Virus record (IMG/VR): IMGVR_UViG_3300035182_002586
Span: 62,001 to 126,000 of that record
DNA: 64,000 nucleotides
Strand: one strand, 5' to 3'
Shown piece after piece: positions 1 through 64,000 of this stretch. The notes below the pieces were generated by a model. It had not been told where the DNA came from. It was given only the letters and a program-made list of their open reading frames with translations, and searched no databases. The stretch's first letter is position 1; the number at the start of each line of letters is the position of its first letter. The position numbers and the translations under genes were made by a program.

Positions 1-1204
1 ACCCGCGCATACGGTCGGAGAAGCGCGCCCCGTGCTCCACCATGAAGCTGTTCGGGTCCGCGTGGAACCGCTGCCGGTAGTAGCTGATGGGGACCGACGG
101 GTTGATCTCCCACGTCGGCATCTGGAGAGCGAGCATGTTCTCGGACCCCTCTCCCCTCGACATCGCGAGGTTGAAGAGGTCGAAGAACTGTCCCTGCTTG
201 TTCAGGGGGGACGAGATGCAGATGATGCGGCTCTCGACCGGGTAGTCCGTCCCGTCGGGGTGCTTGAGCACCATCCCGTCCGGACCCTTCGGAGAGAAGG
301 TCGCTGCGGAGGGCTGGACCGCCTTGTATATCTCCTCGGCCGAGGACCCACCTTCGTCGATGAAGTGAGCCATCTCGTCGAGGATGATGACGATGTTGCC
401 CATACCACGGAGGCCCTTCGCGATACAGGGGCGGAACGTGACCCTGATCGAGGACTTGCCGTTGTAGCTGACGAACTTCCCGTCGGCGTGGCGGTTGTAC
501 GTGCCGAAGGTGTCGAGGTCGAACGGTGTCTGGAGGTCTACGAACGTCTTGTTGTCGGAGAGCTTGTACGGGTGGAAGTACTCGCACCGCGCCATGTGAT
601 TCGAGACTTCGCGGAAGAGAATCGCCGCCTGCTCCTTATCGGTAGCGACGCTGACGATCTGGATGGTGTTACCGTCCGGGAGACCGTAGTACTCCTGGGG
701 GTTGTACATATTCAAGAGGCGGTAGACCTCGTACGAGGCGAAGATCGACGAGAGCATGGTCTTGCCCCCGCGACGCCCGATGGCGAGCACCAGCTCGCGT
801 CGTTCGTGGTCCTGCTCTCGGATGTTGCAGCGTCCCTCGTCATAGAGGTGCCGCAGGTACTCCACCTCCGTGAAACGCCCTACGAGGTTCTCACGGAACA
901 TGTCCCAGATCTCGATCGTCTTCTCCTTGTCATCGAGAGGGATGTGGTAGTAGAGCTTCACAATGAAGCGCTGGACTGGATAGAGCTTCCGATCCAGACC
1001 CCACTTGGACTCGATGTAGTCGATGACTGAGAAGATCTTGGGCTTCTTCGGCTGCGCCTGTCCTGTTGGGACGGGCATCATGGACGCGAGGTAGTCGTCG
1101 ACCTGAGGATCCTCGGTCCCGGTCCTCTCTGCTTCGACTTTGGCTTCTTGTGCGGCTTGGCGGAATAGCCCCGCCATCCCGCTGCCGCGTTTCGTGGCTG
1201 CCAT
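1..1204 (-). CDS. terL: Phage terminase large subunit, N-terminal ATPase part; runs off the window's left edge
   Basis: Manual minus-strand translation from ATG 1204 (MAATKRG...) stays open to base 1. Walker A LAIGRRGGKT, VSVATDKEQA, Walker B VIILDEMAH, motif III ICISSP. Absent from the ORF track because its stop lies outside the window. Confidence 0.9.
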   Translation of the reverse strand, partial: MAATKRGSGMAGLFRQAAQEAKVEAERTGTEDPQVDDYLASMMPVPTGQAQPKKPKIFSVIDYIESKWGLDRKLYPVQRFIVKLYYHIPLDDKEKTIEIWDMFRENLVGRFTEVEYLRHLYDEGRCNIREQDHERRELVLAIGRRGGKTMLSSIFASYEVYRLLNMYNPQEYYGLPDGNTIQIVSVATDKEQAAILFREVSNHMARCEYFHPYKLSDNKTFVDLQTPFDLDTFGTYNRHADGKFVSYNGKSSIRVTFRPCIAKGLRGMGNIVIILDEMAHFIDEGGSSAEEIYKAVQPSAATFSPKGPDGMVLKHPDGTDYPVESRIICISSPLNKQGQFFDLFNLAMSRGEGSENMLALQMPTWEINPSVPISYYRQRFHADPNSFMVEHGARFSDRMRG

Positions 1205-1215
1205 TCAGGATCCGA

Positions 1216-1923
1216 TCAGCGCTTCGCGAGTTGCACCGAGGCGCGTTCCTCCCACCCCTCCAGCTTCGTCATGAGACGGTTGGTGAGGAGGTCGAGTTCT
1301 TCGGTCTTGAGGACTTCGCCTGCGACGGCCAGGACTGACTGCACCCACAGCTTGAAGACCGCCTGGAACTTCTCGCTGTGCAGGTCGAGAAGGTCACCAC
1401 CGAGCTTCTTGATCTCCAGCTCGATGTTCGCGATCTTCGTCAGGGCGTCGATGCGGCGCGTCGAGATCTGCGCGGTGTCCTTGCCGAGCTTCTCGTTCTC
1501 GATGCGCTGGAACTGGAGAGCCGCCGACTCCTTGGCGACTTCTGCCTTCACGAGATGCAGGATCTCCGCTGAGTCCGCCTTGCCGAGGGCAGCCCGCAGG
1601 ATCGGGTCGTTCTGAACGAACTTCTGCTTCTCGTTCGACATCTCCGCGTGGTATTCGAGGTCCGATGTCGTCGGCATCCTCTCGACCTTGCGCGGCCGCC
1701 CACGCTGGCGCGTCACCTTGAGGTCGTTCTTCCCCGTTCGCGGCGCTGCGTGCACCGGAAGAAGACGAAGCACGTTGCCCTCACGGTCATCCGAACCGCC
1801 TTCGGCCTCCCCGGACTCGCCGATCGGGTCTGCGTCGTCGACATCTTGCCCCTCGCCTTCATCGGCGGTGGCCTCGTCGATCACTCGCTCCAGCTCGTCG
1901 TCATGTTCCGCAGACATGCTCAT
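1216..1923 (-). CDS. Probable terminase small subunit / DNA-binding protein
   Basis: Directly upstream of terL; acidic N-terminus, AT-hook-like RGRPRK, helical C-terminus. Confidence 0.5.
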   Translation of the reverse strand: MSMSAEHDDELERVIDEATADEGEGQDVDDADPIGESGEAEGGSDDREGNVLRLLPVHAAPRTGKNDLKVTRQRGRPRKVERMPTTSDLEYHAEMSNEKQKFVQNDPILRAALGKADSAEILHLVKAEVAKESAALQFQRIENEKLGKDTAQISTRRIDALTKIANIELEIKKLGGDLLDLHSEKFQAVFKLWVQSVLAVAGEVLKTEELDLLTNRLMTKLEGWEERASVQLAKR

Positions 1924-2324
1924 TTCTCCTTGACGCCGACTGCTTTGGCGCCACCCCCACCCTGCGTCTCGATGAGATACTGAGAGAGGTTGCTCACAGC
2001 GTCGTACCCCTTGTCCTTGGGGATCTGCTTGTCCAGCGCGTGTGAGAGGTCCTCGCCCGTTTCGACGAGGTTCCGCACTCCCGTGTGCCGGGGTTTCGCG
2101 AGAAACACGTCCTCAGGCCGGACATCGCGACGAGACGGATCGACCGTCTCGTCGGTGGTCTCCACCTGCTTGCCGTTCTCCTTGATGATGTCCTTCGCGA
2201 TCCCCTTCGCGGGGTTCACGGTCTTGACCTCGCGCTTCACGTCCTTGCGCATGTTGGGCGCACGAGGCTTGGCCGCCTCCACCTGGAAGCGAGCAGCGAC
2301 GCGAAGTGCGAGGCTCGTTACCAC
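1920..2324 (-). CDS. Hypothetical virion-associated protein with LRVAARF N-terminal leader
   Basis: Coupled to neighbours; leader motif shared with other ORFs in the window. Confidence 0.6.
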   Translation of the reverse strand: MVTSLALRVAARFQVEAAKPRAPNMRKDVKREVKTVNPAKGIAKDIIKENGKQVETTDETVDPSRRDVRPEDVFLAKPRHTGVRNLVETGEDLSHALDKQIPKDKGYDAVSNLSQYLIETQGGGGAKAVGVKEK

Positions 2325-2327
2325 CCG

Positions 2328-2663
2328 TCACTTCCTTTCGAGGGACTGGTGCATTGAGGAGAGGACCCCGAACTTCTTGGCGATGGGACCGAGATCCGTG
2401 ACGACCGCCTTGAGCGCCATCACCGCCACATCGGGCTTGTCTGCCGTGCGGAGGACGTGGTGCAGGTTGCCGATCACCTCAGCGAGGTCGGACGTGATGT
2501 GATGGAGCTGTTCCCGCACACCCTCTTCCGGCGTGTCCGCATAGGCTGTGGGGTGACTCACGTAGTCACTCATCCCGCGAGCGAACTCCGACGACACGTC
2601 GACGGCACCATACGAGGCCGCCACGGTCTTCCAAGCAGGGTCGTTGAGAGCGATCTTGTCCAT
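2328..2663 (-). CDS. Hypothetical protein (MDKIALNDPAW...)
   Basis: ATG at 2663 follows the stop of the upstream gene; phage-like codon usage. Confidence 0.65.
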   Translation of the reverse strand: MDKIALNDPAWKTVAASYGAVDVSSEFARGMSDYVSHPTAYADTPEEGVREQLHHITSDLAEVIGNLHHVLRTADKPDVAVMALKAVVTDLGPIAKKFGVLSSMHQSLERK

Positions 2664-2668
2664 GATCG

Positions 2669-4936
2669 TCACCCCTTGACTGCCTGGTTGTCGTCGAAGC
2701 TGACGATGATGGGGTCCTGTTGCTTCGGGGCGTCGACTTCGACGACCATCCCGCCGTTCTGCATCTGGTACTCGGCGAGCATCCCCATGCCGCCCGCCAT
2801 GAGGGACTCGTACGAGACCTCCGTGGCCGAGCCCGAGTTGAGGATCGCCGCCTGCTGCGCGGCCTTGTCCACGTACGGAGGCTCCTCCACGAGGGCCTTG
2901 TGGAGCTTCGAGCAGAAGCCCGGACGCGTCTGGTGGACGCAGCTCCCGCACTTCGACCCGGCCTTCACGTACTGGATGACACGAGCGCGGAAGAGCCTGG
3001 CCGGCTCCTCACAGCCCTTACCGTAGTCGTCGTAGACCGTCGGGTCGACGAAGTAGATGCCCTGGAGGCCCTGTTCTGCGAGCACTTCTCGCAGATCCTC
3101 GTTGGCGGCCACGAGGTCGCGCTCGTCGTAGCTGCGGCGGAGAGCATGTGCGAGGTCGTTGCCGTACAGGCCCTCGTTCATGTACTTCGATGCAGTCTTC
3201 ACGATCTCGCGCTTGACGAGGCCCGCCGTCACGTGCTGCGGCGAGTTGCCACGGAACGCCTGCACGGTCTCCATGCGGATACCCGCCTGAGCCGGCGTCG
3301 GCTGGAGCGACGCCCCACGGTACATCGTCTTGAGAGCGTCCTCCGGGGTGCTCCCCAGAACCGAGGCGTTCCGGAGCGTCTGGTCTGCACGACCTGCGAT
3401 CCGGTGGTCCTGGAGAACCGCGTCGGCGGTCTCCCACGTGACCACTTCGGTGGCCTGCTTCGCGAGGGGCTTGCCGTAGAGGAGGCAGCGGCCGATCTTG
3501 TTGTAGACGCAGCCCGAGCACTTCTCGCCAGCCACGACGGCGCGGATACCAGGGTTGTGCTTCGCGATGAAGTCCGACCCCTCGCGGCAGTCCGCGAAGC
3601 TGTCCTGCGTCGTGTAGATCGAACCGTAGAGCCCGGCCTCACGGAAGATCGGCTCCCAGTGCGGACGGGTCTCGTGGAGGTCGGTGAGCGAGAAGGCATA
3701 CTTGAGCGCCTGCCCGAGTTCGACCTCGCTCCGTCCCTTGAGCATCTCGCGACGGAGCAGAGCCACGACTGGAGCTGCCTTGTGCGCGGACATCGCGTAC
3801 TTGGCCGCTTCGTCACGCTTGCGCGTGAGGCTCTCAGCAGCGATGAGCTGGTTGCTCACCGTCTGCGGCGACACGGGGGCGATCGGGGCCTGCGTGCCCG
3901 CACCCACATACGCGTTGCGCGGCGAAGCCACGGCTGCCGTAACAGCCGCCACGACCTGCGCGAGCACGTCTGCGTCCTGCGTTGCTGCGATCGTGCGGAA
4001 CGCGACCTTTGCGTCCGGAACCGAGAGGCGCCCCGAACGAAGGGCGTCGTCGACGGCAGCGTGTGCGGTCTTCTTCTGGCCCGTGAGGTCCGGCGGGAGG
4101 ACGACGGGGGCCGCAGCCACCGTCGGCTTCATGTACTGCGCCGGGTTCACCACAGGCTTCGGAGTCGAGGCTTCCGATCCGTACGAAGCACCTTCCGCGA
4201 GCAGAGCGAGACGGACGCGTTCCTTCGGAGGTGCGTTCGACGCCTGGACCGCCTTGCCCTTCGAGGACTGGACCCGCTCCACCTCTTCGGCGAGGGCCTC
4301 CGAGTAGGGCACCTCGACGACGAGCTGCTTGTGGAAGACCGCGCAGTTGGTGCCGCCGACCGGCCCCTGGAGGGCGTGGGTGCAACCGTGGCACTCCGGC
4401 TTTGCGACGACGAACCGAGCATCGTTCGCGAACTTCCTGACGAAGTTCACGGCCTGCTTCGGGGAGTTGTGGCAACCCGAGAAGTCCGACGCGTCGATGT
4501 AGAGCTTGCCGAGAAGCCCACGCTCTGCGATGAGCGAGGCCAACACCGGGCGAGCTGCTCGCAGCGAGTCGAGGTCGAACCGCTTGACGAGGGCATCGCG
4601 CAACCGAGCGGGGTCCGGCGACTGCATGAGCGCGAGTCGGGCCGTGCGGATGATGTCCTCGGAGGTCGAGCTGATCGGCCCGTGTGCCTGCGAGAGGTCC
4701 CCCATCGTCGCCGGCCGGTGGTCCTTCGGAAGATAGTCCGTTGCCGGACGATCTTCGTGAGCCCACATCGCTTCGAGGTCGGGCGCGATGTTGAGGTTCT
4801 GCTTCGGCAGCACGTCCTGTGCTCGGTACTCGGCGTCATCGACGGCGAGCCACGACACGTCGTTGACGGAACCCTCCTTGGAGGTCGGGATTGCCCCCTC
4901 CTTGAGGAAGTCGGACAGGTCACCGAGATCAGCCAT
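2669..4936 (-). CDS. Large hypothetical head-region protein with three Cys-rich repeat domains
   Basis: Start MADLGDLSDF at 4936; three copies of GLxG-aromatic...C...CxxC...C...K.L. Confidence 0.75.
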   Translation of the reverse strand: MADLGDLSDFLKEGAIPTSKEGSVNDVSWLAVDDAEYRAQDVLPKQNLNIAPDLEAMWAHEDRPATDYLPKDHRPATMGDLSQAHGPISSTSEDIIRTARLALMQSPDPARLRDALVKRFDLDSLRAARPVLASLIAERGLLGKLYIDASDFSGCHNSPKQAVNFVRKFANDARFVVAKPECHGCTHALQGPVGGTNCAVFHKQLVVEVPYSEALAEEVERVQSSKGKAVQASNAPPKERVRLALLAEGASYGSEASTPKPVVNPAQYMKPTVAAAPVVLPPDLTGQKKTAHAAVDDALRSGRLSVPDAKVAFRTIAATQDADVLAQVVAAVTAAVASPRNAYVGAGTQAPIAPVSPQTVSNQLIAAESLTRKRDEAAKYAMSAHKAAPVVALLRREMLKGRSEVELGQALKYAFSLTDLHETRPHWEPIFREAGLYGSIYTTQDSFADCREGSDFIAKHNPGIRAVVAGEKCSGCVYNKIGRCLLYGKPLAKQATEVVTWETADAVLQDHRIAGRADQTLRNASVLGSTPEDALKTMYRGASLQPTPAQAGIRMETVQAFRGNSPQHVTAGLVKREIVKTASKYMNEGLYGNDLAHALRRSYDERDLVAANEDLREVLAEQGLQGIYFVDPTVYDDYGKGCEEPARLFRARVIQYVKAGSKCGSCVHQTRPGFCSKLHKALVEEPPYVDKAAQQAAILNSGSATEVSYESLMAGGMGMLAEYQMQNGGMVVEVDAPKQQDPIIVSFDDNQAVKG

Positions 4937-6701
4937 CTGAGTTCCTCGCGATCGTGGGACGGGGGCGCCCGTAGGTATTGGGCGTATAGTCGTGGACGTC
5001 TTGCTGCCATCGAACGTACGGGGTGTTCGTGTCCTCGTACGTCTGACCGGGGGCGATGGGGGTGTCGCGACCGATCTGCTTCGGGGCGCTCTCCCCATCC
5101 CCCGGCATCTCACTGCCTGCCTGGAAGGGGGTCGTGAAGAGAGGCATGGGACCGCCCGTGACATCCGGGTGTGGCGTGATCGGCGTCGGCTTCGCCGGAG
5201 GCTGCGTGCCCGGCAGCCCCGACTGTGAGTTCACCAGGTTGCCCTTGTCCCCGGGGAAGTAGTCGCTACGTGCAACTGGAGGCTGCATGTCGTTCGGGAG
5301 GATCGCCGTGGCGTCGTCCAGGAAGGCGACGATCGGCCTCGGGGGCTTCCCGTACGGGAACGTCGCGATGAACTCGAAGCCGGGGTTCTCGGCCGCCATC
5401 ACGATGAAGTCGTGGAAGTCCTTCTTCCCTCCGAGGGACGCTTCCAACTGCTTCGCCAGCTCCGAAACCGAGCGTGCGACGACCATCGTGGCTTCACCCT
5501 GGACCGGCTTCGTGTCTGCAAACACGTTGCGGTCACGGAGCTGGACCTCGATGTCCGAACCGTCCGCGCTGGCCGGATCCTTGGTCGGGCCACCGGGGTC
5601 GTGAGGGAGATCCGACGACGGACCCCACACACCCTTGCCCTTGGGGTCCTTGGGGTCCGCCAGCGTGTGCTGGATGCCGTCACCCTTGGCCCCGTACCCG
5701 ATCCCGAAGTCGTTCGCGTCCGTCGGCGTCGTGTCGGTGTTGGTACCCGGCATCGCCGACTCCGCTACGAGCGAGAGCTGCGTCGCGAGCGCGTTGGCTC
5801 GGAGCATGAGCTGCTGAGCCGTGCGTTCGACGAGTTCGTTCTCGTGGTCGCCCGGGTAGTCGTAGTCCCGGGGGCGGTTGTCGTAGCGATCCTGCGAGGG
5901 GTTCTCCCCGCGGTTCCACGACCCCCACGGACCGGGCTGGTCTCCACGATCGAGGTGCTCGACGCGCGGACCTGGAAGTGTCTCGACGGGCAGGGAGGAG
6001 TTCGCCTGCTTGAAGTCCGCCTGGATGTAGGTGTTGGAGGCCGTCTTCTGCTTGTAGCCGGGGAACAGCTCGGCGTTGTTCCCTGTCGGCTGGTCGTTGT
6101 TGAAGGCCGGGAGGGTCTCAGCGTCACCGCCGCCGGGCAGCTCCGAACGCTCCGGGGACTTGTCCTTGTCCTTTCGGACTGCGACCGCTTCCCAGTTCTT
6201 CGCGCTCGGCTTCCCAGCTCCCTCGATGTCCTCGTCCTCCACCTCGTCGAAAGCCTTTTCGGCCTCGTCGACGAAGCGGCTGACATCCTTCTTCTCCCCG
6301 AACGCGAGCTGCGCAAGCCTTGGCTTCCAGTGGGGGGCGTTGATCTCGTCGTGGAGCGTGTCGCAGAGCGAAGAGAGCGACTCGCATGCCTCGTAGAGCC
6401 GCTGACGCAGCTCCTTGACCGGCATGATGTACCCGCGACCGCCGATGTTGCCGTCGGGGCTCACGGTCGCCGACTTCACCCGGGCGAACTGCCGGCAAGC
6501 AGAGAGAGCGTGACCCAAGGCGATGCTCGACTGCCACAGCGTCGCCGCGAGCGGCTTGAGCGCCATGGGGTCGTACTCGTAGTTCTTCGGAATGCTGCGC
6601 TTTGACGGCATCCCGGGAGGTAGCTCCCCTGCCGTTCGCGACATGCCGTCGTCTCCCGGAAGGGAAGCGAGGATCTCCCGCGTTCTTCGCTTGGCGTCCA
6701 A
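4929..6701 (-). CDS. Hypothetical, largely disordered protein (scaffold/head-interior candidate)
   Basis: 590-aa ORF; P/G/D-rich with recurring S-x-[LM]P-G motifs; start uncertain. Confidence 0.7.
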   Translation of the reverse strand: MDAKRRTREILASLPGDDGMSRTAGELPPGMPSKRSIPKNYEYDPMALKPLAATLWQSSIALGHALSACRQFARVKSATVSPDGNIGGRGYIMPVKELRQRLYEACESLSSLCDTLHDEINAPHWKPRLAQLAFGEKKDVSRFVDEAEKAFDEVEDEDIEGAGKPSAKNWEAVAVRKDKDKSPERSELPGGGDAETLPAFNNDQPTGNNAELFPGYKQKTASNTYIQADFKQANSSLPVETLPGPRVEHLDRGDQPGPWGSWNRGENPSQDRYDNRPRDYDYPGDHENELVERTAQQLMLRANALATQLSLVAESAMPGTNTDTTPTDANDFGIGYGAKGDGIQHTLADPKDPKGKGVWGPSSDLPHDPGGPTKDPASADGSDIEVQLRDRNVFADTKPVQGEATMVVARSVSELAKQLEASLGGKKDFHDFIVMAAENPGFEFIATFPYGKPPRPIVAFLDDATAILPNDMQPPVARSDYFPGDKGNLVNSQSGLPGTQPPAKPTPITPHPDVTGGPMPLFTTPFQAGSEMPGDGESAPKQIGRDTPIAPGQTYEDTNTPYVRWQQDVHDYTPNTYGRPRPTIARNSDG

Positions 6702-6712
6702 GGCGTTCTCCC

Positions 6713-7132
6713 TCAGCCCCGAACCGGCTGGCCGTTGTCGTCGAAGAGGCGCTCGATGTAGTAGGTCCCGTCAGCTTCCTTGCCGAGCGACCACAGATCC
6801 CGCTGGCTGCGGTGCACGAGGGTCTCTGCCGACACTCGGTCGAACCCCGCGAGCTGGCGGATGGAGGCGACGCGCGTACGGCCCACCGGAGCCGTAGGGC
6901 GAGCTGACCCCACGACGGGCTTCACGCTGGAGAGCCGGGGGTCCTGTGCGAAGATGGCGTCGATCCCGAGCGTGCTGCCCGACTCCATGGCGCCGAGGTC
7001 GAACCCCTCCGACCCGGAGTCGACACCCTGAAGGATCGGGATACCGACACGTTGACGCGCACCCTTCTCCAGGAAGCCGTCGATGTCCGCCGCCCCGCCA
7101 AGGTCCATGTCTGCGATGTTGAAGTCCGGCAT
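6713..7132 (-). CDS. Hypothetical phage protein (MPDFNIADM...)
   Basis: C-terminal 139 aa of the listed ORF; starts just after the upstream stop. Confidence 0.65.
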   Translation of the reverse strand: MPDFNIADMDLGGAADIDGFLEKGARQRVGIPILQGVDSGSEGFDLGAMESGSTLGIDAIFAQDPRLSSVKPVVGSARPTAPVGRTRVASIRQLAGFDRVSAETLVHRSQRDLWSLGKEADGTYYIERLFDDNGQPVRG

Positions 7133-7143
7133 GTGCTTGTGCC

Positions 7144-8061
7144 TCAGAGGATGGTGAGCTGAACGGTGACGTCGACGTGGTAGTTCAGGGAGTACCCACT
7201 GACGCGAAGGGTCTCTTGGTAGGTCCCAGAGGCCATCCCGTTGATGGGCTCGACGACGACTTGCACGGGCTGTGACCCGCCCGCAGCCACCGTCCCCGAA
7301 GACGGGGTGAACGAGGTCAACCACGAGGAGTAGCTGGTGAGCCTCTGAATGAGGTACTCCAGCACGGACCCACTCGGACCCGAGTTCATGACGAGGAGCT
7401 GCTGGTAGGGGATCGGTGTGAACGACCCGTCCGGCAGCGGCGTCGCAATGAAAGTCAGCGTCACGGGGCTCGTCGCAACGACTGCGCGCGGCCGCACCGT
7501 GATCGCCACCGGAACGACCATGGGACCGTTCGTAGAGTTGGGGTCCTGCACCGTGATCGTCGTCGCGTACGGGCTCTGCACAGCCTGGAGGTTCGTCGAG
7601 TCGACGGAGACCTCCGAGATGCCTGTCTGAGACGTAGCGAGGGGGCCTAGGTTGGCCGGAGCCACGCGCACATACGAATCGTGCGCGGTCAGGGACGGGC
7701 CAAGGATGGAGCCGTATGGCCCGACGTTCGACACCCTCAGGTCGAGGACCGGGGAGAACCCACGGCCTTCGTCGACGCTGAACGAAAGCGACGAGGGAGG
7801 GCCCACAAGGATGGCCGGGGCCAGGGCCGCCTTGATCTCGTCGATCGACGCAGCCATCGCGGACACCACATCGCCTGGGAGAGGGATGCTGTCTCGCAGC
7901 AGCCCGAAGGGCGAAATGATGTCCGTGATCTGATACTGCGGCGTCGCAAGGGTCGTATCGACGCGCGTAGTCCACTTCCAGAGGCCGGCGGGCACCTGGT
8001 ACGAGAACTGGGTCGATTGCGAACGAATGCTTTGGGCGAGGGACACGGGGACCTCACCCAC
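7144..8061 (-). CDS. Putative virion structural protein with tandem Ig-like (BACON-like) domains
   Basis: Beta-strand S/T/V/P-rich repeats (SLSFSVDEG...V.N.G; TLTFIA...VMNSG...SWL...P.SGTVAAG); TTATC motif upstream. Confidence 0.6.
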   Translation of the reverse strand: MGEVPVSLAQSIRSQSTQFSYQVPAGLWKWTTRVDTTLATPQYQITDIISPFGLLRDSIPLPGDVVSAMAASIDEIKAALAPAILVGPPSSLSFSVDEGRGFSPVLDLRVSNVGPYGSILGPSLTAHDSYVRVAPANLGPLATSQTGISEVSVDSTNLQAVQSPYATTITVQDPNSTNGPMVVPVAITVRPRAVVATSPVTLTFIATPLPDGSFTPIPYQQLLVMNSGPSGSVLEYLIQRLTSYSSWLTSFTPSSGTVAAGGSQPVQVVVEPINGMASGTYQETLRVSGYSLNYHVDVTVQLTIL

Positions 8062-8121
8062 GCACGAGATAAAAGGAAAGTAGCGGGTGAAATCTCCGCC
8101 TGGGAGGCTAGAGGGTCCCCT

Positions 8122-8436
8122 TCAACCTTCGCGTGAGGCGTCCCACACGTCCCTTGGCACCCAACAGACGGGGGCGCCGTCACCGCGTCGGATGACTACC
8201 ATCCCGTTCTCGTCGTTCTCGTCCACCAGCTCAGCGTAGTCCCCCGCCTTCGACTCAAAGGGAGGCGTGGAGAGTACCTGCGCGACCTGCGCCCAGTCCG
8301 CAGCGGAGACGAAGGCGACCTCCGCTGCATACGTGATGGCTGCACCGCACGTGCAGACCTTCGGCAGGTCCTCGATCGGGGTAGGGTCTACCCCGAACAG
8401 AACGTCGATGTTCTCGTGCTTGAAGTTGCAGCCCAT
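8122..8436 (-). CDS. Hypothetical protein with Cys motifs
   Basis: ATG 8436 lies 10 nt downstream of a GGTGTA motif. Confidence 0.6.
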   Translation of the reverse strand: MGCNFKHENIDVLFGVDPTPIEDLPKVCTCGAAITYAAEVAFVSAADWAQVAQVLSTPPFESKAGDYAELVDENDENGMVVIRRGDGAPVCWVPRDVWDASREG

Positions 8437-8454
8437 GAGGGGTCCGTACACCAA

Positions 8455-9606
8455 CTAGGCCCACACCTCACCCCTTCGGATCTTGCCGATCAGGGACCGT
8501 GCCACTCCGAATATTTCCGCCAGAGAAGCGTCATTTTCACCTGCGGCCGAACGCGCTCGGATGGAAGCGACCCTTTCCACGTCGAGCTTCCCCGTACGAC
8601 CGGAGGTGCGCCGCGTTCGGTTCTGCTCAGTCCTGGAACCCCAACGACAGTTCGCAGGCCAACCGCGGACCGTGCACTCTGGGCACTTCCCACACGAGTA
8701 GTGGCCGCTCCGGTCGACGCGCAACAACGTGTGCTGCGGAGATGGCTTCACGCCCACGTCTTCAAGGAAGGCGGAGAATTCACCCCTCCACCGCGAGCAC
8801 ATTGTGATGCCGGCCGCGCCGTACTCAGAGAACTTCTCGTGCTTCTCGTTGAAGCATCGGGTCTTGATGCTTGCCCACGTCTTGTACTCTGGTGTCTTGG
8901 TCCCGCCGTGCGCGTAGTTGCCGTGTGCCTCACCTACAGGCACCGGACGGCGATTTAGACTCTGCTCCGCCTTCGACGCCCACCGGACGTTACCGGGTTC
9001 GTAGTTCCCGTTCGGGTTGGGGTAGCGGTCGAGGGAGTAGTCGGGGCCGGGCCTGTGTCCAACATACATGCAGAACGCGATGAAGTCGTTCACCCACGGC
9101 TCGTGGATACGAACGCCTCTACCACCCCACCCCGCATAGTTGCTACTTTTCGGGTTGAGGCAACGGTCTTTCATCGAAATCCAAGCCACATACTCGGGGG
9201 ACTTGATCATCCCGTGCTTGTAGTTCGTTGCCCGCCCGGAAGGTGGCTTGGGCATGCTCGACTTCGGGCGATGGGGGCGTCGATTGTTGTTCTGCTCTTC
9301 GCTGGTAGCCCAACGCAGATTCCCAGGCTCATACCCCCGATCGTTCTCGATTCGATCAAGAGAGTGGCGCAGCGAAGGGCGTGTTCCAACGTGCTCGAAG
9401 AAGGCGGTGAAGTTATTCACCCATCCTTCATAAATCCCGATTCCGCGTCCACCGTAGTCTGAGTACGCTTTATGGCTCGGGTTTAGACACCGAGCCTTGA
9501 TCTGCTGCCAGTAGCGATAAACTTCAGGTGCACTTATCGCCGCCTCTACCAGCCCACTGCGGGAGGCGGACCTCTCTAAGGATGTTGAATTTTTTGCCGC
9601 CGCCAA
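8455..9606 (-). CDS. HNH-like homing endonuclease with three tandem nuclease-like repeats and C-terminal HTH
   Basis: Three copies of Y..W..[IM]K.RC.N.....Y..YG.RGI.....W...F..F...VG.RP....SLDR....G.YEPGN.RW; lower GC than flanks; start uncertain. Confidence 0.75.
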   Translation of the reverse strand: MAAAKNSTSLERSASRSGLVEAAISAPEVYRYWQQIKARCLNPSHKAYSDYGGRGIGIYEGWVNNFTAFFEHVGTRPSLRHSLDRIENDRGYEPGNLRWATSEEQNNNRRPHRPKSSMPKPPSGRATNYKHGMIKSPEYVAWISMKDRCLNPKSSNYAGWGGRGVRIHEPWVNDFIAFCMYVGHRPGPDYSLDRYPNPNGNYEPGNVRWASKAEQSLNRRPVPVGEAHGNYAHGGTKTPEYKTWASIKTRCFNEKHEKFSEYGAAGITMCSRWRGEFSAFLEDVGVKPSPQHTLLRVDRSGHYSCGKCPECTVRGWPANCRWGSRTEQNRTRRTSGRTGKLDVERVASIRARSAAGENDASLAEIFGVARSLIGKIRRGEVWA

Positions 9607-10171
9607 TGGCCTCGAAGATCTTCTGGTAGGGGCGATAGACCTCGTTGTCGTCGGCGAGCTTCGTGAGGGCCTTCACCGCATTGAAGAACCGGTGTCGGAC
9701 CTTGCCTTGTGTGAGGTTCAGTAGCTCAGCCACCTCGGACTGGCAGGTCGTCTGCCACATGCCCACGAGGATGTTCACGTCGGTCTCGTCGAACGCCCCC
9801 GTCAGGTCCCGGCGCATGTCCTCTTCGGTCACGTGGGGGATCGACAGCAGGAACTTGATGCGCTGGATGCCGCGTTCCAGTCTGTAACTGATCGCCGCTT
9901 GGGTGACCTCGAAGATCTCGGCGATGTCCGCCTGCCTCTTGCGCGCGATGAAGTAGAGGTAGATGAGATCCGCTTCCCGCTGGGGGATACGGTCGAGGAG
10001 AGGGGCGATCCGGCTCTCGAAGTCCACGTCCGACAGGAAGGACGAGAACCCCTCGTCGTCCGCCACGGACTCGATCTCGTCGAGTAGGTCGTCCTCTTCG
10101 GAGCCCTCCTCGCCGGAAAAACGGTTCGCGAGTTGTGACGGATCGACGGGAATTACATAGCCAGATGACAT
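9524..10171 (-). CDS. Sigma-70 region-4-like HTH protein with two HTH motifs
   Basis: LDRIPQREADLIYLYF...QADIAEIFEVTQAAISYRLERG and QSEVAELLNLTQGKVRHRF. Confidence 0.7.
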   Translation of the reverse strand: MSSGYVIPVDPSQLANRFSGEEGSEEDDLLDEIESVADDEGFSSFLSDVDFESRIAPLLDRIPQREADLIYLYFIARKRQADIAEIFEVTQAAISYRLERGIQRIKFLLSIPHVTEEDMRRDLTGAFDETDVNILVGMWQTTCQSEVAELLNLTQGKVRHRFFNAVKALTKLADDNEVYRPYQKIFEAIGGGKKFNILREVRLPQWAGRGGDKCT

Positions 10172-10192
10172 GTGGGTGGACCCCTCGCCTGC

Positions 10193-12214
10193 TCAAGTTG
10201 TCTTGGCGAAGCCAGCTACCCGTTCCGGATGAAACGTGGGCAGGATGGTATCGCAATCCACATCTTGCAGCCGCGCTAGAGCGGCCTTCCGATCCGGTTT
10301 GGGGTCGATCGTCGTGATCGGCAGGTCGATGCGGAGCGTCATCAGCTCCGCGTTGAGTCTGACCTGTTTCTCCGACGAGCGCATCTTGGCATACTGCGAC
10401 TTCGTGAGTCCCGCCAGGTTTGACGCGAAAATCTTGTCGATCGTACCGTACGCTCGGACAAGCCCGAGAAGAACCTTGCGATCGAACCCTACCCCGGGGA
10501 GCTTGTCCGAAGTATCCCCGTACAGCGCACGCAGAGCCACGATCTGGTCCGGGCCTACCCCCCAGGCTTCCTGGATGGTGTCCGGGTCATGAAAGGTTTC
10601 CTTCGCCTTCCCCACCGCAGGGGTCAGCAAGACATCCGTACGGCTGACCACCTGGAGAAGATCTCGGTCGGTGGAGAAGATAAGGTTCCGCTTCCCCGCC
10701 AAGGGGCCGCGTACGAGGGCCGCGATCACGTCGTCGGCCTCTTCCTCCGGATGGTAGGATTGAGACACACCTAGGAGGGGGAGCGTCTCCTTGATCCACG
10801 TGAGCTGCTCGGGGGTGATGGGGAGCTGCTTGCGGTCGGCTTTGTAGCCCGCGTACGCTGCCTTCCGTCGCCCCGAGGAGCCGTCCCACACAACGTGGAT
10901 GAGGGCGCCGGAGTAGCGCTTGACGAAGCTCCCGAGGCTCCTCAGGAACCCCGTGTAGATGCCGGAGGGTCTACCCTTCGAGTCCCTCAGCTCCGAGAGG
11001 CCGGGGGCGTACGCACACCTTGCTGCGAGGTTCAGGCCGTCCACCACTACATGGTCGATCGTCCCGTGAGGGGCCGTCGCAGGGTCCGGCTCTGGAAACG
11101 ACGGATTGTGGTCCATGTCGATCTCCAGGACGGCGCTCATGCTTTCCTCGATCAAACGGACCTCCTCCCCGATCGCTTCCAGGCGACCCACTGCATCCTT
11201 GAGCCAGAGCCACTCCATAGCGCGCTCGTCGACACGAGCACGGGATGGTGGAGTGTAGAACACGTTCACGAATGAATACAAGGGGGTCCAGCGAGACTCC
11301 CATGAGGCCAGACGCCCCAACGTCTTGGTGCGTTCACTCAGATCTACCAGAGAGGCTGCACTGACTTGCCGCGTCACCCTGGAAACAACAGGCTCGGTGG
11401 CCTGCCACTTGGACAGCCAGGACGCCACCCTCTTGAGGACGACGGCCTTCATGGAGAGGGGCTTGGGGTCGAACTTCGTGTAACCGAGGGCCTGGACGAA
11501 CCCGTAGAGGGCCTGCCACTTGGGCACCCACACCGACAAGCGCCGGTGGGCTTCAGCCGGACGGAGCAGTTTGGCCCCGTTGTTTCTCCACAAGAGGACG
11601 GGGCGCATGGACCTGAGCCAAGCGAGAGCTTCCGCCATGCGGCGCTCCACGGCGGGCTTCGGAGCCTTGGTGACGAGCTGGAGGAAGTTGCGGGGGAGGG
11701 TGACGATCGCTTCCTTGGAGCGGAGCTTCACGAGCACCTGCACCTGCGAAAGCTCTTGGATGTCCTCGTGGACAATGGCCTGAATCTGTCGGTAGGGCCC
11801 CGACATGATCAGTACAGTGTCACCCACAGAAATGCCTTGTTCACTCTCTTGGCTGACTTGCGCCTTCATTCGACGCACTTGCGCGTCGGTGGCCAAGGCC
11901 AGCTTGCCGTTACGCTGTAGAACGGCCGCTACATACCGAGTGTTCGCAAGACGTACGTAGACCTGATCCGGGTGCGTCTTCTTGACGAACGCGTACCCAT
12001 CGAATGCGTACCGAACTACCTTGTCCTGCCCTACGGTCGTCACCGCCGCAGGGACGAACACTTCGGCATCCCGGATAGAGCCTCGAATGGACCGGCGGAT
12101 GAGATCGGGATCCTCGCCTTCCGCCTTTGGGCCTAGTTCGAGGATCACCCACTGGTCAGCCACCGCCACCACCGGCCCCCGGCCAGGTACGTTCAAACTC
12201 CCTACGCCAGGCAT
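10193..12214 (-). CDS. Fusion of NusG/RfaH-like (NGN+KOW) domain and 5'-3' exonuclease/flap endonuclease (PolI N-terminal type)
   Basis: N-term WVIL...VFVP...FDGYAFV...VGDTVLIMSGPY; C-term VVDGLN, VVWDG, YKADR, EADDVIA, STDRDLLQ, GDTSDKLPGV. True start probably a GTG near 12160-12172. Confidence 0.8.
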   Translation of the reverse strand: MPGVGSLNVPGRGPVVAVADQWVILELGPKAEGEDPDLIRRSIRGSIRDAEVFVPAAVTTVGQDKVVRYAFDGYAFVKKTHPDQVYVRLANTRYVAAVLQRNGKLALATDAQVRRMKAQVSQESEQGISVGDTVLIMSGPYRQIQAIVHEDIQELSQVQVLVKLRSKEAIVTLPRNFLQLVTKAPKPAVERRMAEALAWLRSMRPVLLWRNNGAKLLRPAEAHRRLSVWVPKWQALYGFVQALGYTKFDPKPLSMKAVVLKRVASWLSKWQATEPVVSRVTRQVSAASLVDLSERTKTLGRLASWESRWTPLYSFVNVFYTPPSRARVDERAMEWLWLKDAVGRLEAIGEEVRLIEESMSAVLEIDMDHNPSFPEPDPATAPHGTIDHVVVDGLNLAARCAYAPGLSELRDSKGRPSGIYTGFLRSLGSFVKRYSGALIHVVWDGSSGRRKAAYAGYKADRKQLPITPEQLTWIKETLPLLGVSQSYHPEEEADDVIAALVRGPLAGKRNLIFSTDRDLLQVVSRTDVLLTPAVGKAKETFHDPDTIQEAWGVGPDQIVALRALYGDTSDKLPGVGFDRKVLLGLVRAYGTIDKIFASNLAGLTKSQYAKMRSSEKQVRLNAELMTLRIDLPITTIDPKPDRKAALARLQDVDCDTILPTFHPERVAGFAKTT

Positions 12215-13685
12215 CTGCCTGCATAGGTAGCAGCTCGTCGTCCTTCGTGGGGGCGAACTTCAAGGGCACCCTCGGAGACTTCTTGGACTCGTCGTGTCCG
12301 CGAGGGAAGTCTAGGGGCACCCCTCCGATGTGGTCCACCTCCGTCAGAGCCCTTTGATCCGAAGAACCAAGGGATCCAACTCCATCAAAGCGGAGAAGGG
12401 GGTCCCTCGGTGTAGCCGGGGGCGGCGGGGGAGCAGGGGCCGGGGGCGGCGGGGGAGCAGGGGCCACCTCGGCAGGAGGGGTAGCTGCTTCGACGGGGCC
12501 GTCTCCCGGGTTCTCCGGAATGTAGGCAGGGGTGGGGGTGGGGGCCGCGACCGGAGGGGTGGGGGCCGGAGCGGACACGGGGGCTGGACCCCCGTAGGAC
12601 TGCGCCACGAAGACGATGGGGGGCTGCGGCCCCATCGGGGGGAGGTTCCCTTGTGCCTGCGACAGCAGGAGGACGTCCGAAAGGAGGCCGGCTTGCGTCA
12701 GAGCACGCCCACGAAGGAAGTACTCTGAGAGGCGCAGCGCGTGTACGCCGTACCGCTTGTAGACCTCTCCCGCGAGGTTTCTGTCGACGTAGATCAGGTC
12801 TGTGTGCATGCCGTTCGCGAGTCGGTATGCGTTCATTGCTGCCTCGGAGATACCACTCACGGTCTCATCCGGCGACGATCTTTCGCACGCCTGCTCGACG
12901 AGGGCCACCGCTTTCCGAGGGTCGTGCAGAGCGAGGAGGATCTCGTAGTAGGTCGAGACAACCCCGAGGTTCAGGTACTCCCGCACCGTCTCGGCGCTGA
13001 CCCTCCCCATCTGCGAGACCATCTCCAGGCGGTTGAGCACGTCACGAACGTGCCCGCCGGAAAAGTCGATGACCATCAACACGGCTTCATCGTCGAAGTC
13101 GACCCCCTCTGCCCGGAGGACCGTCTGCATACGCGCGAGAATCTCTTCCCGCGTGACCTTGCGGATCGTGTACTCCTCACAACGGGATCGGATGGTGCCC
13201 CGGATCTTGTCGGGTTCGGTCGTGCAGAACATGCCGATCATGCGCTTGTCTTCGATCGGCTTGAGGAAGACGTCCTGCGCATCACGGGACATGCGGTGTG
13301 CTTCGTCGAAGAGATAGACCCTCTTCGGGGCTCCGAAGACCGCGAAGGGGAGTTCGTCAACGATGGCACGCGCGTGGTCGATGGTGCCGTTCGAGGCGGC
13401 GTCCTTCTCTACGAAGGCGCGACCCTCTTCACGCAACACGTCCATGCAGTTGTCACACGTGTTACACGGCTCGGGGTCCCCCTTCGGGTCGACGAGCTGC
13501 TCGCAAAGCATCGCTCGGGCGTGGATACGCGCGAGCGTGGTCTTCCCTTGGCCGTGCCCCCCGGAGAAGATGTACGACGTGTCGAGGGCAGAGCCGTTCC
13601 GTAGCCTCGCTCGGAGGATCTGGACGTTGCCCTCTTGCCCCAGCACGTCCGCGTACTTGAGCGGACGATAGCGCGTATCCCACAT
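12156..13685 (-). CDS. dnaX: DNA polymerase III gamma/tau clamp-loader subunit
   Basis: YRP...DVLGQ, GGHGQGKTT, PCNTCDNC, DAASN, DEAH, TIRSRC; Pro-rich tail. Confidence 0.92.
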   Translation of the reverse strand: MWDTRYRPLKYADVLGQEGNVQILRARLRNGSALDTSYIFSGGHGQGKTTLARIHARAMLCEQLVDPKGDPEPCNTCDNCMDVLREEGRAFVEKDAASNGTIDHARAIVDELPFAVFGAPKRVYLFDEAHRMSRDAQDVFLKPIEDKRMIGMFCTTEPDKIRGTIRSRCEEYTIRKVTREEILARMQTVLRAEGVDFDDEAVLMVIDFSGGHVRDVLNRLEMVSQMGRVSAETVREYLNLGVVSTYYEILLALHDPRKAVALVEQACERSSPDETVSGISEAAMNAYRLANGMHTDLIYVDRNLAGEVYKRYGVHALRLSEYFLRGRALTQAGLLSDVLLLSQAQGNLPPMGPQPPIVFVAQSYGGPAPVSAPAPTPPVAAPTPTPAYIPENPGDGPVEAATPPAEVAPAPPPPPAPAPPPPPATPRDPLLRFDGVGSLGSSDQRALTEVDHIGGVPLDFPRGHDESKKSPRVPLKFAPTKDDELLPMQADAWRREFERTWPGAGGGGG

Positions 13686-13772
13686 GATCGGTTCTCCTCC
13701 GCTACACCGGGTAGACAGGGGCCCTCGGGCAGAGTGGTACTCTGCCCGTACCGAGCCGTCTGCCGATCGGAT

Positions 13773-14279
13773 CTACGCCTGACCGATCGCGTCGCGAGCC
13801 ATTGCATCGACATCGATGCCCTTGCTCTCGACCCCGACGAACGACTTGAGGTCGTCATTCCACGCGCCGTAGCGCTTGAGGATGGACGTGAACTCCTCCA
13901 CGTCCGGCGTGCGGAGCTTCCACTTCATCGGCGCCCCGGCGTCCTCTTCGTCCTCTTCGCCGGTGCAGCGCTCCAGCAGGTGGTCGACGAGGGCCATGCG
14001 GGAGTGCGCATCCGCCGAGTTCCAGAGGTCGAGGGCGATCTCGATCGCGAAGTCGTTCTCGATGCGGTGCTCGACGTAACCCGAGAGCTTTCTGACCTTC
14101 CCTCGGACCGGGCGACCGTTCTTCATCGATGCCTCGGAGATGAACACGTAGTCGATGCGCGCCGTCGCCAGCTCCGGGTGGTACTGCGGGATCAACTTCT
14201 TCGCCATCTTGGCGACGGGCTCGGCGTCGAGGTATTCCTTCTTCGCCTTCTTCGCTGCCTTTTCCTTACCTTCTGCCAT
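13773..14279 (-). CDS. Putative phage metallopeptidase-like protein with degenerate active site
   Basis: L..ARI.Y.F...G...DF.I.I....W......R.ALVDH...PDVEEF..I..RYGAW pattern; HExxH replaced by HLLER. Confidence 0.6.
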   Translation of the reverse strand: MAEGKEKAAKKAKKEYLDAEPVAKMAKKLIPQYHPELATARIDYVFISEASMKNGRPVRGKVRKLSGYVEHRIENDFAIEIALDLWNSADAHSRMALVDHLLERCTGEEDEEDAGAPMKWKLRTPDVEEFTSILKRYGAWNDDLKSFVGVESKGIDVDAMARDAIGQA

Positions 14280-14307
14280 GTGCCTATCTCCTCAGGGTGT
14301 GACGGGA

Positions 14308-15009
14308 TCAGCCCGCATCAATCGTCGCTCGCACAAATACACCCACTCGATCGTCTCCCCACGTCTCCCACAGATCGCCGGGGTCCTTCACCTTTTTGCC
14401 GCTCGGGGTTAGGGGCTGAGGGTACGACACCTGATGCACCTTGAACACTTCCCCGTGAGAACGAGCGAAGCTCTTGTTGCTCCGCTGCCCCCGTTCGTCC
14501 ATGTCGTACCCCATCCACACATCCGTCACGGTTCGCCGCATGACGGAGATCAGAGGGTCTACCACACGAGCCGTGAGGGTCGCGACGACGCCCGGGAAGT
14601 GCTTCTGGATGGGGAAGAGGTCGAACCCGCCCTCCACCAACCAGATGGAGCCGGTCTCCCAAACGTGCGGCATCGCCTCCCCAAGACCGAAGAGAACGGC
14701 TTCGGCCTTGTCCACAATGTAGTCCATATAGCCCGACCGATCACGGTCGACATGTCGAAACTGCAACCCCCGGACGGCGCCAAGGGTCGTGGTGAGGGGG
14801 AGCACGAACACGTCATCGAGCCGGCGCCCGTAGTGGGACCACTCGATGAAGTCCTTCGGCAGGTCGAGGTTGTCCGGGAGCCCGTAGAGCTGCCCGAGCC
14901 GGAAGCGGGACACCTGCGTCTCGGATACCCCCCGGGCCGCTAGTTCATCGAGAACCCGCTCGTCCACCCTTGCGTGGGCGCAGTTCACGATGTCGTCGAG
15001 CCAGGTCAT
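14308..15009 (-). CDS. DNA primase-like Toprim protein without zinc-binding domain
   Basis: L..RGVS, LFGL, WLVEGGFD, GYDMDERG, KDPGD; ATG 15009 lies 11 nt after GGTGTA. Confidence 0.8.
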   Translation of the reverse strand: MTWLDDIVNCAHARVDERVLDELAARGVSETQVSRFRLGQLYGLPDNLDLPKDFIEWSHYGRRLDDVFVLPLTTTLGAVRGLQFRHVDRDRSGYMDYIVDKAEAVLFGLGEAMPHVWETGSIWLVEGGFDLFPIQKHFPGVVATLTARVVDPLISVMRRTVTDVWMGYDMDERGQRSNKSFARSHGEVFKVHQVSYPQPLTPSGKKVKDPGDLWETWGDDRVGVFVRATIDAG

Positions 15010-15061
15010 GGCCACCCCCATACACCAGGTCGGAACGTTCCGGCGGTGTAGAACGACCGAG

Positions 15062-15789
15062 ATGCCTACCCTGGTCCTCCCTCCCCGCTACACCAGCGAC
15101 TCGCAGCGCCTCTGGAGGGCCGCCATCGACGCCGGGTGGGACGTTCAACGCCTCTCGACTTCCTCGTCCAGGTCTCCGAGAGGGCTCCTCGTGGGGCGCC
15201 CCGTCTTCACGCGATCCTTGGAGGAGGCGTGGGGCTCGTGGGGCCTGCCTTCGTGAAGCCGGCCGAGGAGAAGGGCTTTCAGGCGAAGGTGTACGAGAAC
15301 GGGCGGACGCTGCGGAAGGCGACGGAAGCGTTCGATCCGAACCTACTGGTCCTCGTGAGCGAGCCCGTGTCCTTCGACGTGGAGTACCGCTTCTTCGTCA
15401 TTGGAGGGTCGGACCTCATCCCCATGGGCAAGCGTGTCGTGGCCGGTTCGATCTACATCCGGAACGGGGACATCGCCGAAGTAGACGGCGAGTGGCCGTG
15501 CGATGCAGGGGAGCTGGCGGCGGCACGAGCCTTCGCGGAGTCCGCGCTCTACAGCATCGGGCCGGGGTGGACCACCTACACGCACGGGCTCAGCGGCTTG
15601 AGCGCCCCGTCGTTGCTGCCGGCCGGTCTCGTTCTCGACGTGGGGCGCTTCAACGCCGGGGCCCGCAAGGATCAGTGGGGGATCGTCGAAGCCAACCCGG
15701 CGTGGGGTGCCGGTCTGTGCGGATGTGACACAGCTCCCGTGCTGGAAGTTCTACGGCGAACGACGGTGCCAGCAGTGCCGCAGCCCTAA
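15062..15789 (+). pseudogene. Frameshifted ATP-grasp (DUF4343-like) gene
   Basis: N-term MPTLVLPPRYTSDSQRLWRAA lies in one frame; PAFVKP...SEPVSFDVEYRFFV...VLDVG...IVEANPAWGAG lies in another; frames switch around 15150-15240. Confidence 0.7.
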
Positions 15790-15880
15790 GCCTCTTATCG
15801 CGTGCTCCCGGTGTGAAGTACGCGAAAATCCAGGACACTGGAAGGGTCGACTGGATCCGCGCCCATGCGGAGGGTTGCTG

Positions 15881-17026
15881 ATGGCCGCCAGTCCTGTGGT
15901 TCAGGTGAAGGACGGTGCGGGCGCCTACGGCTCGACCGACAACGGGGTCGACACCACCCCGGGCAACACCATCTCGATCAAGCTCTTCGACACGCTCGAC
16001 GTGACCACCTGGTACCTGGAGGTCATCGGGACGGATGAGCTATCGAGTGCACCGACGTTGGTGGGCGTGAACGTCCTCACCCACGAGGTCGCGTCCCCCG
16101 CCACTGTCGTGACCTTCTCGAACCAGATCAGCCTCGGGCGCGCACTGCTCTTCCGCTCGACTGTCGTGGGTCCGTTGGGGAGCGTTGCGACGACGTTCGC
16201 CCTCTTCAACCTCACCGCGGGTCTTCGACGTGTCGGCCCCACGGGGATGACGCGAGAAGGTGACCTGACGTACGGGTGGACGTCGATCGTCAACCCCCTC
16301 ATTCGCAACCCTGCGGCACTCCCTCCGGGCACGTCGACCAGCGACGTTCTCACGTGGGACGGTGGAGCCTACAACCCGCGCCGCCTCACGGAAGATGACA
16401 TCCTCCCAGGGTTCCTCGTCACCTCGTTCGCAGGCGGCACATCAATCGAACTCGGGGCCACGGTGACGACGCCCGCGATGACCGCGAGCTACTCTTCGGC
16501 CCCGGATGTGACCGCAAATTCTGTGGTCCTGACTGACACCGAGGCCACTCCGTCGAAGGACGTGACGCTGACCCCCACTGCGTTCACGAGCGATGGAACG
16601 TACACGAAGGCTGTCTACGGGCAGTCCGTCACGCTGACCCTCACCGCCAACAAGGGCGCCGTGACGAAGGTGGCCACCTCCACTTTCACGTGGATCCAGA
16701 ACGTCTACTGGGGCAAGTCCTCTTCTGCCGGCCCGTACAACGCGGCCTTCATCACGGGCCTCGCCCACAACGCCCTGGCCTCCTCACGCGCTACGACGCT
16801 CAACATGGCGGGCGGTGATGCTCCCGGAGTGGGTGAGAAGATCTATTACGCGTTCCGCTCTGCGTACGGAACGCCAACGTTCTACATCGGTGGCTTCGAG
16901 GGCGGCTTCGAGCTGATCGCAGCCGCCGTGGCTGTCACCAACGGCCACGGAGTGACCGAAAACTACGACCTGTGGCGTTCGGTCCAAGCGAATCTTGGTG
17001 ACCCTACCATCGTGACGGTGACCTGA
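15881..17026 (+). CDS. Putative virion structural / tail-associated protein
   Basis: T/S/G-rich beta protein directly upstream of the fibre gene; TTATC motif at 15795. Confidence 0.65.
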   Translation: MAASPVVQVKDGAGAYGSTDNGVDTTPGNTISIKLFDTLDVTTWYLEVIGTDELSSAPTLVGVNVLTHEVASPATVVTFSNQISLGRALLFRSTVVGPLGSVATTFALFNLTAGLRRVGPTGMTREGDLTYGWTSIVNPLIRNPAALPPGTSTSDVLTWDGGAYNPRRLTEDDILPGFLVTSFAGGTSIELGATVTTPAMTASYSSAPDVTANSVVLTDTEATPSKDVTLTPTAFTSDGTYTKAVYGQSVTLTLTANKGAVTKVATSTFTWIQNVYWGKSSSAGPYNAAFITGLAHNALASSRATTLNMAGGDAPGVGEKIYYAFRSAYGTPTFYIGGFEGGFELIAAAVAVTNGHGVTENYDLWRSVQANLGDPTIVTVT

Positions 17027-17027
17027 C

Positions 17028-20000
17028 ATGGCCGTTCGAGTCCAAGACACGATCCTCCCGAAGAACGACGCCGACTTCCCCGTCGTCGACTCATCCTCCA
17101 TCAAGGGTGGGCACCAGGAAGTCGCCAACGCCACGGCCCGGGATGCGATCACAGCCTCGCACCGCTCCATCGGCATGTTCGTCACCACGCAGGACGACGG
17201 CAAGGTGTGGAAGCTCGGCAACGACCTCCTCACCTGGACTGAGTTCACCGGTGGTGGAGGCGGCGGGTTCACCGCAGGTGGAGATCTCACCGGTACGAGC
17301 ACGAACCAGACGGTGGCCGCCATCCAGGGCATCCCCTCGATGGATCCGGTCTTCAAGGCCGATCGAGATCTCGTCGAGATCAAGAGCACGACGACGACCT
17401 CTGGCATCACCCTCAACCTGGCTTCCCCTCGCGACATTGTAAGCGACGGCACGCACATCTACGTCGCTCAGAACGGCCAGAACGCGCCTATCGCAGGGTC
17501 ACAGAACGTCTGGAAGCTCACGATGTCCGGCGGGACCGTAACCGCCGCCGTTGCGTGCGACCTCACGGCAGGCCCCTTGGGTCTCGTCACCGTGGTGCGT
17601 TGCCGAGGCATCGAGCAAGATGCCACCTACCTCTACGTCGCCACGTGGAACGCGCAGAACATCGCCATCATCGACAAGGCGACGATGACGCTCGTGGGGT
17701 GGGGCTACACAGGCGGCACCAGCGCGATGAGCGTGTGCGCCGACGGTGCAGGTAACTTCTACGCCTGCAATGACTTCAGTGAGATCTGGAAGTTTTCCAC
17801 TGCCGCGTGCATCGGTGCAGCTCCGAATACGGTGACTCCCGTACTCACGCTCCTCCCCAACGGAGGGACGTCTTTCGCAAGGTGGATCACCTACGGTGGG
17901 GGGTTCATTTGGGCTGCAAGTCCCGGTGGATACCTTGCCAAGATCGACCCCACGACGCTGACCGAAGTAACGGTCGTCACCGACGTGAACGGCGACACTG
18001 CCCTGATGGTGGCGAGGTACGCCTTCGGTGCACTGTGGGTCGCGAGCAACAACTCCACAGGTATCATCTACAAGGTCGATCCTACGACCCTCACGTGGAT
18101 CACCACCATCAGTGGGTTTGCACACCCATCCACGCCGATGTTTGGGACCATCCCGAACATCATCGAGGGTCCAGACGACCTCGGTAACCCCAATGCTTGG
18201 TTGTGGGTCTGCTCCATGGAGCAGAAGTTCGGTGGCCCCTACGTCGCAGCCGTCGATCCCGTCGGCCTTGTGCTCGCCTCCTCCACATACCAGCCGAGTG
18301 CGAACAACAGAGACGCCTACGAGGGTCTCTGTGTCGTCGGGAACTACGTGTACGCGGGAGGGTTCGATTCAAGCTGGGGACCGAGCACACCGCACATCGG
18401 CTACGTGAATGCCGTCACGAGTGCTTCGGGCAAGGTCACCGGAAGCTCCACGACGACAACTACTTGGGCCCTGGGGTACAAGCCGATCGACGGAGATCTT
18501 TCTGGTCCGATCGACAAGAACTCCGTCCACTACCTGCGTGGTGTGGCTGTACCTGATCCGGCCGGAGTCGTCACGGGGTACGTCCCCACCCTCGCCCAAT
18601 CGACCTTCCCACTGCTCAATGCGATCGCGTGGGACTCTAGCCACCAGAAGATGTGGGTGGGTCTTGCAGGAGACACTGCCGGCGCAGTCTTCTCCTACGA
18701 CCCTACAACCACCATCGGGGCCTATCACACCCCCAGTGACCCGGGCTACGCAGTAATCAGCCAATACCTGGCAGTCGCAGTCGACGCCAACTATGTGTTC
18801 GTAGCAGGAAGGAGCACTTTCGCGGGGCTCAGTGCCAACATCTTCGCTCTCGATAAGCTGACGGGAGCTGTAGTTGGTGTTGCAGCCTTCTACCGTGCTT
18901 CCAGTCTCTACTCTGACGGGACGTACTTGTGGGCAGTGACAAACCAAGGTTTCAGTGCAGGTCTAGCCAAGATCTCCATCGCGGCTATGATCGCAGCCGG
19001 ACCTACGGGTAGCCCGCCAGCCGCAACTGCATCCCTCCTGATGACCGGCCTACAAGGGGTCACAGGCGATGGTACGTGGGTCTACGTCTCCAACAACAAC
19101 ACCAGCAACATCCACCGCATCGACCCGGCTACTGCACTGGTCAGCGCGTCCTATGCAGACCCCGCAGTCAGCGGTGTCTATGGCCTGGTCATGGCTGGCG
19201 GTCATGTGTGGTGTGCAGCCTATGACCACGTACTGGAGGTAGACCCTGCGGGTATGACCCTCGTGAGTACTACCCCGCTAGGCACTTTCAACATCACGTC
19301 CATCGCATATGACGGGACCCGGGTGTGGGCGGGGTCTCTCTCTACGCGGGATATCTTCGGACTCACGGTGCCTGGGGGTGGACTCGCATACACGATCACT
19401 CCAACGGACATCTCCGATAACCACAAGAGTCTAGCCTATGACGGAACGTATCTGTGGGGGGTAGGTAACACCAGCACCACAGACGCTATCACCCGCTTCA
19501 CAGATCCGGCGGGTGTGGAGAACCTCCGTTACTTCGGCCCGTGGCGTCTCGACTACGCTGCTGCTGGTGGGACGCTTGCAGGCGATGTCACTGGTGCTCC
19601 GGGCGCCAACACGGTCACCCGTCTTCAAGGCTTTACGGTCAACAGTGCAGTCCCAACGGTAGGTGCTGCTCTAGTCTGGCAGTTCCCTGCGGGATGGACG
19701 CCGACCACGCCGGGAGGCGACCTCTCAGGTAGTTCGTTCGCAACGCCAACGGTGGCTAGGATCAACGGCTACACCGTCAGCGCAACGCCTACGCTCTCTG
19801 GGCAAGTTCTCACGTGGAACGGTTCGGCGTGGGTCGCTCAGGCTGTCGGAGGGTCCAACCCCGGCACGCCGCAGACGGGCAACAACTACGCCCCCGTCAA
19901 GGTCAACGTCTCGGGTGCGGCCATCCAATCGTGGATCAACCTGAACGGCGGCACGGGCTACCGCTCGGATCTCGTGGACGGTGACGTAGACGGGATGCTC

Positions 20001-22463
20001 CAAGCATCACAGGTCTCCGGCGCCGCCGGAGCGCCCATGAAGGCTGCCCGGTCCACCGTGGACGATATGACCCAGCAGATGGCCCCTCCCCTGGTGAGCG
20101 GCGGCACGGGTCAGGGTCCGAAGGCCGACGGATACACGCTCCAGATCGTCTCTGGGACGAACCCCCAAGGAATCGCCAACGACGCGAGCACTGGAGTCGT
20201 TGCGATCACTCGATCGGGCTGCGACGATACCTACTTCATGTCCGGGTCCTCCACGGGAGCGACGCGGGCACCTCGTGTCATCAGCCTGGAGACCGACCTT
20301 ACGGACGAGACGGCACAGGGGGTCCGACCGGCGATCACCGGCAAGACCGTGTTCCGGAACGGGCTTGCATACGCTGTCAAGGAGTATGCAGGCAGCCGTC
20401 AATACGTGGTCGAAGTTGACTACGCACGCGGGACTGCACGCAAGGTCGTTACGAACATCACCTCGTCCTTGCGCGAGATGTTCCTGGACTCTGCTTGGAA
20501 GACCTCCAGCCAGTCGGGGGACAGCGATGTCTACGCCTGCTGGTACAAGGGCTTCGGCAACGACTACTGGCTCCAGGGGGTCTCGTACAGCACTGCAACG
20601 GCTGCTTCCGTTACGGTGGCTGGAGGTGTCACCATCACAGCCATGTGCGTCGCCCAACCGGTGGGTGGTTACGCCTCCCCGGGGGGACGCATCTATCTCG
20701 GCCAGAGCGACGGCACCATCCAGGAGTGGGACGGGACGGTCAACCCTCCCGTGTTCGTACGCACCCTCAGTGACGCCTCCATCAGCGGCTCACCCATCGT
20801 GGCGATGCGGCCGATCTTCTTCAACGCGAGCAATCAGTGGCTTCACGCCATCAACGCAGCCGGTGTTCTGGCTCGATTTCACATCGTCACGAACGTGTTC
20901 CAGGCGTCCTTGAGCACTGGGCTCACCAACGCCGTGGACATCACAATCGCACCGAACCGCATCTGCCTCGTCATCGCCAACGCGACGAGCCTCCGGTCCA
21001 TCACCTCCCCGACGGGAGCGATGGCTCTGAGTACGCTGCTCACCCCCGTCAAGTTCGGGACGATCAGCAGCTTCAACTTCAAGGCTCTCGCTCAATCCAC
21101 GACCGGTGGCGGCTCCTACAACCTGTGGGTCGCCGACCAGACCAATGGTCTCTGGAAAGCGAACATCAACTCGGGTTCCGGCGTCCTAACCTGGGACGGC
21201 CTGTACAACGGGTTCTACGACATCTCCGGGCTCTCCCGTTGGGCGAAACCCAACATCAATTTCGACGACCCCGAGCACTACACGGGCAGCCTCCCTGTCC
21301 GCAACATGATGGGTGGGAATCGCCTCGGGGGCGCCTACTGTCTGACCCCGGCGTACAAGCTCACCGTTGGAAAGACGCTCAAGGTCGTGTCGGGCACAGG
21401 ACCGACGGAGATCTTCCCCGGGTACGTCAGTCGACCGGGATCGAAGGACATCATCCAGCTCTATATGGCCCCCGGGGCCGGGACCTACAGTGGTGCTGTC
21501 ATTCCTCTCACGGGCGCTTGGGCCGATGCCTATGGCCTAGGAAACCCTCCCGACGAGATTACCGCCAATGGTCTGTGGGCACTCAACAGCTCCTACTCAT
21601 CCGTCTTCACAATGGACCAGTACGGGCGTCTGTTCTCGTTCTCCGTGGACGGCACGACGGGGCGGGGGTCGTCGTTCGCAGCTCGACTGCTCTTCACGGG
21701 GCTCAACCCGATCGGCGGTGGGCCAGGCGGAGTCATGGACACGGACGCCTCGAACGGCGGCCGCTTCTTCCTCCTCGCAGGACGAACGGTCTCGCTGATC
21801 GACGCGACCTACAACTCGTACCGGCGCGAAACGCTCGTGTGGTCGGTGAACATTCACCTCAACCTAACGGGCGGGGAGCTGCCCACGTCCATCTGCTCGC
21901 TGAGCACCTACGTCTACGTCTCCACGGATCAGGGGCATGTCCTCCAGTTCAACGCTTCCGACGGCAGCTACGTCCGAACGGTGAACGCCTCGGAGACGGG
22001 TGCAGGTGCCTCGATCGTGAAGATCGTCTCTGACACCTCTGCCGGGAAGATCTACTGGATCACGGGCGGCGCTCTCAAGCAGTTCAACCGCCTCACTGGC
22101 AACACAGCGGCCATCGACGGAACCGGAACCCTCACGCTTGGCGTCACGGCTCGCGACCTCTCTCACAACAACGGATCGGTCGGCAGCGGGTTCGAGCGCC
22201 TCGCCATCCTCACGGCCACGGGCATTGTTTGGCTCAACGGGTTCCAGACGGGCACGCCCCCGACAGTGTACACGCCGACCCCGGACAACACGACCACCAT
22301 CGTGGGGGCTATCTCCCTGGGTCACATCACATATAACGGCCTCGGCACGTGGTGGGCGACGGACACAGGCGGGGACGTCCTGTGGGAAATCGGCATGAAC
22401 ACGTTCACCAACGTGGCGACACTCACGTCGTACGCCATCAGTGGACTTGTGGATTACGTCTGA
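17028..22463 (+). CDS. Large tail fibre / receptor-binding protein with multiple beta-propeller modules
   Basis: 1811 aa; fibre-type N-terminus (ARDAI....R..GM.V....DG..WKL); GDL[ST]G linker repeats; many A[YS]DG..[LV]WV blade repeats. Confidence 0.75.
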   Translation: MAVRVQDTILPKNDADFPVVDSSSIKGGHQEVANATARDAITASHRSIGMFVTTQDDGKVWKLGNDLLTWTEFTGGGGGGFTAGGDLTGTSTNQTVAAIQGIPSMDPVFKADRDLVEIKSTTTTSGITLNLASPRDIVSDGTHIYVAQNGQNAPIAGSQNVWKLTMSGGTVTAAVACDLTAGPLGLVTVVRCRGIEQDATYLYVATWNAQNIAIIDKATMTLVGWGYTGGTSAMSVCADGAGNFYACNDFSEIWKFSTAACIGAAPNTVTPVLTLLPNGGTSFARWITYGGGFIWAASPGGYLAKIDPTTLTEVTVVTDVNGDTALMVARYAFGALWVASNNSTGIIYKVDPTTLTWITTISGFAHPSTPMFGTIPNIIEGPDDLGNPNAWLWVCSMEQKFGGPYVAAVDPVGLVLASSTYQPSANNRDAYEGLCVVGNYVYAGGFDSSWGPSTPHIGYVNAVTSASGKVTGSSTTTTTWALGYKPIDGDLSGPIDKNSVHYLRGVAVPDPAGVVTGYVPTLAQSTFPLLNAIAWDSSHQKMWVGLAGDTAGAVFSYDPTTTIGAYHTPSDPGYAVISQYLAVAVDANYVFVAGRSTFAGLSANIFALDKLTGAVVGVAAFYRASSLYSDGTYLWAVTNQGFSAGLAKISIAAMIAAGPTGSPPAATASLLMTGLQGVTGDGTWVYVSNNNTSNIHRIDPATALVSASYADPAVSGVYGLVMAGGHVWCAAYDHVLEVDPAGMTLVSTTPLGTFNITSIAYDGTRVWAGSLSTRDIFGLTVPGGGLAYTITPTDISDNHKSLAYDGTYLWGVGNTSTTDAITRFTDPAGVENLRYFGPWRLDYAAAGGTLAGDVTGAPGANTVTRLQGFTVNSAVPTVGAALVWQFPAGWTPTTPGGDLSGSSFATPTVARINGYTVSATPTLSGQVLTWNGSAWVAQAVGGSNPGTPQTGNNYAPVKVNVSGAAIQSWINLNGGTGYRSDLVDGDVDGMLQASQVSGAAGAPMKAARSTVDDMTQQMAPPLVSGGTGQGPKADGYTLQIVSGTNPQGIANDASTGVVAITRSGCDDTYFMSGSSTGATRAPRVISLETDLTDETAQGVRPAITGKTVFRNGLAYAVKEYAGSRQYVVEVDYARGTARKVVTNITSSLREMFLDSAWKTSSQSGDSDVYACWYKGFGNDYWLQGVSYSTATAASVTVAGGVTITAMCVAQPVGGYASPGGRIYLGQSDGTIQEWDGTVNPPVFVRTLSDASISGSPIVAMRPIFFNASNQWLHAINAAGVLARFHIVTNVFQASLSTGLTNAVDITIAPNRICLVIANATSLRSITSPTGAMALSTLLTPVKFGTISSFNFKALAQSTTGGGSYNLWVADQTNGLWKANINSGSGVLTWDGLYNGFYDISGLSRWAKPNINFDDPEHYTGSLPVRNMMGGNRLGGAYCLTPAYKLTVGKTLKVVSGTGPTEIFPGYVSRPGSKDIIQLYMAPGAGTYSGAVIPLTGAWADAYGLGNPPDEITANGLWALNSSYSSVFTMDQYGRLFSFSVDGTTGRGSSFAARLLFTGLNPIGGGPGGVMDTDASNGGRFFLLAGRTVSLIDATYNSYRRETLVWSVNIHLNLTGGELPTSICSLSTYVYVSTDQGHVLQFNASDGSYVRTVNASETGAGASIVKIVSDTSAGKIYWITGGALKQFNRLTGNTAAIDGTGTLTLGVTARDLSHNNGSVGSGFERLAILTATGIVWLNGFQTGTPPTVYTPTPDNTTTIVGAISLGHITYNGLGTWWATDTGGDVLWEIGMNTFTNVATLTSYAISGLVDYV

Positions 22464-22466
22464 CGG

Positions 22467-22652
22467 CTACTTCCCGTAGCCGTCTTTCGCCCAACCATCC
22501 CCGCTCAACACGAAGGGAGGCGCCCCGGAGATCAACCGGCGCGCCTTCTCTTCATTGCAGGCCGGGCACTTCGTGGCCGGGGGGTCCGTGATCCTCTGGT
22601 CCTCTTGCCACTGCTTGCCGCAACCCTTGCAGTCGTAGTCGTACGTGGGCAT
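22467..22652 (-). CDS. FmdB-family zinc-ribbon protein
   Basis: MPTYDYDCKGCG...CPAC...RLIS...F.L.G.GW. Confidence 0.85.
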   Translation of the reverse strand: MPTYDYDCKGCGKQWQEDQRITDPPATKCPACNEEKARRLISGAPPFVLSGDGWAKDGYGK

Positions 22653-22689
22653 CGATCGTCAGTGTACACCAGCGGTGTAAGAAGAGGGT

Positions 22690-23094
22690 ATGCCCACCCC
22701 GCTCCGCGTCTCGTTCGACATTGGCGGGGTGCTCTCCAAGTACCCCGACGTCTTTCGGCCCCTGGTGGACGCGCTCCAGAAGGGGGGCGTCGAGGTCTTC
22801 GTCCTCACGGACATGTCCGACCATGAGCTGAGCACGAGGTTCGTCCGTGATAACGGGTTCGACGTCCCCCCTGAGCGCATCCTCAACGCCGACTACCGCG
22901 AGCACGGGGAGAACTGCAAGGCGCAGCTCATCGAAGCGCACGGCATCCAGCTCCACATCGACGACTTCCCGGGCTACTGCGCCCACACGAAGGCCGTCAG
23001 CCTCTTTGTCTGGCCGAACCCGGACCTTCCGTACTACCACGACGACTTCGTGACCCACGGGGCCGAGGGTAGCTTCGGACGCCGGAAGAAGTAA
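22690..23094 (+). CDS. HAD-superfamily-like protein
   Basis: SFDIGGVL, VLT, K, HIDD motifs. Confidence 0.65.
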   Translation: MPTPLRVSFDIGGVLSKYPDVFRPLVDALQKGGVEVFVLTDMSDHELSTRFVRDNGFDVPPERILNADYREHGENCKAQLIEAHGIQLHIDDFPGYCAHTKAVSLFVWPNPDLPYYHDDFVTHGAEGSFGRRKK

Positions 23095-23096
23095 CC

Positions 23097-24029
23097 CTAG
23101 AGGACCGAAACACCCCGGAACTTCTTCAAGTGCTCCGGGATCTCGGGCTTCAGCTCCGGAGGCGCCCCCGACATCACCGCCTCGAAGTTCTCCAACACTC
23201 CGGGCTTGGCCATCGAGGTCATCCCGAAGTTGGAAAGGGCGAACAGCTCGGCGAACGATTCCCCGTCGTTGATGCTGTACTTCGTCGTGTGCCACTCGGC
23301 CCGGTCGAAGTCCACCTTGAGGTGGTGTTTCGCCTCGTATCTATGACCAAGCTCGTGGGTCACCACGTAGCTGAAGCCACCGTAGCCCGACCCGGCCCGC
23401 TCGATGCGCCCGCCAACCGTCGCGCGGATCCAGAGGATGTCCCCCTCCCGCCCGTACTTCCCGCTCGCCGTCCCACGGAAGTCCTTGGGCCCCGCCAGGT
23501 GGACTTTGATCCCACCGGAGAGCGCTCCTCGGTGCCACCCCTTCAAGCCGGCGAAGATGCCCTCCATCTCCGCGATCATGGCGTCCAGCTTCTCATCGTT
23601 GACGCCGACCATGTTGACGTAGGTGTTACCCCCGACCTTCTTCTCTCGGGTGAGAGCCTTCGCACCCCCCTCCACCGAAGAGAACGCCGACACCCAGGCG
23701 GGGACCAACGCCTTCATTCGCTGGTCTTCCCACAGCGAGCGAATCGAGTTTGTCAGGGCGCCAGGAAGGTAGTGCTCGTAGTACTCTACGTCCCTCTCGA
23801 TGGAACGATAGAACCGGTCCAGCTCTTCCTTCTCCCGCTTCATCCCCTTGGGCGTGTAGCGCGTCTGGAAGTGGAAGTTGTGCACGATCCACTTTGCGAA
23901 CTCCTGAAGCTCGTGCTTCGGAGGCTTCTCCGGGTCGTAGGACAGCAACTTGTCGACCTTCGACACGAAGTCGTGTTCGAGAGACGCTGCCTGGAAGCGC
24001 CGCGCCACCTTGATCGCGAGAGGGTCCAT
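23097..24029 (-). CDS. Zincin-type metallopeptidase with KVARRF leader
   Basis: VTHELGH plus downstream ESFAELF; ATG 24029. Confidence 0.7.
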   Translation of the reverse strand: MDPLAIKVARRFQAASLEHDFVSKVDKLLSYDPEKPPKHELQEFAKWIVHNFHFQTRYTPKGMKREKEELDRFYRSIERDVEYYEHYLPGALTNSIRSLWEDQRMKALVPAWVSAFSSVEGGAKALTREKKVGGNTYVNMVGVNDEKLDAMIAEMEGIFAGLKGWHRGALSGGIKVHLAGPKDFRGTASGKYGREGDILWIRATVGGRIERAGSGYGGFSYVVTHELGHRYEAKHHLKVDFDRAEWHTTKYSINDGESFAELFALSNFGMTSMAKPGVLENFEAVMSGAPPELKPEIPEHLKKFRGVSVL

Positions 24030-24092
24030 CACACGTGTAGGTAGATAAGCAGAACCATCGACAAGAGCCCGGTGGCCGGTGTATTTCGGGGT

Positions 24093-24800
24093 ATGACCGA
24101 AGCAGGCATCCTCACCGGGCACGAGATTGTCGAGCAACACAAGGCCGGGCGCATCCGCATCTACCCCTTCGTACCGGAGCGCGTGAACCCCGGCTCCTAC
24201 GATCTCACCCTCGGCTCGAAGGTTGCCGTCTACAAGAACCTGGTGGTCCCCGACTTCGAACCCATGGAGAAGGACGGCATCCCGGGGGAGTGCATCCGCG
24301 TCCAGCATGACGTGGACCCTCACATCCCGTTCCGCGCCAGACCCGGTATCAACTGCCTCGACGCTGCGATGGCGAACGAGATCGCCGTCTACGAGATGGA
24401 CAACCGTGGATTTCTCCTGCGACCCGGCATCGGTTACCTGATGCACACGGCGGAGCGCGTGCAGTCGGATTCGTTCGTCCCTGTGATCGACGGTAAGTCG
24501 AGCATCGGCCGCCTCTTCATCCTGGTCCACTTCACGGCCGGGTACGGAGAGATCGGTTTCGACGGGCAGTACACGCTGGAGGTCATGGCGACCCACCCTG
24601 TCATCATCTACCCCGGAGAGCCGATCGCACAGATCCGCTTCCACACGACGCGGGGCAAGGTCGAGTCGTACCAGGGGAACTACCAAGGACAGGACGCCAT
24701 GGGACCGGTCGCGTCGAAGTCTCACAAGCAGATCGAAGCCTGCGGTCTCCGAGTCGGGCATCACTCGCAGCCGATGGATCGATCCCGCGACGACGTGTAG
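24093..24800 (+). CDS. dcd: dCTP deaminase
   Basis: VNPGSYDLTLG, GKSSIGRL, HFTAGYGEIGFDGQYTLE, PIAQI.F, Y.G.YQGQ. Confidence 0.9.
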   Translation: MTEAGILTGHEIVEQHKAGRIRIYPFVPERVNPGSYDLTLGSKVAVYKNLVVPDFEPMEKDGIPGECIRVQHDVDPHIPFRARPGINCLDAAMANEIAVYEMDNRGFLLRPGIGYLMHTAERVQSDSFVPVIDGKSSIGRLFILVHFTAGYGEIGFDGQYTLEVMATHPVIIYPGEPIAQIRFHTTRGKVESYQGNYQGQDAMGPVASKSHKQIEACGLRVGHHSQPMDRSRDDV

Positions 24801-24992
24801 TACGATCGTCGTCGCGTACGCGATGTGGTTGGCTGCCCATCTTACCCTCCCCATCGTCCGAGCGTTCATCCGAGAGGAGAAGGAAATCAAGCGGAAGTGG
24901 TCCTACACTATACCTGAGGTCCCGGTGTACCGTACGATCAACTACCGCACGGTTGCCCTCGTCGAACGCCAAGTACAGAACGGGAAGAAGTG

Positions 24993-25373
24993 ATGCGGAC
25001 CCGAGTGCTCATCATCGGCCCCGAAGAGCGGAACGCGGCCGCGAAGCTCACAGCCTTCGCGCTGACGAGCCCCTTCACCCCTGGACCGGGCGTGAAGGCC
25101 CCCGGAGACGACCCCCGACACTCCATGCAGCTCGGGGACTTCCGCTGCGTCTTCTCGTTCACTCGCATCGACGGCAAGCTCTACCGCCACCTGTCCGTGG
25201 GCATGCTCGACCAGAAGGCCCCCCTCCCTAACCCGCTAGCTGTCCAGGAGATCGCCCACCTGATGGGGTTCGAGGGGTTCCTCTCGGAGTGGCGTGTGGG
25301 CGTCATGCGTACTCACATTTCGATCCTCCAGCCGATGGATCAGGAGCCGGCACCCACTGTAATCGAGGCATGA
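24993..25373 (+). CDS. Hypothetical protein
   Basis: ORF coupled to the next gene (ATGA); RHLSV...P.P pattern. Confidence 0.6.
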   Translation: MRTRVLIIGPEERNAAAKLTAFALTSPFTPGPGVKAPGDDPRHSMQLGDFRCVFSFTRIDGKLYRHLSVGMLDQKAPLPNPLAVQEIAHLMGFEGFLSEWRVGVMRTHISILQPMDQEPAPTVIEA

Positions 25374-25987
25374 GCCGCTTCCCGCATATGGTCGAGATCG
25401 TCCCGGAGGGATCTTCGGGCAACGTCAAGGTTGAGCACTTCGAGGTGCCGCAGGTCTCGCTTCGCATGCTGTTCCGCCCCTCGGAGTACGTGACGCCTGG
25501 TAAGTACGCGAGGCTCGTCATCAACGGTCAGATCATGATGACCGACACCGACATGGAGCGGACGTCGAACCGTACGGTCCTCCTCTGCGCGCACGGTCAC
25601 GTGCTGGTCGCAGGGCTCGGGCTCGGGATGATCCTCCACCCCATCCTCGCGAAGTCCTCCGTCGAGACGGTCACGGTCCTGGAGAAGAACCCCGACGTGA
25701 TCAAGCTCATCGAGCCGACCGTCCGGCACCCGAAGCTCACTGTCGTCCAGGCAGACGTGTTCGACTGGACCCCTCCCCCGGCGCCGAAGTTCAACACCGT
25801 GTACTTCGACATTTGGGCGGAAATCTGCGGCAACAACCTCAAGGACATGGCATTCTTGCATCGTCGGTACGGCCGCTGGACGGACACGAGCGATCCGGGG
25901 CGATTCGTCGATAGCTGGCAGCGGGACTTCCTCAAGCGCCAGCAGGTGAAGTCCCGCCGCAACTCTTGGACACGTAGCTCGTTCTGA
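25370..25987 (+). CDS. SAM-dependent methyltransferase (spermidine-synthase-like fold)
   Basis: VLVAGLGLG, VTVLEKNPDVI, QADVF, YFDIW. Confidence 0.8.
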   Translation: MSRFPHMVEIVPEGSSGNVKVEHFEVPQVSLRMLFRPSEYVTPGKYARLVINGQIMMTDTDMERTSNRTVLLCAHGHVLVAGLGLGMILHPILAKSSVETVTVLEKNPDVIKLIEPTVRHPKLTVVQADVFDWTPPPAPKFNTVYFDIWAEICGNNLKDMAFLHRRYGRWTDTSDPGRFVDSWQRDFLKRQQVKSRRNSWTRSSF

Positions 25988-25994
25988 GACCCGC

Positions 25995-26699
25995 ATGAAA
26001 CTCCGCCTCTCCCACGTGTCTGACACCCACGGCCACCTCCCCTTTCTCAAGGGGAGGACGGACATCGTGGTCCACAGTGGAGACTTCATGCCGAACCGGT
26101 TCGACGACGCCGAGCCGGATCCCGTCACGAAGCAGAGTCTTCGAGGCGTCCCTTACGAGGAAGAGGCGTTCCAGACAGAGTGGATCGACCAGCACGCTAC
26201 GGCCATCAAGCAGTGGCTTGGGGGCCGCGCGTTCTTCTTCTGCGCCGGCAACCACGACTTTGTAGATCCCACCCCGCGCCTGCGTGCTGAGGGTATCAAG
26301 GCGGTGAACCTCACGAGCCGCGTCCACACGTACGACGGGCTCTCGTTCATCGGCTTCCCGTGGTGCCCGTACGACGTGCGCCCCTGGAACTACGCGATCC
26401 CCATCCGAGACATGCAGCGGGAGGTCGACCGCCTCAAGCAGATGATCTCCGAGGGTGGGCCCGAAGTGATCCTCGTCGCGCACTGCCCTCCGGCAGGGCT
26501 CTTTGATGTGTCGAGGGGGACAAGCTACGGCAATACTGCGCTCGCGAACCTGCTCTCGTACGGCACGCACGACCCGTTGCTCGCGCTCCTGTGCGGGCAC
26601 ATCCACACGGACCACGGTGTGGCCTACGAAGACGGCATGCTCGTCTCGCAGGCCGCGACGACCGTGCATAACCTGATGCTGAGGGTGAGCGACGAGTAG
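25995..26699 (+). CDS. Metallophosphoesterase
   Basis: SDTHG, HSGDF, GNHD, H.PP, GHIH. Confidence 0.9.
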   Translation: MKLRLSHVSDTHGHLPFLKGRTDIVVHSGDFMPNRFDDAEPDPVTKQSLRGVPYEEEAFQTEWIDQHATAIKQWLGGRAFFFCAGNHDFVDPTPRLRAEGIKAVNLTSRVHTYDGLSFIGFPWCPYDVRPWNYAIPIRDMQREVDRLKQMISEGGPEVILVAHCPPAGLFDVSRGTSYGNTALANLLSYGTHDPLLALLCGHIHTDHGVAYEDGMLVSQAATTVHNLMLRVSDE

Positions 26700-26839
26700 G
26701 AGTGCCGATGACCGAAAAACTCCACGAGACCCTAGGAAAGTATCTCTCCCCGCATCTACCGCTTTGAGTGGGCGATGCAGATCCTTCGTGACTACGGAGA
26801 GGCTGCACTAGCTGCCACCCTTTCCGCAGGGATCTCGGG

Positions 26840-27034
26840 CTAGTCGTCGACGCTCACGCCGAGGGTCCCCCGGCCCCCAAGACCAACAAGGACGACCTCT
26901 TCCCCGTTGTCGAGCTTGAGGGCCTTGATCCCATCGTTGTCGAAGAGGGCCTCCTGGATGGTGCGACCCAAGAGGACCTCGTTCCAGAACGCGGGGTTGA
27001 TCTCGTGATCGGCCTGCGTGTTCTGATACTTCAT
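26840..27034 (-). CDS. Hypothetical protein
   Basis: ATG 11 nt after GGTGTA. Confidence 0.55.
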   Translation of the reverse strand: MKYQNTQADHEINPAFWNEVLLGRTIQEALFDNDGIKALKLDNGEEVVLVGLGGRGTLGVSVDD

Positions 27035-27053
27035 GCGCCCGCAGGTACACCGG

Positions 27054-27233
27054 CTAGGCCGGGTAGCCCGAGCACACGCGCGGCGTCGAGTCGTCCCCGT
27101 GCCGGAGCATGTCCTTGCAGAGACGGCGGAAAGCCCGGTGGGCCTGGCGCTTGTGCCAACCCTTCACGCTGCTAGGGACCTTCGAGCACTGGCGACAGTG
27201 GCAGGAGTAGTAGACGGTACGCTTCGTGGACAA
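27054..27233 (-). CDS. Small basic Cys-containing protein, not in the ORF track
   Basis: TTG start after GGAGG; STKRTVYYSCHCRQC...HKRQAHRAFRR, 59 aa. Confidence 0.5.
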   Translation of the reverse strand: MSTKRTVYYSCHCRQCSKVPSSVKGWHKRQAHRAFRRLCKDMLRHGDDSTPRVCSGYPA

Positions 27234-27304
27234 GAGCCTCCACGCGACATCTCCGAAGGGGAGGGCGCGTCACAAGGCGTCGAGTCGTCGTCCGGCTGCC
27301 GGAG

Positions 27305-27775
27305 TCACTTCTTCAAGCCTGCGATCGCGGTGTGGAAGAGCTGGATGGCGAGCGTCCCGTGGCCCTTCATGTGGGGCGTCTCCCAGTTCTTCGGGTCGGG
27401 GAGCTTCATCGCGTCGGTGATGAGGGCGATGGTCGCCCCAAGGTCGTTCGCGAGGCGGTGGTGGTCGACCTGACGGCCTTCGAGCCAGAGGTTGAACGGG
27501 CCGCGCCAGCTCTTGCTCTGCTGGTCGATCTTGCGGGCGAGCTTGAAGAGTTGCCGGCCCATCTTCTCCAGCTTGGGATCGACGGGATCTTCCTGAAGGT
27601 CGGCCATCGTCGAGCCGACGTTCTCCGCCGTCTTGACGAACTCCTCCATCGCGTCCCACCCGTTCGAGAGGGCTTCCTTCACGGGGTCGCCGTGCGCGGA
27701 AGGACGTGAGAGAGCCGTACGCTGGTCGTACGAATAGCGCGCGGTCGAGGGGCGGTGGTCGTAGGAGTAGGACAT
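27305..27775 (-). CDS. Hypothetical protein with duplicated YSYDxR leader
   Basis: MSYSYDHRPSTARYSYDQRTA. Confidence 0.65.
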   Translation of the reverse strand: MSYSYDHRPSTARYSYDQRTALSRPSAHGDPVKEALSNGWDAMEEFVKTAENVGSTMADLQEDPVDPKLEKMGRQLFKLARKIDQQSKSWRGPFNLWLEGRQVDHHRLANDLGATIALITDAMKLPDPKNWETPHMKGHGTLAIQLFHTAIAGLKK

Positions 27776-27803
27776 CCTGTACTCCCTCGACACAAGAGGA
27801 AAG

Positions 27804-28061
27804 TCAGGGGCCCTTGGAGAGCCAGAGTCGGTACTGCTTCTCCCTCTCCAACCAGAACTCCGACGAGGCCCCGGTCAGCTTGGCCAGCCCGGCGGCCTCT
27901 GCCGGCCCAATGGCAGCCTCGCCCCGGAGGAGGGCCGAGAGGGTCACCGGGTGCATCCCGGCGCGCGTCGCAGCTTCCCGGAGGTCGAGGCGGCGCTCTT
28001 TGAGGATGTCGGCGATCGTGTCTCCGGGCGGGGAGCCCCAGTCGGGCTTGAACTCGGTCAT
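27804..28061 (-). CDS. HigA-like Xre HTH protein
   Basis: SPPGDTI.D.L.ER.L...E.A.R.G......S.L..G...I....A..L....G.S.EFWL..E..Y. Confidence 0.8.
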   Translation of the reverse strand: MTEFKPDWGSPPGDTIADILKERRLDLREAATRAGMHPVTLSALLRGEAAIGPAEAAGLAKLTGASSEFWLEREKQYRLWLSKGP

Positions 28062-28552
28062 GCCGCCCCTCTACACCGCCCGTCCACCTCTTTCAGGAGA
28101 GTCGGGAGGCGGAAGTCCCCGTGCATCCCCCGAACGAGGTCTGCGGCGGCTTCTGCGGCCATCCCAGCGGCCGTCACGTACAGGGGGCGGGTGCTAGTCC
28201 CCCGCAGGACCTCGATGGCCCCCTTCGATTCGTGGAAGTGCGTCTTGGCCACGCCTACGACGGGGACGGTCTCCCCGAGCGCCTCGTAGAGTCGGGCGCC
28301 AAGGCCAGGTTTCTCCCCGAGCCAGGCGTACCCGTCGACCACGACCGCACTCAGAGGGTCACGGAGATGCCCGAGAACCTTGAGCAAGCACGGAAGCTCG
28401 CGCCGGTAGAATTCTCCCGGCTGGTAGTCCTCGACCGGGCTGACGTGCTCGATGATCACGCGCTGAGGCTTCGCGTCCATCCAGCCGTTGGCGATGACAC
28501 CCGCAGCTACGGCGAGTGTGCCTCGATAGTCGACGTCCAGGATCGCAATCAC
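28058..28552 (-). CDS. nfi: Endonuclease V
   Basis: LDVDY, YQPGEFYRRELP, VVDGY, PVVGVAKT, PLYVT, R.PTLLKEVD. Confidence 0.88.
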   Translation of the reverse strand: MIAILDVDYRGTLAVAAGVIANGWMDAKPQRVIIEHVSPVEDYQPGEFYRRELPCLLKVLGHLRDPLSAVVVDGYAWLGEKPGLGARLYEALGETVPVVGVAKTHFHESKGAIEVLRGTSTRPLYVTAAGMAAEAAADLVRGMHGDFRLPTLLKEVDGRCRGAA

Positions 28553-28573
28553 AGGACGGGCAGTACACCAGGC

Positions 28574-28879
28574 TCAGACGAGCGGGACCTCGCGGCCGAT
28601 CCCCGTGTCGAGCAAGGCGTAGACGAAGAGGCTCGCGAGCAGCTCCTCCTCGCACCCGTCTGGGAAGGCCAGGAGGACGCCCCACCGTCGCGCGAGGCCC
28701 ACGATGAGCGCCTGGATGGCTTCGGTGACCGAGAGGTCGTCAGGCACCATCTCCGAGGCCATCGCCTGAACGATTTCGAGAGGTGTCCCGCGATAGACGG
28801 CGACCGGGGCGCTTCCCGTGATGCTGATCGTGCGCGGAAGTGTACGGAGAGTTTCGGTTGGTACGGATGAGCGATTCAC
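28574..28879 (-). CDS. Hypothetical protein
   Basis: ORF with overlapping start/stop. Confidence 0.5.
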   Translation of the reverse strand: MNRSSVPTETLRTLPRTISITGSAPVAVYRGTPLEIVQAMASEMVPDDLSVTEAIQALIVGLARRWGVLLAFPDGCEEELLASLFVYALLDTGIGREVPLV

Positions 28880-29205
28880 GCAACGACCGTCCTAGGGTTT
28901 CGGGCGGGAGCAAGACGTCGCTCCCACGCAAGCTGTTTCTTCACGGCCTTCCATGCGGGCACCTTCGGGCTCGCACTTTCCACCTGGAGGATCTGACGGG
29001 GGAGAGGCCCTGTTGCGTCGAGGGTCATCGAGGTCACCCTCCACTCCCCTGATGCGTCGAGCTGCTCAGCGCGACCGCCGTTCATCCGCCGGAGTTTGAA
29101 GGCCAGCTTCATGCGGTCCCCGATCCGAAGAGGACCGGGGAGTACGAGCTGCACGTTCGGTGCCCCCGGCACGTCGCTCAAGGTGATCACCGTGGGGAGG
29201 TGCAT
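28876..29205 (-). CDS. Hypothetical protein
   Basis: ORF. Confidence 0.55.
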   Translation of the reverse strand: MHLPTVITLSDVPGAPNVQLVLPGPLRIGDRMKLAFKLRRMNGGRAEQLDASGEWRVTSMTLDATGPLPRQILQVESASPKVPAWKAVKKQLAWERRLAPARNPRTVVA

Positions 29206-29289
29206 GGGGCCTGTACGTGCATTTTCATAGGTAAATCCTCGATCCGATCGTTTTGTTAGCCGATCCCCGCGAGCTGGTGTACGAGGGTC

Positions 29290-29640
29290 GAACCCCCGAG
29301 GTTTAGGGGTCGGTCATCTCGTCCCGCAAAGACGCTATGGCCGGGCTCGTTGGCGAACCGGCTTCCTCACGGAAGCTCCCCTCACGGGGTGCCACGAGAT
29401 GCTCTCGTGGTCACGAGAACCGCCCCCTTCTCGAAGAGGACGGTGACCACGGGTAGGCCGATCGAGGACTCGGAGGTCCAGACGTCGGTGAACGCGAAGT
29501 AGCAACCGAGGGATCGCCTCCGAAGTTCACGTGGAACTCCCCGATCCCCCTCCCGGAGCATTGAGCGATCGTTCCTGACGGAGCGGTCCCCTCACCGGGA
29601 AGAGCGAGCGAAACCCGGCATCCTCTTCTCTCTCGTGACG
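29290..29640 (+). ncRNA. Candidate structured non-coding RNA (alternatively origin-associated DNA hairpins)
   Basis: No ORF; about 10 inverted repeats, some nested; GGTGTA motif just upstream at ~29276. Confidence 0.4.
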
Positions 29641-29647
29641 TTCCCCT

Positions 29648-29820
29648 AGGATCAGATCAGAGAGATCCTGATCAAGTAGGTCAGGATCTTAGAGAAACAG
29701 CAGCAAGTACGAGTGATCCAGCAACAGCAACGAGTACGGATGTAGCAGTAGCAGCAGTAGACGACGACGCACCAGCAGTGACGGCAGCAGCAAGTGGTGA
29801 CGGTGACGAGGGACAACGGA
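29648..29820 (+). repeat. GATC-rich inverted repeats followed by a strand-biased CAG/CAA/TAG low-complexity tract
   Basis: aggatcagatcagagagatcctgatcaagtaggtcaggatc then cagcagcaa, gtagcagtagcagcagtag. Confidence 0.6.
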
Positions 29821-30000
29821 GTGCGGGGTGGGAGAGCCACCCCAAGAGACCGACGGACATAGATTGTCCGTCAGGTGCGGAGTCGAACGAAAAGGTGTTG
29901 ACCGTTCGACCCAAAGGCGTATCGTCGCGGGCGTAGCTCGATAGGTCACCCATCCCGATCCTCGGGCCGGGCCACCTCAGAGCGGATCGGGTTGGTACGA

Positions 30001-30438
30001 ATGCTCAAGACTGCACGAGAGATCGTCGCCCTCGGCGACGAGAGACTTGTCGTCGACTACGCCGTCGAGGCGGATCGACAGATCAAGGCGACCAAGGCGG
30101 AATTCGAAACCGCCAAGGACTTCTTGCGTCTTCGAGCTGCGGACATCGTGGCCCACACGAACGAACCGACGGCACAACTTAAGGGGAGCAGCGGCTCCGT
30201 GGTTGTGTCTTTCCAGAAGCCGCAGGCTGCGGTACGCAAGGGTGTCGATCCGCTCGCCTTCGAGCAGACGATGGACCCTAGCCTCTGGAGCACCTTCTTT
30301 CGCAAGAGGGTCGTCGTGGAGGTCGCCGACGATGCGGAGGCAAAGCTCGCCACGCTCACGCCTGCACAGCGGGCAGCGATGCTGAACCTCATCGAGATCC
30401 GAACGGACGTTCCGCGCGTGACGGTCAAGCAAGGCTGA
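30001..30438 (+). CDS. Hypothetical protein
   Basis: ORF. Confidence 0.6.
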   Translation: MLKTAREIVALGDERLVVDYAVEADRQIKATKAEFETAKDFLRLRAADIVAHTNEPTAQLKGSSGSVVVSFQKPQAAVRKGVDPLAFEQTMDPSLWSTFFRKRVVVEVADDAEAKLATLTPAQRAAMLNLIEIRTDVPRVTVKQG

Positions 30439-30519
30439 CCAGACCAAGGGGTAGCCGTGGTGGCTCGTGGTGACCACAAGCTCGATGTGGGGGGGATCGT
30501 CGCCGGACGTGCGCCCGCT

Positions 30520-31137
30520 CTACCCTCGTCGGAAGCTCGCTGCGTACGTCCAGGCGATCACGCTGGATGTCTCGGTGCCGAAGTTGGCTCCGAAGTCCAC
30601 GGCTCGCAGCCAGAGGCGGCGTGCGTCTTCCACATCTCCCTCTGCGAGGCGCTCGATGGCCTCGGCCCAGAAGTGCAGGGCCATGGTCTCGATCTCCGCA
30701 CCAGGGATTCGCAGCGTGGTGGTGACATCACCAGCAAGTTCAATGGCTTGCTTCGTGTGACCGGCCGCAAGGGCGAGCCAGGCGGAGCACACAGGAGCGG
30801 CCGCGTGTTCCTCGTCGAGGGCCACACCGGTCAGCGGGCTTCCAGCCACGAGGCGCATAGCCTCTTCGAGAGTCGTTTCGATCGCGTCACCAGACGCGAT
30901 CGGCCGTCGGGCCGCGAGGACTTCACGAGTGAGATCGCGAGCTTTGCCTCGCACATCCTCGTGCCCGTCCGCTGCGGCTACCGCGGCGTTCATAGCCCGG
31001 ACCTCTGCGATCACGCTGACGGTCGGGTTCACCACAACCCCCGGAAGTCGACGAACAACCGCCCTCGCGCGGGATGGCTGCGACAAGGGCGGTTGTTCTG
31101 TACGCCCATCGGCATACGGGCGAACGCAGACGTACAA
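30520..31137 (-). CDS. Hypothetical helical protein (start uncertain)
   Basis: Ala-rich ORF. Confidence 0.5.
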   Translation of the reverse strand: MYVCVRPYADGRTEQPPLSQPSRARAVVRRLPGVVVNPTVSVIAEVRAMNAAVAAADGHEDVRGKARDLTREVLAARRPIASGDAIETTLEEAMRLVAGSPLTGVALDEEHAAAPVCSAWLALAAGHTKQAIELAGDVTTTLRIPGAEIETMALHFWAEAIERLAEGDVEDARRLWLRAVDFGANFGTETSSVIAWTYAASFRRG

Positions 31138-31298
31138 CGCGACGAGTCACGGGTCAAGAGGGCCTTCTCTACACGTACGGTTTCGCAGGGGTTTTTCGGT
31201 AGGGTCGTGGGCGTCGGCATGCGTCCGGGATCTTTTTTCAGGGTCGACGATGGATCGGCGTCGTCGTCGCTCTGTACTTACACCGAGCGAGGGATGGC

Positions 31299-32480
31299 AT
31301 GAGCGAAACGCAGTCTGAACTGGTCGTAGTCGGCAAGGGTTCGATCACCGCTGCATCGGCGGAAGAGGAGTGGTCCGAGACGGACCTCGACACGGACGTG
31401 ACGGCAGAGGTGGGCGAGGACGACAACGACAACGACACGGCTGCGCTTGCGCTCGTGACGCCGCCCCCGGCGACGCGCCCGCGTGGTGCGTCGCTCGACA
31501 CGAACGAGGGCCGTCCGTGGCCGGCGGGCGTGCCGCGCAACTACGACGAGATGTACCAGACGTGGGGGAAGTACGTCTCGAACCTCATCGGCCGGTACAA
31601 CAAGGTCGATCGCAACTTCGAGGAGCTGGTCCAGTGGATCTGGGAGAAGCTCCTCCAGTCGAACCTCCTGGAGAAGTACGTCGACCGTCTCTACGACTCG
31701 CAGGAGACCGTCTCGAACTTCGAGGCGTGCCAGTTCGTCGGCCTCGCCTGGAGCGTCGAGCGCATCGGCCCGGACGGCAAGAAGCGCATGGATCGCGGCC
31801 CGTGGTACAAGCGCATGTGGCGCTGCTACTGCGGCGAGCCGATGGGTCGCAAGGGGAACATCCCGCTCGGCCCCGACGGTCAGCGGCTCCGGAAGAAGTC
31901 CGGCTGGATGCCGAAGATCGTCAAGGGGACGTGGGCCTCGAAGGAAGCTCTCCTCCTCCGCAGCGACGTCATCAAGTTCAAGGAACAGCTCGACGAGGAG
32001 CGCATGGAGGCGGCCCTGGAGGGCAAGGTCCTGCGCATCTGGCAGAGCATCGGGGAGTCGAAGATCCCGATCCCGGCGTCGACGGACGCGAACTTCGCGG
32101 GCTACTTGCGCCGCGCCGTCCGCAACCACTTCTGCAACTTCGTCCGCCACAAGGAGCGCAAGGAAAAGGAGCGGCTGCACGACCACTTCTTCACCTTCAC
32201 GAACCGTCTGGCGCAGAACGAGGGCGCGCAGTGGGAAGACCTGCTCGTCGACGAGCGGAGCGGCGGGGCCGCCGAGGCGTCCGCCGAGCTGAACGCGGCG
32301 CTCGCCAAGATGCTGCCGCACATCCCGGAGAAGTTCCAGAAGTCGCTCTTCGACCTCCTCATGGAGGGCGTGACCCTGGAACACTCGATCAACCGTCTGG
32401 ACGCGACGCCTGAGGAGAAGCGCACGATGTCGCGCGCCGTCTCCGCGGTGCGGCCGATCAGACGGCAGGCGGGCTACTGA
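31299..32480 (+). CDS. Phage sigma-factor-like protein with a large insertion in region 2
   Basis: YDEMYQTWGKYV...FEELVQWIWEKL [insert] FAGYLRRAVRNHFCNFVR; C-terminal L.KML..IPEKFQ....L...G.TL. Confidence 0.6.
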   Translation: MSETQSELVVVGKGSITAASAEEEWSETDLDTDVTAEVGEDDNDNDTAALALVTPPPATRPRGASLDTNEGRPWPAGVPRNYDEMYQTWGKYVSNLIGRYNKVDRNFEELVQWIWEKLLQSNLLEKYVDRLYDSQETVSNFEACQFVGLAWSVERIGPDGKKRMDRGPWYKRMWRCYCGEPMGRKGNIPLGPDGQRLRKKSGWMPKIVKGTWASKEALLLRSDVIKFKEQLDEERMEAALEGKVLRIWQSIGESKIPIPASTDANFAGYLRRAVRNHFCNFVRHKERKEKERLHDHFFTFTNRLAQNEGAQWEDLLVDERSGGAAEASAELNAALAKMLPHIPEKFQKSLFDLLMEGVTLEHSINRLDATPEEKRTMSRAVSAVRPIRRQAGY

Positions 32481-33063
32481 TCGCCGCGAGGACTTCCAGG
32501 GCGCGAGCCTCCAGCTCCGCCCTGGTCCCTTCGTTCACGATGACGTGATCGGCGACACTCACCTTCTCCATGAGCGGGAGCTGTGAAGCAATACGAGCCC
32601 GAGCAGCTTCTTCGGATAGTTCGTCACGCGCCATGATGCGCTGAATCTGCACCGCAGGGGACACGGCGACGACGACCAGGGGTCGGTAGTGCCTGTGAAG
32701 CCCCTTCTCGATCAAGAGGGCTGCATCGACACACACGATGCAGCCCTTCTTGCGTTCTGTCTCGACACGAGCCGCGATGGCCTCGAAGAGGATGGGGCCC
32801 AGGGTGGTGTCGAGACGGTTCAGCTCCGACACCGAACCGAACACGTGCGCCCCGAGCGCCTTCCGATCCAGCGTCCCGTCCGCTGTCAGGAACTTCGCCC
32901 CGAACGTCTTCACGATGACATCCAAGCCCGGCTCCCCGGGGCGCACGATGTCCCTGGATACGAGGTCCCCGTCGACCACAGAGACACCCGCAGCCGCGAA
33001 GACCGTGGACACGGTGCTCTTCCCCGACGCTATCCCACCCGTCAGCCCGAACACGATGGCCAT
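32458..33063 (-). CDS. coaE: Dephospho-CoA kinase
   Basis: GLTGGIASGKSTV, LDRKALG..VF, DAALLIE, RIASQLP...K...AD.VI.N. Confidence 0.92.
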   Translation of the reverse strand: MAIVFGLTGGIASGKSTVSTVFAAAGVSVVDGDLVSRDIVRPGEPGLDVIVKTFGAKFLTADGTLDRKALGAHVFGSVSELNRLDTTLGPILFEAIAARVETERKKGCIVCVDAALLIEKGLHRHYRPLVVVAVSPAVQIQRIMARDELSEEAARARIASQLPLMEKVSVADHVIVNEGTRAELEARALEVLAAISSPPAV

Positions 33064-33073
33064 GTTGCTGGAC

Positions 33074-33090
33074 TACACCGACGTGGTGTA
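33074..33090. promoter_or_regulatory. Back-to-back GGTGTA motifs serving coaE and the methyltransferase (representative of more than 20 copies)
   Basis: TACACC-gacgt-GGTGTA, 10 and 12 nt from the two divergent ATGs. Confidence 0.7.
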
Positions 33091-33102
33091 GGGACCACCT
33101 CG

Positions 33103-34017
33103 ATGACCACCACCTCGATGACCACCCCCTCGAACGCCATCCTCCACGGGGACTGCCTCGACCGGCTGCGTACGTTCTCATCCGAGTCCGTCGATGCAGT
33201 CGTGACCGACCCCCCGTACGGGCTCGGCACCAAGGAACCCACAGGGGAGGAGATCGATCACTACCTCGCCGGAGGTGCGCTCGACACGGGCGGCGACTTC
33301 ATGGGCAAAGAGTGGGAGATCCCGCCGGTCGCCGTCTGGCTAGAGTGTCTTCGTGTGCTTCGGCCCGGAGGCCACCTCCTCGCGTTCGCGGGCACCCGTA
33401 CGTGGGACATCATGGCAGCAGGCATCGCAGCGGCCGGGTTCACAGACGAGGACACCCTCGCGAGCGAATTCGCTACCCCTGTTCTCGGGTGGGTCCACGG
33501 ACAAGGCTTCCCGAAGAGCCTCGACGTGTCCAAGGCGCTCGCCAAGATGCCGGGCGTCAGCCCCGAAGAGGTCGAGAAGTGGAAGGGCTTCGGCACGGCC
33601 CTCAAGCCTTCGTGGGAGCCTGTTCTCGTCTACCGCAAGCCTGGGAGCGGTCCCTATGACGGGCCCCGGCCGGAGATCCCGTTCTTCTACTGCGCCAAGG
33701 TGTCGCAGGCGGAGGCCACGAAGAAGGGGAAGGTCGAGAACACGCACCCGACCCGCAAGCCGATCGCCCTCATGCAGTGGTTGGTCGAGATGTCGACCAC
33801 GGGGGGACAGCTCGTGCTCGACCCCTACTGCGGCTCGGGCTCCACGTGCGTCGCCACGCTGCTGTCCGGACGGCGCTACCTCGGCATCGAGCGCGAGGCC
33901 ACCTACCACGCGATCGCAGAGGCACGCATCGCCCTCTACGCCGTCGACAAGAATGACGACGACGCCCTCAGGAGCGGGTTCGACTACATGGACGACCTGC
34001 CCCAAGAGGGGGACTGA
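33103..34017 (+). CDS. DNA amino-methyltransferase (N4C/N6A, beta class)
   Basis: GDC, VTDPPYG, HPTRKPIALM, VLDPYCGSGST. Confidence 0.9.
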   Translation: MTTTSMTTPSNAILHGDCLDRLRTFSSESVDAVVTDPPYGLGTKEPTGEEIDHYLAGGALDTGGDFMGKEWEIPPVAVWLECLRVLRPGGHLLAFAGTRTWDIMAAGIAAAGFTDEDTLASEFATPVLGWVHGQGFPKSLDVSKALAKMPGVSPEEVEKWKGFGTALKPSWEPVLVYRKPGSGPYDGPRPEIPFFYCAKVSQAEATKKGKVENTHPTRKPIALMQWLVEMSTTGGQLVLDPYCGSGSTCVATLLSGRRYLGIEREATYHAIAEARIALYAVDKNDDDALRSGFDYMDDLPQEGD

Positions 34018-34019
34018 CT

Positions 34020-34670
34020 GTGCGCGTGCCGGACGACGACGTGTACATCGTGACCGGCTACCTGCACGCCAAGCGTCGCATCATCGAGGCCGGGTTCGCC
34101 AACGACATCGATTGGGCGGAGGGTCTCGCCAAAGTAGTCCCGGACGCCCACTACGTCATGCGCGAGACCGCGTGGGTCATCATCAACAGCGGTTTCCGAG
34201 CCAAGGTGGCGCAGAAGCTCTGGCCGCGCCTCCGGTTCGCCTTCAACGAGTTCGTCCCGCAACTCATCGACGAGACGAACTTCAAGGCTGCGATGGCGAT
34301 CCTCGCGCATGAGGGCAAGATGAAGGCGATCGTGAAGGTCGCCGAGATCATCACCCGAGACGGGATCGGCCAGATCTTGGAGGATGCCAAGGACCCTCCG
34401 AGGCTCACGCGGTTGCCGTTCATCGGTAAGATCACGTGCTACCACCTGGCGAAGGTGCTTGGGGTCGATGTCGTCAAGCCCGACGTGCACCTGACACGCG
34501 CGGCGGTGGCGGCGAAGAAGCCGTCCCCCCTCGCTCTGTGTGAAGCGATCCGGAATGCGATCGGGGACACGCTCACGGTCGTCGACTCTGTACTGTGGCG
34601 CTACGGGGAGCAGCAAGAAGCACGCAAGTGGCCGACGTGGGACATGTTGTTCGAGGTGTCGACGGTGTAG
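34020..34670 (+). CDS. HhH DNA-glycosylase-like protein
   Basis: LTRLPFIGKIT..HLAK.LG.DVVKPDVHL. Confidence 0.65.
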   Translation: MRVPDDDVYIVTGYLHAKRRIIEAGFANDIDWAEGLAKVVPDAHYVMRETAWVIINSGFRAKVAQKLWPRLRFAFNEFVPQLIDETNFKAAMAILAHEGKMKAIVKVAEIITRDGIGQILEDAKDPPRLTRLPFIGKITCYHLAKVLGVDVVKPDVHLTRAAVAAKKPSPLALCEAIRNAIGDTLTVVDSVLWRYGEQQEARKWPTWDMLFEVSTV

Positions 34671-34679
34671 AAGACGAAC

Positions 34680-34967
34680 ATGACTCCCGGCATTCTCGTC
34701 CTCACCTTGGGGTCAACCGTCTACTGCGGGATGTCCTTCCGGGAGTTCATCCTCCTCAAGCGCACCCTCGACCAGATCGAGCGGAAGGTCATCGAGGGGG
34801 ACATCGACGCCAAGAGGGCGTACATCCTCGTGGATCGAGTTCAGGGGACGCTCTCGATGCAGGGGCTCTACATCGCCTTCGCACTGCTCTCCCTCTTCTG
34901 GCCCGTCCTCTGGTGGCAGTCGTGGCGAAACAAGCGCCGGAAGGCGATGGCCGCGAAAAGCCTATGA
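34680..34967 (+). CDS. Small membrane protein
   Basis: Two hydrophobic segments; GGTGTA 10 nt upstream. Confidence 0.6.
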   Translation: MTPGILVLTLGSTVYCGMSFREFILLKRTLDQIERKVIEGDIDAKRAYILVDRVQGTLSMQGLYIAFALLSLFWPVLWWQSWRNKRRKAMAAKSL

Positions 34968-34998
34968 ATCCTCTTGTGCCGTGGGGTTTTTGGACCCT

Positions 34999-35535
34999 AT
35001 GGCACAAGATCCGCTGGAGACGATCCGCAACCTGATCGCTCGCGCGGGCTCGGACAACGAGCACGAGGCGCGAACGTCGGCGGTTCTCGCGCTCAAGCTG
35101 ATGAAGAAACATGGGGTCGTCCTCACCCTCCCGGGTGAGATACCTCCGCCCGTGAGCCCCTCCGCTGTGGTGTCGGACCCGGTGCCCGACGAACCGTTCT
35201 TCGTCCCAACCAAGAAGCCCCTTCGACGCGTCCGCGACCTGCACGGGTCCGAGTGGTCTTTCTACGAGACGGGGCCCGGTGGGGGTCGTTGCATCATGTG
35301 CGACATCCCCATCATCCGCGGGGTGGCGTTCTACATGGGTGACCCCGGCCTGGTCCACCTTGGGTGTTGGAGTCAGCGTCAGGCTGGAGCCACACGCTCT
35401 GCCCGGGCCACGGCCACGGGGCGCCCTCACGTGACCCCCGCGACTCCAGGTCCCCCACCCGCACCACCCCCACCGGTGGACGAAGCTAGCGCGGTCGATT
35501 CCGTGTGGGAGTTCGTGTCGAAGATCCCACGTTGA
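34999..35535 (+). CDS. DUF2786-like N-terminal domain protein
   Basis: IRNLIARAGSDNEHEARTSAVLALKLMKKHG. Confidence 0.6.
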   Translation: MAQDPLETIRNLIARAGSDNEHEARTSAVLALKLMKKHGVVLTLPGEIPPPVSPSAVVSDPVPDEPFFVPTKKPLRRVRDLHGSEWSFYETGPGGGRCIMCDIPIIRGVAFYMGDPGLVHLGCWSQRQAGATRSARATATGRPHVTPATPGPPPAPPPPVDEASAVDSVWEFVSKIPR

Positions 35536-35573
35536 CCGTGTACTTATCGTGACGTGTAGGGGAGAGGTGCCTG

Positions 35574-36230
35574 ATGGCTTTCCCCGTTTTCCCCGAAGGT
35601 CCCCGAGTCCTCAGCCCCACGGGCCTGGTGGTCTACCCGGAAGACCCTAGCACCGGCTACCCCGCCAACGCGTCGAACGCCGTCCCCGGTCAGGTGTTGT
35701 GCGTCCGTGGGCCCGAGTCCTACCCGGTCACGTCGAGTGACCCCCTCTACGGTCGTCGGGGCTACCTCGACATGCAGGTGTACCTCGGGATCCCCCCGAC
35801 GAGCCCGTCCGTGTACCGCCCCATCGGCCGGCGTCGTCGTCCCCGTCCGTGGCCCCCCGCACCGCACTCCCCTCCGCAGTCCCTCTTCGCGATCGTGGGG
35901 GCGGACGGTGCCTACTTCGCGGTGTCCATCGACCCCACGGGCAACAACATCCAGTTCGGGATGTCCGATGGTCAGGCTGTAACCGTCGCACAGACGAACG
36001 CCGCGTCCTTCGGCGACAACATGGTCGTGCGGCTGGTCGTATCCTTCGACGCAGTTCGGGGCGTTGCCTCCGCGTCCTTCGACGGTACCCCGGCAACGTG
36101 GACAGTCGAACCGAGCGGGCCGTGGTTGCCGTTTCGGCCTACCCGCATCGACATCGGCACCGAGACGCCAGAGCTGGGCTTGGACGGCTTCGACGGTGCG
36201 CTCTACCTGGCGCAGTACGGCGAGCCCTAG
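35574..36230 (+). CDS. Hypothetical beta-sandwich protein, possibly virion-associated
   Basis: ORF; TTATC motif upstream. Confidence 0.55.
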   Translation: MAFPVFPEGPRVLSPTGLVVYPEDPSTGYPANASNAVPGQVLCVRGPESYPVTSSDPLYGRRGYLDMQVYLGIPPTSPSVYRPIGRRRRPRPWPPAPHSPPQSLFAIVGADGAYFAVSIDPTGNNIQFGMSDGQAVTVAQTNAASFGDNMVVRLVVSFDAVRGVASASFDGTPATWTVEPSGPWLPFRPTRIDIGTETPELGLDGFDGALYLAQYGEP

Positions 36231-38797
36231 AGCACGTCGTCGTCATCGAGAAGGCGCGTCCACAGCTCACGCCCCGGGGCGTCCTGGATGGTACGCGCCT
36301 TCTGCGTAGAGCCTCGCGTGAGCCCACGGAAGTCTCGTAGTAGGTCGGCGATGGGCACCGTCTCTTCAACGCCCCCCGTCCACCGAACACGGGCAGTGCG
36401 CCGCACTTCGTCGAACTCGACGACGTTGCATCGACGGTGGGTCTTGGTGTTGACCCACTCGTCCCCGAAAGGCGGCGGGGTGTCTTCCGTGGTGGTCAAT
36501 GTACCGCCGACGAGGAAGGCCGACGTCAACGCGTCGTAGCGCACGGGCTGCTCTCGCGTGAAGTCGTCGAGAGGGCCGACCCAAGCGATGCGCGCGTCCT
36601 CCCCGAGCCTTCGGATCGACAGAAGTGTCCCACGGGAGGAGATGATCTGGCCTGCACGGAAGCTCGTGGTGCTGGTGATGGGGGTCGCCATCTGCGCGTG
36701 CACGAGCCCGTCCGCAACGACGACAGCAGCGCACAGGAGAACCGTAGACCCGTCCTTCGTCGGCACCGGGACCTCGAACACCTCGCCGACGTTCACCGTC
36801 TCTTCGTCCGGGAGCAGAAGATGCAGCGTGGAGGTGTTGGCGTGCATCACCGACGCCGGGTGGAGACGCCGAACTTCCGTGGAGGGTTGTGCGGCGGGTC
36901 GGGGTCGAGAAGGGGTCGCTTGGCTCGTCAGGTCGGGGACTCCGAGTGCCGATCGAATGGCCCGTGCGGTGTGCTCGGTCTCCCCCGACAGGTCGAGGAG
37001 ATCTGCGGTCCCCCACGTTGCATCGTCGAGGATGGTCGCGAACTCCGTACGGCCGCGAATGCGACGGGGTGCGGTCGGGAACCCAAGCGTCGTCGGGGGT
37101 TCCTGGTGAATCGGGGTGGCAGTCACGTAGTCCCGGCCGTCGTTTTGGCTTACGTCCTCTGCCGAGAGGAACATGAGTAGCCCGTTCGCCACGGACTCCA
37201 CAGCGACCCTCGGGATCATGTCGAGAACCTGCCCCGCTCGCAGGTCTGGGGAGTAGGCCGACGTGCTGTTCCGGTAGACCAACTCAGACGTGTTCGACCA
37301 GAAGTCGTTGAGCGGGAGCCTCTCCACGTTACCAGACGGCAGGATCTCCACATCCACGTGGTGGGAGGCATGGTCGAGGACTCGAAGCAGTGCCGCCGGT
37401 CCTCGCAACCATAACCACAGCGACCCGACGTTGAGCGAAGGGGCTACGGGCTCCTCGGGGGATACGCGATCCCTCAAGGACAGGAGCACCAACTCCGCCG
37501 GGTAGGGTCCTTGGAACGGAGCAGCAGTCAACGTCATGGGGTGGAGATCCGACACATCCATGCTGGATACGAGGCGGATCTCGTGTGGCGAAGGCATGCT
37601 CTCCACGAAGCACATACGGCCGTCTGCGAGCCGAAGGTGGGAACCGACCCGGAAGTTCCCGAGCAACCCTCCTAGGGGGTTGACCGAGATCTCGTGCTCC
37701 GCTTGTCGACCGTGCGCGGCGAGCTGTTGCGCGGGGATGTAGGCCAGGTGGTTGCTCCCCGGGAAGACCACCCGAAGACGGGCCCCAAGGTCGTCGAACA
37801 CTCGAACGAGAGTCGGTCCGACCGTGGACTGGAGCACCCACAGGGTCCCTTCCAACGAGGACCTAGACAGAGGGCGTGGCATCTCCTCCGGACGCGTGAC
37901 GGGGTTACTACCCGGCCTCAGCGGGACCCACTCTCTCACGAGGTCGTCCATCCACACGCGTGGCGACGAGCCGTTCAAGACCACGTACGGTCTGCGGTAG
38001 GAACCCGACACATCCTGGATGCGTGCAACCTCAAGCGTGGTGAGGTTGTGCACCAGAACCCCGGGCGATGCCCATGCGGGGGTGTCCACGGAATCCGTGC
38101 AAAGCTGGCGGCGACCACCGAAGGAAGAGATCCTCTCGACGGAACGCACGCGGTTGTAGTTCGCGGCGAAGTCCTGGAACGGGATGACGACGAGAGGCGT
38201 GCCGGCAGGCTGCCCCTCATCACGCACGTGAATCTCCGTCGTGATCCCTCGGACTTCCACCACCCTCTGGACCGTGACCGTGGCGCCGGGTTCGACCCAC
38301 TGTGCCCACGACTCCCCCACGGCGGGGGTGGGGAACGGGACGAACCCCAAGAGGTCCCGGAACCTGATCTGCTCGTTCGCCGCTTCGTGCGGGCGAGCGG
38401 GATCGATGTACGTGACGTGAAGGGTGCTCGCGCGCAGATCCACGCGATCGATGATGTGCGTGACCCCCCTGCACACGAGGTGCAGGTCCGGCTCGATCCA
38501 GAAGGGCGGGATGTCCTCGTCTTCTCTGGCCTCCCACGCTTCTTCTTCCTCGTCGCGGTACGTGACCCGTGCACGGAACGGGGGCGTCATCGGTGCCACC
38601 CGTTGAATCCAACGGTGGGGGCGCCACATGGTCACGGTATCCCCGAGCGATGGACGGTATAGAACCGCAGGGTCGTTGAGGTGGCGGATGAGAACGTGCG
38701 GGGACACGTCCCGCGTGATCTCCTCGACGATGCCCTGCGCATCGTTCGCGACGGTCTGGACCACAGACCCGGGGGTGAGCCAACGAGGGGACGGCAT
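36227..38797 (-). CDS. Large hypothetical protein with repeated small beta-barrel-like modules
   Basis: Start MPSPRWLTPG at 38797; recurring W..PG / G[ESD].W modules. Confidence 0.65.
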   Translation of the reverse strand: MPSPRWLTPGSVVQTVANDAQGIVEEITRDVSPHVLIRHLNDPAVLYRPSLGDTVTMWRPHRWIQRVAPMTPPFRARVTYRDEEEEAWEAREDEDIPPFWIEPDLHLVCRGVTHIIDRVDLRASTLHVTYIDPARPHEAANEQIRFRDLLGFVPFPTPAVGESWAQWVEPGATVTVQRVVEVRGITTEIHVRDEGQPAGTPLVVIPFQDFAANYNRVRSVERISSFGGRRQLCTDSVDTPAWASPGVLVHNLTTLEVARIQDVSGSYRRPYVVLNGSSPRVWMDDLVREWVPLRPGSNPVTRPEEMPRPLSRSSLEGTLWVLQSTVGPTLVRVFDDLGARLRVVFPGSNHLAYIPAQQLAAHGRQAEHEISVNPLGGLLGNFRVGSHLRLADGRMCFVESMPSPHEIRLVSSMDVSDLHPMTLTAAPFQGPYPAELVLLSLRDRVSPEEPVAPSLNVGSLWLWLRGPAALLRVLDHASHHVDVEILPSGNVERLPLNDFWSNTSELVYRNSTSAYSPDLRAGQVLDMIPRVAVESVANGLLMFLSAEDVSQNDGRDYVTATPIHQEPPTTLGFPTAPRRIRGRTEFATILDDATWGTADLLDLSGETEHTARAIRSALGVPDLTSQATPSRPRPAAQPSTEVRRLHPASVMHANTSTLHLLLPDEETVNVGEVFEVPVPTKDGSTVLLCAAVVVADGLVHAQMATPITSTTSFRAGQIISSRGTLLSIRRLGEDARIAWVGPLDDFTREQPVRYDALTSAFLVGGTLTTTEDTPPPFGDEWVNTKTHRRCNVVEFDEVRRTARVRWTGGVEETVPIADLLRDFRGLTRGSTQKARTIQDAPGRELWTRLLDDDDVL

Positions 38798-38799
38798 GG

Positions 38800-40305
38800 T
38801 CAGAGGTCCTCGTCGCCAATGAGGCGGTCGTAGACGCTGGCTCGCACGAAGGGCTTCCACTCGACAGCGAAGGCAGACAGGGGGACTACCTGCGACCCCG
38901 TGCGTACTCCGTCCTTGTCGAGGGTGATGATGTTGCGGCGGCTGTCGATCTGTATGACCTTCGCGACCTGACCCGTTCGAGTCTCTTCCCACTCCTCTCC
39001 GCAAGCGACCTTGATCGGCAACGGGGGGTCAGGGGTCTCGGCAGGCTTGGCGTTCAGCGTCGCGTCGTACTTGTCGAGGAACTCGCGGAAGGTGACGACG
39101 ATCTCCGATCCCGTCGTGGTGATCAGGTGGACTTGATCCCCTTCGGTACGGGCGACCGTGGCTTCTTGCGTCCCGGCCTTCTCTTTCCACGGGGCTCCGG
39201 GAGCGAGAAGGGTGCTCACCATCCTCGGGAGGTTGGCCCGGAGCTGTGCCCTGGTCCGTCCAGCGGCCGAGATCATGGGCTCCACCGTAGTCAGGAAGAG
39301 GCGGATGGACTCAATGGAGAGACCGCTGGTGCGGGCAGCCTCTACCAGCACGGGGTCCTCACGCTCGACGGGAGGCGGAGCTGGAGTCGGGGTCGGAAGA
39401 GTCTCCGCCAAGGACGAGAAGAACGTGCGGAACCACTCCGGTATCCCGGCTGCCTGGTTCCGATGACGCTCGAACTCGCGGCGGTCTGCCTCGGTGATCG
39501 TCACCGCTTCCGTAGTGGGGCGATCTGGACGCCCACCCAACCGGGAGACGGGCATCGGCGGTCTCGGCCTGGAAGGACGTTCGTTCTCCCGTAGAACGAT
39601 GTGGACGGCCGTGGGCTCGATCGAAAGCGACAGCCTCGGTGGCAGGGAGAGGGTGCGGTCTAGCAAGTCCGTCGATCGACTGTCCCCCAAGGCCGCAGGA
39701 CCCATCTCGACGCGATCCACCGTGAGACTGCTACTGTGGATGTGTCTCAGAGCGCTCTGAACGACCGTCTCGTACCAACGCCCCCTCGACGCGATGTCGA
39801 TTAGGTCCGCAGCGGGGGACGGGATGGCCGCCCACACGCGGCCACAGAGCTGACACGACCACCAGGACCACGCAGCGCCCGCAGGACGAACCGAGAGGAG
39901 ATCCTCTGCCGTCGCCGTGCTTGCGCACGACGGGCAGGTCATCGACGGCTGATCTCGCGCAGGGGTACGAGGATCGACGCTCGGCGAGTGCGTGAGCAGC
40001 TCGGCTTGGATGGAGATGGGTAGGTGTCTCGGGCAGACGTACTCGGTCGTACCATCCCGCTCGTACTTGAAGAACGCGCTGATGGGACAGCCTCGTCGGC
40101 CGCAGGTCATGTGTGTGCGCGGTGCAGGGGCTACGAACGTCCAGTTCAGCTCCAGCATGCGTGGAGCCACGCGGAAACGATGACCCGTGGACGAGACGAG
40201 CGTGATGATGGTGTCCGTCGCGTCTGCGACCACACCTCGCACTTCGAGGCCCTGCGCATCGCGCATCGCCCAACTCTCACCGATCTGTGGATTTCCGACG
40301 GGCAT
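38800..40305 (-). CDS. Hypothetical protein with Zn-finger motifs and similar modules
   Basis: CxxxxC...CxxH, CxxC...CxxC; IGESW, GEEW modules. Confidence 0.7.
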   Translation of the reverse strand: MPVGNPQIGESWAMRDAQGLEVRGVVADATDTIITLVSSTGHRFRVAPRMLELNWTFVAPAPRTHMTCGRRGCPISAFFKYERDGTTEYVCPRHLPISIQAELLTHSPSVDPRTPARDQPSMTCPSCASTATAEDLLSVRPAGAAWSWWSCQLCGRVWAAIPSPAADLIDIASRGRWYETVVQSALRHIHSSSLTVDRVEMGPAALGDSRSTDLLDRTLSLPPRLSLSIEPTAVHIVLRENERPSRPRPPMPVSRLGGRPDRPTTEAVTITEADRREFERHRNQAAGIPEWFRTFFSSLAETLPTPTPAPPPVEREDPVLVEAARTSGLSIESIRLFLTTVEPMISAAGRTRAQLRANLPRMVSTLLAPGAPWKEKAGTQEATVARTEGDQVHLITTTGSEIVVTFREFLDKYDATLNAKPAETPDPPLPIKVACGEEWEETRTGQVAKVIQIDSRRNIITLDKDGVRTGSQVVPLSAFAVEWKPFVRASVYDRLIGDEDL

Positions 40306-40378
40306 TCTTCCTCGCGAGGTCCGTGCAGGAACCTCCTATCGCGCCGTTCCTAGTGCTACACCGCCGCCGGGAGAACGT

Positions 40379-40822
40379 GTGTCGTCCATCGACCCAGCCA
40401 AGGCTTTTCAGGCGTTTGCCGACCTCGGCGTTTACCCGAACGACGTGCGAGCACTGGAACGCCTGCCCTTTCCTGAGGCTCAGGTGGCTCTACTTGAGCT
40501 GAAAGAAAGGGCCCGGAGGAACTTCCGGCGTCTATCCCTGGAGCTACACCCTGACCGCAACGGCGGGAACGAGGCGCTGACAGAGCGTTTCAAGGTGATG
40601 TCTGCGGTCCGCGACGAGCTGGAGAAGATCGAGGTGCACCCCGCCCCGGCACCCCCGCGTCCGGTCCCTGCGCACCCTCGTGCTGTGAACCCCTTCCCTC
40701 AGCACAGGCACCCCTTCCCCTTTGGCGGGGGTGTCACGGTGATCAACTTCGCGTCGAGCACTTCGGCGACGGGGGCGGTAGGCGGGTGGGTAAGCCGGCC
40801 GATCCGCATCATCATCCGGTGA
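40379..40822 (+). CDS. J-domain (DnaJ-like) protein
   Basis: FRRLSLELHPDRNGG....F. Confidence 0.75.
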   Translation: MSSIDPAKAFQAFADLGVYPNDVRALERLPFPEAQVALLELKERARRNFRRLSLELHPDRNGGNEALTERFKVMSAVRDELEKIEVHPAPAPPRPVPAHPRAVNPFPQHRHPFPFGGGVTVINFASSTSATGAVGGWVSRPIRIIIR

Positions 40823-40864
40823 AAAAGACCACGGCCGGTGTAGATTAACCCATGGGAGCTGACC

Positions 40865-41191
40865 ATGGCAGAAGATGACCCCAAGAAGCCGCCCGTCTGT
40901 CCCGGTGAGGACCAGCTCGTGATTGGGGGTGCTCCCGACGAGAGCGGGCACGTCCCCTACGTCCGTCACACGGCCGATCACGAGATCGAGGCTGGTGTCA
41001 TGCGCCCGGTGCAGGAAGGGGAAGCGATCGACGAGAACTCGTTCCGTCTGGAACACCGCTCCGGCCCCATCTACGCCGTCAAGCCCGTCTCCGAAGGGGA
41101 TCGCAAGGGCCCCGCGAAGGTCGCGAGCGACGCCTTCCGCTCCGGGTGGGACAACATCTTCGGCAAGCGTCAGCCCGTAGGCCAAGCCTGA
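40865..41191 (+). CDS. Hypothetical protein
   Basis: GGAG RBS; ORF. Confidence 0.65.
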   Translation: MAEDDPKKPPVCPGEDQLVIGGAPDESGHVPYVRHTADHEIEAGVMRPVQEGEAIDENSFRLEHRSGPIYAVKPVSEGDRKGPAKVASDAFRSGWDNIFGKRQPVGQA

Positions 41192-41192
41192 T

Positions 41193-41423
41193 ATGCCCGT
41201 CTTCCAACCGAAGCGCACGAACGGAAGCCGGTTCGATGCCTGGACGGCTCCCTGCCCCGTCTGCTCGAAGAAAGCAGACGAAGACTGCATCCACGTGCTC
41301 GTGCGTGACACGCAGGAAGACACGTTGAAGCCTCGGGTCCCCGTCGCTTCTGGGGGTGTACCCGCGCCCGATGTACCGAAAGGAATCTGGGAACGCATCC
41401 TCGATGACGAAGACGTGGTGTAG
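41193..41423 (+). CDS. Small zinc-finger protein
   Basis: CPVC......C; C-terminal WERILDD. Confidence 0.6.
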   Translation: MPVFQPKRTNGSRFDAWTAPCPVCSKKADEDCIHVLVRDTQEDTLKPRVPVASGGVPAPDVPKGIWERILDDEDVV

Positions 41424-41431
41424 ATCGAGAC

Positions 41432-42304
41432 ATGCCCTCTGACCGCACGACGGCGATGGTCCGCAACTTCGGTATCCTCTACGGGATGAGCAAGACGGGC
41501 GCTCTCCCTCCGAACTACGAGAAGCTCGACATCGCGGAGATGCAGCACGTCTGGAACCACGGCCGGGAGCGAGACCCTCGTGTGGGTCAGGTACTCGACG
41601 CACTATCGAGCACCCGGGCACCCCTCGGCCCCTACGCCGCCATCCAGGCGGGGATCCCGTGTCCGGTCTGCCCGTCCGGTGCCTGCGTGCACGGTGCAGG
41701 CACCCCTCTGGAGCCGCCGCTTGTCAGAGTCGGCGGGACCACTAGGTCCGACGTACCGGAGTTCCAACGGAACTACCTGAGCTACGCCCCCGTGACCGTA
41801 CCCGAGATGCCGCCCCCGCCCCCATCGCCCGCCCCTGTGGTGACGCCGGAGCTGCTGCGGAAGGCGCTCGAACGGTTCGATAAGGTCTACAAAGACCAGT
41901 GGCAGCGCATCCTGGAAGATGACGGGAACGACGACGCGATCTTCGTTGAGATCGAGAGAATCATCGGGGCCGCACGCAAGAAGCTGATCCACCCCAACGC
42001 TTGGTGGCGCGGCCGCGAGCCTGCCGTGGGTCCGGATGGCCCGGTTGGAGGTAGCGACCCCCGGGCCGTGAAGTGGTCGATCTCCGGGGCGTTGTACGCA
42101 GAGATGTCGGATGACCCTCAGGTTTCCGCCGCTGTGCGCGCCGCTGTGACCCTCGTTGCGACGGTTGTGTCCGGGACCCTCCAGACGGACTGGTTCGCTG
42201 CGGACATGAGGCTGACGCGGTGGAACGCAGACCCGAAGAGGCTCTACACGGACGTACTCCACGTCCTGGCTCAGGTGCACCTGGCCGTGAAGCAGCGGGC
42301 TTGA
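41432..42304 (+). CDS. Hypothetical protein
   Basis: GGTGTA 9 nt upstream; ORF. Confidence 0.6.
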   Translation: MPSDRTTAMVRNFGILYGMSKTGALPPNYEKLDIAEMQHVWNHGRERDPRVGQVLDALSSTRAPLGPYAAIQAGIPCPVCPSGACVHGAGTPLEPPLVRVGGTTRSDVPEFQRNYLSYAPVTVPEMPPPPPSPAPVVTPELLRKALERFDKVYKDQWQRILEDDGNDDAIFVEIERIIGAARKKLIHPNAWWRGREPAVGPDGPVGGSDPRAVKWSISGALYAEMSDDPQVSAAVRAAVTLVATVVSGTLQTDWFAADMRLTRWNADPKRLYTDVLHVLAQVHLAVKQRA

Positions 42305-42330
42305 GGATCAAGTTTTCCGCCCCCTCCATT

Positions 42331-42585
42331 ATGCCCAAGCAGATCGGCGGCAAAACCGTGCAGATCACGGTGCGCGTGGGCGAAGACGTTCCCGATCGGG
42401 CGGCCCGTCTCGCACGCACCATGGCTCCGGAGGGGATGCGCCTCGCACGCGCTGACGTGCTCCGTGCAGCTCTCCTGCGAGGTCTCCTCGGGATGGAGGC
42501 GGAGATTGCTCCAACCCTCCCTCCTCCGCCCCCCGAGGACCTCGGTGTAGAACCCTCCGTGGACCCGCCGGTAGAGACGGGGTAG
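42331..42585 (+). CDS. Ribbon-helix-helix (CopG-like) DNA-binding protein
   Basis: QITVRV....DRA..LA......RADVLRAALLRGL. Confidence 0.6.
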   Translation: MPKQIGGKTVQITVRVGEDVPDRAARLARTMAPEGMRLARADVLRAALLRGLLGMEAEIAPTLPPPPPEDLGVEPSVDPPVETG

Positions 42586-42594
42586 GGTGGTCAC

Positions 42595-43209
42595 ATGCTC
42601 TCGTCCCTGACGTTCGCGAAGGATTTCCGCTGCTTCAAGGCGTCGGAGAGGATCGACTTCCACGCAGGGGTCAACCTGCTCGTAGGGGACCAGGGGGCCG
42701 GGAAGTCGAGCCTGTTGTCCATCCTCCGTGGGTTCGGTGGCGACGCCATGGCTCTCGGGCCGATGTCGGTGGCGGAAGCTCGGCAGACGGTGAAGGTCGC
42801 GGCCACGGGGGAGCGCTTCAAGTCCTTCGGGTTCGACTTCGAGAAAGAGAACCCCCGCACTCTGCCAGGCATCGCCGAGAAGGGGGCCGGCGGGATGTTC
42901 TTCCAGGTCGGGAGCTTCTTCCGGTCCCACGGGGAGACCGTGAAGTCGATCATCGCCTCCCTCGAACAAGAGGCGGTCAAGGGACCCTACCTCATCCTGT
43001 TCGACGAGCCTGACGCCGGACTGTCCCCGCGCAGCGCGGTGGAGCTGCTTCGAGTCCTACGGGTCGTCACGGAGCACGGGGGGCAGGTCATCGCCTCGGT
43101 CCACAGCCCCATCCTGATGCTCGGGGTTCCCGAGGTGCTTTCCCTGGAGCACCGCCGGTGGATGCCGGGACGGGAATTCCTCGCAACGCACGGCGTCAGC
43201 GGGTTCTAG
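42595..43209 (+). CDS. Stand-alone ABC/AAA ATPase
   Basis: GDQGAGKSS, SHGE, LFDEPDAGLS, SVHSP. Confidence 0.85.
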   Translation: MLSSLTFAKDFRCFKASERIDFHAGVNLLVGDQGAGKSSLLSILRGFGGDAMALGPMSVAEARQTVKVAATGERFKSFGFDFEKENPRTLPGIAEKGAGGMFFQVGSFFRSHGETVKSIIASLEQEAVKGPYLILFDEPDAGLSPRSAVELLRVLRVVTEHGGQVIASVHSPILMLGVPEVLSLEHRRWMPGREFLATHGVSGF

Positions 43210-43231
43210 TCTACGATCCTAACTTCCCGGA

Positions 43232-43260
43232 TGGATCGGGTTGGGGTCGCATTGTACTAG
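43232..43260 (+). promoter_or_regulatory. TGGATC-N17-TACTAG promoter-like motif (third class)
   Basis: Same layout at 31251 (+), 60273 (-) and 60717 (-). Confidence 0.55.
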
Positions 43261-43264
43261 AGAC

Positions 43265-43507
43265 ATGCCGACCACCAAGTTCAATTGCAAGACCCCGGGC
43301 GACGCAACCAAGCTGATCGAGACCGTGAAGAGCCACATGGCTCGTGGCGCGGCGATCTCAAGCTACAGCTTCCCGGGCGGCTTCGAGAACACGAGCGCGC
43401 CGGTCCTCGTCACCGTCACCGGCATGACCGCCGTGGTGTGGGACGTGGCCCGCAAGAGCGGCGCCGAGCTGCTCCCCAACCTCAAGCCGTGGGAGAAGCA
43501 GTCGTGA
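43265..43507 (+). CDS. Hypothetical protein
   Basis: Downstream of a TGGATC-N17-TACTAG motif. Confidence 0.6.
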   Translation: MPTTKFNCKTPGDATKLIETVKSHMARGAAISSYSFPGGFENTSAPVLVTVTGMTAVVWDVARKSGAELLPNLKPWEKQS

Positions 43508-43764
43508 GCCGCTGCGACTGGTGTGACACCCGAACGACGGGCTGCACGGGCCTCTGCCGAACCTGTAAGTCCAAGCGCTTCCACGCAGTGAGGCGCATCA
43601 AGGAGGAGAAGCTCCTCGTCGACACTGCCGGAGGATCCTGGTGGGTGTGGGACGCGAAGGGCACCGTTCTCGTGATCGGCAAGACCTCCAAGTACATGGC
43701 CCTCAAGGCACTCGCCTTGGGTGACGGAGATCAGGATCAGGAAGGGAGCGAGGCACGGACATGA
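43504..43764 (+). CDS. Small Cys-rich hypothetical protein
   Basis: GTG start overlapping the upstream stop; CxxC...CxxC. Confidence 0.55.
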   Translation: MSRCDWCDTRTTGCTGLCRTCKSKRFHAVRRIKEEKLLVDTAGGSWWVWDAKGTVLVIGKTSKYMALKALALGDGDQDQEGSEART

Positions 43765-44105
43765 GCGAGAAGAAGACCAAGGAACCCGGCGAAGACATCC
43801 AGAACCGTGGCGTCAGCACGTGGCGCTACAAGCGGGAACCCGAGGAGCTGCGCTTCGCCAAGGCATGGGATCACCAGTGCACTGTGGGCCGAACCCTCGA
43901 CCACCTGCTCGATCAGCGGGAGGTCCGGACCGGGCACCCGCCGTACGCCAACGACCGCGACGTCACCGTTGCCGCCACTGTCATCCAGTGGCTCGGTTCG
44001 AACGTCGGTCAGAGCTTCCTCGCCGACCTCGGGTACGTCCGGCCCGGCTCCTGCGAGTGGGAAGAGATCCTCCTCCAGCGTGGCTACGTGAAGAAGGATT
44101 GGTAG
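43761..44105 (+). CDS. Hypothetical phage protein
   Basis: E..FA..W...VAATVIQWLGSNVG.SFL. Confidence 0.65.
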   Translation: MSEKKTKEPGEDIQNRGVSTWRYKREPEELRFAKAWDHQCTVGRTLDHLLDQREVRTGHPPYANDRDVTVAATVIQWLGSNVGQSFLADLGYVRPGSCEWEEILLQRGYVKKDW

Positions 44106-44117
44106 GTCCTCCACCCC

Positions 44118-44183
44118 ATAGCTCAGCGGTCCGAATCATGGTCAAGATTCAAATCTTGACCATGATTCGGACCGCTGAGCTAT
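44118..44183. repeat. 66-bp palindrome with perfect 32-bp arms and a 2-nt spacer
   Basis: atagctcagcggtccgaatcatggtcaagatt-ca-aatcttgaccatgattcggaccgctgagctat. Confidence 0.95.
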
Positions 44184-44388
44184 TGCCATCGGCTCGTTGT
44201 GGTGTATAGGAAGGGGGACACTACACGTGGACCGCGCTCCCTCGGGGGTTTGGGTCCTCGTGACGGCTGGCCGCACCTTCGGGTTTGGGTTGGCCGCGGA
44301 CGATCGCTAAGGCGCCGTGGGTTTGGAAGCCAGTCCGGGCTTCGCACCAGCGGTAGGACCGACCCGAAACGTTTCACGGAGGACCCCC

Positions 44389-46107
44389 ATGAAGGTCGAA
44401 GCACGTCTCACGTATGGACAGATCCGTCACGACCAGCCCAAGGACGCCCACCTCGTCCTCTCCCTGACCGCGCCCCCGCTCGCCGAAGAGACCAAGCGCC
44501 CGCCGATCTGCGTGGTCGCAGCCATCGACGTGTCGCCCTCGATGGAGGGCCCGAAGCTCGCCTACGCGAAGCAGTCGGCCATCAAGATGGTCGACCACCT
44601 CCAGCCCGGGGACTACTTCGGGCTCGTGGACTTCGCGCAGAGCGCGAGGCTCGTGATCAAGCCGCAGAAGGTGACGACCGCGTACAAGGACGAAGCGAAG
44701 CGGCAGATCGGCGGGCTCAAGGTCCGGGGCGCCACGAACATCGCGGACGCTCTTCTCGTCTCCCTCGACGCGGCGAACCGAATGGACCTCGGGGCCGAGG
44801 TCATCACCCGCTGCATCCTCTTCACCGACGGGGACGCCAACACCGGGGTCGCCATCACGCCGAAGGCCATCATCGAGCTGCTCTCGAAGAACCTCGGGAT
44901 CGCGACCGTCAGCGCCTTCGGGTACGGCGAAGACGTGAAACAGGAGCTTCTCGCGGACATCGCGAAGGTGGGCAAGGCGAACTACGCCTTCGTCAAGAAC
45001 CCGGACGACGCCCTCAGCGCCTTCGGTAAGGAACTCGGCGGACTGGTCTCCACGTGGGCGACGGGCATCACGGTCGAACTCGCGCCCTCGGCGGACGAGC
45101 ACAGCTTCCGGGCCATCGTCTCCGACGTGGAGGCCGAGGAGGACGTGGCCGGGCACATGACGATCAAGATCCCGGACCTCCTGGCGGAGGAGACGCGGCA
45201 CATCGTCCTCGGGGTGAACCTCGCCCCGCAGAAGGCCGTGGGCCCGCGTGCCGTCAACGTCTTCGAGGCGAAGATCGCCTACGACGTGATCGGAACGGAC
45301 GGGCGCAAGGAGCGCAAGACCATCGAAGCCAAGGCGAAGGTCCAGTTCGTCAAGGCGGGGGACGAGCAGAAGACCCCCACGAAGACGGTCGACGAGATCG
45401 TCGCGCAGGCGCAGATCGTCCGTGCACAGATCGAGGCCGAGCAGGCGGCACAGCAGGGCGACTTCAAGACGGCCGGGGCGGTCTTCCAGAAGACGTCCAA
45501 GAGCCTCCAGGACCGCGGGCACGCGGACCTCGGGAGCGTCGTCAGTCACCTCCACGGGATGTACGCCGACTCGAACTCGTACCGCACCACGTCCGGCAAC
45601 CGCGTCGGCATGCGCACCGCGATGACTCGCGCCGTGGGGGCGTCCGGGCTCGACAGGGACGACGAGGCCCTGCTCAGCTCGGCGCGCTACAACATGTCGA
45701 ACTCGTCGCAGACCTCGATGGTCTCCAGCTTCACCGGGGACACGCCCCCGCCTCCGGCAATCCACGGCGGGACCGCCCTGGCTCCCGTGGCGACCCTCAT
45801 CGCCGCTCCCTCGTGGGTCGGGGGTGTGGCTCCTGCGCAGCCCTCCGCCGGGTGGGTCCAGCCTGCGGGCGGGGTCAGCATCCAGGACCTCCAGAACGCG
45901 ATGGGCGTCGTTCCGTTCAACGGGATGCCGCCGCACCGTCCCGGGTACACGGTCCCCCGCTCCGCCGACGCGCAGCAGCTCCAGGAAGCCGCAGCCGAGG
46001 CGCTGCGGAGGATCGACGCCGACAAGAAAGCCAAGGAAGAGAAGCCGGCCCCGTCGTCGAAGGGTCGCAAGCCCCTCAAGCAGACGAAGAGCCCGACTCG
46101 CTGGTAA
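44389..46107 (+). CDS. von Willebrand factor A domain protein
   Basis: MIDAS DVSPSM, GATNI, LFTDGDAN, FGYG; GGAGG RBS. Confidence 0.88.
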   Translation: MKVEARLTYGQIRHDQPKDAHLVLSLTAPPLAEETKRPPICVVAAIDVSPSMEGPKLAYAKQSAIKMVDHLQPGDYFGLVDFAQSARLVIKPQKVTTAYKDEAKRQIGGLKVRGATNIADALLVSLDAANRMDLGAEVITRCILFTDGDANTGVAITPKAIIELLSKNLGIATVSAFGYGEDVKQELLADIAKVGKANYAFVKNPDDALSAFGKELGGLVSTWATGITVELAPSADEHSFRAIVSDVEAEEDVAGHMTIKIPDLLAEETRHIVLGVNLAPQKAVGPRAVNVFEAKIAYDVIGTDGRKERKTIEAKAKVQFVKAGDEQKTPTKTVDEIVAQAQIVRAQIEAEQAAQQGDFKTAGAVFQKTSKSLQDRGHADLGSVVSHLHGMYADSNSYRTTSGNRVGMRTAMTRAVGASGLDRDDEALLSSARYNMSNSSQTSMVSSFTGDTPPPPAIHGGTALAPVATLIAAPSWVGGVAPAQPSAGWVQPAGGVSIQDLQNAMGVVPFNGMPPHRPGYTVPRSADAQQLQEAAAEALRRIDADKKAKEEKPAPSSKGRKPLKQTKSPTRW

Positions 46108-46155
46108 CACCTGCACCCACCTCTGGCCCGTGCTCTCCGGTGTAGAGCACGGGCC

Positions 46156-46770
46156 ATGGGATACCCTCTCGAAGACGTAGGCGAACGACGCATCCGGGGC
46201 TTGCAGGTCGAGCACGAGATCGCGCTGCGGTTCCGCATGAAGGACTTCGGCGTGATCCTCCCGCCGACGCATCTCCGAGCCAAGACGGAGAGCCGCGAGC
46301 CCTTCGAGTTCGAGATCGACCTGGAGGTCTACCTCGATGGTGTGAACGGGCTCACGGACCCGTCAAAGCGTCGTGTCATCGAGGTGAAGGGGAAGTCAGG
46401 CGCGAAGGACGTGTTCACGACCGTGGACACGTGGCCCCACGAGAATGTGGCGCTCTACAACGTCAACAAGAAGACGCCCCCCTACGCGGTCGTCCTGTAC
46501 AGCACCCACACGAAGCACGCGCTCGTCGTCGTCGCGGGGGATTCCCCCTGGTCGAAGCACTCGATCCACGACAAGAAGCGCAACGCCACCTACGACGTGT
46601 GGACGGCGGAGAACTCCGCCCTGATGACGTTCGACTACTTCCTGGATCGGCTGCGGCGCGAGCTGGCGGATCAGATCCCGCCGCAGAGGATCATCGAGGC
46701 CCCGCCCGTCAGCCGCTACGTGCCGCAGGAACTCTCGCCGGAAGACGAAGAGGCGCTGCTGACGATCTGA
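46156..46770 (+). CDS. Putative PD-(D/E)XK nuclease
   Basis: G...E....; IDL; IEVKGK. Confidence 0.55.
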   Translation: MGYPLEDVGERRIRGLQVEHEIALRFRMKDFGVILPPTHLRAKTESREPFEFEIDLEVYLDGVNGLTDPSKRRVIEVKGKSGAKDVFTTVDTWPHENVALYNVNKKTPPYAVVLYSTHTKHALVVVAGDSPWSKHSIHDKKRNATYDVWTAENSALMTFDYFLDRLRRELADQIPPQRIIEAPPVSRYVPQELSPEDEEALLTI

Positions 46771-46788
46771 TCGGAGAGGGCTTCCACC

Positions 46789-47385
46789 ATGACCGAGATC
46801 TACATCAGCACGGACATCGAGAGCGACGGTCCCATCCCGGGCCCCTACTCCATGCTCTCATTCGGCTCAGCCGCCTTCCTGGAAGACGGCACCCGGGTCG
46901 GCACCTTCACGCGCAACCTGGAGTTACTTCCAGGTGCATCCCAACACCCAGACACGATGGCGTGGTGGTCAGAGCCCAAGCAGCACCAGGCGTGGGAAAA
47001 CGCACGTCGAACCCCGGTCGATCCAAAGGTCGCCATGGAGGACTATGTGCGGTGGATCGAGGGGCTCCCCGGCATCGAGAAGTCCAAGAACGGAAGTGTG
47101 AAGAACGTGGTTTTCGTAGGCTATCCGGCAGGGTTCGACTTCATGTTTGTCTACTACTACCTCGTATACTTTACGGGAGGTAGCCCATTCTCATTCTCAG
47201 CGCTCGACATGAAGTCGTTTGCCATGGCTGTCCTGGGGACTACGTACCGAGGCACATCCAAGAAGACGATGCCGAAGAAGTGGTTCCCCCCGAACCGACC
47301 CCACACTCATGTAGCTTTGGACGACGCTATTGAGCAGGGGGAACTGTTCATCAACATCCTCAAAGAGGCTTCACAAAGAAGGTAG
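46789..47385 (+). CDS. DEDDh 3'-5' exonuclease
   Basis: [21 protein letters not shown]. Confidence 0.85.
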
Positions 47386-47387
47386 GG

Positions 47388-47966
47388 ATGTCCCGGCATA
47401 CACGTCAGCCCACCTACTTTGAGGGGTTCGAACATGGGCTTGCTCAGTGTGGTGGTGTGTATGTGATCGAAAACACCGTCTCAGGTGCGATCTACATCGG
47501 GAGTACACACAACTTACGTAAACGGTGGCAGCTCCACAGATGTCGCTTGCGGGCCGGGAATCACCACTCCCCGCATCTTCAACGGGCATGGGACAAGTAC
47601 GGTGCGGAAGCCTTTCGCTTCATAACCCTAATTGCCTCAAACGATGAGGGGACACGTCTTCGCTTGGAGCAACACTTCATCACTACACTCACCCCCGCAT
47701 ATAATGTGTCACCTACGGCCGTCTCGACCCTTGGTGTCAAACGTAGTGTAGAAACTCGGGCAAGGATTCAAGCGGCTGTAACGCAACCTGGTCGTCTAGC
47801 GAAGTTCATACAGATGGCTGAATGTCCAAAATCGGCTGAACATAGAGCACGTAGTGCGGCGGCGCATGTAGGCATGAGACCTAGCGAAGAGACGAGAGAA
47901 AAGTTGCGAGCTGCAAGTGCTAAGCGGTGGGCAGAACACCGTCGTAAGAAGCAGCTTGAGGGATGA
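47388..47966 (+). CDS. GIY-YIG homing endonuclease with NUMOD3-like repeats
   Basis: GVYVI...YIGST...RW..H; SVETRARI, SEETREKL; lower GC. Confidence 0.88.
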   Translation: MSRHTRQPTYFEGFEHGLAQCGGVYVIENTVSGAIYIGSTHNLRKRWQLHRCRLRAGNHHSPHLQRAWDKYGAEAFRFITLIASNDEGTRLRLEQHFITTLTPAYNVSPTAVSTLGVKRSVETRARIQAAVTQPGRLAKFIQMAECPKSAEHRARSAAAHVGMRPSEETREKLRAASAKRWAEHRRKKQLEG

Positions 47967-48133
47967 AGCCTGTACGCTTGCCGAACCCGATGCCCTGCAA
48001 GTACTGCAAGAGCGTCATGAGGCACGTGTTGCGAGACGTCTCCCCCACACAGGTGGAGCTTTACTGCCCCCTCTGTGGGGTGCAGATCGGAAAGAAGGCC
48101 CGGACCAACCCTCCGGTCCCCACACGGACTTAG
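47963..48133 (+). CDS. Small zinc-ribbon protein, not in the ORF track
   Basis: ATGA overlap; CKYC...CPLC, 56 aa. Confidence 0.5.
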   Translation: MKPVRLPNPMPCKYCKSVMRHVLRDVSPTQVELYCPLCGVQIGKKARTNPPVPTRT

Positions 48134-48142
48134 GAGACCGTC

Positions 48143-48820
48143 ATGCTGGTACAGGCCACGACCCCCAGGCCCCTCTTCAACCTCGCCGAGTACCCGGAGT
48201 ACGTGCGCATCCACGCGCTTCGGAAGGCAGGGGTGTCAAAGGGCTCCGTCTTCTTCTCGGTGGCGACGGACGTGGAGCACGGCAACAAGATGACGGTCCC
48301 GCTCGATCCCCTCGTCGTCTACGACGTGGACGGGGAGACCGGGTTCTCGTTGATGGAGTACGTCATCCCGTTCGACAAGATCTACGCGACGGTGGGCAGG
48401 GATATCACCATGGCTCTGCTCGGGGCCGGTGGTTACCACGTCACCGTGCACTCGGCTTTCCGGGCCGACTCACGGATGTACAGCGAGCGGGTCCTCTCGT
48501 TCCAACTTCTCCTCCCCGTCACGGGAGGGGGGATCATTCGCCTCGGGGGTGATTCGGTCGACATCACGAACCCGACGCTCAACCCTCGGGCCCCAACGCC
48601 AAGCGCCTCTCGGAACCTGGAACTGGCGGACGCGCTGAACCGCACTCACGGGGTGCCGAAGAACGCCTCGGACATCGAGAAGCGGCGGGCAGCCCGTCTG
48701 GCGGCCGCCAAGGCGTCAGAGGACCGCGTGCGGGCCGAGGAAGGGCAAGATCGAGCGCTTCCTCAGACCACGGGCGAGATCCCGGCGCTCCCGGAGTCCA
48801 CGGAGAGGGAGCCCGAGTGA
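48143..48820 (+). CDS. Hypothetical protein
   Basis: AGGAG RBS; ORF. Confidence 0.7.
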   Translation: MLVQATTPRPLFNLAEYPEYVRIHALRKAGVSKGSVFFSVATDVEHGNKMTVPLDPLVVYDVDGETGFSLMEYVIPFDKIYATVGRDITMALLGAGGYHVTVHSAFRADSRMYSERVLSFQLLLPVTGGGIIRLGGDSVDITNPTLNPRAPTPSASRNLELADALNRTHGVPKNASDIEKRRAARLAAAKASEDRVRAEEGQDRALPQTTGEIPALPESTEREPE

Positions 48821-49095
48821 CAAGGGAAGAGCTAGACGCTCTCCTCGACCCCCTCTTCCAGGAGATCGGCGAGATCAACACGCGGAACGGCTTCCGTGTT
48901 ACGGGCCGTTCCCCTGAGGACATGGCTCGGTTCGATGAGGTCTTCGCGGAGATTGACCGTCTTCAAGACGAGTTCGACGTGGAGCACCCGGTGCCCCCGT
49001 GCCCGGGGTGCGGGACCGCTCGTTCGGCTATCCTCGGAGCGGAGACCTGCTTGAACATCGGGCAGTGCCGGCTCGCCCCCTTCCCCGGGGGTTGA
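48817..49095 (+). CDS. Hypothetical protein
   Basis: Coupled ORF. Confidence 0.55.
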   Translation: MTREELDALLDPLFQEIGEINTRNGFRVTGRSPEDMARFDEVFAEIDRLQDEFDVEHPVPPCPGCGTARSAILGAETCLNIGQCRLAPFPGG

Positions 49096-50529
49096 TCACT
49101 CCGGGAGCTTGAACGCCGAGCCCAAACCCACGTCTTCGAGCTTCACCCCGAGGTCGATCCCACGCTCGTCGAGCATGGCGAGGATGCGGTGGGCCAGCTC
49201 CGGGTGCTGGACCATGACTTCTTTGAGCATCCGTTTCTTCGCGGCCTTGCCCGGCTGGCTCGTGATCTCCAGCACGAGACCCTTCGGGGTGCGGTAGTCG
49301 GTGGGCTTCGGGGCGAGCCTCTGCATGCGGTCCAGCATCGGCATCAGCTCGCTCGCGACGACGCGCATGTCCTCGTCGCGGATGGCGCGGATCATCTGCC
49401 AGATCCCCGCCGTGTACTTGAAGTCGAGGAAGCGCGGGTACCAGGTGCGCACCCCCGGCGGGAAGTGCTCCATCATGGCGCCGTGGCTGTGCTCCAGGTT
49501 GTTGGCCCGGTCCACCGCGTGGATGGCCGCTTTGCCGCTGGCCGACTGGAGGTTGTGGTAGGAGCTGATGGCTTCCATCCAGCCATCTCGGTCCGAGTCA
49601 CTGCCATAGCGGCTCTCCAGCTCGCGGATGGCATCGGGGATCGAGTGGATGTCGCGCTGGAAGTTGACCGTCACCTCAGTGCCGTGCACCTGGAACTTGA
49701 ACGAGTAGGGGACCTTCTCGGCTTTCCCATACTCGTTGAACGCCTTGGTGAAGCGGTCGATGTTACCAGGGAGCCACTCCTTGAAGAACCAGTCCTTGGG
49801 CTCCTCCGCGGGCCTCATCGGCTTCGCTGCGGGCGGTGTGTGTACGAGCTGAGCTGCCTGCGGGAGCTGTTGGAGAACGCGTGTGTCGAGGATCTTCGTG
49901 AACCAGACGGTCCCGTCGAACTCGAACCCCAGGTCGCGCAGCTTGGTGCGGTTCGTGTAGGTCAGGTTCGACTTGGGGATCTCATAGACGTGGCGGGACG
50001 AGTTGAAGGTGATGGGCATCTGCTCCATCTCCGACATCGCCGTCTTCGTGTGGTTCTTGACCCAATCCTGCCAGACGACGCGGACGACCTTCTGGCCGAG
50101 GGCGTCGATGCGGTCGAGCTTGAGGAACTTGGTGGCTTCGGCCGGCACGAACTCGGACGGTGGCTTCGGCTTGCTCGTCAGCATGGACGGAATGGCCTCC
50201 ACCCAGTCCCCGAGGGCCTCTTGCAGGGCCTTCATGGCCTTCGACTGCTGCGTGAGGTTCGCGCGGTTCAGGAAGACGTAGCCGAGCCACTCGGCGAACC
50301 GGCGCGCATACTCCGTCGCCAACGAGGAGGCGAACATCTTGACTCGGCTGTCGTTCGTGTCCGACGCGAGGTAGTCGAACACGTAGGTCGCGTGGCAGAT
50401 GTCGTAGGATGAGAACGTCCCCATGCTCGACGCGAGGGCGGGAAGCATGGGGGCCACGTCCTCGGTCGGATCGATGCCCCCGGCCTGACGGAGCTTCCAA
50501 AGGGCGGAGGAGGGGGAGATCGGCGCCAT
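49096..50529 (-). CDS. Hypothetical protein, possibly virion-internal
   Basis: Long ORF with strong phage codon bias; start MAPISP. Confidence 0.7.
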   Translation of the reverse strand: MAPISPSSALWKLRQAGGIDPTEDVAPMLPALASSMGTFSSYDICHATYVFDYLASDTNDSRVKMFASSLATEYARRFAEWLGYVFLNRANLTQQSKAMKALQEALGDWVEAIPSMLTSKPKPPSEFVPAEATKFLKLDRIDALGQKVVRVVWQDWVKNHTKTAMSEMEQMPITFNSSRHVYEIPKSNLTYTNRTKLRDLGFEFDGTVWFTKILDTRVLQQLPQAAQLVHTPPAAKPMRPAEEPKDWFFKEWLPGNIDRFTKAFNEYGKAEKVPYSFKFQVHGTEVTVNFQRDIHSIPDAIRELESRYGSDSDRDGWMEAISSYHNLQSASGKAAIHAVDRANNLEHSHGAMMEHFPPGVRTWYPRFLDFKYTAGIWQMIRAIRDEDMRVVASELMPMLDRMQRLAPKPTDYRTPKGLVLEITSQPGKAAKKRMLKEVMVQHPELAHRILAMLDERGIDLGVKLEDVGLGSAFKLPE

Positions 50530-50660
50530 CTTGCTGTCCCTGTCGTACAACAAGAAGCGCAGAGGGGGTGGACCGGACATACCCTGTCCGACCCCCGCGT
50601 TTCAGGTCGTTCGGGAGCCTACCGCCGGTGTAAGGGACGGGCCAAGGAGGCAAACACCGA

Positions 50661-51530
50661 ATGTCGAACGCAACCAGCTACAAGGTGGCCGAGTCACTGT
50701 ACCTCGTCCGCCAGGAAGTCGCGAAGGGGAACCAGGTCGCGAAGCCGGTCGAGATCCCGACCAACCACATCCTGGAGATCGACTGCTCAGGGAGCATGTC
50801 ATGGGATCTCCCCAAGATCCGCGAGCAGGTCAAGAAGAAGCTGGTGAAGCTGCTCAAGGAGGGGGACACCCTCTCCATCGTCTGGTTCAGCGGGCGTGGA
50901 CAGTGCGGGGTTCTCCTGGAAGGTGAGCCGGTCGCGACGCTGGCGGACCTCAACAACGTGAACGCTGCGGTCGATCGCTGGCTCAAGCCGGTCGGCATGA
51001 CGGGCTTCAAGGAGCCGCTGGAGCTGCTCCCGGGCCTGATCGAGCGTCTCGCGAAGAAGTACCCCAAGAACGTCAACTCGCTGATGTTCCTCTCGGACGG
51101 CTGCGACAACCAGTGGTCGCGCCCCGACGTGCTCAAGGCGATGGAGAAGGCGGCCGGCGGGCTCTCAGCCACCACGGTCGTCGAGTACGGCTACTACGCG
51201 GATCGTCCACTGCTCACGGCGATGGCCGAGCGCGCGGGTGGGAGCCTCATCCACGCGGCGGGGTTCGACAAGTTCGAGCCCATCCTCGAAGCCTCGCTCA
51301 AGAAACAGGTCGTCGGCGGCAAGCGCGTCGAGATCGACGTGAAGGGTGACGTCATCGGCGGCTTCGTCTGGATGGAGGACAACGGCGACCTCGTGACCTA
51401 CGGGATCGCGGACGGCAAGGCGCACGTCGCCGAGCAGACGCAGGCGGTGTGGTACCTCTCGCCGACTCCTATGGGGAAGGTGGAGGGGAACCTGAGCCAG
51501 TTGGCGGAACAGGCGTCGAAGGCGGCTTGA
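50661..51530 (+). CDS. vWA-domain protein, N-terminal part of a probable split gene
   Basis: IDCSGSM, GMTGF, FLSDGCDN; AAGGAGG RBS. Confidence 0.85.
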   Translation: MSNATSYKVAESLYLVRQEVAKGNQVAKPVEIPTNHILEIDCSGSMSWDLPKIREQVKKKLVKLLKEGDTLSIVWFSGRGQCGVLLEGEPVATLADLNNVNAAVDRWLKPVGMTGFKEPLELLPGLIERLAKKYPKNVNSLMFLSDGCDNQWSRPDVLKAMEKAAGGLSATTVVEYGYYADRPLLTAMAERAGGSLIHAAGFDKFEPILEASLKKQVVGGKRVEIDVKGDVIGGFVWMEDNGDLVTYGIADGKAHVAEQTQAVWYLSPTPMGKVEGNLSQLAEQASKAA

Positions 51531-52110
51531 GCCGCTCTTCCCGTCTACGCCACGTCCGAATGTGATGGCAGTTCGCGCAGACAAGCTCGCACTTCGCGAC
51601 TTCGGCCTGGAGGACTGCCATCGAGTACGCACGGTTCTTCATGCGAGCGATGTCCATCACCTTCCCGGACTTCACATGATCGAACTGCATCGCAGCGTGG
51701 TGGAACGTACCCCCACAGTCTGTGCAGGGCTTTGATTTCAACTCGCGGATGAACGCTCGTTGCTCATCTCGAACGCGGGAAGCTCGTTTCTTCGAGCGTT
51801 CCATCTGCTCTCCCTTGTGACGGGCGTACCAGGCTCGCCGGTAGGGACGAAGGCAGATCGTACAGGTTCGCTGGTACTTCCCCTTGGCCTTGTTGGCGAC
51901 AGGAAAATCCCCCAAGGGCTTCCATTCCTTGCATCGCCAGCATCGTCGCAAGCCAGGGTTCGCGGTGCTTTGGGTAGAACACGTCGGCCGTTTGTGCCCT
52001 GCCTGCCCGCACAACCCGCACTTCTGGTGGGGCCCAGGCTCTAAGGTCTTCGTTTGATAGTTCACACCGAACACGGTGTATAAGAGATTTAGGAAAGCAA
52101 AGGTTCCCAT
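51469..52110 (-). CDS. HNH endonuclease with N-terminal zinc knuckle
   Basis: CGLCGQAGHKRPTC; CTDCG...FDHV...KCELVCANCH; start uncertain. Confidence 0.8.
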   Translation of the reverse strand: MGTFAFLNLLYTVFGVNYQTKTLEPGPHQKCGLCGQAGHKRPTCSTQSTANPGLRRCWRCKEWKPLGDFPVANKAKGKYQRTCTICLRPYRRAWYARHKGEQMERSKKRASRVRDEQRAFIRELKSKPCTDCGGTFHHAAMQFDHVKSGKVMDIARMKNRAYSMAVLQAEVAKCELVCANCHHIRTWRRREERLKPPSTPVPPTGSGSPPPSP

Positions 52111-53596
52111 GCCCTCGAACGACCCCGTTTCCGCTGCTTACGCTGCTGTCTCGCTTTTCAGCGTTCGTGCGAAGCCCGAAGTGGTTCTCCCTCTGCTTGG
52201 TGCGTTGGGGGATAAGGCTCTCCTGGAGCGTTTCGGAGGGCTTTTCGGCAAGCAGAAGTACTCGGATTTCATGGCGGAGACGAAAGCCGCGTCGTTCGAC
52301 CCGAAGCTCCGTCTCATCAAGGGGTACGATCCGAACGCCCTGCCTCGGGACGACGCGTTCACCGTCCTCGACATGCTCCGCCTGCTCGCGTCCGACGAGG
52401 ACAACAAGGTCCTCCTCGACCACGAAGCGTTCAAGTACAGCCGCATCTCACGCGGGCGCGTCGACGCGTTCACCGTCCTCACGGCGGACGAGCAGGCGGA
52501 GGTCGAGCGCCTCACCGAGGAGCTGACCAAGGCCAAGAAGGATGCCAAGAAGGTCGCCGAGCTGAGCGCGAAGATCGCGGCCATCTCCAACAAGCCTGCG
52601 CCGCTCAAGTTCGAGGCGGACCCGGCGCCCGACGGCTACTCGGTCTCCAACCTCACGTACAACGAGGAGCACCCGAACGTCAGCCTGCTCGTCCGCAAGA
52701 CCGGTACGGTCGACATCTCAGGCCGTCTCCCGGCGGAGATCACCGGCGTCCCGGCCAAGTTCCCGACGTTCATCTTCCGCAACTACGCAGTGGTGAAGGA
52801 TGGGCTCGTCAACGTCGAGGTCCTCCCGACCAAGCTCTCAGCGGCGACGCTCGCGAAGCTCTTCGAGCTGCACAAGGCGGGGAAGTTCTCCGACGAGGTG
52901 GTGAAGTCGGACGGCAACGTCGTCCTCCTCAACTTCAAGTCGCTGCCGGTCATCAACCGCACGATGGTGAAGGCGACGTCGGCGAAGGCCCTCTTCGAGA
53001 ATGAGTGGGCGCTCACGCGCATCCAGGCCGAGCAGAAGGTCTACAAGTCGTTCGCCAAGGAGAAGTTCGGGACCAAGAAGTCCGCGGGCTTCGAGGAGAC
53101 GTACGGTAAGGCGGCGGCCGACTGGCTCAAGGAGCAGGGCTTCACCGACTACTCGGGCTTCTCGCCGAAGAGTGTCCAGGCCGAGTCGACCGACGTGTAC
53201 GTCGCCAAGGAGCTGTCGATCGTGATCAAGGGCTTCTCAGCGATCCCGAGCCTCAACGACTTCAAGAAGCAGGCGGCGAAGGGGAAGTTCACCCCGTCGG
53301 CGCAGCTCATGAAGGACGCGGCCGATGCCGTCGAGAAGTTCCTCGCTTCCGACGACTACAAGAACGGCGGCGACCCGGCGTTCGAGAAGTGGCTCAAGGA
53401 CAAGGACAAGGCGCTCGACAAGACGCGCCGCGCCCTCATCGCCAACAAGGCGCAGCAGATCTTCTGCGTGGTAGTAGGTCAGACGTGGCCGGTGGAGTTC
53501 GCGTCAATCGACGAAACGCAGTTGAAGATCACCACTCCGGAGGGTAACGTCCTGGAGTGCGAAGTGAAGATGCGAGATCGCGAGATCAAGATCTAA
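52109..53596 (+). CDS. Hypothetical protein, probable C-terminal partner of the vWA gene
   Basis: Same strand and codon style as 50661-51530; own GGTGTA motif at ~52075. Confidence 0.7.
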   Translation: MPSNDPVSAAYAAVSLFSVRAKPEVVLPLLGALGDKALLERFGGLFGKQKYSDFMAETKAASFDPKLRLIKGYDPNALPRDDAFTVLDMLRLLASDEDNKVLLDHEAFKYSRISRGRVDAFTVLTADEQAEVERLTEELTKAKKDAKKVAELSAKIAAISNKPAPLKFEADPAPDGYSVSNLTYNEEHPNVSLLVRKTGTVDISGRLPAEITGVPAKFPTFIFRNYAVVKDGLVNVEVLPTKLSAATLAKLFELHKAGKFSDEVVKSDGNVVLLNFKSLPVINRTMVKATSAKALFENEWALTRIQAEQKVYKSFAKEKFGTKKSAGFEETYGKAAADWLKEQGFTDYSGFSPKSVQAESTDVYVAKELSIVIKGFSAIPSLNDFKKQAAKGKFTPSAQLMKDAADAVEKFLASDDYKNGGDPAFEKWLKDKDKALDKTRRALIANKAQQIFCVVVGQTWPVEFASIDETQLKITTPEGNVLECEVKMRDREIKI

Positions 53597-54020
53597 GACC
53601 TTGGGTGGTCTACACCCTGACAGACCCAAGGGAACCTGAGGTCGTCCGTTACGTGGGCTGGGCGAGCAGCCCAGCCCACGTAATCGTCTTCGTACCCACA
53701 TCAATCAAGCGCGAAGTGGTAAAGACACCACACGCTGCGGGAATTGGAAAAGGTCCCTGCTGCAAGACGGCGTGGAGCCCTGCCTCACGGTTATTGAAGC
53801 AGGAGTGGGTAGGGAGTGGGCGACAGCGGAGATGCGGTGGGTAGCATACTATCGCGCCCTGTCCGGCTCCCGCCTCACTAATCTCACCGACGGCGGGGAC
53901 GGGGCTAGAGGTTGCACACGTTCAGCAGAGACGCGTGCCAAGATGAGTGCTGCAAGTCGGGGCCGCACTCACTCCGAAGAGACCAAAGCAAAGCTGCGAG
54001 CTGACCGCTTGGGAGTACCC
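53597..54020 (+). pseudogene. Frameshifted GIY-YIG/NUMOD3 endonuclease
   Basis: VYTLTDPR...RYVGW, frameshift near 53670, then RLRTHI...EMRWV...LTNLTDGGDG...SAETRAKMS. Confidence 0.75.
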
Positions 54021-54325
54021 CGGACGCCTACAAGTCGGCGTGCTCGGTCAACCACGGGTCGGGCCGGACGATGGCGCGTGGCAAGGCGAAGCGGCAGCTC
54101 GAACACAAGCAGGACCGCATCGACGCCGAGATGGCGGAGGTGAAGCGGACGTTCGCGGGTGTTTCCGTCGAAGGGGTGATGATCAACCACCGACACGTGC
54201 CCCTCGACGAATGTGAGCACGTCTACAAGGATCTCGACGAGGTGCTCCGCGTCCTGGAGACCGAGAACATCGCGAGGGTCGCGAACCGCCTGTTCCCCGT
54301 GGCCAACTTGAAGGGGGCTGACTGA
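54020..54325 (+). pseudogene. rtcB: C-terminal fragment of RtcB RNA ligase
   Basis: SACSVNHGSGRTMAR..AK...DEC..VYKDLDEVL...L.PVANLKG; N-terminal portion absent. Confidence 0.8.
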
Positions 54326-54330
54326 TCTAC

Positions 54331-54625
54331 TTGTTGCACCCGGAGGGCGCTCCGGTCGTGCTGATCTACGCCCACCTGGCTGAAGCTCTCGTGGGGCCAG
54401 GGGGGAAGCTCCACACCAGGCAGGCGATCGGCACCGTCGGGACCTTCAAGGTCAACGGCGGGTGGTTTCCGCACGTCCACGTGCAGGCCATCGACCTCGC
54501 CTACTACACATCGCTCCAGGGGGACCTCGCCGAGATCGACGGGTACGGGCCCTTGCAGGAGCGCGAGCTGCTGGCTCACCGGTTCCCGGACCCGACGCCC
54601 TGGTTCTCCATCCCATTACCCCCAG
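54331..54625 (+). pseudogene. C-terminal fragment of an M23-peptidase-like gene
   Basis: IYAHL...IGTVG....NGGWFPHVHVQ...DGYG...FPDP; N-terminal half missing. Confidence 0.6.
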
Positions 54626-54646
54626 CGCGCCGGTGTACCCAAGACC

Positions 54647-55042
54647 ATGCACAACCTGAGCATGGTCCAAGCTCTCGCTCTCTGGTCGGAGCTGGAGTCG
54701 GCCTTCCACGGGGACAACTCGTACAGCGGCGACACGGCCGAGATCTACGCCTACCGGCTGATGCCACACGACCCGTTGGGTCTGTCGTATATCGACCGGA
54801 GCCGTAACGCGGTAGGGCGGGAGATCTTCGAGGGGTTGGCGGGGGAGAGCGCGAGGGACTTGCTGCGCAACGCGGCGCAGTCCCTTCGGGCCCTCATCCT
54901 CCACTTCGAGGCGACGCACTCCCGTACGCGCGTCCTCGTGAACGCGGGCGATGCGGGCATGATCCCTGCGGCCGAGTGGCTCGCGACGAACTTCTTCACC
55001 CACCGGATCCACGTCCAGGTGGTTCAGGAGGCGACCGGATGA
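54647..55042 (+). CDS. Hypothetical protein
   Basis: GGTGTA 9 nt upstream. Confidence 0.65.
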   Translation: MHNLSMVQALALWSELESAFHGDNSYSGDTAEIYAYRLMPHDPLGLSYIDRSRNAVGREIFEGLAGESARDLLRNAAQSLRALILHFEATHSRTRVLVNAGDAGMIPAAEWLATNFFTHRIHVQVVQEATG

Positions 55043-55239
55043 CTCTACCCTGGAACTCCGGCGTCCTCGCCTCGTGGTCGATCGTGGGGATGAACCACTA
55101 CCACCTCGGGGGCGTCCGCCGCCTCTTCGTCGCCATGGTGAAGGACGGCCGGTGCATCAAGGCCGAAGGGGCGGACGAGGCCGGCGTCTTCGAGGAGCTG
55201 ACCAAGCTGGCGATGGATCCCCCACGTCCAGTACTGTAG
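55039..55239 (+). CDS. Small hypothetical protein
   Basis: ATGA coupling; WSIVGMNHY...LFVAM.KDG.CI. Confidence 0.6.
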   Translation: MTLPWNSGVLASWSIVGMNHYHLGGVRRLFVAMVKDGRCIKAEGADEAGVFEELTKLAMDPPRPVL

Positions 55240-55247
55240 TCCCAACC

Positions 55248-55487
55248 GTGAGACCTCTGAGCCTCTTGTCGTTCGCCCTGACTCTGGCCGTGCTCTGTCC
55301 TCAGCAAGAGCCGGAACCGGAACCGGAACCGGAACCGGAACCGGAACCTCCTCCCCCGCCTCCGCGATACAAGCGAGGCTACTACACGTCTGACCCCAAC
55401 CCCAACCCCGTCTACGGCTGCCGGTACTGCCACCGCAACGACGGTGCCCACAACTCGCGCTGCCCCGAGAGAGACCGCCATGGCTGA
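55248..55487 (+). CDS. Small protein with hydrophobic N-terminus and (EP)n repeat
   Basis: GAACCG hexamer tandem at ~55307-55348. Confidence 0.45.
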   Translation: MRPLSLLSFALTLAVLCPQQEPEPEPEPEPEPEPPPPPPRYKRGYYTSDPNPNPVYGCRYCHRNDGAHNSRCPERDRHG

Positions 55488-56058
55488 CATCTACGGCAAG
55501 AACGCGAAGAAGGTGGGCCAAGCCCCGGCTGTCGCGCTGTGCAACCCACGCTTCCCCCACAACGTCGGCGCGGCCGTCCGCGCGGCGAGCTGCTTCGGCG
55601 TCCGTCAGGTCTGGTGGACCGGAGAGCGGATCTCGTTCGCGCTCCAGGTCAAGAAGCGCCTCCCGCGTGAGGAGAGGATGAAGGGCTACCGAGACGTGGA
55701 GCTGCGCCAGTACGACTCGTTCATCGACCAGTTCGAGGACGTGACGCCCGTGGCCGTGGAGCTGCGCCCGAACTCCGAGTCGCTGCCCCTCTTCGAGCAC
55801 CCGAAGAACCCCCTCTACATCTTCGGCCCGGAAGACGGGAGCATCCCCGGGAACATCCTCCGGCACTGCCACCGCTTCGTGGTCATCCCCACGCGTCACT
55901 GCGTGAACCTCGCGGCGGCCGTCTACCTCGTGCTCTACGACCGTCAGGTCAAGATGGCCCCCGACATGACGATCGCGGACGCGCTCGCGGAACGCCGGTT
56001 CGATTTTCCCGAGAACTCCGAGCTGGCCGACGAGCTGGGTCTGGAGAACTCGGGCTGA
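55480..56058 (+). CDS. SpoU/TrmH-family RNA 2'-O-methyltransferase
   Basis: P..PHNVGAAVRAA.CFG, YIFGPEDG, IPT..CVNLAAAV..VLYDR. Confidence 0.88.
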   Translation: MADIYGKNAKKVGQAPAVALCNPRFPHNVGAAVRAASCFGVRQVWWTGERISFALQVKKRLPREERMKGYRDVELRQYDSFIDQFEDVTPVAVELRPNSESLPLFEHPKNPLYIFGPEDGSIPGNILRHCHRFVVIPTRHCVNLAAAVYLVLYDRQVKMAPDMTIADALAERRFDFPENSELADELGLENSG

Positions 56059-56085
56059 CGAGGGTTCCGGTGTAGTCACTGGCCC

Positions 56086-56823
56086 ATGAGGATCCTGCTC
56101 GTACGCCACGGAGAGAGCGAAGCCAACGTCGATCGGAGTGTGCACACGCGGCTGCCCGACCATGCGATCCCGCTGTCGGATCGGGGGCGCGCACAGGCAG
56201 ACGCGGCGGGAGTGTTCCTCGCCAAGTGGCTCGCCTACGGTGGTGCTGGGTACACGTACCAGTTCGGGGACGTCAGCCGCAATCTCTCCCCCGGCCTTCA
56301 CGTAGGATCGGGCAAGCTCCCGTTCCGACTCTGGCAGAGCCCCTACCTACGCGCGCGGCAGACGGCGGAGATCATCCTCGCGGCGGTCAAGCGTGAAACC
56401 GGAGCGGTCCCCGAGTTCGGTGTCCGCGAGCACGTGAACCTGGCCGAGCAACAGTTCGGGCTGTTCGATGGGCTCTCGGACGAAGACCGCAAGGAGCGCT
56501 ACCCCGCGGAGCAGGGACACTTCCAGAAGTGTGAAGACTTCGAGGGGGAGTTCTGGGCTCGGATGCCTCTCGGGGAGAGCCGCTTCGACGTGGCACTGAG
56601 AGTGCACCAGGCGTTCGGAACCTTCCACCGGGACGCAGAGAAGCACCGGATCGATACGATCGTGGTCGTGGCCCACGGGACGACCAATCGGGCGTTCCTC
56701 ATGCAGTGGCTCCACCTCCCCTTCGAGTGGTTCGAGCAGGAGCGCAACCCCAAGAACTGCTCGATCCGCTACATCGCCGACAGGGAAGATGTCGGTTACA
56801 TCTATCCGGGTGAAGGTGCATGA
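56086..56823 (+). CDS. Histidine phosphatase (phosphoglycerate-mutase family)
   Basis: LVRHGES, SPYLRARQT, EQQFG, GES, VAHG. Confidence 0.9.
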   Translation: MRILLVRHGESEANVDRSVHTRLPDHAIPLSDRGRAQADAAGVFLAKWLAYGGAGYTYQFGDVSRNLSPGLHVGSGKLPFRLWQSPYLRARQTAEIILAAVKRETGAVPEFGVREHVNLAEQQFGLFDGLSDEDRKERYPAEQGHFQKCEDFEGEFWARMPLGESRFDVALRVHQAFGTFHRDAEKHRIDTIVVVAHGTTNRAFLMQWLHLPFEWFEQERNPKNCSIRYIADREDVGYIYPGEGA

Positions 56824-57275
56824 GCGCTCCGGTCTGCCTTACCGTCACGTTCCGCTGTGACGAGAACGACCCTCTAGCAGAAGTCGCTCGGGACTACGCA
56901 CCCCGATTCGGGGACGACCACGACTCGATGCCCGACGGCAAGCGTGAGGCCCGCTACTTCCTCGACGACATCTCTGGCCGCACCGGGCCCAACCCGGGCC
57001 GAAACGGCGGCCTGTGTGTCTGGGGGACGATCGGCAACTTCACCCCGCCGGAGGTCTTCGTCGAGGCCCTCATGCCGTTCTTCCTTCGCCTGTGGATCGC
57101 AGGGGTCATCCCCCTCGACGAGCACGTCTTGATCCTGAGTCAGCGCAAGGGTGGGGAGGCCACGCACTTCTGCCTCAGGGTGAACGCCGAAGCCCTGGAG
57201 CAACGCCGGGCCCCGAACCTCACCGATGTCCTGGTTGCGACCGAGGTGTCCGCCCTCGGGTGGTACGACCGTTGA
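56820..57275 (+). CDS. Hypothetical protein
   Basis: Coupled ORF. Confidence 0.6.
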   Translation: MSAPVCLTVTFRCDENDPLAEVARDYAPRFGDDHDSMPDGKREARYFLDDISGRTGPNPGRNGGLCVWGTIGNFTPPEVFVEALMPFFLRLWIAGVIPLDEHVLILSQRKGGEATHFCLRVNAEALEQRRAPNLTDVLVATEVSALGWYDR

Positions 57276-57320
57276 CACGCCGCTAGCGGTCCTTACCCAT
57301 AGGCTCGTCGGAGGAACACT

Positions 57321-57722
57321 ATGAGCGACGCTTGGTTGAAAAAGGTGTGGGAGCACATGGATCGTGCATTCGACAGCGTGTGGTGCGCGTTCGACGAGAC
57401 GTTCGTGCCGGGGGAGAGAGCCGAAGAGTCGTCCGTCGGTCGCAACTACCACGTCGTGTCGAACGACGAGACGGCGATCGTCATCACCCTCGACGTCCCC
57501 GGTGTGAAGCGGGCGGACATCGACGTCGAACTCATCGAAGAGAACCGTCTCCGCATCGCGGGCAAGCGTGAAGGACGCGGGAGCTTCGGGTTGAAGCTCC
57601 GTCTCACCGACATCATCGATCCCGACGGGATCTCGGCGACGCTCGCCGATGGTGTCCTCACCATCACCGCGAAGAAGCTCGTACCCAAGGCTCCGGCGGG
57701 CCGGAAGATCCCGATCGGCTAG
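57321..57722 (+). CDS. Hsp20 small heat-shock protein
   Basis: DVPGVKRADIDVEL...ISATLADGVLTIT; GGAGG RBS. Confidence 0.88.
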   Translation: MSDAWLKKVWEHMDRAFDSVWCAFDETFVPGERAEESSVGRNYHVVSNDETAIVITLDVPGVKRADIDVELIEENRLRIAGKREGRGSFGLKLRLTDIIDPDGISATLADGVLTITAKKLVPKAPAGRKIPIG

Positions 57723-57982
57723 GCTAGGCCGACCGTCCCGACAGAGAGCAAGAGGGTGCGGATCGCATCCGCTTGGCTGAGCAACCGATCGGCCCGTTGA
57801 AGGACCGCCTCGACTTCCTTCGAGAGCGCCTCCATCGCGGGCCGAGCGCTTTCTGGGGTGCACGGGTCGTCCAGCAGAAGACGGATATCCTTGAGCCGCA
57901 GAGCTGCGTCACTGCGCACAACGAGCAGCTCTGCGATGTCCGTCTCGTGGTGTTCGAGAATGGATTGACGCGTCCCCTTCAT
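57719..57982 (-). CDS. Hypothetical coiled-coil protein
   Basis: ORF. Confidence 0.5.
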   Translation of the reverse strand: MKGTRQSILEHHETDIAELLVVRSDAALRLKDIRLLLDDPCTPESARPAMEALSKEVEAVLQRADRLLSQADAIRTLLLSVGTVGLA

Positions 57983-58017
57983 CCCCTAGATCCTCCACCA
58001 AAGGATCCGACAGCCCA

Positions 58018-58317
58018 CTATTCCGTGAGGAAACCCGTGGCGCGCCAACGTGGGGGTTCGTTCCCTACCTGTGTGAATGCCAGAGGGACGACAACACTCT
58101 CGGCTCTACCTTGGAGTCCACTCGGTAGTGCGTTCTCCACAGTCAGACGGAGATACCCGCCCGTCATCCACGAGACGTAGACGACATCCCCCACCGAGAT
58201 CCCTCCCTCTTCGAGCACGGGGTCCGGGAGCTTGGAGCCCTCTCGTTCGAGGGACTTGTGCACCTCCGGGCGCAGGTAGCTCCGGACCGTCTTGGTGACT
58301 CGCAGGTCTTCACGCAT
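58018..58317 (-). CDS. Hypothetical protein
   Basis: GGTGTA 11 nt upstream. Confidence 0.55.
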   Translation of the reverse strand: MREDLRVTKTVRSYLRPEVHKSLEREGSKLPDPVLEEGGISVGDVVYVSWMTGGYLRLTVENALPSGLQGRAESVVVPLAFTQVGNEPPRWRATGFLTE

Positions 58318-58355
58318 GACGGGGAGCCTACACCGCGCCGGTGTACAAGGCTCGC

Positions 58356-58763
58356 ATGTCCGACCCTACCGATCCCGCCGCCGTTCAGCCCGCCGTGTCC
58401 GCTGCGAAAGCCGCCTTCGAGGCGGACAAGACGGCCCCCGTCCTCGACTACGAGACCTTCCAGAAGGTCGACCTCCGCGTGGGCTACGTCCTGGAGGCCG
58501 AGCGCGTGCCGAAGAGTGACAAGCTCCTCAAGCTCCAGGTCAACGTCGGTGAGCCGCAACGCCGCCAGATCGTCGCGGGTATCGGCAAGTCGTTCACGCC
58601 GGAAGACATGATCGGCAAGCAGATCGTGATCGTCGCGAACCTCGCCCCGTGCAAGATCATGGGCGTCATGTCCTACGGGATGGTCCTCGCGGCCGGAACG
58701 CCCGAAGACCTCGCCATGCTCACGCCCTCGTGCAGGCGCGAGCCCGGCACCAAGGTGAAGTGA
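58356..58763 (+). CDS. tRNA-binding OB-fold protein (MetRS C-terminal / Trbp111 / CsaA type)
   Basis: FQKVDLRVG.VLEAERVPKSDKLLKLQV..G...RQIVAGI...NLAP.KIMGV.S.GMVL. Confidence 0.9.
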   Translation: MSDPTDPAAVQPAVSAAKAAFEADKTAPVLDYETFQKVDLRVGYVLEAERVPKSDKLLKLQVNVGEPQRRQIVAGIGKSFTPEDMIGKQIVIVANLAPCKIMGVMSYGMVLAAGTPEDLAMLTPSCRREPGTKVK

Positions 58764-59830
58764 TGAAGATCGCGCTGATCGGCGGGGTGTTCGACGACGC
58801 GGGTGGTCGCAAGTCCGGGTACGTCACCCGGCTCCAGGCGGAGGTCGTGGGACAGCTCGGGGGTGACTCGCTGGACCTGTACGTCAACGGCGGCCCCGCC
58901 AGCGAGCTGGAGAGCCTCGTAGAGCGCCTCCAGGGCATCGACGTGGCCCTCTGGTTCGCCGACGTGCCGAACCACCTACCGAAGCTCGTCGGGAGCCTCA
59001 AGGCCCGCTGGCCGAAGATGCTCCTGGTCACCTCGAAGCGGAATCTGGACGGGGCCTACCCCATCTCCGAGCTTCTCGGGCGAGCGCTCAAGACCAAATC
59101 GAACCTCCTCGTCGAGATGACGGGTGGCCGGACGAAGGTGGAGTCGACCGTCCTCGACCCTCTCGGCTCGTCGTACTGCACCAAGGAGACGGACATCGGG
59201 AAGGTGGCCGGAACGCTTCTCGGCCGGCTGCGCCGTCTTCGTGGGTTCGGACGGGTCGGCTCCGAGCAGGTCGGAGAGAAGATCGCGGCCCCGGACGACC
59301 CGGAGTTCTTCGCGCTCGTCCGCGAGCAGGCGGAGCAGTTCCACGCGATCATCCACGGGGTCGGTCACGAGCGGATGATGGGGAACGCCTCGTTCCGCTG
59401 CGCCAAGGGGTTCCCCTCGGTCCGGTCCGGCAACCTCATCTTCGTGTCCCGCCGGGACATCGACAAGCGGTTCATCGCCCCCGAGAATTTCGTGGCCGTG
59501 GACGCCGACTCGAACAACCCGGTGCGTTACTACGGCGCGGAGAAGCCCTCGGTCGACACGCCCATCCAGGTGCGGCTCTACCAGTACTACCCCCGCGTCC
59601 GGTACATGCTGCACTCGCACACGTACATCGATGGAGCGCCCACGACTTCCGAGCCCGTCCCCTGCGGCGCCGTCGAGGAAGCTGACCAGGTGTTCGCGCT
59701 CTTCCCGGATGCGGGGCTGGTGGACTTCTGCCTCAACCTGCGCGGCCACGGGAGCATCGTGCTCGCCTCCAGCGTCACGGGTCTGCGGGGCTGGCCGTGG
59801 GGCCCGAGGCCGGTGCCGGAACCCGTCTGA
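58763..59830 (+). CDS. Class II aldolase/adducin-domain protein with possible CoaB-like N-terminal domain
   Basis: GNASFR, PSVDTP, HSHTY, NLRGHGSI; N-term PKLV..LK..WP..LLV.SK. Confidence 0.7.
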   Translation: MKIALIGGVFDDAGGRKSGYVTRLQAEVVGQLGGDSLDLYVNGGPASELESLVERLQGIDVALWFADVPNHLPKLVGSLKARWPKMLLVTSKRNLDGAYPISELLGRALKTKSNLLVEMTGGRTKVESTVLDPLGSSYCTKETDIGKVAGTLLGRLRRLRGFGRVGSEQVGEKIAAPDDPEFFALVREQAEQFHAIIHGVGHERMMGNASFRCAKGFPSVRSGNLIFVSRRDIDKRFIAPENFVAVDADSNNPVRYYGAEKPSVDTPIQVRLYQYYPRVRYMLHSHTYIDGAPTTSEPVPCGAVEEADQVFALFPDAGLVDFCLNLRGHGSIVLASSVTGLRGWPWGPRPVPEPV

Positions 59831-60036
59831 TGTTCGACCACAACGAGGTCGCGGGGGCCGGCGAGGTCTTCGTGTGCGCGTGCTGTGGGCGCCGGTCGAA
59901 GGACCGGGCAGGAAGAATGCGGATCAGCTCTCATTGGGACGAGAGCTGCGTCTTCCACGCTGTCCGGGTCTACGAGGCCAGTGTCGTGCTCGAAAACGGG
60001 CTCGTCATCGCTGCGGACGCCGTGAGACCGAACTAG
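59830..60036 (+). CDS. Small Cys-rich protein
   Basis: VCACCG...WDESC. Confidence 0.55.
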   Translation: MFDHNEVAGAGEVFVCACCGRRSKDRAGRMRISSHWDESCVFHAVRVYEASVVLENGLVIAADAVRPN

Positions 60037-60239
60037 TACACGTAGTCACCGTTGGCGATGACCTTGACGAGGAGCTTCGCAAGAGCGTCGTCCCCGAAGA
60101 CGTTCTCGACGGCGCCCTTCATGATGGCGCGTTCGAGGTCCTGGATCGCAGCGGCCGTCAGGACTTCCCGGAGGTCTTCTCGGTGAACACCACAGACCGT
60201 CGTGGTGCCGTTCTTGTTCCTGCGGGCTCAGTAGGACAT
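60033..60239 (-). pseudogene. Small gene with in-frame TGA at codon 4 (MSY*ARRNKNG...)
   Basis: AGGAGG and TGGATC-class motif upstream; frame open after the TGA until TAG at 60033. Confidence 0.45.
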
Positions 60240-60392
60240 GACCCTCCTACAACGGGAGGCGGGCGGTGATCCATCCGTCGGTGTACGATCGCAGCATGTC
60301 CGTGCGAGCTTCCACTGCCGTCGCGGTCGCCATCGGCGCCCTGCTCGTGATCGTCCTGTTCCCGCAACTGGTGCGGCTCCGGATCAGTTGAG

Positions 60393-60501
60393 TGGTGGAC
60401 ACGGCCGGGTTCGAACCGGCATCGAGGGCTTTCGGCCCTCCGTTTTACCTGCCCTGGCTACCGGCGGCGCCACCTGCCAGGACTATGAAACGTACGTGCC
60501 C
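60393..60501 (-). ncRNA. tRNA-like RNA with encoded CCA and expanded D-arm
   Basis: Acceptor GGGCACG/CGTGTCC-A-CCA; T-arm GCCGG-TTCGAAC-CCGGC; D-stem CGTTT/AAACG; GAGGG-CCGAAAG-CCCTC arm. Confidence 0.7.
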
Positions 60502-60508
60502 GTAAGAG

Positions 60509-60682
60509 CTACTTCGACGGGTTCAGGTTCGGACAGTAGGGGTTGCTGTGCGTGCGGAGCGGGTGCCCGAAGCAGTGACACGTGGCCTCGACGGAGGTGC
60601 CGCCGCCCTCGAAGTGGGCGACCTTCACCTTGACCCCGTTCTTCACGGTCATCTCGACCCTCACGAGATTGCTCTGTCCCAT
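60509..60682 (-). CDS. Small hypothetical protein
   Basis: GGAGG RBS, TGGATC-class motif; C.C..H...H...C. Confidence 0.55.
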   Translation of the reverse strand: MGQSNLVRVEMTVKNGVKVKVAHFEGGGTSVEATCHCFGHPLRTHSNPYCPNLNPSK

Positions 60683-60740
60683 GCCTCCCTGTACCACGTG
60701 ATGTGAGGGGCGATCCATCCGGCCGGTGTAGAAAGGGGGC

Positions 60741-61229
60741 ATGGGCAATCACGGGCTCGTCGCCGTCTACGCTGGCACGTTCGACCCCCCGACCATCGGG
60801 CACGAGGACCTCATCAAGCGGGCGCTCGGCTTCTGCGAGAAGCTGATCATCGGCATCGGGGTCAACTCGACCAAGACGCCGATCTTCACCGTCGAAGAGC
60901 GCGTCGAGATGCTCCAGAAGCTCGCGGACAACCCCCGGGTCGAGGTCGTGGCCTTCCAGGGGCTCCTCGTCGACTTCGTGCGCAAGAGCGGCGGGAGCAT
61001 GATCATCCGCGGCTTGCGTGCCGTGATGGACTTCGAGTACGAGATGGGCATCGCGCACGCGAACGCCGACCAGGCGCCGACGGTCGAGACCGTCTTCCTC
61101 GCGACCAAGCCGCAGTACTCGTTCATCTCCTCGTCTGTCGTCCGTGAGGTCGCCAAGTACGGCGGCTCCGTGCGACACTACGTCTCCCCGCTCGTCGAAG
61201 AGGCCCTCAGGGCCAAGTTCAGGAAGTAG
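60741..61229 (+). CDS. coaD: Phosphopantetheine adenylyltransferase
   Basis: YAGTFDPPTIGH, IIRGLR...DFEYE, ISSSVVRE. Confidence 0.95.
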   Translation: MGNHGLVAVYAGTFDPPTIGHEDLIKRALGFCEKLIIGIGVNSTKTPIFTVEERVEMLQKLADNPRVEVVAFQGLLVDFVRKSGGSMIIRGLRAVMDFEYEMGIAHANADQAPTVETVFLATKPQYSFISSSVVREVAKYGGSVRHYVSPLVEEALRAKFRK

Positions 61230-61253
61230 TAGTAGTAGGCGTTCTGGTGTCTT

Positions 61254-61327
61254 GCTCCCGTGGCCGAGTGGTTCAGGCGGGCGACTTTAAATCGCCGTCA
61301 ACGTGGGTTCGAGTCCCACCGGGGGCG
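61254..61327 (+). tRNA. Ochre suppressor tRNA, anticodon TTA at 61287-61289
   Basis: Full cloverleaf: GCTCCCG/CGGGGGC, GCC-GAGTGGTTCA-GGC, GGCGA-CTTTAAA-TCGCC, GTGGG-TTCGAGT-CCCAC; discriminator G; no encoded CCA. Confidence 0.85.
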
Positions 61328-61857
61328 CTCCTCTTCAAGTGGTTGCGGACAGATGATTCGGCTACCCCAAGCTGTCTGACTACTTCACTCTTTGAGGTCT
61401 TTGCAATCAAGTCCAGAAGCTCCTCCATCGGAGGCCATGCGGCACGCTTAGCTCTAGGCTTTCGGTGCCCACACGAACGACACTGCACACTGGACTTGGC
61501 GATCGTAGTCCCGCACCGACAGGTCTTGTGTGTGGCCTTCGCGATGCTCCGCCCACAGAACGTTGCGGTCTGTGAGTCGCAGTTAGGACACAGAAACCTC
61601 AAGTTTTCTAGTCTGTGATCACGATTCACACCGTTGATATGGTCCAGCCGAAGCACGAGAGGTTTTCCTCCCCACTCGGGCCCAAGCTGACAGCCAACAC
61701 AGTGGGATGTGTCCAGGGCCAGGCGCGCGATAGCGTTGCGCACGTAGGCTGCCCCTCCACCAGAAGCAGAGGGTCGACCTAGAGCACGAAGAATTGCAGT
61801 GACACTAGCGTGCTCTCGCACAAGCACCACCAGGGTGTCGTCAGAGATGGGTTACAT
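61273..61857 (-). CDS. HNH endonuclease overlapping the tRNA antisense; upstream ATG at 61857 followed by in-frame TAA (alternative GTG start 61830)
   Basis: LRLDHINGVNRDHRLENLRFLCPNCDSQT; C-terminal HTH. Confidence 0.75.
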
Positions 61858-61895
61858 CGAGTTTAGTGGCGGTATAAATGACCTACTAAACTCGA
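61857..61895. repeat. 11-bp-arm inverted repeat at the start of the HNH gene
   Basis: tcgagtttagt-N17-actaaactcga. Confidence 0.75.
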
Positions 61896-61923
61896 CCCTC
61901 TCGATCAGGTGTACCATCCCCCC

Positions 61924-62274
61924 ATGCAGGATCGAAGCTACCTCGCCGATCTCACCGAGGCACAGCTCAAGGGTGTCGCAGGTGCACTGGAGGCGCGGAT
62001 CAGGGACTCCAAGAAGAAGGCCACGCAGGCCCTCTCCAAAGACCCCGAGCTGATGAAGAGCTGGATCGCCACAATGTCGGCGGTCCCCGCTACGACCTCA
62101 GAGGAAGAAGACGCGAAGGAACTGGTCCGCAAGGCCCGCGAGGACCGTCGACTAGCCTTCGAGAAAGCCCTCGTCGAGCACCCGGAGGCGTACGTCCTCT
62201 ACCACATGGCGAACTACCTCGTCGGTCTTAGCGAGGCCGTCCGCAAGGAGCGGAGCGAGAGGGCTCGCAAGTGA
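61924..62274 (+). CDS. Hypothetical protein
   Basis: GGTGTA 10 nt upstream. Confidence 0.65.
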   Translation: MQDRSYLADLTEAQLKGVAGALEARIRDSKKKATQALSKDPELMKSWIATMSAVPATTSEEEDAKELVRKAREDRRLAFEKALVEHPEAYVLYHMANYLVGLSEAVRKERSERARK

Positions 62275-62275
62275 C

Positions 62276-62902
62276 TCAGTGGTAGTCGTAGCGAAGACCG
62301 AGCTGATCCCACTCGTGCGTCAGCTCTTGCATCGTCATGTTCGCGGCCTTGGAGATGTTGTCCTTGAGCCAGCCGTAGAACAGGATGCCGTCCTTCTTGC
62401 TCACGGGTGAGTAGAGGGTGTCCTGACGGTAGCCGTGGGCCGCCTTGCCGGGCGCCTCGATGACGGTGCTGTTGGTCACGTGGAAGTCGTGCGGGCTCGC
62501 CTGGATGCGGACGATGGTGCCGTCCGGGAACTTCTTCTCCAGCTTGATGGTGGTCCCCGGCGGCTCGACGTCGATCCCACGGAGTTCCCGCTCGTGGGTC
62601 TCCATCAGCTCCGGGTGGTCCGCCTTGATCTTCTCCAGGTGTGACTTCGCCTGGTCGTAGTTCATGTGCAGGATGGAGGTGACCGCCTGCTTGAGGATCC
62701 GGTCCGCCATCTCGTCGTTGAGCGTGTGCGGCATCACCGTCAGCTCACGGACCTTCTTGCCCCGCTTGCCGGCATTCGTCATGTCGGTGATCCGAACGCT
62801 CCCGTGGAAGCGGTGGATCTTGAGGTGCTCGGTGAAGGCGTGTTGCCCCACGTCCAGGCTGGCGGCAAGGAACTTGGCAGCGACTCGGCGGGCGAGGTCC
62901 AT
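62276..62902 (-). CDS. Hypothetical protein with RVAAKF leader
   Basis: MDLARRVAAKFLAAS; TTATC 13 nt upstream. Confidence 0.7.
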   Translation of the reverse strand: MDLARRVAAKFLAASLDVGQHAFTEHLKIHRFHGSVRITDMTNAGKRGKKVRELTVMPHTLNDEMADRILKQAVTSILHMNYDQAKSHLEKIKADHPELMETHERELRGIDVEPPGTTIKLEKKFPDGTIVRIQASPHDFHVTNSTVIEAPGKAAHGYRQDTLYSPVSKKDGILFYGWLKDNISKAANMTMQELTHEWDQLGLRYDYH

Positions 62903-62925
62903 GCCCACACCCCGTGATAAGACCT

Positions 62926-63222
62926 CTATCGCCCTACGCTGACCAGGGCGTCGTCGATCTGGTCCGGGTCCAAGCGGAAAGGACCCGGACCCCCTGCCCC
63001 GGGAGCCCAACCGGCCAGGACCCCTCGCCGGACCAGGGCCTCCACCTCGGTCGTTCCGATGGCGTCACATCGACGTACATCCACCGTGGCCACGAGGCAG
63101 CGCCCCGGGAACGCCTCCACCTCGATCGTCACGTTGAGACAGGGGGCCGCCCTCTTGGTGACCAGGAAGCGGTAGGAGGTGGTGTCGACGGTCAACCGCC
63201 GGCTGTGGTTAGGCAGGGTCAT
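62926..63222 (-). CDS. Hypothetical protein
   Basis: GGTGTA 11 nt upstream. Confidence 0.6.
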   Translation of the reverse strand: MTLPNHSRRLTVDTTSYRFLVTKRAAPCLNVTIEVEAFPGRCLVATVDVRRCDAIGTTEVEALVRRGVLAGWAPGAGGPGPFRLDPDQIDDALVSVGR

Positions 63223-63233
63223 GCCCTAGCTAC

Positions 63234-63246
63234 TACACCTTTTATC
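63234..63246. promoter_or_regulatory. Divergent GGTGTA (minus) and TTATC (plus) motifs
   Basis: tacacc-tt-ttatc between two divergent genes. Confidence 0.55.
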
Positions 63247-63261
63247 GCCCCCGCAGGGGTG

Positions 63262-63600
63262 ATGGCCTACTCCTACGACCACCGGACCCGCACCGCTGCC
63301 TTCAACATCTCGAAGGTGGTCATGGACATCGACGTTGACCTCTACCCCGAGAAGCTCTCCTGGACCTCAAGTGGGAAGGTCCTCATGACGGGGGTGGCCG
63401 AGTTCGTTCTCCCCAACCGCAAGCACAAGAGCAAGCCCTACGAGCTGGAGACCTCCGAAGACGGTACGGTCCAGCAGTGCAAGTGCGAAGACCCTATGCA
63501 TCGACAGATGATCTGGATCGCCGCAGACAAGCGCAAGCGCGAGCTGGCCGAGCTGATCGAGGACCAGAAGCAGCGGGGCGGGCTCCGTCGCAAGCCCTGA
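63262..63600 (+). CDS. Hypothetical protein with YSYDHRTRTA leader
   Basis: TTATC 15 nt upstream. Confidence 0.65.
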   Translation: MAYSYDHRTRTAAFNISKVVMDIDVDLYPEKLSWTSSGKVLMTGVAEFVLPNRKHKSKPYELETSEDGTVQQCKCEDPMHRQMIWIAADKRKRELAELIEDQKQRGGLRRKP

Positions 63601-64000
63601 TCAAACCCGGTTGATGTAGCGGCTGACGACTCTGTGGGCGATCGTGGCGTTTTTCGGGCGCGTGCTGGCCTTGCCGAGCGCCTCTATCGCCTGCTGGAAG
63701 TCGTCCGGTACCTTCCACGCGTTCTCGTTGGGGAACCCGTGACCAACCCCGTACTGGTCTAGCAGGGCCCGGACTGTCTTCACGGAACGGTCGATCTGTG
63801 CGACTGCCTCCGCTTCGACTTTGCCCTTGAAGGGGGTGTAGAAGTCTTTGAACGAGATCACCTGCTGGTGGGCGTCGCTGTACTGCTCCGCGATGTCGAA
63901 GGGGATGGCCATCCCCTCGTTCGTGTAGAGGAGCGTCATGAGCTTCGCCGACTCGGCGTACAGCTTGATGAACATCGCCGTGTAGTCGTGGGCGGCTACG
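63601..64000 (-). CDS. Hypothetical protein, 5' end probably outside the window; C-terminal IAHRVVSRY motif
   Basis: Frame open to the window edge. Confidence 0.6.
   Translation of the reverse strand, partial: VAAHDYTAMFIKLYAESAKLMTLLYTNEGMAIPFDIAEQYSDAHQQVISFKDFYTPFKGKVEAEAVAQIDRSVKTVRALLDQYGVGHGFPNENAWKVPDDFQQAIEALGKASTRPKNATIAHRVVSRYINRV

What the first reader, a model, noticed from the sequence alone, without database searches (positions are those of the whole stretch)
61227..61857. Ochre-suppressor tRNA (anticodon UUA) flanked by four tandem TAG stops and an HNH gene that begins ATG-TAA
Seen in sequence: an intact cloverleaf at 61254-61327 has anticodon TTA. The upstream coaD ends TAG-TAG-TAG-TAG. 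The overlapping antisense HNH gene has an in-frame ATG-TAA-CCC-ATC-TCT-GAC-GAC (M*PISDDTLVVLVRE), which reads like a natural N-terminus. Established: UUA anticodons can read UAA and, by wobble, UAG; described phage recoding mostly involves TAG or TGA, not TAA. Inference: this could be a phage-controlled readthrough switch. TAA is a rare stop here (15789, 23094, 46107, 53596). The TAA at 23094 is backed by a TAG two codons later, and readthrough at 46107 would fuse the vWA protein in frame to the downstream nuclease. The amino acid charged cannot be determined (G73 discriminator, short variable loop, Tyr/Cys-like D-loop).
Basis: partly seen in the sequence, partly recalled or inferred. Interest (0 to 1): 0.85.

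Follow-up and report, generated by a model that had tools for sequence, protein, structure and literature searches.

The report
Conserved ochre-suppressor tRNA in huge phage
A 529-kb uncultured phage carries a real, evolutionarily conserved tRNA gene whose anticodon reads the stop codon UAA, but the genome otherwise uses UAA as a normal stop, and the neighbouring "ATG-TAA" nuclease gene is an eroding selfish gene, not part of a designed read-through switch.

Summary
The sequence observations hold. ARAGORN and Rfam both call an intact tRNA at 61254-61328 with anticodon UUA. coaD ends TAG x4. The antisense HNH frame reads ATG-TAA-PISDD.

The window is part of a 529-kb IMG/VR phage contig. A related phage (L013/L014) has the same coaD-tRNA-HNH order and the same UUA anticodon. 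The tRNA is 93% identical between the two, against 68-81% for the flanking genes, so the suppressor is conserved and not a recent accident.

The proposed switch is not supported:
- In the relative, HNH codon 2 is Glu (GAG), coaD ends with a single TAA, and the vWA orthologue ends TGA.
- The window's HNH also lacks 39 codons that all 18 aligned homologues keep.
- In 95 kb of this genome (18%), no gene is interrupted by TAA.
- TAG x4 varies in length between strains.

The HNH belongs to a homing-endonuclease family found in phage tRNA gene regions (78 of 79 loci). Its closest members sit beside suppressor tRNAs, mostly amber.

Best reading: a standard-code huge phage keeping a probably weak ochre suppressor within a translation module (PTH2, ArgRS, at least 33 tRNAs). 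That tRNA may buffer the nonsense codon in the decaying HNH gene. Recoding in the unseen 82% of the genome is not excluded.

The parts
60741..61229 (+). coaD-like phosphopantetheine adenylyltransferase (162 aa). Co-directional with the tRNA, which starts 15 nt after the last TAG repeat and is probably co-transcribed with it.
   Evidence: PF01467 at 1.2e-25. 78% aa identity to the orthologue in L013. No promoter-like site was found between coaD and the tRNA.
61227..61238 (+). (TAG)4: the coaD stop plus three extra in-frame TAGs, a length-variable trinucleotide repeat.
   Evidence: Sequence. A strain in run X4 lacks 6 nt here. The relative L013 has a single TAA instead.
61254..61328 (+). tRNA with anticodon UUA (61287-61289), anticodon loop C-U-U-U-A-A-A, discriminator G73, 6-nt variable loop, class-II-like D arm, no encoded CCA.
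   Evidence: ARAGORN. Rfam 55.4 bits. Cloverleaf minimum-energy fold. 70/75 nt identical to L013 with 17/17 in the anticodon arm. Identical in contigs of two other samples.
61273..61857 (-). Free-standing HNH homing-endonuclease gene. It overlaps the tRNA's 3' part in antisense. The ancestral ATG is at 61857 and the first downstream start is GTG at 61830.
   Evidence: phrog_10822 at 1e-30. 1328 homologues. Alignments A1 and A5. GC 57% against 64% in the flanks.
61852..61857 (-). ATG-TAA: the ancestral start codon followed by an ochre codon that replaces a Glu codon.
   Evidence: Translation. The orthologue has ATG GAG. The paralogue L108:14629-15093 starts M-E-K.
61700..61704 (-). Junction of a 117-nt (39-codon) in-frame deletion, specific to this copy of the HNH gene.
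   Evidence: DNA alignment with L013. The segment is present in all 18 aligned homologues. It includes a helix with pLDDT 94 and nearly invariant Leu residues in the model of P0002.
61858..61900 (-). Stable hairpin whose 3' arm ends right at the HNH ATG. It may limit translation or act as a terminator.
   Evidence: -14.3 kcal/mol, z -3.6. The arms differ but stay complementary in L013.
61909..62274 (+). Conserved 121-aa gene of unknown function flanking the HNH. Its orthologue is present in L013.
   Evidence: 64% aa identity. No Pfam match.
46105..46156 (+). TAA stop of the vWA gene, then a 13-bp hairpin, then the ATG of the next gene in the same frame. This is an ordinary gene boundary, not a fusion site.
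   Evidence: The vWA orthologue in L014 ends TGA.
55444..56058 (+). SpoU-family RNA 2'-O-methyltransferase (context: RNA/translation-related neighbourhood).
   Evidence: PF00588 at 2.8e-16.

Best explanation
This is a genuine phage tRNA gene of the ochre-suppressor type, maintained by selection in a lineage of GC-rich huge phages that still use the standard genetic code.

Likely mechanism:
1. The tRNA is transcribed with coaD and cut out by host RNase P and 3' processing.
2. It receives CCA post-transcriptionally, because CCA is not encoded.
3. Its A36-A37-A38 loop makes it a substrate for i6A37 modification.
4. It is charged by an unidentified synthetase.
5. It competes with release factors at UAA and, by U34 wobble, more weakly at UAG. 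The result is low-level read-through.

The cost is small because TAA is the rarest stop in this genome.

The tRNA belongs to a family of phage suppressor tRNAs, mostly CUA. These sit beside a family of HNH homing endonucleases specialised for tRNA gene regions. In this clade they lie near a peptidyl-tRNA hydrolase (PTH2) gene.

The adjacent HNH gene is a selfish element in decay: Glu2 became TAA, and a 39-codon deletion followed or preceded it. Any residual expression would come from the GTG nine codons downstream or from suppression by the neighbouring tRNA. The tRNA may have allowed that nonsense codon to persist.

The TAG x4 run, the vWA 'fusion' and the ATG-TAA are lineage-specific accidents, not parts of a switch.

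Shown here: the tRNA's structure, anticodon, conservation and synteny; the family context; the absence of in-frame TAA in 95 kb; the HNH lesions.

Inferred: transcription, charging, suppression efficiency, and the selective benefit.
For: Intact tRNA.

Same anticodon in the syntenic relative L013/L014. tRNA identity is 93%, against 81% for coaD, 70% for HNH and 68% for the 121-aa gene. P(<=5 differences in 75 nt) is 0.0025 at the coaD rate. All 5 differences fall at position 3 (U.G to C-G), the D loop, the variable loop and T-loop positions 59/60.

The sequence is identical in contigs from two independent microbial-mat samples.

Standard code: 84 genes end TGA 48, TAG 31, TAA 5. Only one TAA has coding signal on both sides, against 3 for TAG and 7 for TGA, and all of these are gene boundaries.

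Non-conservation of the proposed targets.

HNH family:
- 78 of 79 IMG/VR loci have tRNAs within 2.5 kb, and 11 have suppressor tRNAs.
- All 6 closest metagenomic loci have a suppressor tRNA overlapping the HNH 3' end.
- The shared tRNA backbone is shown.

Translation module:
- PTH2 lies near the tRNA in this phage and in 5 relatives.
- ArgRS.
- At least 33 ordinary tRNAs lie 15 kb away.

Precedents for a TTA suppressor in a standard-code phage: PMC7886860 (crAss-like OKSC01000115) and PMC8386662 (phiKp24).

That UUA-anticodon suppressors read UAA and UAG, and depend on A37 modification, is established E. coli genetics (Eggertsson and Soll 1988, cited from my own knowledge).
Against: - No direct evidence of expression, charging or suppression.
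- The amino acid is unknown. G73 with a Ser-like class-II D arm but a short variable loop fits no standard bacterial identity set.
- 82% of the genome was not examined, so in-frame TAA codons in late genes cannot be excluded.
- 3 of 5 TAA-terminated genes have a second in-frame stop within 8 codons, against 11 of 63 for other genes (p = 0.055, threshold chosen post hoc). This hints at appreciable read-through.
- A benefit that would explain long-term conservation of a weak suppressor is not identified.
Confidence: 0.55

Rival explanations
1. One reading: a phage-controlled read-through switch. The suppressor tRNA gates translation of the overlapping HNH gene through its codon-2 TAA, and extends or fuses selected TAA-terminated proteins. 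Tandem TAGs protect coaD.
For: The ATG at 61857 is the ancestral start, and its upstream context is conserved in L013. The TAA aligns with Glu in the orthologue and the paralogue. The gene lies physically next to the only ochre suppressor. Backup stops follow 3 of 5 TAA genes.
Against: Nothing in the model is conserved in the one relative that shares the tRNA. That relative has HNH codon 2 GAG, coaD ending in a single TAA with the next in-frame stop also TAA, and vWA ending TGA. The window's HNH has a unique 39-codon deletion. TAG x4 varies between strains. The vWA spacer has a hairpin and its own ATG.
Confidence: 0.13
2. Partial genetic-code change: UAA (perhaps with UAG) is decoded as an amino acid in a subset of genes, for example late genes, in the unseen 82% of the genome. 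This would parallel TAG/TGA-recoded phages. The HNH codon is the first visible case.
For: A conserved suppressor. TAA is the rarest stop, which is the expected precondition. The phage has its own translation genes: ArgRS, PTH2 and at least 33 tRNAs. Recoded phages keep standard code in early genes (10.1101/2021.08.26.457843). TTA suppressors occur at the GC-rich end of the suppressor-bearing loci.
Against: There is no interrupted gene in 95 kb, about 84 genes. TAA ends 5 genes there, and in the relative it ends coaD, the gene just upstream of the tRNA. Surveys found no TAA-recoded phages (PMC13037316; 10.1101/2021.08.26.457843). Relatives carrying CUA still end neighbouring genes with TAG.
Confidence: 0.12
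3. The tRNA is functionless cargo: a mutated tRNA that hitch-hikes with, or merely serves as the target of, the homing endonuclease cassette, and is neither charged nor used.
For: The HNH family is tied to tRNA genes, and homing co-converts flanking tRNA genes (PMC2330249). The tRNA's combination of features is odd: a class-II-like D arm, a short variable loop and G73. No target codons were found.
Against: The tRNA is the best-conserved element of the locus, and its substitutions fall only at structurally tolerant positions. Its anticodon loop is the optimal C-U-NNN-A-A type. It scores a strong 55 bits. The HNH decays while the tRNA does not.
Confidence: 0.12
4. The tRNA acts in host-phage conflict rather than in phage gene decoding. 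It might disturb termination of host genes, or stand in as a decoy or replacement against host anticodon nucleases.
For: Only circumstantial. Suppressor tRNAs recur in many unrelated phages of this HNH census, and this phage invests heavily in translation genes.
Against: No defence or anti-defence gene link was found. A UUA anticodon matches no host tRNA that a nuclease is known to target. No tool result bears on this directly.
Confidence: 0.05

Closest known systems
TTA-suppressor tRNA in a standard-code crAss-like phage (OKSC01000115), called 'suppressor pre-emergence' by Yutin et al. 2021 (PMC7886860); also tRNA-Sup-TTA of Klebsiella phage phiKp24 (PMC8386662)
   Same: A phage tRNA gene with anticodon TTA in a genome that shows no TAA reassignment.
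   Different: The crAss case is a single-genome point mutation of tRNA-Gln. Here the anticodon is conserved between two phages that differ by 19-32% in flanking DNA. The backbone is not Gln-like. The genome is a 529-kb, 64% GC environmental phage, and one in-frame TAA sits next door.
Suppressor tRNAs of stop-codon-recoded phages: Lak, crAss-like and 'gemstone' clades (Borges et al., 10.1101/2021.08.26.457843)
   Same: A phage-encoded suppressor tRNA, a large genome, and accompanying translation genes.
   Different: Those phages recode TAG or TGA and show many in-frame stops in late genes. Here the codon is TAA, and no interrupted gene was found in 95 kb.
Homing endonucleases of phage tRNA gene regions: T4 SegB (PMC2330249) and T5 F-TflI/II/IV (cited there)
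   Same: A free-standing endonuclease gene wedged between or against tRNA genes. The T5-like 'hegA' HNH genes are sequence homologues. 78 of 79 family loci lie among tRNAs.
   Different: SegB is GIY-YIG, not HNH. This copy overlaps a suppressor tRNA in antisense. It carries an ochre codon and a 39-codon deletion, and its activity is untested.
E. coli ochre suppressors supC (tRNA-Tyr UUA) and supG/supL (tRNA-Lys UUA) (from my own knowledge)
   Same: The same anticodon, and the same C-U-U-U-A-A-A anticodon loop as supC. These are expected to read UAA and, more weakly, UAG.
   Different: Those are laboratory mutants of host tRNAs with known identity. This is a natural, conserved phage gene of unknown amino-acid identity. 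The most similar annotated sense tRNA in the GenBank phage search is tRNA-Lys(UUU) of jumbo phage Phosso, about 80% identical over 62 nt.

Membership tests
Canonical elongator tRNA (Rfam RF00005) | Cloverleaf with conserved U8, A14, G18-G19, U33 and a G53-T54-T55-C56 T loop, scoring above the family's gathering threshold | tested here: met
   55.4 bits against 29, full-length match. ARAGORN call. Cloverleaf minimum-energy fold.
Ochre-suppressor tRNA | Anticodon 5'-UUA-3' in a 7-nt loop with U33 and purine 37 | tested here: met
   The loop is C-U-U-U-A-A-A, with the anticodon at 61287-61289.
Ochre-suppressor tRNA | The anticodon is maintained in relatives, i.e. it is not a one-off mutation or an assembly error | tested here: met
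   L013 and L014 have TTA. Contigs in runs X2 and X3 are identical. The state in the roughly 10%-diverged X4 strain could not be read.
Ochre-suppressor tRNA | Is aminoacylated and inserts an amino acid at UAA in vivo | not testable with these tools
   Needs a reporter assay, tRNA-seq or proteomics. Identity elements are ambiguous.
Stop-codon-recoded phage (alternative genetic code) | Conserved genes interrupted in frame by the reassigned stop, with coding signal continuing across it | tested here: not met
   In 95 kb, only the vWA/next-gene boundary has coding signal on both sides of a TAA, against 3 such cases for TAG and 7 for TGA. 82% of the genome was not seen.
Stop-codon-recoded phage (alternative genetic code) | The reassigned codon is no longer used as a terminator | tested here: not met
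   TAA ends 5 genes here. It also ends coaD, the gene just upstream of the tRNA, in L013.
Stop-codon-recoded phage (alternative genetic code) | A partner release factor or dedicated synthetase | tested here: inconclusive
   An ArgRS gene lies about 10 kb from the tRNA. No release factor turned up among the ORFs scanned against Pfam in the 95 kb; not every ORF was scanned. The phage also has ordinary tRNA-Arg genes.
Programmed stop-codon read-through gene (Q-beta A1 type) | A leaky stop at a conserved position, followed by a conserved in-frame extension | tested here: not met
   The vWA orthologue ends TGA, the coaD stop differs, and HNH codon 2 is Glu in the relatives.
HNH homing endonuclease of phage tRNA regions (phrog_10822 / T5-like hegA) | HNH beta-beta-alpha-metal core (DH...N...N) with two CxxC pairs | tested here: met
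   D70, H71, N83, N90, C51/C54 and C88/C91 are invariant columns. phrog_10822 at 1e-30.
HNH homing endonuclease of phage tRNA regions (phrog_10822 / T5-like hegA) | Free-standing gene next to tRNA genes, with a patchy distribution | tested here: met
   78 of 79 loci have tRNAs within 2.5 kb. More distant coaD loci have neither the tRNA nor the HNH.
HNH homing endonuclease of phage tRNA regions (phrog_10822 / T5-like hegA) | An intact reading frame with the full domain set (an active copy) | tested here: not met
   An ochre codon at position 2 and a 39-codon deletion that removes a conserved helix. Mean pLDDT is 78.6 for this copy and 88.6 for the intact orthologue.

The most novel reading that the evidence does not exclude
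This lineage of GC-rich huge phages is at an early or partial stage of reassigning UAA. The conserved UUA tRNA decodes in-frame TAA codons in genes that lie in the unexamined 82% of the genome, and the HNH codon-2 TAA is the first visible example. This would be the first phage, and the first bacterial-type system, known to recode TAA.
Probability: 0.12. Interest if true: 0.85.

Novelty: new member of a known kind. Interest (0 to 1): 0.45.

Why it matters
TAA is the one stop codon for which the phage surveys read here found no reassignment, and I know of none in bacteria. A natural, selectively maintained UAA-reading tRNA in a phage that still terminates at TAA is the 'ambiguous intermediate' that code-change theory predicts. 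It also comes with a possible first tolerated in-frame TAA.

The work further shows that one family of homing endonucleases is tightly tied to phage tRNA genes, and that its closest members are tied to suppressor tRNAs. This suggests how suppressor tRNAs could spread between phages.

As it stands, the finding is a well-documented member of a known class (a phage suppressor tRNA beside a tRNA-region homing endonuclease), not a new mechanism.

Tried and rejected
- Near-identity search of the locus in GenBank phages: no match.
- coaD and the 244-aa neighbour as probes in IMG/VR: only the source contig was found.
- coaD in metagenome contigs: relatives at 55% identity or less, none with a tRNA nearby.
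- tRNA patterns in IMG/VR, with and without a fixed anticodon: only the source contig.
- tRNA anticodon-arm pattern in 185,579 species genomes: one chance hit inside a coding gene, so no cellular source was identified.
- Amino-acid identity:
  - The best matches to annotated GenBank phage tRNAs are tRNA-Lys(UUU) of phage Phosso and a DLP3 'tRNA-Glu' that is really CUA.
  - None of the phage's own 33 tRNAs is more than 62% identical.
  - The nearest neighbours among 635 phage tRNAs are other suppressors.
  - The identity remains unresolved.
- A complete relative genome for the CUA branch: the 465-kb record carrying P0020 is not in the phage collection.
- An apparent in-frame TAG at 30522 (minus strand): the downstream half looks like the antisense of a plus-strand gene. 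Not pursued.
- Fold search of the HNH model: only weak HNH and HTH domain matches.
- Considered and rejected:
  - bldA-type tRNA-Leu(UAA), because the loop register gives UUA, not UAA.
  - A Y-RNA/Ro60 link, because the window's vWA protein is not Ro60-like.
Full report
**Observation**

- ARAGORN finds one tRNA in the window, at 61254-61328 (+), labelled tRNA-Stop, with anticodon tta at 61287-61289.
- Rfam's tRNA model matches end to end at 55.4 bits, against a gathering score of 29. The minimum-energy fold is a cloverleaf.
- The upstream gene (60741-61229) is a cytidylyltransferase-family coaD (PF01467, 1.2e-25). It ends TAG TAG TAG TAG.
- On the other strand, an HNH endonuclease ORF runs 61830 to 61273 and ends inside the tRNA (phrog_10822, 1e-30). 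Its frame extends upstream to ATG-TAA-CCC-ATC-TCT-GAC.
- TAA is the rarest stop codon.

**Source**

The window is bases 62001-126000 of IMGVR_UViG_3300035182_002586, a 528,957-bp viral contig with 64% GC. It has no near relative in GenBank phages.

Contigs from two independent microbial-mat runs carry the coaD-tRNA-HNH stretch with zero differences. A groundwater run holds a strain about 10% diverged, in which 6 nt of the TAG repeat are missing.

**The tRNA is conserved**

The closest HNH homologue (P0002) lies on two Logan contigs, L013 and L014. They have the same gene order: coaD, tRNA, antisense HNH, then the 121-aa gene. ARAGORN calls the same anticodon, tta, there.

| Element | Identity between the two phages |
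|---|---|
| tRNA | 93% (70/75 nt) |
| coaD | 81% nt |
| HNH | 70% nt |
| 121-aa gene | 68% nt |

The anticodon stem-loop is 17/17 identical. The five tRNA differences lie at position 3 (U.G becomes C-G), the D loop, the variable loop and T-loop positions 59/60. The probability of so few changes at the coaD rate is 0.0025.

**The proposed switch is not conserved**

In the relative:
- coaD ends with a single TAA just upstream of the tRNA, and the next in-frame stop is again TAA.
- The vWA orthologue ends TGA.
- The HNH gene begins ATG GAG CCT ATC ACG GAC.

A second HNH paralogue in this same genome begins M-E-K-Y-T-K, colinear with M-TAA-P-I-S-D. The TAA therefore replaces an ancestral Glu codon.

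The window's copy also lacks 117 nt (39 codons) that all 18 aligned homologues retain. In the AlphaFold model of the intact orthologue, that segment holds a confident helix with nearly invariant leucines next to the HNH core. The deleted copy models less well: mean pLDDT is 78.6 against 88.6.

A GTG nine codons downstream would give an N-terminus as long as that of homologue P0015, so suppression is not even required for some expression.

**No sign of TAA as a sense codon**

Using three collection scans, I extended the sequence to contig 53219-148214, which is 95 kb or 18% of the genome.
- Among 84 confidently coding ORFs, the stops are TGA 48, TAG 31 and TAA 5.
- Only one TAA has coding-type base composition in the same frame on both sides: the vWA/next-gene junction. 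The equivalent counts are 3 for TAG and 7 for TGA, and all are ordinary boundaries between neighbouring genes.
- The vWA spacer contains a 13-bp hairpin (-25.7 kcal/mol) that ends at a separate ATG.
- Three of five TAA-terminated genes have another stop within 8 codons, against 11 of 63 for other genes. This is suggestive only (p = 0.055, threshold chosen after seeing the data).

**Context of the HNH and the tRNA**

The HNH has 1328 homologues. In IMG/VR, 78 of 79 homologous loci have tRNA genes within 2.5 kb, usually inside large tRNA arrays. Eleven carry suppressor tRNAs: ten CTA and one TTA, the latter in L022, a 312-kb contig with the closest IMG/VR homologue.

All six closest metagenomic loci have a suppressor tRNA overlapping the HNH 3' end. 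It is in antisense in the window, L013 and L019, and in sense in L015-L017. In the sense cases, the conserved protein ending R-V-V-E-G-G-G-F is simply the translated tRNA D arm, and the ORF stops in the anticodon loop.

The CTA tRNAs of L015-L017 are class II with G73. They share the acceptor stem, the D arm, the A-C-T-Y-T-A-A-A-T-C loop context and the T arm with the window's tRNA. The window's tRNA therefore looks like a member of that family with C34 changed to U and the long variable arm lost. Those CTA-bearing phages still end neighbouring genes with TAG.

This matches the known biology of homing endonucleases in phage tRNA regions. T4 SegB recognises the T-loop motif and drags flanking tRNA genes along (PMC2330249), and T5-like hegA genes are sequence homologues.

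**Translation module**

A PTH2 peptidyl-tRNA hydrolase gene lies within 0.2-3.4 kb of the HNH/tRNA pair in this phage and in five relatives. Also present in this phage:
- an arginyl-tRNA synthetase about 10 kb away;
- an array of at least 33 ordinary tRNAs for 18 amino acids, 15 kb away;
- a SpoU RNA methylase 5 kb upstream.

None of the phage's own tRNAs is more than 62% identical to the suppressor. The amino acid it would carry remains unknown. The closest annotated sense tRNA is tRNA-Lys(UUU) of jumbo phage Phosso. The nearest neighbours overall are other phage suppressors.

**Interpretation**

The best-supported reading (about 0.55) has three parts:
- This is a real, selectively maintained ochre-suppressor tRNA in a standard-code huge phage.
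- It probably gives weak read-through of the rarest stop codon.
- It sits beside a decaying homing endonuclease whose early nonsense codon it may partly mask.

It parallels the 'suppressor pre-emergence' described for one crAss-like phage (PMC7886860). Phage surveys have found no TAA recoding (10.1101/2021.08.26.457843; PMC13037316).

Rivals:
- true TAA recoding elsewhere in the genome (0.12);
- inert cargo of the endonuclease cassette (0.12);
- a role in host conflict (0.05).

The decisive computation is a whole-contig comparison of gene calls with and without TAA as a stop. The decisive experiment is a TAA reporter with this tRNA in a laboratory host.

**Verdict**

This is a new member of a known kind, of moderate interest.

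Noticed in passing
Just outside the window: L004:3928-4329 (about window coordinate 64682-65083, minus strand); also L013:1235-1558, L015:1883-2227, L016:2461-2844, L017:606-935, L019:3787-4110: A PTH2-type peptidyl-tRNA hydrolase gene lies within 0.2-3.4 kb of the HNH/suppressor-tRNA pair in this phage and in five relatives with 49-64% GC. This linkage between a suppressor tRNA and a peptidyl-tRNA hydrolase is conserved and unexplained.
   Followed up: partly
L108:11918-20228 (contig 138785-147095, about 15 kb beyond the suppressor): An array of at least 33 ordinary tRNA genes for 18 amino acids; no Ser or His tRNA was seen so far. A truncated HNH paralogue (L108:14629-15093) lies between tRNA-Asp and tRNA-Ala. 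The suppressor sits apart from this array.
   Followed up: partly
L105:5104-6954 (contig about 133556-135406): A full-length arginyl-tRNA synthetase gene (PF00750 at 7e-80, plus a DALR domain) lies between the suppressor tRNA and the tRNA array. A Clp protease and a metallophosphoesterase lie inside the array region.
   Followed up: no
L015:3893-3969 and L017:2890-2967: Directly upstream of the HNH gene in two CUA-bearing relatives lies a second tRNA-like gene. Its anticodon loop appears to be 8 nt long and contains C-U-A-G; ARAGORN calls are odd ('???' and Leu at position 37). It could be a quadruplet or amber decoder.
   Followed up: no
L015:4698-4788, L016:3737-3823, L017:3659-3741 and the C-termini of P0003, P0009, P0016, P0018, P0020, P0022 and P0027: Many HNH ORFs of this family run into a downstream class-II suppressor tRNA on the same strand. 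Their 'conserved' C-terminus R-V-V-E-G-G-G-F is the translated D arm, and the stop codon is formed within the anticodon loop (TAA or TAG from C-U-A-A/G).
   Followed up: partly
L022:2916-3007 (IMGVR_UViG_3300048599_000213, 312 kb): A second, independent ochre-suppressor-type tRNA: 92 nt, class II, A73, encoded CCA, anticodon TTA. It lies next to the closest IMG/VR homologue of the HNH. The three TTA loci have 60-64% GC, and the CTA loci have 30-62%.
   Followed up: partly
L102:58-131 (Stenotrophomonas phage DLP_3, MT110073.1, 49181-49254): The gene annotated tRNA-Glu in this cultured phage has anticodon CTA by ARAGORN, i.e. an amber-suppressor type. Its anticodon arm is almost the same as the window's tRNA.
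   Followed up: partly
window 61858-61900 (minus strand): A hairpin (-14.3 kcal/mol, z -3.6) ends exactly at the HNH ATG. In L013 the arms differ in sequence but remain complementary. This is reminiscent of translational occlusion in other homing endonuclease genes.
   Followed up: partly
window 61225-61238: The TAG repeat is polymorphic: a strain in groundwater run X4 has 6 nt fewer.
   Followed up: partly
window 29977-31146 (minus strand): Two long open frames are joined by a TAG at 30522, with coding-like composition on both sides. The downstream half may only be the antisense of the plus-strand gene 29992-30438.
   Followed up: no
window 15052-15789, 55444-56058, 46789-47385, 57321-57722: Accessory genes in the window: an R2K-clade ATP-grasp protein, a SpoU RNA methyltransferase, an Rv2179c-like 3'-5' exoribonuclease and an Hsp20 chaperone.
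   Followed up: no
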